In this document: piece after piece, positions 1-64,000 of the stretch
How the letters are laid out: each line of letters opens with the position of its first letter
Position numbering within the stretch: position 1 is the first letter of the stretch
Source of the DNA: the human T2T-CHM13v2.0 reference genome, Homo sapiens
Direction: 5' to 3' (one strand)
Length of the DNA: 64,000 bases
NCBI RefSeq assembly: GCF_009914755.1
Contig: NC_060929.1
Notes under the pieces: generated by a model
Database searches by the model: none
What the model saw: the letters and a program-made list of their open reading frames with translations, nothing else
Told to the model about the DNA's origin: nothing
Program-made: the position numbers and the translations under genes

Positions 1-299
1 CAGGGATTTGCTCGGTTTATTGCTGCATCCCTTGTTCCTAGAACAGTGTTTTGAATATATTTTAATAAGGGCTTAATATATGTTTGATGAATTAATGTAT
101 AAAGCTACATTTTACTAAGAAAAAAGTGGTATATGAAAGCATAGCGGAAACACACAAACAGTAGGAAATGATTCTTTTGGTTTACAAAAATGTTCTCCCA
201 TTCTAGTTAATTAACTTTGAGTCCTTTTTGTGCATAAGAATATTTGAGGGAAATTTGAGAGGAAATAATTACTTTATATCCTGCTTTATTCATTTTTAG

Positions 300-515
300 C
301 TTTTTAAAAATTTTTTATTTCAATAGGTTTTGGGGAACAGGTGGTGTTTAGTTACATGAATAAGTTCTTTAGTGGTGATTTCTGAGGTTTTGGTGCACCC
401 ATCACCCAAGCAGTGTACACTTTACCCAATGTGTAGTCTTTTATCTCTCACCTGCCTCTCACCCTTTCCCAAGTCCCCAAAGTCCATTGTATCATTTTTA
501 TGCTTTTGTATATCC
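300..515 (-). mobile_element. L1PB-type LINE-1 3' end fragment
   Basis: caataggttttggggaacaggtggtg...gttacatgaataagttctttagtggtgatttctgag is the L1PB 3' UTR motif. Confidence 0.8.
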
Positions 516-574
516 TGTGTTATTCCTAAAATAAATTGGAGTAGTTTAACAATGAAAAATAAAAAGACTAAACA

Positions 575-790
575 CATAATAGGGTCTTACTCCATGCCAG
601 GCAGAGGCATTCATTATTACATTTGACTGTCACTAAAATCTAAAGGACTATATTTAATTCCATTTTCAGATGAGGAAAGGAAATTAAGTTACAGAAATTA
701 AGCCAGTTGTTTAAAGCTAAACAGTGATAAGTGATAGAGTCAGGCTTGGGATCCAGGCCAACTGACTCCAGATCCAGGGCTGGCTGACTT
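575..790 (-). mobile_element. MIR SINE
   Basis: Core ccattttcagatgaggaaa and tgactccaga. Confidence 0.65.
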
Positions 791-827
791 AACCATGATG
801 CTCTCTGGCCTTCATTATGTGGGAGGG

Positions 828-1475
828 TCTGTTAGTACATTCTTGCATTGCTATCAAGAAATATCTAAGACCGATTACACTAAAATCTCAGAAATCACCA
901 CTAAAGAACTTATCCATGTAACTAAAACCCACCTGTACCCCGAAAACTATTGAAAGAAAAAATAATTTAAAAGGAATGATGGAATTAGAAAATCATCATT
1001 TGACAACTATTACAGCAATAATTCATTAAGGCAAGAAAAATCAGATTTTTCTTGAAATTAAGAAATGAGATGAGGCGTGAAAAAGAAGAAATATCTCAGA
1101 GTGGGTAATATATAAAGAAAAGATGTGTAACTGGCTCACAGTTCTGTAAGCTGTACAGGAAGCATGGTGCTGGCATTTGCTTGGTTTCTGGGGAGGCCTC
1201 AGAAAACTTACAGTCATGGCAGAAGGTGAAGGGGGAGCACACAGTCACATGGCCAGAGCAGGAACAAGAGAGCAAAGGGGGACACGTTATACACTTTTAA
1301 ATAAGATTTTGCAAGAACTCGCTATCACAAGAACAGCACCAAAAGGATGGTGCTAAACCATTCATGAAGGAGCTACCCCCATGATCCAATCACCTCCCAC
1401 CAGGCCCCACCCCCAACACTGGGGATTATAATTGAACATGGGATTTGGGTAGGGACATGGATCTAAACTATATAA
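828..1475 (-). mobile_element. MSTA-type MaLR solo LTR with a nested insertion at 871-1085
   Basis: Degenerate TGTATTAGTC...CCAAACCATATCA termini. 5-bp TSD GAGGG at 823-827 and 1476-1480. Confidence 0.88.
871..1085 (+). mobile_element. 5'-truncated L1PB tail plus extra sequence, inserted in the MSTA LTR
   Basis: TSD aagaaatatct(a/c)aga at 856-870 and 1086-1100. 878-955 matches the L1PB 3' end. Confidence 0.8.
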
Positions 1476-2239
1476 GAGGGTAAAAAAAAGGATGGAAGGG
1501 GCATAAATTGGTAAAATGAAGGCCTGTAGTGTTGGCAGAGAGAAAAGAGAAGAATAGGGAGGGACAGTTAAATACTACGAGACAGGTTGGGATGAGATGG
1601 CCTGAAATTCAGAGGGACATCATGGGCATGCCCAGAAGAGTGGGGCCTTCCAGGATAGCTGGGGTTGGGATGAGCAGAAGGGCCAGGGCAGCATGCTCAC
1701 TGGTAATGAAAGGTATGAAATCCTGAGGATTTCACTTCAGGGTCTTTGGGGAGACAGAGGAGCAGGACACACTTCTAGGCAAATGTGCTGATAGAATTTG
1801 TGCATTAAAGAGGAAGGAAGATGATCCTGTGTCCTTGGAAGGCCACATAAAGGATAGACAAAGTGAGGAGTTAGCATATAGCACAGGTAACATTTCTCTG
1901 TGCCCTCATAAGCTAGTGCTTGTACCACTTTATATCCCAGAAAAAAATCAGATACACAACTGAGGTAGATTAAGATCCTGGAAAATGAGTGCTCTGTTGA
2001 TCTTCTAAACAGATGGTAAGTAGCATCCAGTTCCAGAAGAATGCAAGAACTGATACCACTTTGCCAAATTAGAGTGAACTGTCTTCAGGATAAAAATACT
2101 TCTGTTTTTTCTTTTTCTTTTTTTTAAGTTGTGTTTTTGCAGTGGAGAGGGAAGACTATTTTGAAGTAGAGAGGACTTTCATTTATAAAATGGAGTCTTT
2201 CAAATGAGTGCTTACTACACCTTCTATTTTATTTCTCTG

Positions 2240-2430
2240 AATCCTGTTTCCAGCTTGGAGAACTTGAGGAGGGTCATTGTAACTTTGGTCAAATAATGTA
2301 GCCTTCTAAACAAAATATCCTCTTCTGTAAAATGAGGGTACTGATGCTGCGCTGCCGACCTCACTGTGCTGTTTTGAGAAAGTTGAGGAAACTGCCTGGC
2401 ACTCATTAGATATTCAATAAATGTTTCTTC
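2240..2430 (+). mobile_element. MIR SINE
   Basis: cctcttctgtaaaatgaggg and tgcctggcac...tcaataaatg. Confidence 0.65.
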
Positions 2431-2489
2431 AATGAACAATACTGAATAACAAGAGTGATATTGATTTTAGTAATCTCTGAGTAGCTGGC

Positions 2490-2592
2490 TAATTTATTAA
2501 TTTATTAAGTAATTAATAAATTAATACATTTATTAATTTTTATTAATTAAATTAAAATTAATTAAATTAAATTAAAATTTATTTATTTATTA
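2490..2592. repeat. AT-rich low-complexity tract
   Basis: Almost pure A/T, with TTAAT/AATTA units. Confidence 0.85.
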
Positions 2593-2959
2593 AGTGTCAG
2601 AAGTGCTATGCAAGTGCCGATATATTTTATTTCATTTAGCAATGTTAAGAATTTCCTAAGATAGGCAGGCACTGTTTTTATTCCTGTTTTACAATTTAGT
2701 AGCAGAGGCAGCCAGGATTGGAGTCCAGGTCTGCTTGAATCTTTGAGGCCTTACACTTTTCACTAGAGCTTCAGGAGGTGGCTAGAGATCCAGACCAGTA
2801 TCTCTGGTCTGCATGTACAGTCATTGAGCCAGACCCATGTTTTTCTAATCTCTAGGTTATTTTTGGTACTCTTAAAAATTCCAGAGCAGCAGGGTACTGA
2901 GAAAGAGACTGTAGCTCAAGGAAAGCCAATCTCGATAGCAGCCTTCCTGGCATAACTGC

Positions 2960-3420
2960 CTGTGTCTCCTAGACTGGTCTTTGTAAAATGCAAATCTGAT
3001 TGTGTTACTCCCCTGCTCAAAACTCTTCCAGGAACTCTTTGTCTTCCAAGCCCTCCATGCGATGGCCTCTGCCTTCATGTCCAGCTTCTCCTCCTATCCT
3101 ACTTTCTACTTCAGGAATCACAGCCTGGCGATAATAAACTGTCATTCTCCAAATGAGCCATTCTCTCACTGGTTTTCACGCCTTTATTTGGAATTCCCTT
3201 CCATTCACAGCATCCTTTCCATCTTCAGAGAGGCCTTTCCTGACCTGTTACTCCCTCTCCCATCCATACAGAGACTCTTGTGCTCACTTGTGTTTGTTTA
3301 AGCTCTTCTCTTCCTATTAGGCTGTGAGCTCCGTGAAGAAAGAAAGGATAGGTCTTGTCGTCTTCATACCATCTGTGCCTAACACAGTGCCTGACACACA
3401 TCAGGTATTTATTGAATGAA
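2960..3420 (+). mobile_element. L2 LINE 3' fragment
   Basis: aaatctgattgtgttactcccctgctcaaaac...ctgtgagctcc...cacagtgcctgacaca...ttgaatgaa. Confidence 0.75.
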
Positions 3421-3629
3421 GGAATAAGAGAAAATAATCTAAAAGAGGTCATAATATTCACAGTCCTTGAACATGGTCATTTCTTCGAAGTACTCAATGG
3501 ATACTCATGTGTAACTTCTTAAGACTTCACTGTGGAGTTAGGTGTGAGGAAATGGTCACGGAGCCAATCAATGCACCGGGCTGTCTCTTGTTTTCGGCAG
3601 AGGCTTTGCTGTGGGGGACGCAGCACTGA

Positions 3630-3860
3630 CCACAGTGGCAGGGCTTGCTGGGAGTTAAGAAGGAAGCATGGGTTTGACTCCTGCTTCTTCCTGACCCTCC
3701 AGATCACTGTATAATTATCAGGGCATTTACCTCTCGAAGTCTCTCTTTCCTCATCTATAAAATGAGGATGATGGTTTCTACCTTATAGGCCAATTGTAAG
3801 GAATTAATGAGATAATTCACTTAGAATGGTACTTGGTACATTCAAATGCACAGTACTGTT
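3630..3860 (+). mobile_element. MIR SINE
   Basis: Core tttcctcatctataaaatgagga. Confidence 0.7.
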
Positions 3861-4464
3861 AATTAAAACACAAAGGGTCCTATCATGGCCATTTTTATCC
3901 TTATGTGTTCCTAAGCAACCACAATTAATAAACTGATAAATACTACTGTTTTTGCATTAAGGCTTTCTGTTAGGAAATGAGAAATTTCATATTTAATGTG
4001 AGTTAATACAGTGCCTGATGTCCCTTTATAACTGAGATTGCTTCAGTAACATCTATATGGTAGGAGTTTGATAACAGTAAAATATCTGCAAATAGGTACC
4101 TGCCATGGTAAGGTTTGTAAACAACGTCGAATTTTATGGGACCATTGAAAGTTGGTGAGGGGAGGGAGGGAGGGAGGTAGAAGAGGGAGAAAGAAACAGT
4201 GAGGGGCAAGAAAGGACAAGGTCAGAAAAAGGAGCTCCTTCGTTTTAAAGCCATGGCTGCTTCTGCCTAAAGTGGCTGGGAATGAGAAAGGAGTCCCCAA
4301 GTGTGCTCTCCTTTCTCCCTGCAGGGTTGTATGGAAGGATGGGCTCCCCAGAATGGGGATGTGCCATTAGTAGGATGTGAGTAGTGTGAAACCTCCCCAC
4401 CCCCACTTTATGATGTGTTTCAATGAGACACATCCGAGGTGCTTCTTTGGCCCTCAGCTCTTGA

Positions 4465-5210
<746 letters not shown>

Positions 5211-5823
5211 TGACTGACTGCTACCTGCTCTTTCCACGTGCCCTGCTTCTCTAGTTTCCATCAGGACTTCAAGTTTTCCATGCTATGACTGGGCTGGCCT
5301 TTTTCCTGCTTTTGCTTCGATTTGAGGAGAAGAGCTACAGGACCTGAAAGCGCTCTATGGTTTAACAAAGGTGACGGGAGCCCAGAAGAGAAGAGACAAG
5401 ACAATGGAGGCTGGGGATGCTGTCGGGGTGGGTGCTGAGGAACTTTAGGGGGAGTTCATTGATTCTGATCCTGACTTCTTTTCATAAAGGCTCTTCCCAG
5501 TCCCTGGGGGAGGAATAGGATTCATCTGGGGGTCAGACTGTTGCTCTTCCCCACTAGTAGCTTGGGGGAGTGGGAAAGGTATTCGATGGAAGGTGACCAC
5601 CAGGGATTTCTGGTCCAAGGTTAGCAGTGTGATGGAACCTAGATCAAGGTTATGGGTCTTCAGTTTGCTGTAATGTAAGGGGTTTGATCCAGATGAGCTC
5701 TAAGGCTTCTTTCAGATCTCTAAATTGTACATTTCTGAATCTCTACTTTTCTTACTAAGGATTCCCAGTATCTTACAATGAGCATTGCTTGGCAGAGTCT
5801 TTAGCACTCTTATTTAAGAGTGG

Positions 5824-5827
<4 letters not shown>

Positions 5828-5871
<44 letters not shown>

Positions 5872-5885
5872 GCATGTGTGTGTGT
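5828..5885. repeat. (TG)17 plus degenerate TG microsatellite
   Basis: Seen directly. Confidence 0.95.
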
Positions 5886-6881
5886 ACGTACACCGAGGAT
5901 AGATAGGTGGAAGGAATATTCTCGCACGGATGCTGGCCAGATGAGAGGGACAAGGGGAACTGTCTCCAGCTTTTATACCTTTGTACAAAGGAGAGGGACT
6001 GCCTGTGGAACACAAGGACTTGGTGGTCCACCATGAAATAAGAATGGATAGTTATGATCAGGTTATGCCCAGAGATAATCAATCCATGGAGACCTGGGGT
6101 TGTTTGTATTCCTGATAGTCTTCATTTTAGTTTGAGATGTTCAATGCTGTTACTTGGCCCACAATAACCTTCAGATGGCAGTTGATTTGACATAAATCTG
6201 TAGACCTCAAGTGCTAAATAATAACCATGTGAGGTTACTGTCTGTGTGGGTTCAAGGTGAATTTGAAGTTGACAAATTGTAGTCTTTACAGTGGTGCACA
6301 TGTAAAGCTTGTTTGAGACATGAACCATAAAAAGGGCTTAGAGGAATATTTTCTTAGGCCATTAGTGACTTTGGTCACTAATAGAACTTAGTTGTCTTCC
6401 CATAAGACAGCAGAGGGTATCCTATAGTCCTTAGAGGGGCCTTAGAGACTCTTTCTTATTGGATAAAAGGAAACCTTTTTTTTTTCCAAACAAGTATTAT
6501 GAGGAACATTAATATGTAATCTTGATAAAACTTTATTATTATAAATGTGTTCTTTAAGTTTATTGCATTTGTCAATTCGATGGAAAAATGACAACCTGGC
6601 ACTTTAGGTCCTCTCCAATGTCTTAAAATTTGGTAAATAATAAATTTAAGTGGATGATAATCCTTTTAGATTTCATACTAATTGGAAACATATTTCCCAA
6701 ATGAAATTTAAATGGAATGTTTATGAACTCCCAACATCCTCCCATTACAACTTAGGGTTCCCCTGATCTCAGTTTGAAAACCATTAATACAGAGAATAAA
6801 AATAAACTAAGCATAAATCCAAGGAGTTAGAAAAATAAACCAAAGCAAAAATATAAGAGAGAAATTAAAAAACAAACCTGG

Positions 6882-7170
6882 GGCTGGACACAGTGGCTCA
6901 CACCTATAATCCTAACACTTCAGGAAGCTGAGGCGGGCGGATCGCTTGAGCCCAGGAGTTCAGGACCAGCCTGTGCAACAGGTGAAACCTTCTCTCTACC
7001 AAAAAATTAGCTGGGCATGGTGGTGTGTGCCTGTAGTTCCAGCTCCTCAGGAGACTGAGGTGGGAATATCACTTGTGCCCAGGAGGCCATGATTGTGGTG
7101 AGCTGAGATCATGCCACTGCACTCCAGTCTGGGGTACTGAACAAGGTCCTGTCTCTAATAATAATAATAA

Positions 7171-7211
<41 letters not shown>

Positions 7212-7215
7212 AAAT
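6882..7215 (+). mobile_element. Alu (AluJ-like) with (AAT)/(AAAT)n tail
   Basis: Alu dimer flanked by duplicated aaaaa(c/t)aaacctgg. Confidence 0.9.
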
Positions 7216-7230
7216 AAAAAATAAACCTGG

Positions 7231-7541
7231 GGCTGGATGTGATGGCTCATGTCTGTAATTCCAGCGCTTTGGGAGGTTGAGGTGGGGGGGTCATTTGAGG
7301 CCCAGGAGTACAATACCAGCCTGGGCAACATAGTGAGACTTTGTCTCTACCAAAAAAAAAAAAAAAATTTAGCTAGGTGTGGTGTGGTGGTGGTGCCTGC
7401 AGTCCTAGCTACTTAGGAGGCTGAGGTGGGAGGATCCCTTGAGCCTAGGAATTTGAGGCTGCAGTGAGCTATGATCATGTCACTGTACTCCAGCTTGGGT
7501 GATATAGTGAGAACCTATCTCAAAAAAAAAAAAAAAAAAAA
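7231..7541 (+). mobile_element. Alu (AluJ-like)
   Basis: gaggctgcagtgagctatgat (AluJo-type right arm) followed by poly-A. Confidence 0.9.
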
Positions 7542-7769
7542 GAAGGAGAAGCGAAAAATGAACAGAAATCCCACGAAATCCAAATCCAGTTATGTTAGGT
7601 CCCCCATTTTAAAAAATATTGAAGCAATTAATCAATCTAGAATTATATACCAGATATTATAGATTCTAGACACTGAATATTAGATAGTTCTTTAAGTTCT
7701 TTAGCCTCATTCTTTCTCAGAGCAAATAAGCAAAACAGAAAAACAAACAAAACACACCATCTCTTAGTA

Positions 7770-8160
7770 GTGCTTGTTCCTCCTAAGCTGAAGCAATCCT
7801 TGTCGTCTTTGGATGTCTGATGCTTAGAGGGCTCTCACTGGGGAGCTGAACTCTGTCCCCTGTCCTTCCCTGTATTGTTTTGTGCTCTTCCCTTGGGGCC
7901 TGCAGAACATGTCTAATCCTATGTCTGCATGATAGACCCTCAGATATTTGCAGCGGTGACCATTTACCCATGAGTCGTCTCTTCTTTAGCAAAACAGTCC
8001 CAGTTCCTTCAATTGTTCTTCATATGACAGCATGCTTTTTGCATCCCTTTGGCATCCTTGTCCTTTTCCTCTGAACGTGTTGTCAGCTTTGTCTATATTT
8101 GTATTAAAGTATTCCATGGCCCAGGTGTGTCTGACAGGTATAAAGCAGAGCTGGACCATA
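7770..8160 (-). mobile_element. L3/CR1 LINE 3' fragment
   Basis: Minus-strand peptide LKKRRLMG resembles the CR1 ORF2 C-terminal LEKRRLRGD motif. Confidence 0.6.
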
Positions 8161-8680
8161 CTCACTCTTAATGGAGTTACTAAATTTTCATCAATATAGG
8201 GTAGGGCAGGCTGCTCCCTCAGTGATGCTAGTGGATTATTGATTAAAATCCCAACTTGTGTCTAACTGTTAAACTGCATTTTGCTTCCTTCTTGGTTTAT
8301 GTAGTTGATGATTTGGGGGCCAGTATAGGGCTTTTATTCCTAAAGGATTATCAGAATAAGGCAAGAGTGATTACAATTTTTCTTATACCCAAGCCAGTAC
8401 ATTTCCCACTATGATCTGCTGCTTAAAGTGCCAGATACTTGTTTTCACTTACTAGGAGTTCTCTGTCTCCATGGAATTTGTAAGTTAGGGATTTGAAAAG
8501 GAAGCAAGCTAAGGGGCTTTATAAAGCCTGCTTCTGGTCTTGTGAGGAATCTGGAGTCATTTGCTGACCTCTGTCATGAATTGTCTTTTACTTAGTTCTG
8601 CTGTGTTATAGAAACAAAGGCAATTTCAATTTGATACTGGTGAATCATTCCATCAAGGGTGAAAGTCGTCTAGATTTTAA

Positions 8681-9080
<400 letters not shown>

Positions 9081-9149
9081 TAATGGGTATCTTTTACAAA
9101 TATTAATATATGCATTTAATTATGTTAATTATTTCTTTGGGTAAGTTAT

Positions 9150-10640
<1,491 letters not shown>

Positions 10641-11239
10641 TCTCTGGTATTTTGTTACATTTATGTCCTCATTGTTTCCATGACTTTTTATTTGCCAGCC
10701 CTTGTTATTCCTGGTTGTTTTCAGCCGGACTGTTGGCCTGCTGTGGTCTATTTTATCCTATCTGGAGATGGACACCTACTATAAAGGCTGTTTCTCAAAA
10801 AATGTGTTATAAGTCTTTTAAGTTATTTTAGTTAACCTTCTTTTAAAAAATTGGCATTCTGATATTTCCCCCTGGATTTAACCAATTTGTATTTACGTGA
10901 ATGGGACAATACATTTGAATAATCTTGATATTTCAAATTATATAAAAGTCAGACGCTTTTAAACATGCTTCAAATCAGATCAGGGGTTCTTCAGTTTTTT
11001 GATTCACATGTTCTTTGTGTACTCTTCTCAGAATCTGTAACTGATAGACAGACTCCCCAAATAAATGCCCCAAACTGTTGCATACATTTTCCGGAGGATT
11101 AGGGTACATTTCCCCTCACCGTATCTATCTGTAGATTTCAGGATGGGAACTACATTAAGAACATAAAGGAAAGATTGAGTTAAATGAAAAGCTGTAGATA
11201 AGTCACTAAATATTCGTGCATTTGCTGTTTGTTCACTAA

Positions 11240-11450
11240 CATGGTGGGGAGAAAATGTACTGAGCCTGGCACAGAAAGATGTAGATTTATTTCTGGCTCT
11301 GCTCCTCACTAGATCCAATATTTTCAGTGTTCTCTTTAATAAACAAGGTTCATAATAATACCTCCCAGGTATTATTGTGGGAATAAGACAAGAAAACACA
11401 CAAGAAAGCACTGTATAAATTGTGGTGTGCTGTACACATAGATAATATGT
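11240..11450 (+). mobile_element. MIR SINE
   Basis: ctggctctgctcctcactag...taataatacctccc...aaagcactgtataaa. Confidence 0.6.
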
Positions 11451-12169
11451 ATAAGTAGTTAGATATGTCGATATCTGTATTTGTATACATGTGCACACAC
11501 ATATAAGAAATAATATTTGCATCTCCACACTTCCTTTTAACGAAGTACTTCAGCTAAACACAGTAATTTGAATAAAATACTTTGTGCCCACGGTGCTTCC
11601 TTTGGTACCACATATGCTATTGTACTTGAGAAATTGTGAAGAGGATAACCTAACTTGGGGGTTGGGGCAGAAATCAAGAAACCTAATATTACACATCTGG
11701 CTCTGGGATCCTGAGCTAGTTAGCAGTAGTACCTATAGTTGTATTTACTTACCTATAAAATGGGATAATAACCATGCATGCTTTTTTTTTCTTTTAACTT
11801 TTCAAGGATCTTACAAAGTTCAGTACACTTGTTCTACAGGAAAGGCTCTGTATAGATTTTTTTTTCTTATTGTAAAGAAGACAAGTTTCAAATATTGAAT
11901 ACAAATCAAATTTGATAGTTCACTTAGCACTGTATTTTAGCATAATAGTTTTCATGGCATGTATTAGTAAACATTGATTATAATATTTAACAGTCAACTT
12001 ATATTTACCTTTATTATGCTTCTTTCCCTAAATCATCCCATATAAAGGCTGTGTATAATACTAGAATCCATTGGAAGATAGTTTATGTCTTCCTGTCAAA
12101 TAAAAAGGTGACAATTACCATTGAAAAGTATTTATTAACTTCCCATTTTTGCCTGTTACTATAAAAGCT

Positions 12170-12360
12170 AGAGTTCATAAACTTTTTTTGAATCTTTAGA
12201 TGCCTTTGAGACTATGATGAAAGCCATAAAAAACCTTTCCTCAGAAAATGGACATATATACACACAAAAAACATTATTATGTTTTGCTAATAATTTTCAG
12301 AGGTCCTCAAACTGTCTGAAATCCATATTCAGATTCTTCCCTTGGTTAAGAAACCCCACT
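12170..12360. mobile_element. hAT-Charlie-type DNA transposon relic
   Basis: Ends in ggttaagaaacccc and contains the cctttgagactatgatgaaagc motif. Confidence 0.5.
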
Positions 12361-13389
12361 ATAAAAAGATGTATCCTTTTTTCTAATTGTCATAATTTGA
12401 AAATACAGTATTTGTTCATTGCCCAGTCATGCCATATATTTAAGAAACCAGAGAGTTAAGGTGTTGTTCAGCAAATAGCATTGTTATTAACGAAGTGTAA
12501 TTATATACAGATGCATTGTTTATAATGGGAGGGAAGAAAGGGAGGAAGGGAGAGAAAACATGAGTACAGGAATACCCAGTGATTAGGCTAATACAGCCAC
12601 TCAATTACTCAAGGTATTAGAGACATAGATTAATGAAAAAATCTTTAGAACATGCAAACTGGTGTTGACAACCATTTCCACTTTAAATACCATCTGGAAA
12701 GGAATAGGAAAGTTGGATGAGATAGTTTAAGGTGGCAAAAACATTTGTTACCTTTTTGGTTCTCTGGGAAGAAATCCATAGATGTCACAGCATTTCAGCA
12801 GAAGGATTGGTCTTTGAAAATTATTGAGTTTTATGAGTAGAATTTCTCTAGAGGATGTTTGATGGTAAAAAATGTTAGTTTAATTTACCTGATTCTTTGT
12901 GTATATTTATATTGAACTATGTTTAGTATGATTCTAGTCAGTTCAGCTTTTCTGCTCTACATTTGTGATTCCTGTTTTCCATGTGACTTGGCCTTCCAAG
13001 ATTTTATGGGAGTACTGATGAGTATTTTTTATTTGGGCATGATTGGGTAAGAGGTGATATACCTTCACTATTTGACAGGGAAAGGGAATGATTCTGACAC
13101 TGATTCCAACTGGTTCACTTGGGAAACTAAAAATTTTGACCTGCCAAAGGCAAAGTTTGTAGGTGAATTCATATGTGAAACAGAAGAGGGAAGACTAAAT
13201 TTATTCAAATTGAGATTTGGTTTGGCCACCAGCAATGTTTACATTATTTTGCAATAGACTTTTATGAAAGTGGGCAATAAATTTCAGTGGCAATGGAAAA
13301 AGGTGAATTAAATCAGCGAGGAACTGTTTATGATCTGTTGACACAGGAAATACTTCCAAAGATAGTTTTGGCAAGGTTGGGGTGAAAAT

Positions 13390-14360
13390 GATACTCTTAA
13401 CCAGCACATGTGATAAAAGTTGATACAAAATTTTTGGAAAGAAGTTTGGCAATTTGTGACAACTTGTTCATATTTTTGGAAGCATTTCTAGAATTTTATT
13501 CTAAAATAACATCTCAAAGGATAAAAATTACTTAAAATGTTTATAAAGAGTTGTTTAAAATGTTAAAAAGTCAGAAGTACACTTAACGAACAGTAGATGA
13601 ATATTTAAGTAATCATGCAATTGTGGAACATCAAACACTTGGTGGAATGCAATTAAAAAGGGTGCCAAAGATTGTAACAATGTAGAAAAACACTTTTGAT
13701 AGAAGAGAAGAAACCACACAATATGTATTAATGTATTATGCCATGAGTATAGCTGTGTAATAATTACCTGTGCATATGAATAAAGACTGGAAGAGAATAG
13801 GAAAAATGAAAAAAGGTTGATAGTTTAGGATCATGTCAATGCAGATGAAATCTAAATACCTTTAATTGCTATTATTTATTCAATAATGAAAACTTTTAAA
13901 CAGTCTTCTAATTTTATGCTTTTATGGATTTTTATGTTAGACATTGAATTAATTAGAAATTTAATCATTTGGTAGAAGGCATGTTTTTGCTCCTAATGGA
14001 TAGCTATTGTTCTAAAACTGTTTATTGAATTGTCCATTCTTTCCCTGCTGATTTGAAATGCCACCTATTATAACATAATTTCCATGGGTCCATGTGTCTG
14101 CCTCGGACTTTGAACTTGTCTGTCTCTATGCTACCATTACTCTGTTTAAATGACCCTGGTTTTATTGTATGTTTTGCTTTGTGGTAGAGCAAGCTTTGAC
14201 AGCCCAAACATTCTCTCTCAAAAATATCATTTCGATTCTAGTGTATTTACTCCTCCAGATGAACTTTAGAATAAGCTTGTTGAGTTTCATTTGAAAAATG
14301 GGTTTTGACTGGAATACACTAAACTTGTTGATTAATTTGGGGAGATAATTTTGCCTAGCA
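13390..14360. mobile_element. Two old L1ME-like fragments (+ about 13390-13880, - about 13950-14360)
   Basis: tttttggaaagaagtttggcaat and ttattgaattgtccattctttccctgctgatttgaaatgccacc motifs. Confidence 0.55.
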
Positions 14361-16699
14361 TGCTTCTTATTTTTTCCAGAAATTTCAGTGGCATATTTGA
14401 GTGTTTTTTATTTTGGATATAGTGAGTTTATAGAAAGGTGAGAACACATCTCTATTGTTTCTATGTAGAAGCAGAGTGATTCTGATATTTATGCCAACAA
14501 ATTTATCTAGGAAAGTTTCTAGTTTTCAATTGCCTGAAACAAAGAATGTAATTGGATCCAGATGGGGAACTGAAAGAGATACTTTGGAATTCTGTACATT
14601 GGAATTTTGTCTTTGCCATATATGAAATCGGTGGCCTTTTTAGAAAAGTAGCAGATTTTCAGTGGACTCAGTGGTTAGAAAGATCCCACTCTTACCCAAA
14701 AAACTGCCACCTGTGGTTGGCTATTTAAGCTGTACTTGCATATTCTTTCAGAAGGCCGTTCTTCCTGCTGATCTCCTAAGTAGCTTTATCTAAATCCATC
14801 TCCTTTGAGCTTTATCTGCCTTTTCTGAATGAAAATGTCCGTGTTATTTCATCTTCTTATTTTCTTTCCTTGTCTTCCTCTCCTGCCCATCCATTTCTGT
14901 CTAAGTGGGTCTCTCTGTTGGTTTCTGTATCACCCCCTTCTTCTTCCATAGCATCTTTAACTGGGTCTTTCTGATGTTTTTCTGGTTACCATATAAGAGA
15001 CTTTTTTTATTGCTGAATATCTTCTGAGTGTTAGGACTTCTGGGCATCTCTCTTTAATCTCCTTAATGGGCATGTCTTATTACTCACATGACTGTTGGTT
15101 ATCCTTTCACTAGTGTAAAGCATGGCATGGTTCTTGGAAGGCAGGCGTGATGAATTACAAGACTGTAATGTTCAGGGTTGTATTGTGTTGGAAAGGGTTG
15201 CAATTAAACTCTCATAAGCTGTAGTCCTTGTCCACCCAACCGAATAAAATAGTAATATGATCGTTGTTTTGAATAGATGCAGATTAGATATCCTTGTGAT
15301 CTGTGAAAATTTTTGATCTGTTTATATAATTTGTTTTTTTATTTAAAAAAAATCACGAACAGGTCAGGTCAGATTCTGCCTGTGGATAGTTAACAGTCTC
15401 TTTAGAAACCAGGAACATGACTAAAGCAAGCTGTTCTTCCTTTTTTAGGAAATGGAATTTTGTCTAAGTTTCCTCTCTCAGTCATGTTAGACATTTGTTG
15501 TTTTTTGCTTTTCAGATCTCCTTCCTGAACTTTTTTGGAAGCTATTGTATGGTAGATTTTTCTTGGCGTGTTGCTTTTCTATTGATTACGTTTATGTGTG
15601 CACATACACACGCATGCTCATATGCAGAAAAAGGGCAATTCAAAACTGCCAACCAGTGATTTTTTTTTCAGAACTCTATACTTTGTATTTATACCATTTC
15701 ATAATTTCCGATAACTGTGTGTGTGATACATTTTAAACCACTAGAAAAGCATAGTTGTTTGTTTATTGTAAAAAACTGAGATTAAATAACCATGTGACTA
15801 CTAGAAAACCCTACACCGATTTTGTTTTTGATCCTGATTGGCTTAACTCTTAGTGTCCTGTGAAATATCTTGCTAATATTTGTCAGAGGCAAATTGATGT
15901 TAAGGAGTCTGTGTAGGCTTTTATCTGTTCACTTTCTCCTCTATCATAGGGTAAGGATATCTTGGCGAGCAGGTTTGTTTTTGTTGGACAAGCACACAAA
16001 AGCCCAGATGCTTCTCCACGCAGGGCCGAGCTCTGGAAGCCCTCCAAAGTGGGCGACCCTTTCCACCTCCAGGTTTCCATTTCCCCGCCACTCCCACAGG
16101 CTGGGCAGAATGCGCTCTCTCTCTGGAGGCCCCACTTTGTATTGCTTTTTGTGTTTTCGGTAGGGAGTAGCACAAATCCTTCAAAGCCTCTGGGGTCTGG
16201 AGATGACCTGGCAGTCCCTACCATAGCTGCTGTTCCCCTGGGTGCAACACGGCTGCTGTAGCCCCTCCGCAAAGCCTCAGGATGATGAAATACCCGAGAG
16301 CCCCAGCCTGCTGCCCCACTTCCTTTGACATTAGTCCTCAGAGGATGCCTCGGTGACCTGAGGTGGCAGCTCCTCTCCTTGGGACCAAGGCACTTTGCAG
16401 GGCTTTGTGCCAACCAGAAGCTCTTAAGAGAAAGTGTGAGGAAAGAGCACTTGGAAACCCCTCAGAGAAGAGAAATAGCAAATGGAAATAGCATAGCAAG
16501 GGGGAGGGAGTAGTCCTATTTATTTGGCAATGTTTGTAAATATTTAAGATTCTTACAGCTGACTATGGTCTAGCACAGGGTGAGGCCAGAGCTAAGAATA
16601 ATTATCATGAACTTTTGTACTAATAATGGAATTTTGGATACAGGATAAAAATTAACTCAAGCCATGATGTTCAGCTGGTAGAAATTCAGAGTAGAAGAC

Positions 16700-16825
16700 T
16701 GCTGGGTGTGGTGGCACATCCTTGTAGCCCCAGCTACCAGGGAGGCTGAAGTGGGAGGATTGCTTGCGCAGAGGAGTTTAAGACCAGCCTGGGCAACATA
16801 GTGAGACCCTGTCTCTAAAAATAAT
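16700..16825 (+). mobile_element. FLAM (free left Alu monomer)
   Basis: Single ~125-bp Alu monomer. Confidence 0.85.
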
Positions 16826-17151
16826 TTTTGAAAAGCAAACGGCAACGAAGTACCACACTCCTACATCTAGTACATTTTAAAGAAAGAAAAAATTCTTTCC
16901 TGTGCCCTGAACTTCTTTAACTTTAAAAACAGAACAAACCAGCTCTGATACCCATACCTAAATACATCAGGAAGCATCTTCCCTAATGTCAAATGCGTTG
17001 TTGTTGGAAGGAAGCACTCATGCTATTTGAACTCAACCACATGAAGTGAACATAACAAATGACACTGTTATGGACCCAGGTCCTTTGTATTGTGCTTTCT
17101 TAGAGCCAGGACAAGGAAGTCTGACAATGCCCCGACTTATTCCTTTTTCAG

Positions 17152-17299
17152 GGGCAGATGATGATCTATGCGAAGTTTGACAAAAATGTGTATCTTCCTG
17201 AAGATGCTGAGTTTTACTTTACTTATGACGGATCTCATCAGCGACATGTCATGATTGCAGAGCGCATCGAGGATAACGTTCTCCAGTCCAGCGTCCCAG
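17152..17299 (+). CDS. ARHGEF28: ARHGEF28 coding exon (exon 3, 148 nt): GQMMIYAKFDKNVYLPEDAEFYFTYDGSHQRHVMIAERIEDNVLQSSVP
   Basis: Acceptor ttttcag|GGG and donor CCAG|gtgagg. Peptide matches the recalled N-terminus of Rho GEF 28. Phase 0 to phase 1. Confidence 0.96.
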
Positions 17300-18429
17300 G
17301 TGAGGTGTCCTCTTTGTTGTGCAGCTGGGAAATTAGTCTGCAAATAACTTCCCTCCAGGGCTGTAGGCCAGGAAGAGAGCCAGGAAGAAAAAGAAAACAG
17401 TGCTGCAAGGTCAGGAGTGTGTGCGTGCCTGTGTGTGTATGTGTATATTAGGAAGAACACTCACATCTGAGATTCTTCCAGTTGTATCTGCTGCTTAATT
17501 AGGAGTCTTAACTTAGACCAGGCAGACCCATCCTATTGACTGCACCCAACTTTTATGGTTGGGTGTGCTTTGCATGCAGTCAACTGGAGGAAACACTGTC
17601 TATTGAGTATCACCTCCTAATCACCTCCTATAACCTCAGACTCATTGCCAGGGTTGGCTCAGGCAGAACTGACATTGACAAAGTTTGTCTTCTCTCTTCC
17701 TCATTCTTCTGTAAGCAGCCTGGCAGCCATGGGTCTGCCTCTCCTCTGCTTGCTCCCTTTGGTCACTGGGGTTCTTTCCTTGATGCCCTGTCCATCCAGA
17801 ATCTTCCTTGGGGGATCTCCAGCTCCAGAACTTTCTCTCCCCATCATCAAAATGCTTACATTTGGAAACCTGTAATTTCCCCTGTTGTCTTCTTGATAGA
17901 TGACAAATTAATATATCCTGTTCACATATTGTGACGAGCTAATAGCCCTTCTCAATATAGTTGTTTTATATTTTTATTGGTATGTGGGTTGTGCATTTAA
18001 GAGTCATCAGGCTTTAACCTAATGGTGGAATTAAAATGTCATTACCTACAGGACAGGGAGGGCATTTTAGAATTCTTTTTTATTGATTGGTTGGTTTTTC
18101 TTAACTGTGGGTCTTTCAGGCCCTTTTAATTTGTATCATAAAGAGACTCTTTAATTTTTATTAGAGTTAAGATTGAGATCATTTTTAAAGGAGCTTGTCC
18201 CTACATGCTTCTGTAACATATCTGCTACACGTGGAAAGAAGGTAGCCAGTGAACATGCAAACAACACAGACACAGTGAGAATTGTAGAGAAGTGCAGATA
18301 CCTCGTAGCTCTACCTGGTCTTGGTCACTGAATTAATCTGTTGTCCAATTTCTGAGACCATCGGCAATTTTAAGCACTTCTGTCTTTAGTCCAGTAATCT
18401 GCATCGTTAAAAGAAAGAAAAGACAGTCA

Positions 18430-18774
<345 letters not shown>

Positions 18775-20223
18775 TCAGCTGTTGGTTGCTTTCCCTCTGC
18801 CCTTTTGCTCTGGCTAATGTTTTCCCTACCTTTCGTTTTGCTCCCTTTTCTTGGTTTTCTCCTTTATCAAGCCCTTATAGAGAAAGGATAAAAAATAATA
18901 ACTAAAGTGCCACTCCTATTTTCAAAACTTTTTATCTTTTTCTTTACTTGCATGTGGTGGCGACTCTCCTCCTCCTTCCTTAGGAGGAAGGTAATATAAT
19001 CTTTTGTTTATATTGTGGTCTACTTAAAAGTGAGGTTTCTTATCTTCATTTTAACAGAATCTAGAGGCAGGTGACAGTTTCTATTTCTGAACCTTGAATT
19101 TCCCTGGTGACAGCTTTTACCAGGACAACCTTTCAAAATCTGTAAGACAGATTTATTTAATATTTCCTGGGTATGTGTAGTCTGGTGGGAGGTGGGTGCA
19201 TTCTGTGCCCGTACCATGAGACCACTTTTAAGAGTCGATGACAAAGTGACACTAGTTCTCTTTCAGTAAACTTGGGATAGTCTTGTTCCTTGGAGCCCTA
19301 GCTGCAAAGCCTCTGGGAAAAGTCTTTGGTGAATAAGGCAGAGGAGGAATGATTGTACCTGTTAGCCATTTGACTGGGGGCAACAGGGTGCTATGAACCA
19401 GTGGTAGCTGAATAACTCTTCTCTGTCCAGTCATGATTATCATGATCATAGTGATTTGCTGCCACCAATTCCTGAAAAATCTGCCAAGGGCGGCATAAAA
19501 ATGTACCTGGGTAAGAGCTTCCCAGCTCTGGCAAAATAAGAGAGTGGGGCAAAGAAGAGGAAGAGTGAAGGGAGGGACAAACAGCAGGATTTGGTGACAC
19601 TCTCAGGAGAAATATTGAGAACACCTACAAGACAGAGACACTATTGTCAGAAGAGGGGGCAGTGAGCAACAACACACACACACACATAGATATGTATATA
19701 TATATTTTCCCTTTTGTTTTCTCTTGGGTAGTCTTCACCCACCTTAACTCACATTCAAAGGAGCTCTATGGAATTAGGGCAAACTTGTGTAATTGTATGG
19801 TGCTATCTTATAAACTTATTGCTTAAATATGTAAAAATATGTGACTCAGGAGGAAATGGCAGAGTGGAAAAGAGCAAAGGACTTGAAGACAACAAACACA
19901 AATTCAGGGGTCAGGGTAGGAGTAAAAGGTTAAAGGAATGCTGAATAGCAGTGTTTGGTAACGATAGGAGAACAGATGCTCAAGTGTTCAGAGCTCGTAA
20001 AGGTAAGTTTTAAAATCAGGAGTAACTGAAAGAAGATGGAGTCAGCATTAGTTTGGCCCACATGCTTGGCAGTGTGTAAGGGTAATGGGCTGGCTTTCCT
20101 TTCTGCTTTGTTCTCCTGGAGCGTGTTGTCTGCTTAAGCTATGTGGTGGGGCTAGCACATTGGACCCCTGTGAGAGCATCTCCTACAGACTTGGGGTGAA
20201 CTGTTCACTGTCTTGTTGTCCAG

Positions 20224-20517
20224 GCCATGGGCTTCAGGAGACGGTGACGGTATCTGTGTGCCTCTGCTCGGAAGGTTACTCTCCGGTGACCATGGGCTCT
20301 GGCTCAGTGACCTACGTGGACAACATGGCTTGCAGGCTGGCTCGTCTGCTGGTGACGCAGGCCAATCGCCTCACAGCCTGCAGCCACCAGACCCTGCTGA
20401 CCCCATTTGCCTTGACGGCAGGAGCACTGCCTGCCTTGGATGAGGAGCTCGTGCTGGCTCTGACCCATCTGGAATTGCCTCTAGAGTGGACTGTGTTGGG
20501 AAGTTCTTCACTTGAAG
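20224..20517 (+). CDS. ARHGEF28: ARHGEF28 exon 4 (294 nt): (G)HGLQETVTVSVCLCSEGYSPVTMGSG...EWTVLGSSSLE
   Basis: Acceptor gttgtccag|GC and donor GAAG|gtgggt. Joins exon 3 in frame (G+GC=Gly). Lies within ORF 20085..20630. Confidence 0.96.
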
Positions 20518-21158
20518 GTGGGTCATCACCAGAAAATTCAGATATCCCCTCTGTGTGTCAAGTTCAGAATGTACCTTATGCTATACTGTGTGTTCCCCTC
20601 GGCAGGTTTTCCTGCCCACTTTTTACCTGAACCTTGCTCTGATGTGGAGGGGCTCCCTGAGGTCCTGAGCCACTCATCTCTGGGCTGGTTTATGTGACTC
20701 CGTGCCAGGAGGTGTGGGATAAATGGAAGAGCCTTGTCTCAAGTGGGGAAAGACTGTTTCTTTATGGTATGCTCTTGAGTCAGCTGCTCTGGGCTGTGGC
20801 TCCACTTCCCTTGGCAAGTTTTCTTGCTGTGGGAAGGGGACATTGCTGCCCCATTTCCAAATAGGTAGGCTCACTGGACAAGAAAGATCATGTCACCAAC
20901 TCTGTGAAACACCTGGAAGACATGTGACCACATGGGAAACATAACCAATGAATTGACATCTTTGAAAGTGTCAGTGTCACTGAGAGCATTTGTGTTACAT
21001 TTGTACTAGTTTTTGGAGTTCTAAAGACCAAATGGACTCTGAATACCAAGTATTTGGAATCTGCGTGTGAACAAGGCTATAGATGTTATATATAGGCCCT
21101 TACTAGACATGAGGCTAAACTGATCAATAGATGCTTTTTAAAAATGAAAAAATAAAAT

Positions 21159-21283
21159 CTTTTTTTGAGAGATGGGGTCTCACTGTGTTGCTCAGGCTGA
21201 ACTTGAACTTCTGACTTCAGTGATCCTTCTGCCTCAGTCTCCCAAAGTGCTGGGATTACAGGCATGAGCCCACGTGTCCAGCC
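21159..21283 (-). mobile_element. FLAM_C-like monomer
   Basis: Antisense monomer with TSD aatag(a/c)tgcttttta. Confidence 0.85.
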
Positions 21284-22024
21284 AATAGCTGCTTTTTATT
21301 GGTGATTACAAGTTATATATAATTTTATTGGAAATACACAAATGTTGTTTTGTAATTTATTAAATACAACATATATTATTGCTTTTTTTTGCTATCCTTC
21401 CTGTGACCTTAGCTTTGTAGTCAGATGATGCTATTTTTGAGAGTTTCTGCTTCCTGGTAAATTCTAGTTGTAAGTTTCAGGTTGGCTTAAATTCGATCAT
21501 GGATGAGATTAAATGCACTGCTCTGGGTAAAGGGGTGTGAATTTTGTAAACAGAATTATAAAGCCATAAGTCACAATCCAAAAGGATCTCTGTTTCTTTC
21601 CTTTAATCAGGGTCACACTAAAACTCTTCTGGGCACTTAAAGACGTCTCTTGTTTTTAAGACCTTGGATGAGGGAAGTCACAAGTCTAGTCCAGCACCGA
21701 GCCATGCCTGAATCCTGTGTGCTGTACTCTCCTGTGTGGTGGCTAATTGATACGTATGGCGTGGGCTCCCTGAGGGTGTGGGTGGTGTTTGTTCTGCTTG
21801 CTATTATCCCCAAGGATTCAGCAAGGAGATATGAAATATAAGGGGGAGTTGCAGTGATGATACTTGAAAGGTCTTGGGATACACCATTCATTCATTCATT
21901 CAACAAATACTTTTTAAAAATGAAGCATTAATAAAATATTTTTAATAAAGTATTTAATAAAGTAAATGTGCTGCACATTTTAAATTTCTACAATGAGTCA
22001 TAGTAGTACCTGCTTCTTTAGCTG

Positions 22025-22330
22025 ATGAGACAGGGTCATCTTGCTCTGTTGCCCAGGCTGGAGCGCAGTGGCACAATCATAGCTCACTGCAACCTCAAAT
22101 TCTTGGGCTCATGTGATCCTACTGCCTCAGATTCCCGGGTATCTAAGATTATAGGTGTATGTCACATGCCTGGCTAATTAAAATTTTTATTTTTATTTTT
22201 ATTTTATTTATTTATTTATTTTTTTAGAGACAGAGTCTTGCTGTATTTCTCAGGCTTGTCTCAAACACCTGGCCTCAGGCGAGCCTCCCACCTCAGCCTC
22301 CCCAGTAGCTGGGATTATAGGCACCTGGCT
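22025..22330 (-). mobile_element. Alu (AluJo-like) inserted in an L2 3' end
   Basis: atcatagctcactgc diagnostic; TSD caacaaata(c/t)tt(t/c)ttaaa at 21901 and 22331. Confidence 0.88.
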
Positions 22331-23314
22331 CAACAAATATTTCTTAAACTCTTGCTATGTGCTAAGCCCTTATATACAAGGGAATTGCAATAGTAATACT
22401 TGATCGTCTGGAGATACACCCTTTCTATCTCACATATGTAAGTGATAGATGACATGTATGATCTACATTAATATAGATATAGTATATATAAATTTATATA
22501 TCTATGATACATATTGTCTATATCTAAATATTATATACATATAATGTTTTCTGGCTAAGAAACTTCATCTTAAGCCTCTTGGATTTTTAAAAAGATTTCT
22601 AATTATAATATTGGAAGGTGTTTTTTTGGGGGGGGTGTGGATCCATTTTGACAAAGACACAAAGGTTTCATGATTTCCCATGAGTAAAGGAAGAGCATCA
22701 CAGCCTCACGCAGGGGCAGATGCAGGTTAGTCCCACAGCCCCTCCCCAGGCCAGCAAGTCTCTCAGCACAGCAGCTTGGTGCCTGCAGCGGTTTAATTTG
22801 TGCCTCTGAAAAATTACAAATTGTTGAAGGTCATGGAACCTCATAACTGCACATGAATAGCTTAAACTAAGGGTCTCCAAAATGGAATTCATGTTACCCA
22901 CATACTATATTTATTTTTTATGCCGATATTTAGAAATACATTCGTACTCTCTAGTATTTAATCCGTGGATTGCAATAATAGAAGCATACAGTTTTCCATG
23001 CTGGGCATGCCTGCTCAAAGTTATTTTTGCTGGTAGAGATACATAAAAAAATAAGTTTGGAGAACGCTTGACAACTCATGTTGTCGAGGGCCATCCTATT
23101 GCCATTTTCATTGCTATTTGGGGATACATTCTTGTTTGCCAGGCTTTTAGCTGTCATGGCCTTTGATTTATCCATATTTTTGTAACAGACAGATTTATGT
23201 CACCAGGAGGTCCTTTCTGACCCCTCTGCCAGTATTTATACATACTATATGTATTTTCATGAGAGAAAAACTGGAGTGGTTTCTTTTCATAGTAAAACAC
23301 TTTTCTATTCTAGT

Positions 23315-23545
23315 GTCCTAGTTGTTAAGAATGTGTGCTGTGGAGGCAGGTTCAGATCCTGACCTTATTACCTCCTGGCTGTGAGACTTGGGCAAGGTAT
23401 TTTAGTTCTGGTGCTGCACATTTTTAATTTCTACAATGAGGCATAGTAGTACCTGCTTCATTAGCTGGTTGTGATGATTTAATTAGATAATGTATGGCAA
23501 GACCTCTAGAAGAGTATCTAAACATATTAAGTTTTCAGTAAAAGG
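23315..23545 (+). mobile_element. MIR SINE (near full length)
   Basis: tagttgttaaga...ggctgtgagacttgggcaag...tagtagtacctgcttca. Confidence 0.8.
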
Positions 23546-25859
23546 TGATGTTGGTATGTGCATGTGAATAAATTTTCATATATAGAGTGTATTGTATGTA
23601 CTTATATGTGCATAGGTAGAAAGCAGATACAATTGGTTTGGACAAATGAAGCTGAAGGCAAAGTATAAAATCCTGGCATTGTAAGCAATTCTTTGAAAAT
23701 TTCTAGGAATGTTTCTAGACTTTCTCTAAAGGCAGTTTGTAGTACTTGAGGTAAAACTGTCTGCAGCCTAGACTTGTAGTGTAGCTTCTCTACAACATCA
23801 ATGTCAAACGACAGGGTTAATGCTCATGTTTGAAGTCGAATTTTACTCTGAAGGTTATGACCATCTTATGAGATTTGATTCAGCCCACCATGTGTTTAAA
23901 TCTCTGTATCTGCCTGTTCACACCTCAGTTCTGTTATGTATGTACGTAGGGGCTCATATATGGATATTGGCTAAGTTTAGATTGGTAGGTCTTAACAGAT
24001 GTATTTATCAGTACATTTCTGTCAAAATTATTCCACGTTAAAAAAAACAAATTGGGCATTTAGATGAATAGATTGAAATATAAATTCTTCTGTGTCAGTT
24101 TTAATTTTGTACTTTAGAAATTGTATTAGATACAAGGTAGAAGGAAAACGTGGAGTTTTTATTGTATTTACTGAATCAAGTAGTTGGACATAAGTTAATC
24201 ATTTTATAGTTGGGAATAAACAAGAGTGTTTGGTGAAGGACTAACATTAATGCCCTAGATTAACTGGATTATATTAGATTTTTACAATGCACATGTATAC
24301 TCTATGGATGTATTTTGACTCATTGCCTATTCATAACCATTTGGTGGGGTTCCACTAATCTTGAGCTGTTTTGGATTTGTTTTTTGTTGTATTTTTAATT
24401 TAATAGAGTTTTAATCTAAGCAGTTTAAAACCTCTTATGTGCTTATACGTCTTTTTTAGTATACATATTTTATTTGTGTTGCTTGTCTTCAGGTAGATAA
24501 ATTATAATAATGATGTGAAAAATAAACTGTGCCATCGGACCCACTGGACATTATAATGTATTAGTGGCAGTGGCATCACAGGTGGAAAACAATTTCTTTC
24601 CTAGTAATTATTTCTTCCAGTACTTGTCCAAAAATTATTTTAATGCTCAGTGTTCACTTTTATTAAAATTTTTTTGTGATTATTTATTTATGATTTCTTC
24701 AAATATAAATAGATCTTACCGAAGGAGTATTCATTGATTTCTGTAATGACTTTGTCTTGGAAGAGTGATCAAAACCCTGCTGTGACACATTACTGTATTC
24801 TTTGCATTTTATAATGAACTTCTCATTTTTTTCCCTTGTCAATCATTGAGAGTTATTAGGAAGGACTGGGAATCTGGAAAAAGGCCAGAGTCTGAGTAGA
24901 GCATGGATCTTGTAACAAAAAGCAGAGCCTTCTTTCAGCCCTGTATCTTACCCGTCATTAGTCACAATGCAACTTCATTATGTGTTTGAGGAAAGGAAAT
25001 ATCCCAGATTTTATTTAATTTTAGACCATAAATAAAATTGGATTTCTAGTTCATAAAATTAAGACCATTCCTTTTATGAAATAGCATTCATAATAGTGCC
25101 TTGTGCAGGGTCTCAGAAGCCCAAATTTGGAGTAAAGCATTGAATAGTAATATAATTATTCAACAGAATCTCACAATTTATTTTTATTTTTTTGTTTTGG
25201 GTTTCTTGCTTGTTTGTTTTTTGAGCAGAAATCTTTTCTCAGAGATTTGTATAATTTTGACAATTAGGTTAACTGGGATAACACATTCTAATGTTTTATG
25301 TGTTGATGCTCGGATGACTTTGGAGTTGAAAGCCCCCTCGACCTTCCTGCTCCATCAAACTACCTCCCTCCACTTGTGTTCCCAGTAGCTTGACATGGCT
25401 GGCAAGCACCAAGCTTGCCAACACCAGTGAGGGGCTGCCATGTGGGTAAAGAACCCAAGGGTACTACAAATGGTATCTCCAAAGACAGATGGCATCGTTC
25501 CTGTGAACACAGTAGCTTCTCTCCTAACCTATGGAGTAGGTCGAGCTTGTCCTGGTTAGGTTTTCTAATTTAAGAGAAAAATAAAGCCCAGTTCCTTAAA
25601 AAAACAAAGAGGTCATATAAAGAATATTTCTCACATGTGTTTACACTTACAAACTAATATATAACAATTTGGAAGACTCAAGATATTTTTTGCCAGAGTA
25701 AATTACTATTGTTTTCAAAAACGAACTTGGACTCTTCCAGTTGTCTAGGTAAAAGTAGTTCATGTGATCAAAGGTCTCCTAACAGGCAGAAGTTCTTCTG
25801 CTCATTATGGAACAGGTGCATTCTTTGTTATATCCATCATAAAAACATAACCAAACCTG

Positions 25860-26130
25860 TTTATTTTTTATTTTTATTTTTTTTTGAGACGAAGTCTCAC
25901 TCTGTTGCCCAGGCTGGAGTGCAGTGGGATGATATTGGTTCACTGTGACCTCTGCCTCCCGGATTCAAATGATTCTCCTGCCTCAGCCTCCTGAGTAGCT
26001 GGGATTACAGGTGTGTGCTACCACGCCTGGCTTATTTTTGTATTTTTAGAGATGGGGTTTCACTATGTTGGCCAGTCTGGTCTCGAACTCCTGACCTCAA
26101 GTGATTCACCCACCTCGGCCTCGCAAAGTG
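25860..26130 (-). mobile_element. 5'-truncated AluSx-like element
   Basis: Ends at caaagtg; TSD ccaaacctg(t/g)tt at 25851 and 26131. Confidence 0.9.
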
Positions 26131-26907
26131 CCAAACCTGGTTTTGTAAAGGTACTAGCATGAATTGAATCTGCAGGGCAAAAATATTAAAGTGTTTAACA
26201 AAACAAAGTATTACCTGGCAGATTGCTTCGTCAGGTTTAAAGAGTTAAGCTTTTCTCCTGCCTTTGTGATTGGTTCTATGAGTGAAAGAAAATTTTAAGG
26301 TAACCCAATTGAACTTTTGGAACTCTTCTATAGGAATGTTTTGGACTTCAACACAGCTGATGTATTTAGAGGATCCAGCTTCTCATTCTGTGGGTCCATG
26401 GTTGGTTGGAGAGCTGTCCCCAAAGAAAACCAATTGGTGGAACTGGCAGGACCCACTGAGGGTGGCTTAGAGAATTGAATATTTTCCAAAAGTCAGATTA
26501 AGAGTACACTCCTTAACTTGCAAATAACACCAATAGAGTTATAACAACCACAACAGATTTAAACTTGAATCCAGAAATTAGAGAAATGATTTGTTAGTTT
26601 CAAGGACAAATCCAAGTACAAGTCACAGCATAATGAGTAGTAAGTTAAAGGAAATATAGAAAACCTTGTCATGGCCCACACATGTAATGTATAGGTAAAG
26701 TAATGTGATGCTCTTACTATGGAGAAGGGTCGTTAGTATAACGCTCTGCTCTTGCCTGAATAGGGTCTTCATAAATTAGTTCCTTTTGAAGGAGAATGTT
26801 TGTTTTTCTATGCTTTACACATAATGGAAAGAAAAGGAAAAGAAATACAGAGGCCCGAAAGGACTTTAGAAGACGTTTATAAGAGTTAGGGTTATCTAGC
26901 AGTTCTT

Positions 26908-26971
26908 TTTTTCCCCTAAATTTATTATTATTTTTAATTCAATAGCTTTTTGGGGAACAGTAGATGTTTGG
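26908..26971 (-). mobile_element. Very short L1PB 3' stub with TSD
   Basis: caatagctttttggggaacag; TSD tc(t/c)agcagttctt at 26895-26907 and 26972-26984. Confidence 0.65.
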
Positions 26972-29182
26972 TCCAGCAGTTCTTAAAATGTGTCTTGATT
27001 GTTCGGTGTTCACTTAAGTTTAAAAAGCAGTTTTAATATTGCTTCTTATCTGCAGGAAAAGCCATTACGTAGGAATTAACAGTACATTACAAAAGAGTGG
27101 ATGGGAACTACTCATTTTATGTGACAGCCACATCTTGCTTCAAGCCACATACCCTGAAACTTCTAGGCAACAAGAGAAGGGAATATGTGGCCTAGCAATG
27201 TTTGACAGAGAAAAATATCTGTTTCTCTTTCTTTGAATACAGAAAAGAGATCTGTAGCCAGTAGGAAGCAAGATTTGTTTAATGTTTGAAATGGAGCGTG
27301 GCTTGTGTTTTTATCTTTGAATACTGTCTGCTGGCTGTAGATATAGAAAGAAAATAGAGCAAGGCCCCAGAGCCTGGCACTGTGGGTTGGCCTGATGACT
27401 GCACTGTGTCCAGGTCTTACTAACCAGAGAAGGGCAAACTGATTTATAAGACTTACTTGCTGGCCCACAGATGAAGTAAAATGTCAGCTTTGTTACTCTG
27501 CCATAAAGCTCTGTACTGGACAGCAAGTTTGAAATAACATTAGCTGAAACACCAGTGGGTAGGAAACCCATAAAGGACAGATTTATTACAAAATACAAGA
27601 AATACAAGTTTCCAGTGTTTTTTTTTTTTAAGTTTTGAAATCAATACATTATGGGTAACAACTGATTCAGGGGTTTTGTATGTTTCTCTTGGAAATCTTG
27701 ACATTTTTCAAGGGGTTGTGTACACACTCAGTATTGCTGTCTAGCCTTCTGTCAATTCTGATAGTATCTAATGGGACAAACATCTCTACACCTTTTCTGA
27801 CATTTCAAGCTGGTAGTATACTCCTTCTGTTGCTAAGGCAACCCACTGGATGAACACTAGGGGTGGAGAGAATGTTCTTTAGATCCTATGGCACTTGTTA
27901 TGATGGTAAATCGATAAAATTGTTTTACGGTTCTCAGCTATATATATGTATATTATTTGTGAAGCTTTAAATCCTTAATTTTAAAATGTCTTCTTTGTCT
28001 TACATTCCTTTTGTAGTTTTTAATTTTTGAGGAATATGTTTTCTGGCAGTAAAGAATTTAATATAGAATTAAACTTCTAAGGAAAAGGACTCCTCTCCCC
28101 CCAATCATTTGAATTCATTTTTCAGTTTAAGTAGGTAAACTCTTATTGAACACATTCTCTGTTTAAGGTACTACATGTTAAATAAGAAACAGCAGCTTAA
28201 CTCTTCCTTAAAAAATAAGCTTCCTACTTTTGTCTGGCAACAATGGCCCTTATACTGGAATAGAGAATTACGCACTTACTCTCACTTCTGGGAAATAGAA
28301 CGTAGAGTTGGATTCCGGTCGCTCTCTCTCCCTCAATTATAATTTTCAAGAACAAAAAATGTAAATGGAAGCAAACAGCCTACCCAATGTGCTTCCCAAA
28401 GGATTCGGGACTGTAGAAGGTTTTTGAAGTCCCATTCCTGCTTACCTCCTCTGGGGCTTTTCTCCCCTTAAAACGTAGCAGGATGCATATAGCAGTTTTT
28501 GCTTGCACGCAGGGGATTAAAGCTGAATTTAAAAAATGACAGTAACCAAGGAATATCTTCATAACCTTGAAGGAGAAAGTTAAAATTTTGCTATTCTCAT
28601 AGATTTCTTAATGGGATTTGAATGCTGGCAGTTGTCCTTGTACTATTTTATCTACAAACCAAATGAAATATTGGTTTGTAGATAAAACATTGGTTTTAAA
28701 ACTACCAATGTTTGGAGGTTAAAATCCCCACGATTGAAAAAGTTGGGTAGGAGAGATCTGGGGAGGAGAGTGAGGCAGGGAGCCAGAAGAGATGGTACAT
28801 TCTTAGGGAAATGAATAATTGTGCATCCTGTTCCAAAGTCCCCCTTTACTTGGCCCAGTGTTGTTTAAGAGGCCTTGTCTTGACTCTCTCAAATATAAGC
28901 CTTGGTGTGGGGATGAAGCTGTATGGATAGAAACCTCAAAAAATCTTCTGTAATCCTACCCTAGGTCCCCATATACCTACTGTCCTTTTCCACACCTATA
29001 ACTGTAGTTGCTTTTATTTTGCAAGTTTGACATGAGAATGTATGTGTACTGTGAGTGGCGACACATCAGGTCAATATCTGGAGGAGAGGAGAAGCATGAG
29101 TGACGGATGTGAGCCTGGGTCCTTAGAATTTGCTCAGCTCAAGTTCCTTCTGCTTATTTTTCCCTCACTCTCAATTTGTTGA

Positions 29183-29443
29183 TTTTTTTTAAGATGGGGT
29201 GTCGCTGTATTGCCCAGGCTGGTCTCAGACTTCTGGGCTCAAGTGATTCTCTTTCCTCATCCTCCCTAGTAACTGGGACTATAGGTGTGTGCCACCACAA
29301 CTGGGTAATTTTTTTTTTTTTTTTTTAGAGATGAAGGTCTTGCTATATTTCTCAGGCTGGTCTCCAACTCCTGGGCTCAAACGATCCTCCTACCTCAGCC
29401 TCTGAGTAGCTGGGACTACAGGAATGAGCCACCACACCTGGCT
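29183..29443 (-). mobile_element. Tandem FLAM-type monomers (atypical Alu dimer)
   Basis: Both halves read caggctggtctc...ctgggctcaa and lack the right-arm gagtgcagtggc insert. Confidence 0.75.
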
Positions 29444-29469
29444 GGTTCTATCTTTCCTTGCCCTCTTTA

Positions 29470-29871
<402 letters not shown>

Positions 29872-30099
29872 TTATAATAGGAGATACAGGTATATAAGTA
29901 TTACATGAGTCAATTCCTGATTTTTAAAAAGTAGTCCCCAATTCTTGTAGTATATGACTCTCCTATGTTTCTTGTCAACACATTTAATTTTTATAGTCTT
30001 GATTTTTTTTTTGTTGTTGGCTTTAATGTATTTTTCCTTGACAAGTACATGAGATATATCACTGCAGTTGGGGCCAATTCAAGCCATCCTTTGTATAAT

Positions 30100-30325
30100 G
30101 AGAGGCATAATAGTTAAGAACTTGAGTTTTGGAGGTGGAAAAATCTAGGTTCAAATCCTTCATGTTCCATATACTACTTAAGTGAGCCTAAGCAATTGCA
30201 TAATTATGTCAAGGCTTAGTTTCTGCCCCTATAAAATAAGGATAGTAATAGTACATACATCATAGAATGGCTGTCAGGATTAAATGAGATAACGCATATA
30301 AAGTGCTGAATAAAGGTTAGCTCTT
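30100..30325 (+). mobile_element. MIR SINE
   Basis: tagttaagaac...ggttcaaatcc...aggattaaatgagataa. Confidence 0.75.
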
Positions 30326-31384
30326 TATAGAAACAAGAAAGGTAAAATCCTTATCATAGTCACTGACACTGAGTAAGAATGAAAGAAGAAATGTTGGTGT
30401 GGTGGTTCATTTCTTTTTTTCATTCATGGATAATCGTTGTCCATCTGTATTCCTGGTTGACTTTTTTCCAACCTCCCCTTCCTCCCTCCAGATATGGCAG
30501 CATCTTTTATACTGATTTCCGGTTTGGTTTATCCCATTTACCTTCCTCTTCTAGTCTCACCAGAATATCCCTTGTTGATTGTGCCTTACAGGTGAAGGAA
30601 AGGATGAAATCATCCATTGAAGCTGTAGCTCATACCCAAAGAGTGTAATATTTCTAATATTTCTCAATCCGGGACTTTGGACACAAGACACTGGCTTCCA
30701 GTGCAAGGGCACTCAATGGACCCTGCCTGGCTGTAGGCGAATGGCCAGTTTCCTGGTTGTCTTTGAAGGCAGACTTCCAATGCAGACTTCAAAGGGCCAT
30801 CTGCGAGGCATGATGAGTCCACACTTTTTCTGCTTGTCAATAATAAAATTAGACTGCAATGTATTTTCATTTGTCTCCCAAACAGAACAGGGTCCCTGGA
30901 GAGTCAAGTGGGAGGGCGTCTGAGAATTCTAGCTCATCTGGGGTATAAGGGGAGATCTTGCAGAAGAGTGCCTGCACACAGTTGGCTATCAGCAAATATC
31001 TGTTGAGTGAAATGAATGGTGGACTTGAATCATAGCCTTGAAGCAACATTAACAAATGAAAGAAAAATCGATAAAGGCTGGAAAGGAGGAGGTATGCCAT
31101 AATTGCTACTTACAACACCTAATGACCGCCTGCTGCCCAAAGCATGGGATTACAGCACATTTGTCTTAATAGCACATCTGATGCAATTACAGTGCACGGT
31201 AAGCAGGCAGCTAGTTCCTTACAATTATGCCTTTAAATTGTGACCACAGGAAAATTGTTTTCAGACATACCACATATCTATTTAGTGACTGTTTATTGTA
31301 GTTTTTTTGTATTAAAAAGATCAGACAAATGTGTAAAACTGCTTAGTCCCCCCAATACTGGCTTTTATAGTTCTTGACAGCCCT

Positions 31385-31585
31385 GTCCCATTTGTTATTT
31401 TCATTACAGCCCCCTGGCAATCCCAGGTAGTAGGCTGGGCAGTTATCATGTCCGTTTTACAGATCAAGCAACTTGAAACTTGAGAATTAAATGGCTTTCC
31501 ATTTCATTCTAGCTGTTAGCTGGAGGCTTGCTATGTGTTCAAATCCAGAGCTTTGAATCCTTGGTCTCCCCATCTTTGTACCATA
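31385..31585 (-). mobile_element. MIR SINE
   Basis: ccgttttacagat...ttcaaatccagagc. Confidence 0.55.
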
Positions 31586-32538
31586 CAGTGTTGTATCTGG
31601 ATTCTTAATATCTTATACTGGTGGCTATATGCATAATTTAGTTTGGAAATATCCTCAGAATGTGAAGGTCAAAAATTGAGTTGCCATCTTGAAATTCTGA
31701 TGAAGACTTTTTAAAGTTGCAACTGATTTAGTATTCGTTCCACAAGCTAAAATAAAGTATATCTTGCCAATATGAGATGCAAAATCCAGGAAGTACATTC
31801 CAGTGTTATACAGCACTATGTGAATTTTCTGGAATGAATGTGTGTGTGATGGGTGTTTTCCCAAATTATTTTCAGGTGATTTTCAGCCGGAGGTGGTTGT
31901 AATATGAGTGTCTCGACTGTGCTGAAGCAGAAAACAAGTTTTAGGGAGGAAAAACCTGCCATTATGCTTGTTTCAGTCCTCCTCCTCTACCTTTTGGGCT
32001 TATGATCCAGCCATGCCAACCATGTTGGTCTTGCGCTCTGTGGAATGTCCTGATTTCATGTCTTTCTTATGAGTGTGTTTGTATTTGCAGTTCCTATCCT
32101 GGACTCACCAACCTCAGATCTCCTGTTTACAAAAGGCTGATTTGTTTATCTACATGCCAGAGCTCTGAGTAGGCTGTGTAAATGGAAGATGCTCTAAGGC
32201 ACAACCCTTTTCTCATTCTTATTGAGAATCCTGAAAACATCTTAAAGATTGTGTATGATACCCATGCCAAATTCTCTCTTCTACTCTCTATGTAAATTTT
32301 TAATAATTTTTTTCATTGTACTTTTTGTTCATCATTTTTGGCATTTTATAAATATCTGTAAATTTTCATATCATGATACATGATGTAGGTTGAATTAATT
32401 TAACATGCAGATTTGTTTTCTTGTAGTCCAGACAGTTTCCTTACTTCTATTCACATTCTTTGTGTCTAGAACTACAAACAATGAAGTAAGCCTAGAGCTG
32501 TAGTTCATCACATAGTGATTTCATGGGCCAGATATTTA

Positions 32539-32930
32539 TAGACAGTCCCTGATTTATGATGGTTTGATTTATGATTTTGATTTTATCATTGTGTGAAATG
32601 TGATGGTGTGAAAGCAATATACATTCAGTAGAAAGTGTACTTCAAATTTTGAATTTTGACCTTTTCCTGGGCTAGGCCATATGCAGTATGATACTCTTGT
32701 GATGCTGGACAGTAACGGTGAGCCACGGCTCCCAGTCAGCCAGCCACACAATCACAAGAGTAATCAGTCAATACTCCACAGTGCATTGTGTGGCCAGTGG
32801 TTTTTGGATATTGTGTTTTGTGTTTGGCCATCCCATCATATCTACAAAACACCTATTTTCAACTTACACTATTTTCTACTTATGACTGGTTTATTGAGAT
32901 ATAATTCCATCGTAAGTCAAAGAGTATCTG
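32539..32930 (-). mobile_element. MER47-type (TcMar-Tigger) DNA transposon
   Basis: Imperfect TIRs (c/t)agacagtccctgatttatgatgg / ccatcgtaagtcaaagagtatctg with TA TSDs. Confidence 0.8.
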
Positions 32931-33131
32931 TATTTTATTCTGAACAAAAGTAAGCTAGCTGTATGCTTCTCAAGGGCAGGGACCACCACACTCATCTTTG
33001 TATCCACAGGGCCTGGCAGATAATAATGGTCTCATTCAATGTTTGTCTACTGAATGACTTAGATGAACAAATTGAGACCTGCATGAATACATATGTGGCT
33101 TTGGAAATCAGAATAAAACTTATTTTAATGA

Positions 33132-33547
<416 letters not shown>

Positions 33548-33869
33548 TCAGGTGTTGTGAAACATTACTTAGCCCTAAAAAATATAAGTACTTCTGAATT
33601 AACTTGTATTGAAAAATATTATTTGCTTTTAGATTATGGTATCCATCACATTTTTGCTTTAATATTTTGCTAAATGTTTAAGCTCTTTCCTGGTTTAGCA
33701 GTAAGTAATGTAGGTTAAAAATAACTTGTAAAACTCACAGAAAACTCTTTTTGTTGTTCTTTGGTAAAATCTTATACCTAATAGATCTTAATTAAGAGCT
33801 GACTGGGTAGGCTGTGTTATAAAAGGAAGATATAGGTTTGTATTTTGCTAACCACTTATTAATTTAAAT

Positions 33870-33990
33870 TAGCAGATCCCAACTCTGGCTTTGCATTGGA
33901 ATCACTTGAGAATATTTGGAAAAGTGTGATGACTTGGCCCTGCCCCAGAAGTTCTGATTTAATTTTTCTGGAGAGGGCCTTAAACATCAG
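33870..33990. mobile_element. MER5A-like hAT fragment
   Basis: tggctttgcattggaatcac...ccccagaagttctgatttaatt. Confidence 0.65.
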
Positions 33991-34197
33991 TCTTATTAAA
34001 AAATAATAAAATAAGTTAAATAATTAACCAAGGTCTCCAGAACTCACAATCACTGCTAGAGGCAATGTAAGTTATTACCACCATTTTTGGAAAACACAGC
34101 AGCATTATCTAATACATTTAGAGAAACTAATATCTCATAGCAAATCTGTTCCATAGCAATTCCATTCCTACCTATAAACCCTAGCAAGAAAACATGC
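33990..34197 (+). repeat. Left arm of ~200-bp inverted repeat (largely L1ME-derived)
   Basis: Reverse complement of 36947-37144, about 90% identical by hand alignment. Confidence 0.92.
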
Positions 34198-36460
34198 TGA
34201 TATGGTTTGGCTGTGTCCCCACCCAAATCTCACCTTGAATTGTAACTCCCACAATTCCTACATGTCATGAGAGAAACTGGTGTGAGGTGATTGAATTATC
34301 GGGGTGGGTCTTTCCTGTACTATACTCATGATAGTGAATGAGTCTCATGAGATCTGATGGTTTTTAAAATAGGAGTTTCCCTGCACAAGCTCTCTCTCTT
34401 GCCGCCACCATGTAAGAAGTGCCTTTTGCCTTCTGCTGTGATTGTGAGGCCTCCCTAGCCACATGGAATTGTAAGTCCATTAAACCACTTTCTTTTGTAA
34501 ATTGCCCAGTCTCAGGTATGTCTTTATCAGCAGCATGAAAATGGATTAATAGAGTAAATTGGTACCACTAGAGTGGGGTGCTGCTGAACAGATACCTGAA
34601 AATGTGGAAGCAACTTTGGAACTGGGTAACAGGCAGGGGTTGGAACAATTTGGAGGGCTCAGAAGAAGACAGGAAAATGTGCAAAAGTTTGGAACTTCCT
34701 AGAGACTTGTTGAATGGCTTTGCCCAAAATGATTATAGCAATATGGACAATAAATTCCAGGCTGAGGTAGTCTCTGATGGAAATGAGGAACTTGTTGAGA
34801 ACTGGAGCGAAGGTTACGTTTTAGCAAAGAGACTGACAGCATTTTGCTCCTGTGCTAGAGATTCGTGGAATTTTGAACTTGAGAGCCATGATTTAGGGCA
34901 TCTGGCGGAAGAAATTTCTAAGCAGCAAAGCCTTCAAGAAGTGACTTGGGTGCTGTTAAAGGCATTCAGTTTTATAAGGGAAGCAGAGCATAAAAGTTTG
35001 GAAAATTTTTGGCCTGACAATGCAATAGAAAAGAAAATCCCATTTTCTGAGGAGAAATTCAAGCTGGCTGCAGAAATTTGTATAAGTAATGAAGAACTGA
35101 ATATTAATCCCCAAGACAATGGGGAAAATGTCTCCAGGGCATGTCAGAGGGCTTCATGGGAGCCCCTCCCATTATAGGCCCAGAGGCCTAGGAGGAAATG
35201 GTTTCATGGGCTGGGCCCAGGGTCCCCATGTTGTGCAGCCTAGGGACTTGGTGCCTGGCATCCCAGCTGCTCCAGCCGTAGCTGAAAGGAACCAACACAG
35301 AACTCGGGCCATGGCTTCTGAGGCTGCAAACCTCAAGCCTTGGCAGCCTCCACATGGTGTTGAACCTGCAAGTGCACAGAAGTCAAGAATTGAGGTTTGG
35401 GAACCTAGATTTCAAAGAATGTATGGAAATGCCTGTATGTCCATGGCAAAAGTTTGCTGCAGGGGTGGGGCTTTCATGGAGGACCTCTGCTAGGGTAGTG
35501 TGGATGGGAAATGTGAGGTGGGACCCCCCACACAGAGTTCCTACTGGGACACTGCCTAGTGGAGCTGTGAGAAGAGGGCCACAATCTTCCAGACCCCAGA
35601 ATGGTAGATCCACTGACAGCTTGCGCTGTGTGCCTGGAAAAGCCACAGACACTCAATATCAGCCCATGAAAGCAGCTGGGAGGGAGGCTTTACCCTGCAA
35701 AGCCACAGGGGCAGAGCTGCCCAAGACCATGGGAAACCACCTCTTGCATCAGTGTGACCTGGATATGAGACATGGAGTCAAAGGAGATCATTTTTGGAGC
35801 TTTAAGATTTGACTGCTCCACTGAATTTCAGACTTGCGTAGGGCCTGTAGCCTCTTTGTTTTGGCCAATTTTTCCCATTTGGAGTGAGTGTATTTACCCA
35901 ATGCCTGTAACCCCATTGTATCTAGGAAGTAACTAGCTTGCTTTTGATTTTACAGGCTCATAGGCAGAAGGGGCTTGCCTTGTCTCAGATGAGACTTTTG
36001 ACTGTGGACTTTTGAGTTAATGCTGAAATGAGTTAAGACTTTGAGGGACCATTGGGAAGGCATGATTGGGTTTAAAATGTAATTTGGGAGGGGCCAGGGG
36101 AAGAATGATATGATTTGGCTGTGTCCTCACCCAAATCTCATCTTGAATTATAACTCCCACAATTCCCATGTATCATGGGAGGAACCTGGTAAGAGGTGAT
36201 TGAATTATGGGGATGGGTCTTTCCTGCACTGTTCTCATGATAGTGAATGAGGCTCACGAGATCTGATAGTTTTCAAGATGGGAGTTTCCCTGCACAAGCT
36301 CCCTCTTGCCGCTGCCATGTAAGAAGTGCCTTTTGCCTTCCACCATGATTGTGAGGCCTCCCTAGCCATATGGAACTGTAAGTCCATTAAACCTCTTTCT
36401 TTTGTAAATTGCCCAGTCTCAGGTATGTCTTTATCAGCAGCATGAAAATGGACTAATACA
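34198..36460 (+). mobile_element. Full-length THE1 (THE1B-like) MaLR retroelement: 5' LTR 34198-34553, internal 34554-36105, 3' LTR 36106-36460
   Basis: Both LTRs run TGATATG...CTAATACA-like. Internal region starts gtaaattggtacc and ends in a polypurine tract. Internal ORF remnant at 34578-35177. Degenerate TSD catgc/cacac. Confidence 0.95.
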
Positions 36461-36589
36461 CACACAAATATCAGAAAAAATATTTTACCCTGTGTCTGTA
36501 TGTGTATATATATATGTGTGTGTGTGAGAGAGAGAGGCAGAGGGAGACAGAGACAGAAAAACAGAGAGATACACTCATACCAATGGACC

Positions 36590-37100
36590 TCAGGAGTGCA
36601 AATACCCCTCCTCCTTTCCTAGTCACATTCTTCTCTTTTTCCTAACAGGTATTGTGCTGACTTTTATAGTAGCCATTTCCTTGCTTTTCTTTACAGTGTT
36701 ACAACGTATGTATATATGCCTAAGTAATAATTTTAACTTTTACTCTTCTTGAACTTCATATTAATTGAAACATATCCTGTGTATTTTGTGACTTGATTTT
36801 TCCCTTTTGACATTATATTCATTACTTCCTTCTGTGTTAATCTGTAATTCATTTTGATTGTTAGAATATTGTTGTATGATTGCACTGCAATTTATTCCAT
36901 TGATGAACATTAAGATTACTTTGAATTTTGACCATTTATATTTTTTGCATGGTTTCTTGCTAGGGTTTATAGGTAGGAATGGAATTGTTGTGGACTGGAT
37001 TTGCGTTAGTTTCTCTGACTTTATTAGATAATGTTGCTGTGTTTTCCAAAGGGGTTGTAACAGTTTACATTTCCTCTAGCAGTGATTGTGAGTTCTGGAG
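36590..37100 (-). mobile_element. Old L1ME-like fragment (contains most of the right inverted arm)
   Basis: taggaatggaattg...ttttccaaaggggttgtaacagtttacattt. Confidence 0.65.
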
Positions 37101-37144
37101 ACCTTGGTTAATTATTTAACCTATTTTATTATTTTTTAATAGAC
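36947..37144 (-). repeat. Right arm of ~200-bp inverted repeat
   Basis: Reverse complement of 33990-34197. Confidence 0.92.
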
Positions 37145-37296
37145 ATTTTAAGAACAGGTTTAGGTTCATGGCAAAATTGAGTGGAAGATACAGATATTTC
37201 CCATATATTCCCTGCCCCTACACATGCACAGCCTCCCCTATTATCAATACGCCCCACAGAGTGGCACATTTGGTTATGATCGATTAGCCTACATTT
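37120..37296 (-). mobile_element. L1MC1/2-type 3' end fragment
   Basis: ggtttaggttcatggcaaaattgag...cacatgcacagcctcccc motif. Confidence 0.75.
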
Positions 37297-38573
37297 GAGA
37301 GGTTAATTTATTCTTTAATCTTCCAAGCTAAGCCTTTGGCTAATTGAAAGGTATGGCCAGATCTTGTGTGGATATGGTAATGGTTCTAAATTGACCAGTA
37401 ACAAAACCACTTTCCTTTAGTAACACTTAAACTGTCTGACCTTCCTTGCCCTTGTGCTTCAGATGCCTGGAAGCTTTGACCTGTGCTGTTTTTGCAGATA
37501 GTAACCATAGAGTTAGGACAGGATTGAATACTCTTAGGAACCTTGGATCTTTATTGTGACAGACTCATTTCATGGGCAAAGAAACTGATGCCCGGCAGAG
37601 TGAGAAGCACAAACTCTACACTCCCTTCCTATCTGGGGCAGATGGACTCCTGTTATGCAGTAAGGAATGGCTTATTGAATGGCACAGCCTGTTCAGTTCC
37701 TTTTTGTGTCTTGGTTTTCATGCTCTCATGATGTTATAGGTCGTACCTTTTAATGTTTGCCATTACAGCAATTATTAGTAATTCTGCATTGGTTACATTA
37801 GTTCAAATAACTCCTGGCACCAACCAAACAGGAAGAGACATTTATTTAGTTTAAGAAATTATTTTAAACACTCCCACCTCTGCCAAATTGTATAACCTCT
37901 TTCCACAGTTTGTTTTGCTGGCTGCCGTTAAGAAATCTGAAACTCTATAACAGGCAGAATTATTTATATATGTCATGATGCTTCCTATTTCAAGCTGTTT
38001 GCCTCGCTCTGCACTCTGAACTTTCATACTGAATGAGAAAGCTCTCTCTTACAACATTTTGGTCAGTTTTTATTTGTTTTCTTTAAACATCAGAAGATTC
38101 TCTCTTCCCCTGCCTTACCTCCTCCCCGGGAAGTGGGTAGATTCTCAGAAAGAGAGGCAACAGTGAGCCATTCAGGCCTGCATGTTTACTGTTCTCTCTC
38201 ATTGAACAAGATGTGAGGATGGAGCCAGAAGGAGAGAAGAGGGAGCTGGATTAGCAGAACAAGCTTGGAGAGCTCTCCTGGTAGAGGAAACAGATCTGCC
38301 CACACTCACACTGTTGGTCAGGTTGAATACAGTGAAATACACTCCAGGTTCAATGGTATTTAGGGCATTGCACCAGACATGGCAGAAAGTGTTACTTAAA
38401 TTGATACCATGCTTTCCTTTACCAATGGTATAATTTGAAAAGGGAACACAAAAGGTTTAGATGTTCCCTTTTGATCATTTTTTTGGGAGGGGAAAGAAAA
38501 TTACAATCCATACAACTATGGAATATTTCTCACTATATTCAGATTAGGAGATATGTCTTAGAAATTCCATCCG

Positions 38574-38889
<316 letters not shown>

Positions 38890-39702
38890 TTAGTATGCCT
38901 GGTTAATATCTCATGCTGACAGGTTTTCCTGTGTTGGGGAGTACACATGCACATATGTGTGCATATGTATATTTGTTACCTGATCTTAACAAGTCTATTC
39001 CTGGTTATTATTTAAAAAGGAAGAAAAATACAAATATTATCCAACATTTTAGATACCCTGCTGGGAATCTAAAAACAAAAACCTCACTTTTTATTCAAAG
39101 GAGTATAATGGTCAAAAGTTAAAGGATAAAATAGTCAAAGATAAGTTCTCTAATAGCTAACATAGTTTTTTAATTTTCATAAAGCTGAAGATATCAAGTA
39201 TATTAAACAAATGTCTGGCAGGAGTGTATTGCCTTGTCTGTTTTTAGATATTTTGGTATTTTGAATGTTATTTTACTGAGGGGAAGTGTTCCATGTCACA
39301 CAGATGATTGATAGAGTAAATATACTGGTAAGTTGGTGGCATTTCACTGTGATGAGTTCATTTACATATTTTAAGTATAATGCCTTACATTCATTGATCT
39401 AGCTATCTATATATCTATAGATATAGATATATAAATAATTAAAAATGTAAACTAAGCCTTTTATTTGCATTCATTTATGGTGGAGTGTTTCCTTCTAATT
39501 GTTTCAAATTAGAGCTTTGTAGAAACCTGGCTTCCCAAGTATCATCATTACCACAGCCTGCAGGTAGGACAAAGCTGAGTTTATTGCCTACTATGGTATG
39601 GGAGAACACCACCTCCACAGGGCCTTAGAGGTGTCTTGAAGGGGGAGCTGTGAGGTGAGGTGAGAATTTATTGAGAACTTGAAGTTTGGCTTAATGAGGG
39701 TC

Positions 39703-39991
39703 TTTTTTTTGAGACAGGGCCTCACTTTGTGGCCCAGGTTGGCATGCAGTGGTGCAATCTCCACTCACTGCAACCTCTGCCTCCTGGGCTCAAGCGATCC
39801 TCCCACCTCAGCCTGCTGATTAGCTGGGACCACAGGCGAGTGCCACCATGCCTGTTTAATTTTTGTATTTTTTGTGGACAGTGGGTTTTACCACATTCAC
39901 CAGGCTGGTCTTGAGCTCCTGGGCTCAAGTGATCCTCCCGCGTTGGCCTCCCAAAGTGCTGGGATTAAGGCATTAGCCACCACGCCTGGCC
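39703..39991 (-). mobile_element. Alu (AluJb-like)
   Basis: Antisense dimer with ctcctgggctcaagtgatcc. Confidence 0.9.
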
Positions 39992-41168
39992 TTATAAGGG
40001 TTTTTAATGTTGGGGATGGTGGTGGGTGGGGCATGTTGGACAGGAAAGGAGCTTGATCAGGACTCGGGAAGGATCATAATGTAGTTAGGATTGCTTTTAG
40101 GGTTCAAACTGCCTTTTATTGGTTTCTACTGAACAGTTGGTTAGTCTTGTGGAAGGTTCCTATAATGAGCAATCATTCATTTGCCTGGGCAAGTGGCTCC
40201 TGGAATAGTAAAATTGTGCTAATGAAGATAATGGAATAGTAAGATAGCGTTAATATGGACAGGAAACTGTGGAGAAGTAGGTCATTTTGTTCTCAGTGTC
40301 CATTTTACAGTGAACAATTCAGTGTACAGACTATTCAAACTAAGTAATTTAAATACACACAAACCGTAGAGATTTTGACAGCCAATTGTCATTCAACTCC
40401 TCAAATGCTAAATGGCTTTCATTTGCCAGATACTGTGCTAGGTATTAGGAATAAAATACCTCAAGGACCCCTCCGCCTGGAAGATGACAACAGAGAGCGG
40501 CAAACACCACAGTGGAGCTGATGCACACGGACCGACCAAGGGCCCTCTGTGCAGGGGCCTTACAGGTCGAGCCTCCTGAGCAGAGCAACGGGGTGGCTTT
40601 GGCAATATTGACATAATCTCAGGGATTTAGTAGATGGGTAGAAGCACTGCTGTGAAGTTTGAGAATGACCCATATGAAGCCATTTCTCTTGCGGCTTCTT
40701 ATCAGGGGAGGAGCAGCTCTGAGGACAAAGGGTGGAAACGGAGGTCCCTCTACAGTCTCAGCCTCTAAAAGCCTCCCTGCCTGAGCAGCAGGATCTCCTC
40801 AAGGAACTCTTTGCATATCAACAAGTGTCTGTTTCCAAAGGATGGTCCTTTCCTAGAACCTGCTTCCCTAGATGACTGCACTGCATGTCTAGTGAAAGAT
40901 GACGTGAATGTGTAGTGCAATGGGTGGAAAGAACACTCTACCTGTGCTCAGCGGACCTGGCCCCAGCACCTACTGCCTACCTGGGCATTCACAAAAATCT
41001 TGAACTCTCCAAATTTGTAAAATGAGATACAGTGATTGGGTGCCATTGTTAATTTCTTCCAACTCTGACGTTCTTATTATGTCTAAATACACTGTCCCTT
41101 TGATAAAATGTGTAAAACAAACTTTGTAAATGGAGGAACTAATATGGTATGTGTTTTTTCCTCTTCAG

Positions 41169-41352
41169 TATCTTCTCACAGAGAATCTCTTCTACACCTG
41201 GCTATGAGATGGGGCCTGGCTAAACTTTCCCAGTTCTTCTTGTGTCTCCCGGGGGGAGTCCAGGCCTTGGCTTTACCCAACGAAGAGGGTGCCACACCAT
41301 TAGACTTAGCTTTACGTGAAGGACACTCCAAGCTGGTGGAAGACGTCACAAA
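41169..41352 (+). CDS. ARHGEF28: ARHGEF28 exon 5 (184 nt): (V)SSHRESLLHLAMRWGLAKLSQFFLCLPGGVQALALPNEEGATPLDLALREGHSKLVEDVT
   Basis: Acceptor ttttcctcttcag|TA and donor ACAAA|gtgagt. In frame with exon 4 (G+TA=Val). Confidence 0.96.
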
Positions 41353-42143
41353 GTGAGTTTAGCTACTTGATAGTCTCTCTCTTATTTGTATAAAGTCGGC
41401 CAAGCATTATAGAAAAATGGAAATAACCAAACCACAAGCTAATGTTGGTTTATGTTTTACTGTTAGCTCTCATGCATATATATAGATCATATAAACAGAT
41501 ATACTGGGATAATTGGTATTGATGTTTCATGAGGGTGAGATAGGAAAAAAGGTCTCAAAAGGCTCTGAAAGGAGTGATAATGAAAAAAAATTGGGGAAAC
41601 ACTAGCATTTAGATTTCAGCTTAAATGTCAACCCCTTCTGTGTTATTCTCTTTGATGATTATGATTAATTCAGAATGTTAAATAAGAGTAACATTATGAC
41701 TAATTCACAATATTATAATTATATGTGTGGTCATTTGTTTCATATATATCTCTTAATCATTTGAGGTCTGGGACTATTTCTGTTTTACCCATTGCAATGC
41801 TCTAGTACAATGTCCAGCACATAATATTTGTTGAAAGGATATAAATCTTTTTTTGAATCAATGAATAACAGACAAATGCTATGGTATGATTTAGTCAATT
41901 TGGTGGTCATTATGGTCTAATGAAATAATGTAAAGGAAATAATTTGTAAACTATAATGTTCTCTGTGTTAATGAGGGTATCAACACTTCCAGTGAATAAT
42001 GAGTGTATTGTTGGTTACTTAGAAAGGTTCAGGTCAGCCATTATTCTTAGCTTATGAAAGAAGGATTCATATATAGTGATTTTTTTGACTTAACGTGGTA
42101 AAAAACCAAAGTATAAATGGGAAAGTATGTTGAAAATTACAAC

Positions 42144-42209
42144 ATGCTACATAAATATTAACCATTGTTAGAGTAAATGCTACATAAATATTAAATATTA
42201 TTAGAGTAT
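42144..42209. repeat. 33-bp tandem duplication
   Basis: atgctacataaatattaaccattgttagagtaa / atgctacataaatattaaatattattagagtat (29/33 identical). Confidence 0.85.
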
Positions 42210-43829
42210 TATTATGTGGCATGTTCAAATGGACTGGCTTTTCTTGTTTGGCTCATGGAACTCAATGTAATTAATTTATAGTTATGTAGTACATAAGTGG
42301 ACATTAGAGTAGAAATCAGAGCTTTTGGTTTATTTTTGTTTCTCATTTGATCAAATGACCATCAGCCAAGGGGCAAGCCTATCTGGAGGGAATTGTCCTT
42401 TTCCTTGTTTTAACATGACCCCACTTCCTTGGCTAAAAAGGGCAAGGCAAGAACACTTCCTTTGACTCATTCATCGTGAACAATTCTGTGTTCTACTGAG
42501 GTCCTAGAGGCACACTTCATCTGTTGGTAGCTTTGCATCTTTTTACTGTGTCCAAGACGAGAAGATACGTGTTTTAAATGTTTCCAGGTCTAATAAATCC
42601 ATTCATGGATGGGATTAGAAGTAGAGTGTAAGCTAAATTCTGGTGATATGATGATAGAGCTTCCATATTCTAAATTAACAACAGTGACCTTATTGCTCAG
42701 GTTCAGAGACCATTCATCTCAGTGGCTTGTTATTGGCATGGGGAGTTGTTTTCTGGAAACTTCTGGAGTCCTTGCCAGTAATGAGTGTCAAGAGTTTGGA
42801 GAGGTCCCCCAAGACTTAGAGTAAAACTGTTCTTTAAGGATCTCTTTTTGTCACTCCATCTGATGGAGATAACATTTCCTTCATTGGAAATATACTATAT
42901 TTTTGTAAAGCAAACATTCATTAACAAAATTAGGTCATGTTAAAAGAGGAAAGGGGCATAGAGCTAGTTCTGTGAATTGAGGAATCTGGGAACAATCTGG
43001 TGGGATGTGACATGCTGAGGTATGCTGTAACCCAAGAACATTAATATTTCCCCTTGAGGTTTCTTTACTGTTACTATTACAGGACCTTATAAGCCATCCA
43101 GAATATTGCGATACTAACCATGAAGCCTGCATGTAATTTACAAATGTACAAATGTTCTCAGCCAAGATATAACAGAAAATAAGTGTATATTCAAGTCTTG
43201 AATATACATGACTCTCCAAAAAACACATAATTTGAATCAACACAACATTTAGGTTGGAAATGTCGTTCCTTTGTGTGTGAGTGTGTTCAGAAATACAACA
43301 TGATCAAATTTGTGCATGTTTTAATTTGCATAAGAAAGAATTTACAATAGTGGTACCATGTGTTATGAATATCTCACTTATTTATGACATCCAAACCTCA
43401 CCATGTTCCCTGGAGATCATATCTGTTTTCCACAGTAATCACCTAATAAACCACTGGCTGCCAGCTAATTTGTTCTACTACAGGTAGCCCCATTAAAGTG
43501 AGAGGCATCTTTTCAGATTAAAAGGAGAATGAAATGTTGAGGTAAAGTACTATGTTTAAAATTCAGTACTGTTTCATTCTTTATGTAAACCTTTAAAGTA
43601 TGTAGTATATGTCAATGGTTTCCAATAGACTTCTTCTCTAGGTGGAAAAAGAAAGATGGCTTTATTAGTATCTGTTTTTATGATCTTATGTATTTATTGC
43701 ACGTAGGTGACTTTCAAGGATCATTTTGCCAGTTGGATTTGTAAGATCAGGGGCAGTGATCCTAAGGGCTGGGATCCTGGGGCTGGTGTCTTTGAAGCTC
43801 TGTGTGGGTTTTGATTTGTGTTGTTTCAG

Positions 43830-44010
43830 TTTTCAGGGCAGATGGTCCCCAAGCTTCTCCCGAGTGCAGCTCAGTGAAGAAGCCTCCTTGCATTACATTC
43901 ACTCATCGGAAACGCTGACCCTGACCCTGAACCACACAGCCGAGCATTTGTTGGAGGCAGATATTAAACTCTTCCGGAAATACTTTTGGGATCGAGCCTT
44001 TCTTGTCAAG
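43830..44010 (+). CDS. ARHGEF28: ARHGEF28 exon 6 (181 nt): (N)FQGRWSPSFSRVQLSEEASLHYIHSSETLTLTLNHTAEHLLEADIKLFRKYFWDRAFLVK
   Basis: Acceptor tgtttcag|T and donor AAG|gtttgt. AA+T=Asn keeps the frame. Confidence 0.95.
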
Positions 44011-45103
44011 GTTTGTACATAGTGATTCTAGCATGTGATAATGCATGCTTCAGAGAATGCAGGCATCAATTTCTTATTATGAGAACAGTGTTTTTTGGGG
44101 GTAGGACTTTTTTTAATGAAACCTTGGGGGACATGAAATTGGAAACTGCATTAGATCAGTAGAATGAAGATTATTATATATTTTATAGGAGTTTGTATAA
44201 TATTTTCATTTTCTTTTCTGAGCCAGTCTTTTCCATAGTTGGGTTTTAATACTTTAATATTGGATATTTTCATTAATTTATTGATTGTATTATAATTATT
44301 ATCTAAAGCAGTTACATTTAGGGCTATCTTACATGTATAATATCTACTTCTGGATTATCATATTGCTCAAATGTAGTTAAGCATTTGTTCCAGTGCAGAA
44401 TCCAGTACAGAATCCAGTACAGATTCTGCTTGAATGGAAACAGGTAAAATCCTAGTTCTTTTCCAAAGAGGTTTTCACCTTCCCATCATGGTCCAAACCC
44501 CACCTTTGGGTGCTATCATAGCATGCCAGTCTCAGGGTTTAAAACATTTCAACTTTATCTCTCTTTTTTTTTTTGGTAGACTTTGAAAGAATATTAAGAA
44601 TATTTCCATCTTTTAATTATGATTAATCAAGGTGTTATTTTGAGTAAGGCTTGAATAAGGCTTGAGTCAATCTAGTTGGCAGTGCTCCAGGGTCTATTGA
44701 ACACACTAATCAGATCCTATGGCCTCCTGTGTTCTCAAGCACATTCCTTCACAAGACACAGGTCTCGTGACTATTTAGGCTTTACAGAGTAAAAAGTCAG
44801 CTTAGAAAACCAATATTATCATTGGCCACAGTTTCAGCTTTTGTAGAATATTTGCTTCACATAATTGAAATAATGAGTTAGCCAAAAACATTATGTATCA
44901 AACAAAGATTATTATTGGCTTACTCCATATAGAGTTTTATTTAATCAGTTAAAATAAAACATGGTCTTCAGAGTATGATCTTTCTCTCTTTGCTGGGTTT
45001 TAGGGAATTTGGTGTGTAATTTTCTGACATACAGCATCACATCCAGTATATACAGAATGAGGGTCTTCTTTTAAGGATGCTTGTCATTTAAAACTGCTCA
45101 AGC

Positions 45104-45411
<308 letters not shown>

Positions 45412-47992
45412 CTACTCAAGCCTTCAGCCATCACTGTGGTTTCTCACCAAAGCACCAAGTGGTGGTTATTCTGGCTGGGCAGACGCTTGGTTTTGCCAGC
45501 ATCAGTTCCATGGGGGCAGAGCTCAGCCAAGTGCTTTTCCTCAGAAGAGATGCTCAGACAGCGGCATGGCACTTGGTGACTATCCTGAAAAGAACAGAAC
45601 AAACTCTATTGAACATTTGCTTCATTATAAAATCTTCTAAAGTCTTAGGCTAGATTTGTGATTTCTCATATACATTTGAGATAATACTGATGACCTTGGG
45701 GAAGATTTATGATGAGTAAATCTAGATACCTCAATAATTTATTGGAGTGGACTTTATAATCACAAAGGCCAAATGGAGATGGCTCTCCAGTTTCTATGAG
45801 ATTTTCATCTTATGAAAAACACTTGATACAAGAATCAGTTAGAGTGGAATGGCCTTATGTTCCAAGTTTCCACATCCCTCTTTTTCCTTCCTTTCTTGAG
45901 GTGTATGGCTGATGTGAGCAGAGAGACCGAGAAGGAAGGGCTGAGAGATTCTTTATGGCTTCCGAAGACCTTAATTCTTACTTGCCTGACAAAGGGATTC
46001 TATTGTATTCTTATCTAATTTTTTTGTGATGCATATTACTTGGTTAGATATTATTTTAAATATAAGCAGGTGGTAATTATTTTATAGGTTGTCCACACTG
46101 AAGCTTTACAACTTTGGATGATAAATATTATGAGATTACATATAGATTTTGTATAAAAAGTATTCCTGCTTTATTGAATCTTATCTAAAAGTCTGTTTTT
46201 ATATGACAGCTATAGATGGTGACTTTGATTTGAGTGACTGATCTGTACTCACTGAACTACAGCCCATACTCAGTCTTCTCCAAGGGGACATGTTTAGTCT
46301 CCGGGTTTGGGCATTGCTTAGTTATCTGTAGTCCTGTAGAACAATGACAGTAAAACCTTGCTGTGGAAACCTGAGTTTGCTTTACAATATATAAGAGCTC
46401 TCCAGGTGAACCCAGTCAGAAGCCATACTTTCAGAGTTGTAAAGGGTTCATACTTTCGCACTACATTTCAATTGACAGTGATGGCCTGACAGTTTCTAAT
46501 AAATATTAAATGTTAAAATGGAAGGTGGTGCTAAATATCCAAACTGTAAAGACAGAATATTAGGAAATTAAATAATAGGCAAACTCGTAGCCGTATCTTT
46601 TAATCACTTTTTAGTTATTTCCTCATAACAATCCAAATGCTGATAATTTCACTCCACAGCTTGGCTAAAATTAATAAGCAGCTAGGAAATTTAAGTTTTT
46701 CAAGGTATATTCAAAATTACTTATAAGGATAAAAATTAAGTTTGAATATATTCTATTTTCAAGAGAAAATAGCGTTTCCTTATTTCAAGTTTTGTTGTGT
46801 AATCAGAAACCAGCATTGCCTTGATGTTCTTTTCTCACATAGCCTTGGCGACTCTCACTCTCTTCATTGAAAGACGGGGGGTCAGGGCTAAGGTTCAGCC
46901 CAAGTAGACACATGGGGCAGGTGGCTGGCTGTCTTAGACCTTGAGCCTGTGTGGTGACCCCTCCTCCATCCTTGGGTGCTTATGTGGCCATCTCATCACT
47001 ACCCCTTAATATGGACCTGCCCTGGTCCAGCCACTCATTCCATGGTGGGCCTTAGAAGAGAACACAGTGTCCTGGAAGTGGGGCTGGGGTGAATTTACAG
47101 CCCATGGGGGGTGGGCAACCAGGCACTTGTTGCTCCCTGCCTGTTTGTGGTTTGCTAAATTGTATATATTTTTATATTCCTTTTACTCCAGCTGCAGGGC
47201 ATTGTTCCTAAGTAGTCAAAGAATGAAGCACCCAATCCACGGGGCTTAATGACACGCCCAAGGGGATAAGGGACCTATGTCAGTTATGTGATTACCTGCC
47301 CAAGTATACTGATGATTGATTTTAGAACCTGTGCTGGGGGTGTCTTGGGCTGGCTTACTATTCAGCACATCAATGCATAATTCTGTGTTTCTTCACATTT
47401 TCACTGGCTGTGGGGAATCTGTCAAAAGGAAATTCGGATGGTCCCAAGAGGGCAACTTTTCGCTAAAGCCTTTTGGAAGGCTCATCAACTTAGTTTCACC
47501 CAGGGCCAGCCTGCACCAGCGTGTGCCAACCTGCAGCTCAGGGCCCATGGTCATCCTGGATCTTCCTTGTGATCACGGTCCTAGCCCCTCACCTGGTCCT
47601 CTGAGATTCCTATGTCTTAGGATGTGGATTTGGTCTGCTCCAGGTGGCAGATGCACAGGCCAGAAGCCCTTCTTTCTGGCGTCAAGATTTTCGGTTCTCT
47701 TTCTGGTACATGCATGATATTCCTGAGAACCTTCTGCTTGGTGTGACCTGCAGAAGCAATAAAAGATTAGTGGCAGGGACTTTGGCCCCTGCCTTGGAGT
47801 TTCTCCTGACTTTGCTCGCCCTCCTGCTGGGGTGCTGGCTATATGTTCTCCCAGCGGCTTTCACCCACCCTCTATTTCCCAACCTCCTAGCTCTGAGATC
47901 ATTGATAGTGACTTTTGCCTCTTTGTTGTATATCTGGAACCTCAAATGGTTTTCTGTGCTTTTTTGTTTTTTTTTTCCCCATTGTTTCCTAG

Positions 47993-48062
47993 GCCTTTGA
48001 GCCAGAAGCCAGGCCAGAGGAAAGAACAGCTATGCCCTCCAGCGGTGCAGAAACTGAAGAAG
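47993..48062 (+). CDS. ARHGEF28: ARHGEF28 exon 7 (70 nt): AFEPEARPEERTAMPSSGAETEE
   Basis: Long polypyrimidine tract, acceptor cctag|GCC, donor GAAG|gtacgc. In frame with exon 6. Confidence 0.93.
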
Positions 48063-48439
48063 GTACGCATGCTCCTTTCCCACTTATGGCAGCCACAGAG
48101 TGCTCTGGACCAACAATCTAACCAGTCCGTTGAAGTGTGTGGTGAAGCCGGCCAGGAATCAAGGGGCTCAGAGGCAAGATCAGGGGTGTGGGATACAGCA
48201 AAGCCCCTGGGTCCTCGGACAGCATCAAATGAAGTATACTGTTTGTTTCCACTCTCCATTTAACTGGAATGTCCTGAGTGCTGTTTGCCGGGACCTGGGC
48301 CAGGTCCTCTCGCATTCCTGATCTTCAGGATGCTCTCTTGACATTCTGATTGTTCTCCTCATTCAGCTTGTTCATTCATTGAGTCCTTCATTCTATCATT
48401 TGTTCTTTAGTTTCTTCCACCTTTGTGGATCTCCTACTT

Positions 48440-48600
48440 TTTGCTAAGCAAGGATACTCTGGAAGTCATGAAGGAGTTTTTGTCATCACGAGGGTCGGGG
48501 GACACCACTGGCATTTAGAATTGAGGCATCAGGGCTGCTGGATGTTCATCAAGATACAGAACAGCCCTATGCAACTAAGAGTCGTCCTGTACAGCTGTTT
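48440..48600. mobile_element. MER20-like hAT fragment
   Basis: ttgtcatcac...cactggcatttag...cagggctgctg...cagaacagccc. Confidence 0.5.
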
Positions 48601-49473
48601 ACAGTCCTGATGGTGATTCAGAGACGGCATGTGTGATTCTGCTTGTGGTGGAAGTTCATAAAAGAAGATATATTTTTTATAATACATTGTTCCTACTCTA
48701 TTCCACAACATGCCACATGGAATCATTCTGATGCCCCACTTGTGCATAATACCTAGCTCATATGCAGGAACATCATCATTCCTCATTTTCCTCAACTTGA
48801 CAGTTTATCTATGCATGCAATTCTTACTTCATTTGAGGTTACTTCTGCTTTTCCATATGCAAATTAATTTTGGTCTTTTAGTAAGTTATGGTAATAAACA
48901 GAAGTTTTCATTCTAGGAAGCATATTTTTGCATATTCCTGTATTTCTTGTCTGGAACAGATCCTGATTTTGTGTTTTCAAAACCCGGTGGTTGCAAAAAT
49001 CTAACCACATTATTGCGTCTCCTAGGGTATTTAGGGTAAAGGTTTTATGCATTGAAATACATATTATCTTCTTATCAGTTACTCTCCATTTGCTTCATAT
49101 TTTAGTTAGGATATTATATTGATTTTTATTTTTAATTAGACATGAAGATAAGGTTATATGTATCTAGGGGGTAGAGTTACGTGATCTACTAACTCAATTT
49201 CAAGATAGTGAAGGAAGCAACACAAAATACCTGTTAATGTAAAGGGCATAGGTCTGATAGGGTTGAGAACCACCAAGCTTGATGCTGGGGCTAGGGAGGA
49301 AAAATATGACAAGGCGCTTGTTCCTAAGCCACCAATGTTAATAGCTGGTCAATACTTTTGATTCTGCTTTTAACTGGCCTCACAGAAGAGTTGGATTCTA
49401 GGTATTTGTCAGATACTATGATCTTAAACTCTTTACCTGCATGTTTGTTAAAAAAAAAAAAAAAAGTAGTCTT

Positions 49474-49782
49474 GGCTGGGCACGGTGGCTCACACCTGTA
49501 ATCCCAGCACTTTGGGAGGCCGAGGTGGGTGGATCACCTGAGGTCGGGGGTTCGAGACCAGCCTGACCAACATGGCGAAACCCCGTCTTTACTAAAAATA
49601 CAAAAATTAGCCAGGTGTGGTGGTGTGCACCTGTAATGCCAGCTACTCGGGAGGCTGAGACAAGAGAATTGCTTGAACCTGGGAGGCGAGGTTGCAGTGA
49701 GCTGAGATTGCGCCACTGCATTCCAGCCTGGGTGACACAGTGAGACTCCATCTCAAAAAACAAAACAAAACAAAACAAAACA
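49474..49782 (+). mobile_element. Alu (AluSx-like)
   Basis: Full dimer with (AAAAC)n tail. Confidence 0.93.
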
Positions 49783-50389
49783 AGATTAAAAAAACTAGTG
49801 TTAGAGAAGGCATATTTCTGGTGAGTTGCTGAGTCTGTGTGGCCCATCCCGACTGCATATGTTCCTGGGTTAAGCCCGAGCAGCTGAGCCTCCTCCTCAG
49901 ACTGCACCTTCTTGGAGCCCAAGGGAATTGCCTTTACTATTCTCCCCTGTGGGTGACACTCGCTACTGGCTGTGTTGACGGAGCCACTCTTTACCCTGCT
50001 GCCCAAGAAGGTGGTGGGCACTTTGTGCTTTCTCCTTGAAGACCTGTAGGAGAAAGCTCTTTCTGGTTTTGTATTGGGAACACAGCTTCACCTGAGTGCC
50101 TGGCTCAGCTCACTTTTACTGCTGTACCTGTAGCCGATCAAGTTTCTTACTTCTAGCTTTCTGATAAACTTGGAGCTAAGTTTCTGGGCACTTGATTACA
50201 AGGGCCTATGGCAATGCTGACTGCATTTTTTATATTACCTTGTTGCTTATTTAAGCCTCTGCCCTTACTTTTTCTTTTTTAAAATCAACTTCTGATTTTA
50301 AAAAATCCTCTTGCAAATTTTTCCTCTCTTGTATTCTACCTTCAAATTAATTTAGAACACTGAGGTCTAAAGGAGTATTTTAATTCCAA

Positions 50390-50660
50390 GTTGTTCTTAA
50401 GGGGCTTACAGTTTGAGGTTGGGGCAGAAAAACAAGCTCTCATGGCACAGTGTGATAATTGCTACAGGAGTTATTTGCAAGTAGCTCTGTGTATTAGCAT
50501 GCTGTAGACTGTGACAGTGGAGCAGTCAGGGAAAGCTTCCTGGAAGAAGTGGCCCTGGAGCTGTGATCTAATGGAGGGAAGGGAATTCTACATGCAATAC
50601 AAAGTCCTGAGCCAAATGACGTACTGGGGAAAATGCAGCTCATTTTGAAGCCCTGGAATA

Positions 50661-50705
<45 letters not shown>

Positions 50706-51160
50706 TGTGTGTGCGCGCTTCTGTATGGTGGTGGCAGTGATGCCAAGAACATAGGCTTAAGAAGTAGGCAGATTGGCATGGCTGTACGTGAAGCAAGTTG
50801 TTAGAATTCTACCCTGACAGCTCTGTAAAGTTCACTTTGGTGGGAGTATGGGGAATGGATGGGAGAGGCCTAGTGGAAGATGGGGACCAGCCATGGGGCT
50901 GCTGAAAGCAACGCAGAAGAGAATCTGCCCTACAGCAGTGTGACAAGATGGGAGAGTTGAGGACACATGAGTGAGGTCCTGAAAGTGTAGGATCTGATTG
51001 GCTGTCAGTGGTAAGGGAGAAGGACGGTGTCTCCATTCCTGGGGTGTAGCACTGGGTGGGATGGGCCTTCCAGGAAGCAGAATTGTGACAAAATATACGT
51101 TCAGTTTTAGACAAGTTGAATTTGACAGGTGTTTGGGGCAGCCAAGTTAATATATGTGGC
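50390..51160 (-). mobile_element. L2 fragment containing (TG)n at 50663-50713
   Basis: agtcagggaaagcttcctggaagaagtg and ttcagttttagacaagttgaatttga motifs. Confidence 0.65.
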
Positions 51161-51322
51161 TGCCAGTTTGACTGAAATTAACCAATAAGCACAAGAATTT
51201 GGACAGAAATCCAAGCCCTCTGACTCCAAATAATTAATGGGTATACTTTAGAGCCCTTGAATCTAGACAATGCTTTTGTATTTGTCTACCCTTGAAAGAG
51301 TACTAGAAACTGTATGCATATT

Positions 51323-51335
51323 CCAGCAGAGGGCA
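51323..51335 (+). promoter_or_regulatory. CTCF core motif
   Basis: CCAGCAGAGGGCA matches CCASYAGRKGGC at 12/12. Binding is not shown by sequence alone. Confidence 0.55.
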
Positions 51336-51955
51336 ATATTCAACTAAAGTGGAAACATTCAATTAGTTTTTGTCCATTCATGAGTCTGGAGGAGACTCAA
51401 CTGAAAGAACAAAACATTTTGAGCATAAGAGCTTCCTCTTAAAAAAAAAAAAACCAAACAAACCCTAAAGCAAACTTCCTCTTTAAAATCTATTAGAAGA
51501 TTCTTAGTAGATTATGCTTTTCTGTCCCCTCTGGGACAATGTGTAGTAGGGGGGAAACTCTAAGCTTATATCTGTAGCTGCTATTAATTAAAAGACTATA
51601 ATAATTCTAGCCTGGACATTAACTTTGCTGTCTCTGTGAGTGTGATAAATGGTTTTATTATTGCCTACGATCCAGTTATGTTTCTATAGTTTTATGATTC
51701 TAGTTGTACTCCCAGAATAATGGCACATTATTTCAAATGAATGGCCAAAAAGTCTTCTTATTTTAATATGCTCCTATTAATAAGCTAATTATTAGTATTA
51801 ATAAAAAACCTGGCTCCATATTTTCCCCTTGCCTTCTTATCCTTGTTTGATCTCTCTGTCCTAGGATTTCCTAAAGAGCATTGTACAGAACACTGATCTT
51901 GGAAGCTATTTTGAAAAATAAGGATTCTTTGGCCAAATAAGTAGAAAATGCTGTA

Positions 51956-52501
51956 CAGTAGTTCCCTCTTATCTTTGGGGGATAAGTTCCAAGATCTCTA
52001 GTGGATACCTGCAACCCTGGATAACACTGAACCTTATATATACTATGTTTTTTTCTATACATACACACCTATGATAAAGTTTAATTTATAAATTAGGCAT
52101 AGTAAAGGTTAACAATGATAATTAATAATAAAGTAGAACAATTATAACAATATGCAAGTATCACTACTCTTGTGCTTTGGGGTCATTAGTAAGTAAAATA
52201 AGGTTACTTGGACATAAGCACTGCCATACTGAAACCGTTGATCTGATAACTAAGAGCTACTGAGAGACTAATGGGCAGGTAGCATAGGCAGCATAAGGAC
52301 ACTGGACAATGAAATAATTCACTTTCCTGGTGGGAAGGAGTGAGATATCATGAGATTTCATCATACTACTCAAGAATGGTCTGCAATTTAAAAAAATGTA
52401 GGAATTATTTCTGGAATTTTCTATTTAGTATTTTTGGACCGAAGTCAACGGCAGGTAATCAAAACCATAGAACATGAAATCCCTGATGGCAGGGGCTACT
52501 G
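51956..52501 (+). mobile_element. MER44-type (Tigger) DNA transposon, about 546 bp
   Basis: TA|cagtagttccc...ggggctactg|TA termini with TA TSD. Confidence 0.8.
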
Positions 52502-53299
52502 TATATGAAACTCCCACTTTTGAGATTCGGAATGCATTTAATGTTTTGTGGGCTCTAGTAAGTCAAGAAACCTATATAATCTTGTTTAACTTAGCAGTTC
52601 TCTAAATTAATGGATCACACGAGAGTCCTTTTTTCGCAGTTCTCAACCTCTCATAGAAACCGTCTGTGAAAGGTACTTTGAAAATGTTGTTCTTCCTCAA
52701 CTCTGTGGCACCTCCCTCTCTGGATCTTATGTCCTCCATTTTCACTATCACCTGGGTTCCCGCCATCTGTTAGTCCAGTAATGCGCACACCAGAGAAGTG
52801 CAAGAAAGAATTTTTCAAACTGTTCACAGTGATCTTGAATATTCCAGATCATCCATGCCTCCCTCGACATCCCACTTCAATTCTTGATATCACATGGGAG
52901 GCTATTGCCTGCCTGGCATCTACTGGGCTATAACGCAACCTGAGAACAACTACAGTACCATTTGCCACTGTATGAATCCGCTTAAAAAATTATTTTGTAG
53001 TTCAAAAACGCTCTGCATTTGCTAACTGTCTTAACTTGGTGTCACTCATTTGTTACTTTGTTGGCTTCTCCCCATAAATTATCTTCCACATTTTCATTGA
53101 CAAGGAAATAGGGATTGGAACATGTGTTACAATCACCAAGAAGAGAGGGCAAAATCATTTCCTTCAGGGTGGAGGCAGCCGCTCTCACCGGCTCAAAGTG
53201 GCTTCCCCTTTGTGATTCTGTGTGGGAGGCAGAAGAGGCTGTTGGTCCAAATGCAAGATTCAGGCTGGACAGGTGGACACGTGTCCTTAGGCCCATTTC

Positions 53300-54110
53300 C
53301 ATATCCATCCATTCAGTAAATATGTATTGACTGCCCATCACTTTATACCAGCCACTGTTCTTGGCAGTAACCAAAAAAAAAAAAAAAAAAAAGGCAAAGA
53401 GAAAAAACCTTGCCCTCAAGTAGTTTGCTTGCATTTAATTTCACTCAAGCATTTGTTAGCACCTGCTACGTGCCAGGCATTGTTCTAGGCACTGGTCACA
53501 ACCTGAGTTAAGTCTATACACTCATGGAGCACTCATACCTATGGTCATCGGGAGGGGCATTTCTGGGAGTCAGGAGTCAATCCTACGCACTTTATGCATG
53601 AGAAAGTGGCAGCACAGAAAAGTTATGTAACTTACCTGAGGTGACACTGGCCCAGGCCGTCAGAACTCAGGTGATCAGTCCACTCCCTTACCGACCACAC
53701 TATAGACTCCCACTACCCCTATAGAGCAGAGGACTGATCTATTTAGCATCTGGACTGCTCGTCTAGAGTTCTCTCAGCATTTGGGGGATAGAAAAAGCGC
53801 AAACATTGGAAACATTGCCTTGAAATGAGCTCTATTCCAAATGGTTCATCTCTCTCAAGTCCTTATGACCCGCAGGCACAGACATGTCTCGATGACACAT
53901 GCCAGTAATAAGCTGACTTTGCTAAAATCCTCAGCTCTGCCGTGAACTGGCTTTTGAGCATAATGCAAGTGATTAGGCTGTTTGCTTTTGTGGAAAATGA
54001 TGGGGTGGGGTGGAGGTGGCGGTGTCATTTAATACTTACTTCAGTGGGAAAATACAGATAAAGCACCTTGCCCAGTATTGAACATAGTGGATGTTTACTG
54101 AATGATGTCT
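53300..54110. mobile_element. Cluster of L2 3' ends and MIR fragments
   Basis: cacctgctacgtgccaggcattgttctaggcactgg, taacttacctgaggtgacac and ctcagctctgcc motifs. Confidence 0.55.
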
Positions 54111-54703
54111 AATCATGAGTGCAAGTTATATAACACACGCCTATGGTGGATTCAATGGTAAAGATACGTGTTTTGAGATACCAGGACCCAGCCATTCGTG
54201 TCGTGGTGACTAGAAGTGAGCAGATTTTTGCTTGAACATTCTGTAGACAAGGGTGCAGCACTTCCCTCTGTGATTTGGTTTGTGAAATGTAGAGAGAGTT
54301 GTGTGGTGGATTTTCCTTATTTGAATATCTCCTGTGAGATATTACTGGGAAAACAATAGGGCTCTTATCCACACAAAGTGTTGTTTCCAAGATTTTTCAT
54401 TTGAGACACTCTAGCTCAAGGGCTTTTTAGGAGAACTGTTGCAGATGGTTTAGATATCAAGATATAGGTCCTTTAAGCCAGGACAGCTGGGACCTGGGTG
54501 TTGGGGACTTAAGACAGCAGTACTAGGCAGGCCGTTCTGCAGAGCTGATCATTCACTTGCATACACAGCTCTACCTTGACTCTCATGTGAAATATCTGGT
54601 CAAGCACTTGAAAATATTGTTTTCCTAGAAGTAGGGTATTTTTGGCATTTTCAACAAAAATCATACGCAGCCCCAGGAAATGATTTGTAACTGTTGCTTT
54701 CAT

Positions 54704-55047
54704 TTAGTATTATTATCATTATTAATAAGTTCTGGTATACATGTGCAGAACGTGCAGGTTTGTTACATAGGTATACACGTGCCATGGTGGTTTGCTGCAC
54801 CCCTCAACCCGTCATCTACATTAGGTATTTCTTCTAATGCTATCCATCCCCTACCCCCTACCCTCTGACAGACCCTGGTGTGTAACGTTCCCCTCCCTGT
54901 GTCCACTTTATTCAACTCCCACTTACGAGTGAGAACTTGTGGTGTTTGGTTTTCTGTTCCTGTGTTAGTTTGCTGAGAATGATGGTTTCCAGCTTCATCC
55001 ATGTCCCTGCAAAGGACATGAACTCATACTCTTTTTTATGGCTGCAT
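54704..55047 (-). mobile_element. L1PA (PA7-like) 3' end
   Basis: tacatgtgcagaacgtgcaggtttgttacatagg; peptide EFMSFAGTWMKLETIILSKL is the ORF2 C-terminus. Confidence 0.9.
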
Positions 55048-55659
55048 TTTACAGAGCAATTCAGCCTTTTCTGTATTTCCTTTAGTGACTGACTTTGCCA
55101 GTCCTCTTTCTTCTCCTTGTCACAGGAAAGAACAGTCTCCATCATTAAAGGGACCATGATATGGATAGGATATCATGATGATATGATACTCATTTTGTAT
55201 ATTATTATAAAAAATCAGTATTTTCTCACACAGAAATAAAAATTCTCCTCACCACTTAGTTTATCAAAGGATTAAAGAATCATAGTTTGACTTGGAAAGA
55301 ACTTTAGAGATCATCTGGTTAAACCCACTGTATGTTTGAGCTCAAAACTCAGAGGTTCCCCAGAGCTCACCTAGATGCAACACATTTGGCTCATATCTGA
55401 GATACTTTATTCTAGCTGAGTCAGATAAGCAGCCTAGAGAGAAAAAAAAAGTATTAAACTCAACTAAGTATTCTAATAGAATTGCAGTGATCTTTACTTG
55501 AAAATATAGCTAAAGGTTAGTTTCTTTCTTGAGTTAAAGTAGAATCTAAGTTTGGTAAAAATGGAATTTTGTTTATGTCTTTGAAAGATGACTTGCTTAA
55601 TTTTATTCAAGCCATTGATTAACTTAGGAAAATTATGCCCTGGCTTCAATTTAAAAATG

Positions 55660-56132
55660 CAGTTAACCCTTGAAAAACTCAGATTAGGGGCACCAATCCC
55701 CTGCACAGTCAAAAATTCATGTGTAACTTTGACACTCCTCAAGCTTAACTACTCATAGCCCACTGATGACCAGAAGCCTTGTCAATAACATAAACCATTG
55801 ATTAATATATATTTTGTATGTTACATGTATTATATACTATATTCGTATAATAAGGTAAGCTAGAGAAAAAAATGTTCTTAATAAAATCATAAGGAAGATA
55901 AAATACATTTACCATTTATTAAGTGGAACTGGACCACCACAAAGGTCTTCATCCTTGTTGTCTTCACATTGAGTAGGCTGAGGAGCAGGAGGATTAGGAA
56001 AGGGTGGTTTGTCTGCGTGTTTTATCAAATTGTCAAAAAATCTCCAAAAAAATTACCAATATATTTATTGGAAATAATCCATATAAAAGTGGACTCATGC
56101 AGTTCAAACCCGTCTTGTTTAAGGATCAACTG
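55660..56132 (-). mobile_element. Tigger2-derived DNA transposon
   Basis: TIRs cagttaacccttgaa / tttaaggatcaactg|TA. Confidence 0.8.
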
Positions 56133-56284
56133 TATAATGATTTAGAGCTTCTGTGTAATTGATAATTGCAACCAAATTTTGGGGCTGAGGATACTTTCTC
56201 TCCATAATTGAATTCTTTGCTTTAGAGATTTCTATGGTGGGCAGGGGTGGGGGTTCAGGAGATGTAAAAATCTGTATCATAAAA

Positions 56285-56914
56285 ATTTATCAAACATGGA
56301 GTTATATGATTCAACAATTATACTCCTAGGCATATACTTAAGAGTAATGAAAACATGTATCTACACAAAAACTTTTACTTGAAAGAATGTTCATTGCAGC
56401 ATTATTAATAATAGACAAAAAGTGGAAACAACTCAGATATCCATCAGCTGAGGAATAGATAAACAAAACAAAGTAGATACCTCCTATCTATCTATCTACC
56501 TATCTATCTAATGGAATACTATTTGGCAGTAAAGAGGAATGAAGTACTAATACATGCTACGGCATGGGTGAATCTTGAAAACATTATGCTACATGAATCC
56601 AGTTTCAAAAGACTACATATTGTGCAATTCAATTTATATGAAATATCCAGAATAGGCAATTCTGTTGAGACTGAAAATAGATTAGTGGTTGCCTTGGGCT
56701 GGGGTGTGGAAGGAGGATGGTGAGGTGGTTGGGGAGAAATGTGGAGCGATTGCTAATGCGTGTGGGGTTTTCTCATTGGAGTGATGAAAATATCCTAAAA
56801 TTGATTATGGTGATGGTTGCAGAACTCAATATACTAAAACCCATTGAAGTGTATACTCTAAATGGGTGAATTGTATAGTATATGAATTATACCTTAATAA
56901 AGCTGTCATAAAAA
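56285..56914 (+). mobile_element. L1MB/ME-type 3' end
   Basis: ORF2 remnant MEYYLAVKRNEVLIHATAWVNLENIML; 3' UTR ends aataaagctg. Confidence 0.85.
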
Positions 56915-57011
56915 CATATATGGGGGAGAATATACCAACATTTAATGGTAGTTATATTGATTTTTTTGTTTAGTTTTTTTTCCAAGTTTTTATTTATTTT
57001 ATTTATTTTTT

Positions 57012-57385
57012 TGATACAAAAGACTTTATTGCAGCATGGGCTTCATGTTCACATTGGTTCTCCTTGCCCAGCAAGTCCCCCAGGGGCCTTGTGAGCAGCT
57101 CAGATAGATGCTGCACACACACTCAGTTTGTGTCACAGCTGAGGAACCCCAAACTAAAAAATCCCAAATCTTATAAGGAGACTGCTAGCAAGCCTGCCCA
57201 ACCCTTGCACTGGAAGAGGCTGTTATCTTTACTACCCTGGTCTGAAAACAAATCTGCCTTCATCCCCAGGGGAAACACTATTTCTCGGTTTCAAGACTGT
57301 TGGCCACAAAACCATCCTTCAAAAGATAATCCGGTAGAAAAGTTTTCACAGTAAGAGTAGGCACACCATGGAGAATGGCCTGCAG
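57012..57385 (-). mobile_element. ERVL LTR fragment (LTR40-like)
   Basis: Minus strand tgtgaacatgaagcccatgctgcaataaagtc resembles the recalled LTR40 R region. Confidence 0.5.
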
Positions 57386-58469
57386 CAGTCTGGTGTTGCA
57401 AGAGGGCTACTGTGGCTCCAAAATCATTTCTTCATTGAACTCTATTCAGACAAAAAGAGCAATGGAAAAAGATCCTTTTGCCCTGCAACTTTTTTTTTTT
57501 CTATTAGTGATAGAAGCCTTTTTTGGAGAGGTGCCAGGAAAGTTTCTATTAAGACTCTGGCCAGAATTGGATCATATGTTAACCTCCAGACAAAAAAAAC
57601 TGTGTAAGAGGAGGGACTTCTCCACTGTCTTAAATAATTACTTTTGTCTTTAAAAAAAGAAACACAAGTAATTTAAATGAAAAAAAACCTGTATTTTAAA
57701 GAAGATGTCTTAAATTCTTTCTGAAACAATATAGAATAGAAATATAAAAATGATATGCCAAGGAGCACATTTTGGAGTTGCTTGAGGCCAAGGATTTCTT
57801 CCATCTTGGTTTCTTCTCCCCAGCTGCTGCTCAGTAGGGACCAGTGGAGCTTGTTGAATTGAGTGGAATGTTGGGCTCTCACTCACTGATAAGTCTCATT
57901 TTGATATTTCTGTAAATAAGTGCCTCATTGTTGCTCCCAGTCCATATTTATACCGAGCAGGCAAAATGAAAGTTCTTATTAGTAGTCCCACTTTTAGGAA
58001 AAAAAAAAAAAGGAATAACTGGGATATTGAAACAAACTTTCAAAGTGTGACAACAGTCTCTGAATTAAGAGTGGCAAGTAGTCTCTCAAGTGCCTTTGCC
58101 ATTTTAATTCTCTGGCCATTGTGAATTGAATTTGTACACTAGGATAAAACATTGTAGCAACACATGCAGGTGCAGTAGTTAGTAGTGAAACAGCAATACT
58201 TACTAAGTGGAGAGGAAAAGGGTTGGCTTTTGGACTTACAGAGCTGGAAGGGTGGGAGGAAGTAAGGAGAAAAGGATTCATCTGTCTATGAATCTGGCAG
58301 TTCAGAAGTTGTGATAAAATAGCGCCAGTATTGGAAGTGTTTCAATTAGTTAATTCTAAAAAGTAAACAACTTTTCCTTCTCTGTCCTGATCCACAGCTT
58401 GTCTAACCATCCACCACATCTTGTCAGCTATGTATATTTTGGGCCACCAGATGTAGGTGGAGATGAGAA

Positions 58470-58650
58470 GCATTTATTCAGCACCTGTTAAGTGCAAAGC
58501 ACCCAGCTTGGTGCTGGGGATACAAGGGTTGAGCGGAAATCGATCTGGTCCCAGCTCTCCCAGAATTTACAGCCTATTGAGAAAAAAAGATTCATTCAAA
58601 GACTATGAACTACCCACCATGTATGCCAGAGAGGCACAGAGGCTGCTATG
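58470..58650 (-). mobile_element. L2 3' fragment
   Basis: gcatttattcagcacctg...gtgctggggataca...ggtcccagctctc. Confidence 0.6.
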
Positions 58651-60240
58651 AACACTACCATCAGGGTGTTTTTCTGACATTTGTGGGGGCAGGCAGAGCA
58701 AACTGAGAGCATGATCCTGGTTTTCCACCTGTGCTTTTGACACTACCCTGTAGATGTAAGCCAGTGGTGGACTTGGTTGTTAACAAGACAACACTGGTGG
58801 TCTGGCTGCGTCTGACCACGATTCTTCTGCCACATCCAAATGGTGATTAAAATCAGAATACTGAGCATCCTGTGTTTTTGGTGTAAGCTTTTTTATTTGC
58901 TTAAGTCTAGACTCTGTGGTCTCATTTGCAAAATAAGACAGTAAGACATGTGCATAGAGGTGAGATTTTTTAGGCGAATCTGTTTCTTAATGAGACACTG
59001 GCATGAATCTTACAGCGACTTAACCCTGTTCACTGGTGCAGTGTCACTAGTAAACATAAGTCTTAGAGATTATCTCTTGTTCCATTATAGTTTGGCAATA
59101 AAAAAAACCATGTTTATCAAGTTTGGCAAGTCTGATTTAGAGGAGTAATCCTTACTTCTGGGTGGGCTTGAGGGCAAGATTAATAGGCCTTTAAAACAGA
59201 ATAGGTAGAGTTACTGATACCATTATCTGCTAAAGGTTGCTATAGCAATGAGTGGTTTGATTGCACTGTGTAATTGGTGGTACAGTGGGTTAGTGTAAAA
59301 GGATCCTACTAATTTAACAGAAACTCTCCTAGAGCAATTTAATTAATCCATTAGAATGAATGCCAAATTCTTTGAAAGCTCTAAGATATGGTTCTGTTTA
59401 GTTCTAGGTTAATTAAAGATACATTATTATCTGGAATCAGCACAGTATCACTAATATTTTTAAATGATTTTTGGATAAAGACTTTCTACATTTAAGTTAT
59501 TTTTTAAATGATGAGGTACAATTTTTAATGAAGACATATATTTTAATATAGTTTGTGTTACTTGTTCTGAAGTGAAAAAAATTGCACTGGACTACACGGA
59601 AAAACGTAGGCATGGCAAGCTATAAAAACTAGTTCACTGGCCTTTTGAGAAGGGAAAGGAAGCTGGAACCTAAATGCACTACCAGGTGTGAACACATCCT
59701 CTGTAACTGCAAACTTCACTAACAGATGAGATTGCCTTTTCCATTAGCAATCTGGATAAAATGTGTACTGTTCTTCCGAATAAATGCTGTATGTACAGAA
59801 TTCTTTAGGAATGCAATATAATGATCATTTAAGAGTTTATGGCTGAGATGACTTTAAAGGAATGAATGTCCTAAAACAGGCAAAGTAAAAGGGTGTGACT
59901 CTTGATGTCTGTGCAGATGTGTCTGTTGAAACTCTGGTCCAGGTTATCCTTCCCTTCTTTTTTTTTTTTTTTTTTTTTTAACGCCTTTGTGGTTTCTTTC
60001 CTACTTATCCCAATTTTTAGTGTTTGAGTATATGAGTTTCAAAACCAAACCAAATCCCTACTGTACACTTATAATGTGCCAAATACCATGGTAGGTGCTT
60101 CACATCAATTTTCTGCATCTATGTAGTGGGACAAAAATGCTAATTTTAACTATGTGTTTTGGACTTTGGCACTTGAAAGCAGGTCCTTGAAGGGTGAAAT
60201 TAGCCCATTTTGACATTCCTACCTCTGGCAATGTTACTCT

Positions 60241-60257
60241 GCTGCCACCTGGAGGCC
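60241..60257 (-). promoter_or_regulatory. CTCF-like motif
   Basis: Reverse complement GGCCTCCAGGTGGCAGC, 11/12 to the core. Confidence 0.45.
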
Positions 60258-61718
60258 TTCTGTGGGATGTGCATTTAAAGGCCGGCAGGGATGCTGTGTA
60301 CACAAGCTGCCTGGGCTGGGTGTCCACTATGATCTTGTCCTCATTCCCTGCTGAGATCAGTTGACATGACCACACAAAATTGGGGTTATTACTTTGTTCG
60401 CTGGTTATTTCCTTGTTGGTTTAATCATAGAAGCTAATATGCATTATAAATTCAAGAGCAATATACTATTGTGGCATGCAAATGTAGTATTACTTGCTTT
60501 CTGCAAAGCAAATTCAAAGTTATTGTTGTCCAGATTTTTAGAAACACAAGACAAGGATTGTTGGTTTCTCTGCTCCATCCTGATCTTATTACTTATAGCT
60601 CCATCCTTGTAATTTGTCATCTTTATTATGATTTGTCATGTAGAGCCATATAAATGAATACCTTATACATTTTCTAAGCATAAACATGGATGATAACTCC
60701 TAGCATTGTTGCCCAGAAGTGAGAAGAGCTTGAATAAATCCACCTGCAGATTTGGGGCATTAGATAAATTAATAGGAGTGACAAAACGGAATAGGGAAGG
60801 TCTAGGTAATGAACCTGCTGGAAAACTTCAGGCGTTTCCCCAGGATTAGCATAAAGCAGGGCTGTGGGGGAAGGGATGTGGAGATTCCAGAAAAGGAGTG
60901 AGACCCCACAATGTTGTATGTTAATGCAAATCTGGGGTAGAGACTTTCAGTCATATGTCCTTGCTAGGGATATCGAGTGCTTTAATTTTCCCCAGGCCCA
61001 AACCTGTTCTTGGTGGTTATTTCGACAATAGCGGCTCTTGTTTAAGGGCAACTGAGTATTTGGGAACAGAACCAATCAATTAAACCACAGATAAAAATGC
61101 TGCCTTGGGTGAACCTTTTTTTTTTTTTTTTCTTCATCCCAGTACATCCTGACCACTACTGTTTCCAGGAAACCCTTTATTCAGAAAGAGGACACCCGGT
61201 GTGCCCGGGGCTGAGGTTGGAGCTGAGGGCTATGCTGGTGTTCTTGACCTTCAGTGATGTGTAAGGAAAAGCCAGACCTCTTATATAATGAATTACGCTC
61301 TTTTAAAACATATTGAAATCTGTGGTATTTGAGGAAATAGACATGTGGGATTTCCTCAGGTGGGTACGAGTCACGTCCTTACAATCTGCTATTTTGAAGA
61401 ACTTGCGGTAGTGAGCAGCCTTCCTTTGGAATCAAGGGCATTTATTTATTTAATGATAATTTTTTCCCCTTCAGGATTTCCTGTGAGAGCTCCTGGGCTT
61501 GTTTCCATCTTAGTCCACACAGATAATACCAGAGTATGGACAGTCGGGTTATTAGACACTCTGCTCTGTGGAGAGCTGATTTTTAAGAGGCCTAATCTAA
61601 AAACCTATCTCTGTGCAGAAGGCTCCTGGGCAACTCATTTACACTTGTCAGCTAGTAGTTGTTGTTCTTCTTAACAAAAGCTCCCATCAGCAGATCCTGA
61701 TAATTATTTCTTTTGCAG

Positions 61719-61771
61719 AGATTAAGAATTCAGTGTCCAGCAGATCAGCAGCTGAAAAGGAAGATATAAAG
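61719..61771 (+). CDS. ARHGEF28: ARHGEF28 exon 8 (53 nt): (E)IKNSVSSRSAAEKEDIK
   Basis: Acceptor ttttgcag|AG and donor AAG|gtaatg. G+AG=Glu keeps the frame. Confidence 0.93.
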
Positions 61772-61909
61772 GTAATGAATGACTCCCTGCTTCTTTCTTT
61801 GCACGTCTTTCCATAAAGTAGAAATGAAGATTTAGTGGTAATAAAAATGTTTAAAAAACACTAAAAAAAGGATGTGCCCCAAGTCACTTTCAGAATAATG
61901 TGAAATTCT

Positions 61910-62223
<314 letters not shown>

Positions 62224-62647
62224 CCATTTTCTTTATCAAATTCTTAATCCCTATTCTTTATAACCAAACCTAGCTATCTTTCTGAGTTGTAGTTGTATAT
62301 GCAAGATGATTGAATACATTCTGCAAAACAAATTTCTACTTGAAGTTTGATGTTTATAGATATTTGACAACAATGTGATTACAAGAGTAAATGTGGGAGA
62401 TGTCCTCTGAGAATAAAATAACCTGTGTACAGCTTTCAGGTGTGTTTCAGCTTGGGATAGATTCATTACTCACTTTTAGCTGTTAAATAATATTAAGTAT
62501 AAGACTAGTTTTCTGTTTACATGTGATGATACTTGTAACATGTTTTCATTGATGCTTTCCAAGGTTGTTTTTCTAGTTCACAAAAATAAACATTAGTGTA
62601 GCATATATGTAATTTTTTAAAAATCCACCTGACTTTATCTCTTCCAG

Positions 62648-62708
62648 CGTGTCAAAAGCCTGGTGGTTCAACACAATGAACATGAAGACCAGCACAGCCT
62701 AGATTTGG
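62648..62708 (+). CDS. ARHGEF28: ARHGEF28 exon 9 (61 nt): RVKSLVVQHNEHEDQHSLDL
   Basis: Acceptor tctcttccag|CGT and donor TTGG|gtatga. In frame with exon 8. The gene continues beyond both ends of the window. Confidence 0.92.
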
Positions 62709-64000
62709 GTATGAAATAACGCTTTTACCTATACTCGTAGGGGCATCCCAGATCCAGGTTTAGAGTGGACAAGAAGCAAGTAAATTTTAACATAAAATAT
62801 TCCTTCCTGGTAACCTTATCTATTTCCTGAAACGCATCCAGATAAATTTTATTTGTAGGATCATTTGTAATACTATGACTCTAGAGGTTGAGACTCCATT
62901 TACAATCTAAAAAACAAGGCAATCAAAGCTTTTCCTGAACAGTTTTACTCTGAGCCAGAAGCTGGCTCTGGACTTGTCATATGTTCCCTTGTTATTTCTG
63001 TGAAGTAGGCACTACCAGTCTCAGGTTCAGGTGAAGCAGTTGAAGCACTGGTGGAGAGTAGATGGTGGAACCGAGACTCATAACTTCATTCCACCTGGCC
63101 CTAGAATCTCCAAGCTTACCAAAATCCCATTTTGATGCCCAGTGGGGTCCCCTTGGAGCTGAGCCTATGTGATCTACACTGCTGAGCTCAGGAAAAGACC
63201 AGATGTTTGTTCTGGGATTTGAGTCTGATGTGAGTGTCCTTTCAGAGGAACCAGGTGTTCCTCCACCCTTGGCAAGGTAGAGGTATTTCCTCCCTCTGAC
63301 CTGGGAATTCTCATCTGATTACAATATTCTGTTTCACAACTCCCTGAGGACCCCTTCCTAAATCTCCTCCCAGGTACTCTCTATTTCTTCAAGGCTAATT
63401 TGGACCCCAGCCCTATCTCTTGAGTTACTTAGAGGTGAATAGAGCATAATGAAGCTAATGGGGTGTTTGAAGATACAGGCTGAGCTATCAGCAGAGGCTG
63501 AGTTTGGGCACCTGGATGTCTGTGAAGACCTCTGGGGCTGACAAGTGAGAGGCAGATGAGCACGAACCACTCCAGTTGGTTTCCTCTGGTTCTGTGAAGC
63601 TGAGGCATCTCACACACCTGGAAGGCACACATGGGCAGGACAGTCTTAGAAGTTGCAAGGGGTGAGGTGTTGCTGATGGTAGTGACTGAGGGCTCAAGCT
63701 GATGTGAAATCAGGAAAAGCTAAATCAATGCTCAGAGTGAGATTAATGGAGAAGGTGGGTAACCCACGGGGTCACCGTGAGCCTACACGTGCATGGGGCT
63801 CCCTGGAGGCTGAGGGAGTGTGGTTGGTATGCTGTGCCAACACACGACAGAGCAGTTACAACCATTCGGAAATCATGCTGTGTAGAGCAGAGCAAGGAGG
63901 AAGCACCCTTGGTGTTGGTTGATGGTGTTGCTAGTAGCTTGGCCACATGCCAGAGGTGGTTTCCAGGATCTTGCTGCATGTGGCCCTACTGAAATTGGAA

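What the first reader, a model, noticed from the sequence alone, without database searches (positions are those of the whole stretch)
33990..37144. A ~200-bp inverted repeat encloses the whole THE1B element: candidate invertible or looped-out LTR cassette
Seen: 33990-34197 is the reverse complement of 36947-37144. A hand alignment gives about 19 substitutions and 3 indels. Identity is patchy, with perfect blocks of 48 bp (gttaaataattaaccaaggtctccagaactcacaatcactgctagagg) and 35 bp (caattccattcctacctataaaccctagcaagaaa) flanking a middle of roughly 80%. The match runs past the L1ME fragment into non-L1ME sequence and the L1MC tail, so two independent L1 insertions do not explain it. The left arm ends exactly at the THE1B 5' LTR. 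Inference: the patchiness suggests gene conversion or recurrent recombination between the arms. Recombination would invert the ~2.75-kb spacer and flip the LTR promoters, donors and polyA signals relative to ARHGEF28. In pre-mRNA the arms could pair and loop out the sense-oriented retroelement.
Basis: partly seen in the sequence, partly recalled or inferred. Interest (0 to 1): 0.8.

Follow-up and report, generated by a model that had tools for sequence, protein, structure and literature searches.

The report
Old inverted micro-duplication around a THE1B element
A roughly 220-base piece of old LINE-1 debris was copied backwards next to itself tens of millions of years ago and an LTR retroelement landed at the edge of the copy, leaving what looks like an ordinary, probably inert, intronic relic rather than a switch.

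Summary
The inverted repeat is real. Window 33979-34197 is the reverse complement of 36947-37152: 188 matches, 18 substitutions, 6 indel events, with perfect blocks of 48 and 35 nt.

In the whole assembly the left arm matches only itself and the right arm. Neighbouring L1 pieces match their paralogues at only 65-79%.

The right arm is the source. It runs without a break from the last bases and A-rich tail of an abundant L1M-type 3' end into an older L1 ORF2 fragment that continues into the spacer. The left arm is a copy with two new junctions.

Arm divergence (K2P 0.094 +/- 0.023) equals THE1B LTR-LTR divergence (0.092 +/- 0.017), so the duplication and the integration are about the same age.

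The geometry fits fold-back or template-switch repair. THE1B probably integrated about 6 nt inside the copy's inner end (weak).

The "patchiness" loses significance once adjacent differences are merged, and both arms carry private changes. RNA pairing of the arms is predicted, but the same window holds many inverted repeat pairs.

Inversion, gene conversion and editing could not be tested here. Verdict: ordinary old rearrangement, low interest.

The parts
33979..34197 (+). Left arm. This is the derived, inverted copy of 36947-37152, and both of its junctions are new.
   Evidence: Local and global alignment. Its only genomic relative is the right arm. Its outer flank 33862-33971 belongs to an unrelated old repeat.
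34193..34197 (+). CATGC, the last 5 nt of the left arm and the candidate left target-site duplication of the LTR element.
   Evidence: Sequence. It matches CACAC at 36461-36465 in 3 of 5 positions, and both differences are transitions. This is inconclusive.
34198..34553 (+). 5' LTR of the full-length LTR retroelement. The element is in sense orientation relative to ARHGEF28.
   Evidence: It aligns to the 3' LTR with 322 of 352 sites identical. The family gives 8477 first-look candidates, and 34 of 40 scored matches start at query base 1.
34554..36105 (+). Internal region of the LTR element.
   Evidence: It lies between the two direct LTRs. It was not analysed further.
36106..36460 (+). 3' LTR, ending in ...AATACA.
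36461..36471 (+). CACAC plus AAATAT: the candidate right target-site duplication, followed by about 6 nt that resemble the right copy's continuation (CATGCAAAAAATAT). This may be the priming microhomology of the fold-back.
   Evidence: Anchored alignment against random window k-mers gives p=0.0086 for k=11, 0.035 for k=14 and 0.027 for k=20. An unanchored local alignment of longer stretches was at chance level.
36472..36946 (-). Original spacer or loop. It holds a (TG)n/(GA)n microsatellite at about 36490-36560 and the L1 ORF2-end/3'UTR-derived continuation of the right arm.
   Evidence: Paralogues match 36587-36829 at 65-75%. A 9-locus profile hits 36799-36641 (E 1e-26) and, colinearly, 37076-36967 (E 0.007).
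36947..37152 (-). Right arm, the source copy. It is contiguous with its neighbours on both sides.
   Evidence: L1 ORF2p residues 1140-1190, E 0.087, top 4 PDB hits; ORF2 part 37095-37040, E 1.3e-6.
37136..37295 (-). 3' end of a younger, abundant L1M-type element. Its last roughly 17 nt and its A-rich tail lie inside the right arm.
   Evidence: nhmmer with a profile of 30 paralogues gives E 6e-30. There were 1227 first-look candidates. 10 of 11 inspected paralogues end between 37146 and 37124 and continue into unrelated DNA; L027 aligns on to 37078.

Best explanation
This is a fossil inverted micro-duplication in an ARHGEF28 intron. Long after two L1 fragments had come to lie side by side on the minus strand, about 220 nt spanning their junction was copied in reverse orientation. 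The copy was placed roughly 470 nt away, on the far side of the older L1 fragment. The fragments are the 3' end and A-tail of an L1M-type element, followed by an older, 5'-truncated L1 ORF2 piece. The most likely mechanism is fold-back (snap-back) or template-switch DNA synthesis during repair of a break near 36466. The resected minus-strand 3' end would anneal to a short complementary stretch (AAATAT/ATATTT) near 36938-36946 on the same strand. It would then copy outward to about 37152 and be joined, without microhomology, to the other broken end at 33978. At about the same time a full-length THE1B-type LTR element integrated canonically, roughly 6 nt inside the inner end of the new copy (target CATGC). 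That widened the loop from about 0.47 kb to 2.75 kb. Since then both arms have decayed neutrally and independently. The structure is most likely inert at the DNA level. In the pre-mRNA the arms can in principle form a long imperfect duplex, like the many other inverted repeat pairs of this gene. Shown: the repeat, its uniqueness, which arm is the source, the composite origin, the equal ages, the symmetric decay and the predicted RNA pairing. Inferred: the repair mechanism, the microhomology, the order of duplication and integration, and neutrality.
For: The repeat is real and unique.

The right arm is the source. Paralogues of the L1M 3' end align continuously from about 37260 and stop at 37146-37124 in 10 of 11 inspected loci; L027 extends to 37078. 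Among the 40 scored matches, only the left arm matches beyond that point (97% over 77 nt). A profile of 30 paralogues places the L1 3' end at 37295-37136 and an ORF2 segment at 37095-37040. In intact copies that ORF2 segment lies about 750 nt upstream of the 3' end, so two separate L1 pieces abut inside the arm. ORF2p residues 1140-1190 align to 37090-36935. A 9-locus profile links 37076-36967 and 36799-36641 colinearly.

The geometry is that of a hairpin: 34197 pairs with 36947 (inner ends) and 33979 with 37152 (outer ends).

The ages match: arms K2P 0.094 +/- 0.023, LTRs 0.092 +/- 0.017. Neighbouring L1 pieces and their paralogues are only 65-79% identical.

Decay is symmetric: 7 left-derived and 10 right-derived of 24 polarised columns, and the 8-nt indel looks like a deletion in the right arm.

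The 11 nt after the 3' LTR resemble the right copy's continuation (p about 0.01-0.03).

Snap-back templated synthesis at breaks is an established repair outcome (titles and abstract openings of PMC5728401 and PMC2943611).
Against: The target-site duplication is only 3 of 5 (CATGC versus CACAC), which chance gives about 10% of the time by my own binomial arithmetic. The proposed microhomology needs the A-run to be 3 nt shorter than in the source. The k=11 window was chosen after seeing the sequence. An unanchored alignment of the post-LTR sequence to the source was at chance level (score 18 against a null of 18.3 +/- 2.4). Snap-back insertions described experimentally are, from my recollection, mostly tens of nt, not about 220 nt with a 470-nt loop. 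The near coincidence of the integration site with the copy's inner edge, and the equal ages, are left as coincidences. Per-column mismatch clustering is nominally significant. No orthologous or population data were available, so the timing and order rest on two short alignments with wide errors.
Confidence: 0.6

Rival explanations
1. One complex event. A break captured a linear THE1B DNA. Its processed 5'-LTR end primed on the resected chromosomal strand at about 36947 and copied roughly 220 nt, and the product was then joined to the left chromosome end. Duplication and insertion would then be a single repair event.
For: The left arm abuts the first LTR base. The arms and the LTRs have the same divergence. 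There is no clean 5-nt target-site duplication (3 of 5).
Against: There is no microhomology between the LTR terminus (TGATAT...) and the template next to CATGC (AAAAAATAT...) (sequence). Both LTR ends are canonical TG...CA. The 11 nt beyond the 3' LTR look like a continuation of the copy, which this model does not predict.
Confidence: 0.12
2. The repeat is much older, dating to soon after the L1M insertion. It was kept similar by gene conversion between the arms, either ongoing or until the LTR insertion moved the arms apart. On this view the arm divergence dates the end of conversion, not the duplication.
For: This would explain the equal arm and LTR divergence without coincidence. Nominal mismatch clustering leaves perfect blocks of 48 and 35 nt at the two ends.
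Against: The clustering fades when neighbouring differences are treated as single events. Both arms carry private derived changes across the middle. The arms are only 219 nt long. Moving them from 0.47 to 2.75 kb apart is a modest change. An unrelated L1 palindrome with only a 39-nt loop (L010) is also only 87-91% identical, so proximity alone does not keep such arms identical.
Confidence: 0.08
3. The structure is a functional or polymorphic invertible cassette. Recombination between the arms would flip the 2.75-kb spacer, and with it the LTR promoters and signals, relative to ARHGEF28.
For: Inverted repeats of at least 200 nt flank 132 of 183 sequence-resolved balanced human inversions (passages of preprint 10.1101/2021.12.20.472354). 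The arms just reach that length.
Against: Identity is 91% and the longest identical tract is 48 nt. Recurrent inversions are mostly flanked by repeats of at least 10 kb. T2T-CHM13 holds 627,791 inverted pairs of at least 200 nt and at least 80% identity (passages of PMC11794170), so such pairs are commonplace. No paper links ARHGEF28 with THE1B (0 papers). The 4 papers holding ARHGEF28, inversion and structural variant were seen only as a listing; none looked relevant by title, and none was opened.
Confidence: 0.03
4. The arms act at the RNA level. They would form a roughly 200-bp intronic duplex that is edited by ADAR, or that masks the sense-oriented LTR element's splice and polyadenylation signals, with a regulatory effect on ARHGEF28.
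For: Cofolding of the arms gives -278 kcal/mol, against -80 +/- 4.6 for 50 shuffled controls. 188 of 219 left-arm nt pair with the right arm, and they also do so in the minimum-energy fold of 33900-37250. Both arms lie in one intron (hub annotation).
Against: This is an energy prediction only. There was no Rfam match. The window has 35 inverted pairs of at least 60 nt within 10 kb, several of them longer and closer together. The structure lies 13 kb and 4 kb from the flanking exons and is removed with the intron in any case. Both arms have decayed at the neutral LTR rate, which argues against constraint. No paper was found (0 papers).
Confidence: 0.05
5. The arms are two independent L1 insertions, an L1 twin-priming inversion, or the terminal inverted repeats of a DNA transposon.
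For: Both arms contain L1 ORF2-like sequence. According to the abstract seen, twin priming explains about 85% of human inversions under 2 kb.
Against: The arms share the tail of a second L1 element and its particular A-rich tail. They are 91% identical, whereas neighbouring L1 pieces match their paralogues at 65-79%. They overlap completely instead of being adjacent L1 segments. No other genomic copy exists.
Confidence: 0.01

Closest known systems
Snap-back / fold-back templated synthesis at double-strand breaks (SD-MMEJ, and at larger scale MMBIR/FoSTeS inverted duplications)
   Same: It is an inverted copy of nearby same-chromosome sequence. It has hairpin geometry, with the inner ends corresponding to each other. 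The source is intact and the copy has new junctions. There is a candidate short priming homology.
   Different: The copy (about 220 nt) and the loop (about 470 nt before the LTR insertion) are larger than the experimental snap-back products I recall, and far smaller than pathogenic fold-back duplications. The priming junction is now interrupted by an LTR element, so it cannot be read cleanly.
NAHR-mediated inversion toggling between inverted segmental duplications or mobile elements (Porubsky et al.)
   Same: Two inverted, similar sequences flank a unique spacer.
   Different: The arms are at the bottom of the length range, 91% identical, and have at most 48 nt of uninterrupted identity. No evidence of two orientations was available.
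Intronic inverted Alu pairs that form dsRNA and are edited by ADAR
   Same: Both arms are transcribed within one intron in opposite orientation, and a long imperfect duplex is predicted.
   Different: The arms are not Alu. They are a unique pair with a 2.75-kb loop. Editing was not examined.
L1 twin-priming 5' inversions
   Same: L1 sequence is present in both orientations within a short distance.
   Different: Twin priming joins neighbouring segments of one L1 at the time of insertion. Here the same segment is present twice, includes part of another L1, and is much younger than the L1 itself.
Inverted duplications at inversion breakpoints from staggered breaks (Ranz et al. 2007, recalled)
   Same: Inverted duplicate copies sit at the two ends of a segment.
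   Different: That model makes one junction of each copy new. Here the right arm is contiguous with its ancestral neighbours on both sides, so the spacer was not inverted.

Membership tests
Fold-back / template-switch inverted duplication | An inverted copy of a nearby sequence on the same chromosome, much more similar to its source than to any paralogue | tested here: met
   The arms are 91.3% identical. The genome search found only the two arms. Neighbouring L1 pieces match their paralogues at 65-79%.
Fold-back / template-switch inverted duplication | One copy (the source) is contiguous with its ancestral flanks on both sides, and the other has two new junctions | tested here: met
   The right arm continues into the L1M 3' end and into L1 ORF2-end sequence (the inner side is weaker, E 0.007). 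The left arm is flanked by an unrelated repeat and by the LTR.
Fold-back / template-switch inverted duplication | Hairpin geometry: the ends of copy and source that face each other correspond | tested here: met
   34197 aligns with 36947 and 33979 with 37152.
Fold-back / template-switch inverted duplication | Microhomology at the priming junction | tested here: inconclusive
   AAATAT follows the putative target-site duplication, against CATGCAAAAAATAT in the source. Anchored p is 0.0086 to 0.035 with a post-hoc window. The unanchored alignment was at chance. No microhomology is visible at the outer junction.
Fold-back / template-switch inverted duplication | The copy is absent in lineages that split before the event | not testable with these tools
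   No primate or other mammalian genomes are held.
NAHR-competent inverted repeat / toggling inversion | [quoted passage not shown] | tested here: met
   219 nt, at the threshold used.
NAHR-competent inverted repeat / toggling inversion | Long, highly identical tracts (recurrent cases mostly at least 10 kb) | tested here: not met
   The longest identical tract is 48 nt and identity is 91%. The literature figure comes from passages read.
NAHR-competent inverted repeat / toggling inversion | Both orientations are seen among haplotypes or species | not testable with these tools
   No pangenome or primate assemblies are held. bioRxiv supplements are closed.
L1 twin-priming inversion | The inverted and direct parts are neighbouring segments of one L1 insertion and are as old as that insertion | tested here: not met
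   The arms duplicate the same segment, include another L1's 3' terminus, and are far more alike than L1 paralogues.
DNA transposon with terminal inverted repeats | Many genomic copies share the same termini | tested here: not met
   Only 2 matches in the assembly, and the arms are built of L1 pieces.
Canonical LTR-retroelement integration (THE1/MaLR-type) | Two direct LTRs with TG...CA ends | tested here: met
   LTRs 34198-34553 and 36106-36460 share 322 of 352 sites. They begin TGATATG and the 3' LTR ends ATACA.
Canonical LTR-retroelement integration (THE1/MaLR-type) | A 5-nt target-site duplication (length recalled for this class) | tested here: inconclusive
   CATGC against CACAC, 3 of 5, and both differences are transitions.
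Intronic inverted-repeat dsRNA (ADAR substrate) | Both arms lie in one transcript and a stable duplex is predicted | tested here: met
   They lie in the intron between exons ending at 20517 and starting at 41169 (hub annotation). The cofold energy is -278 kcal/mol against -80 for shuffled controls, with 188 of 219 nt paired.
Intronic inverted-repeat dsRNA (ADAR substrate) | Clustered A-to-I editing or direct duplex evidence | not testable with these tools
   No RNA data are available. No paper holds ARHGEF28, RNA editing and inverted repeat together (0 papers).

The most novel reading that the evidence does not exclude
The duplication and the THE1B integration are mechanistically linked. In one version, the stem-loop-prone junction of a freshly made inverted repeat attracted the integrase to the base of the loop. 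Retroviral integrases prefer sites next to cruciform loops in vitro (passages of PMC3279379 citing Katz). In the other version, both arose in one break-repair event that captured the retroelement DNA. Either way the locus would be a fossil of structure-directed or repair-coupled integration of an ERV-L/MaLR-type element about 20-45 million years ago. The evidence does not exclude this. The element sits within about 6 nt of the arm-loop boundary, and the arms and LTRs have indistinguishable ages.
Probability: 0.1. Interest if true: 0.45.

Novelty: new member of a known kind. Interest (0 to 1): 0.15.

Why it matters
As it stands it matters little. It is one more small, old, non-allelic inverted duplication in an intron, of a kind that break repair and replication template switching are known to produce. 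It sits in a genome that holds hundreds of thousands of inverted repeat pairs of this size.

Its modest value is as a well-resolved example. The source and the copy can be told apart. The event can be dated against an internal clock, the LTR pair of the nested element. The copy's decay can be polarised.

It would matter more in three cases. First, if primate orthologues showed that the retroelement integration was directed by, or coupled to, the inverted repeat. Second, if human haplotypes differed in spacer orientation, which would flip LTR signals inside ARHGEF28. Third, if the arms proved to be a strongly edited non-Alu dsRNA.

Tried and rejected
- Pfam scan of three frames of each arm region, with stops read as X: 0 families for all 6 translations. 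The first attempts without X were rejected for stop codons.
- PDB sequence search of the other two frames: 0 hits. Frame 2 gave only weak ORF2p hits, E 0.087-0.29.
- Rfam over 33500-37600: 0 matches at E up to 1.
- Continuation of the left copy beyond the LTR element, by unanchored local alignment: score 18 against a null of 18.3 +/- 2.4, so nothing. Only the anchored 11-20-nt test gave a weak signal.
- Colinearity of the left flank repeat (33862-33971) with the DNA right of the element, using paralogues L004-L006: the only extra hit was a 70% match over 70 nt in L006, overlapping the microsatellite, which I judged uninformative.
- Idea that the mismatch-rich middle reflects error-prone synthesis of the copy: rejected, because derived changes are about equal in the two arms (7 against 10 of 24 columns). 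Alignment to the outgroup is unreliable at both ends of the arm, and in the best-aligned core the split was 5 left against 2 right.
- Staggered-break inversion model: rejected, because the right arm is ancestral on both sides.
- Reading the arm's outer A-rich part as L1 ORF2 (an 'MAIIKK'-like stretch, recalled) rather than an L1M tail: left open for about 30 nt. The 3'-end profile alignment reaches 37136 with low posterior over its last roughly 15 columns.
- Literature: 0 papers for ARHGEF28 plus THE1B. 0 papers for ARHGEF28 plus RNA editing plus inverted repeat. 4 papers for ARHGEF28 plus inversion plus structural variant, seen as a listing only; none looked relevant by title, and none was opened.
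Full report
**1. Observation**

The repeat finder on 32000-39500 reports three inverted segments, offset from one another by small indels. They are 33994-34093/37042-37141 (100 nt, 90%), 34086-34130/37006-37050 (45 nt, 91%) and 34140-34197/36947-37004 (58 nt, 90%).

A gapped local alignment merges them into one inverted repeat: 33979-34197 against the reverse complement of 36947-37152. Over 219 columns there are 188 matches, 18 substitutions (12 transitions, none in a CpG context) and 6 indel events covering 13 columns. Identity is 91.3% over aligned bases.

A search of the whole 3.1-Gb assembly with the left arm found 2 candidates, itself and the right arm (E 9e-62), and nothing else. The tool warns that such counts are lower bounds.

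**2. What the arms are made of**

The arm core is L1 ORF2-derived.
- On the minus strand, the right arm read in one frame (stops as X) aligns to human LINE-1 ORF2 protein residues 1140-1190. The match is weak (E 0.087-0.29), but the four best PDB hits are all ORF2p.
- Three genomic L1 copies (L018, L024, L025) match 37095-37008 at 66-79%, at a position 700-800 nt upstream of their own 3' ends.
- A profile of 30 paralogues matches 37095-37040 (E 1.3e-6) and the left arm 34040-34096 (E 0.058) at profile positions 362-417.

The same profile matches 37295-37136 at positions 1006-1169, the 3' end of that L1 family, with E 6e-30. A genome search with 37060-37340 gave 1227 first-look candidates. All 38 scored paralogue matches, that is all 40 scored matches apart from the self match and the left arm, end at query positions equivalent to 37148-37115. 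Of 11 inspected paralogues, 10 end between 37146 and 37124 and continue into unrelated DNA; one, L027, aligns on to 37078. Only the left arm matches beyond that point.

On the minus strand the order is therefore: L1M-type 3' end, its A-rich tail, then a different, 5'-truncated L1 ORF2 fragment. The arms begin about 17 nt inside the first element.

The piece of L1M tail inside the arm is short, and the roughly 30 A-rich nt after it cannot be assigned with certainty. They agree with my recollection but were not tested, because no repeat library is held.

**3. Which arm is the original**

The right arm is contiguous with ancestral sequence on both sides.
- Outward, the L1M 3' end runs into it without a break.
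- Inward, the ORF2p alignment runs 12 nt past 36947. A profile of 9 paralogues of the spacer hits 36799-36641 (E 1e-26) and, colinearly and on the same strand, 37076-36967 (E 0.007).

The left arm is bounded outward by an unrelated old repeat: 33862-33971 has three paralogues at 73-76%. Inward it is bounded by the LTR. So the left arm is the copy and both its junctions are new. This also excludes a staggered-break inversion, which would make one junction of each copy new.

**4. The nested element and relative ages**

The LTRs are 34198-34553 and 36106-36460. They share 322 of 352 aligned sites.

The family is very abundant, with 8477 first-look candidates. Of the 40 scored matches, 34 start at query base 1, so the LTR begins at 34198 and the left arm ends at 34197. 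The element is in the sense orientation of ARHGEF28.

K2P distance is 0.094 +/- 0.023 for the arms and 0.092 +/- 0.017 for the LTRs. The duplication and the integration therefore cannot be told apart in age. With recalled neutral rates of about 1-2.2e-9 per site per year, this is roughly 20-45 million years (inference). Neighbouring L1 pieces are only 65-79% identical to their paralogues, so the duplication is much younger than the L1 insertions.

**5. Junctions**

The left flank of the element ends in CATGC. The right flank starts CACAC, a 3 of 5 match with two transition differences, and continues AAATATCAG. The source copy reads CATGCAAAAAATATAAATGG on the minus strand.

I anchored an alignment at the first base after the 3' LTR and compared its score with random window k-mers. 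The first 11 nt score higher than all but 0.86% of them. The figures are 3.5% for 14 nt and 2.7% for 20 nt, and the window length was chosen after seeing the data. An unanchored alignment of 160 nt after the LTR against the source's continuation was at chance level (18 against 18.3 +/- 2.4).

My reading is that the element integrated canonically into the copy about 6 nt before its inner end. Before that, the copy read ...CATGC-AAATAT-CAG... and ended at a short AAATAT/ATATTT homology.

This fits fold-back priming. A break near 36466 would leave a resected minus-strand 3' end (...ATATTT). That end anneals to AAATAT of the same strand at 36938-36946 and is extended outward to about 37152, giving exactly the observed orientation (34197 aligned with 36947, 33979 with 37152). 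It is then joined to 33978, where I see no microhomology. The A-run is 3 nt shorter than this model predicts. All of this paragraph is inference.

**6. Gene conversion and patchiness**

Shuffling differences per column gives P=0.035 for a perfect run of at least 48, and 0.0017 for the two longest runs together. However, the differences are themselves clumped around indels.
- Merging adjacent differences into events gives 0.10 and 0.012.
- Merging those no more than 1 nt apart gives 0.25 and 0.06.
- Merging those no more than 3 nt apart gives 0.39 and 0.13.

I polarised the differences with 30 L1 paralogues as outgroup. Of 24 differing columns, 7 were left-derived, 10 right-derived, 6 differed in both arms and 1 was ambiguous. 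Alignment to the outgroup is unreliable at both ends of the arm. In the best-aligned core the split is 5 left against 2 right. The 8-nt indel looks like a deletion in the right arm, because the left arm keeps the outgroup's length.

Decay is therefore two-sided, as expected for neutral divergence. There is no sign of an error-prone copy and no need for conversion. Conversion is not excluded.

**7. Inversion and RNA**

The longest identical tract is 48 nt. Passages of PMC11794170 report 627,791 inverted pairs of at least 200 nt and at least 80% identity in T2T-CHM13.

[quoted passage not shown] They also report that 23 of 32 recurrent autosomal and X inversions have repeats of at least 10 kb. 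A single historical inversion cannot be excluded, but section 3 shows the spacer is still in its ancestral orientation relative to the right arm. Recurrent flipping is unlikely. No haplotype or primate data were available, and the preprint's supplements were closed.

As RNA, the two arms cofold at -278 kcal/mol, against -80 +/- 4.6 for 50 controls with the right arm shuffled. 188 of 219 left-arm nt pair with the right arm, and they also do so in the minimum-energy fold of 33900-37250. This is a prediction only.

The window contains 35 inverted pairs of at least 60 nt within 10 kb. Most are 72-88% complementary, some are longer and closer together, and I take them to be Alu-like (not tested). 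Rfam finds nothing. The structure lies deep in the intron between the exons ending at 20517 and starting at 41169, so looping it out has no obvious effect on splicing.

**8. Verdict**

This is a real, unique and datable inverted micro-duplication of an L1/L1 junction with an LTR element nested at the inner edge of the copy. It is best explained by fold-back or template-switch repair followed closely by canonical integration, and it has decayed neutrally since.

The invertible-cassette and gene-conversion readings are not supported, but they could not be tested directly.

One curiosity remains. The integration site coincides with the arm-loop boundary, and the two events have the same apparent age. 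That leaves about a 10% chance of a mechanistic link, either structure-directed integration or one complex repair event. In-vitro work cited in PMC3279379 (passages) says integrases prefer sites next to cruciform loops.

Noticed in passing
L010:1104-1640 (G000 contig C2, about 222.605-222.606 Mb): A paralogue of the spacer's L1 ORF2-end segment forms a near-palindrome. Arms 1226-1352/1392-1518 are 127 nt and 91% complementary with a 39-nt loop. Arms 1104-1209/1535-1640 are 106 nt and 87% complementary. It is a second, independent inverted duplication of old L1 DNA with a similar arm identity (two opposite-strand hits).
   Followed up: partly
window 300-395 and 878-973: Another local inverted pair: 96 nt, 88% complementary, 482 nt apart. 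From the sequence it looks like two copies of an interspersed repeat in opposite orientation. Its family was not identified.
   Followed up: no
window 33183-33480 and 38573-38880: Two repeats that look like Alu elements by sequence (family name not tested) lie in the same orientation and bracket the whole structure about 5.4 kb apart. Their segments are 79-91% identical (direct-repeat families D1, D4, D5, D7, D10). In principle they are a substrate for a deletion between them that would remove both arms and the LTR element.
   Followed up: no
window about 36490-36560: A compound (TG)n/(GA)n microsatellite sits about 30 nt beyond the 3' LTR, inside the original loop. The CACACA run at the LTR edge may have blurred the target-site duplication.
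   Followed up: no
window 33862-33971: A roughly 110-nt old repeat fragment lies just outside the left arm. Only three paralogues were found, at 73-76%. Its family was not identified, and it ends 8 nt before the arm.
   Followed up: partly
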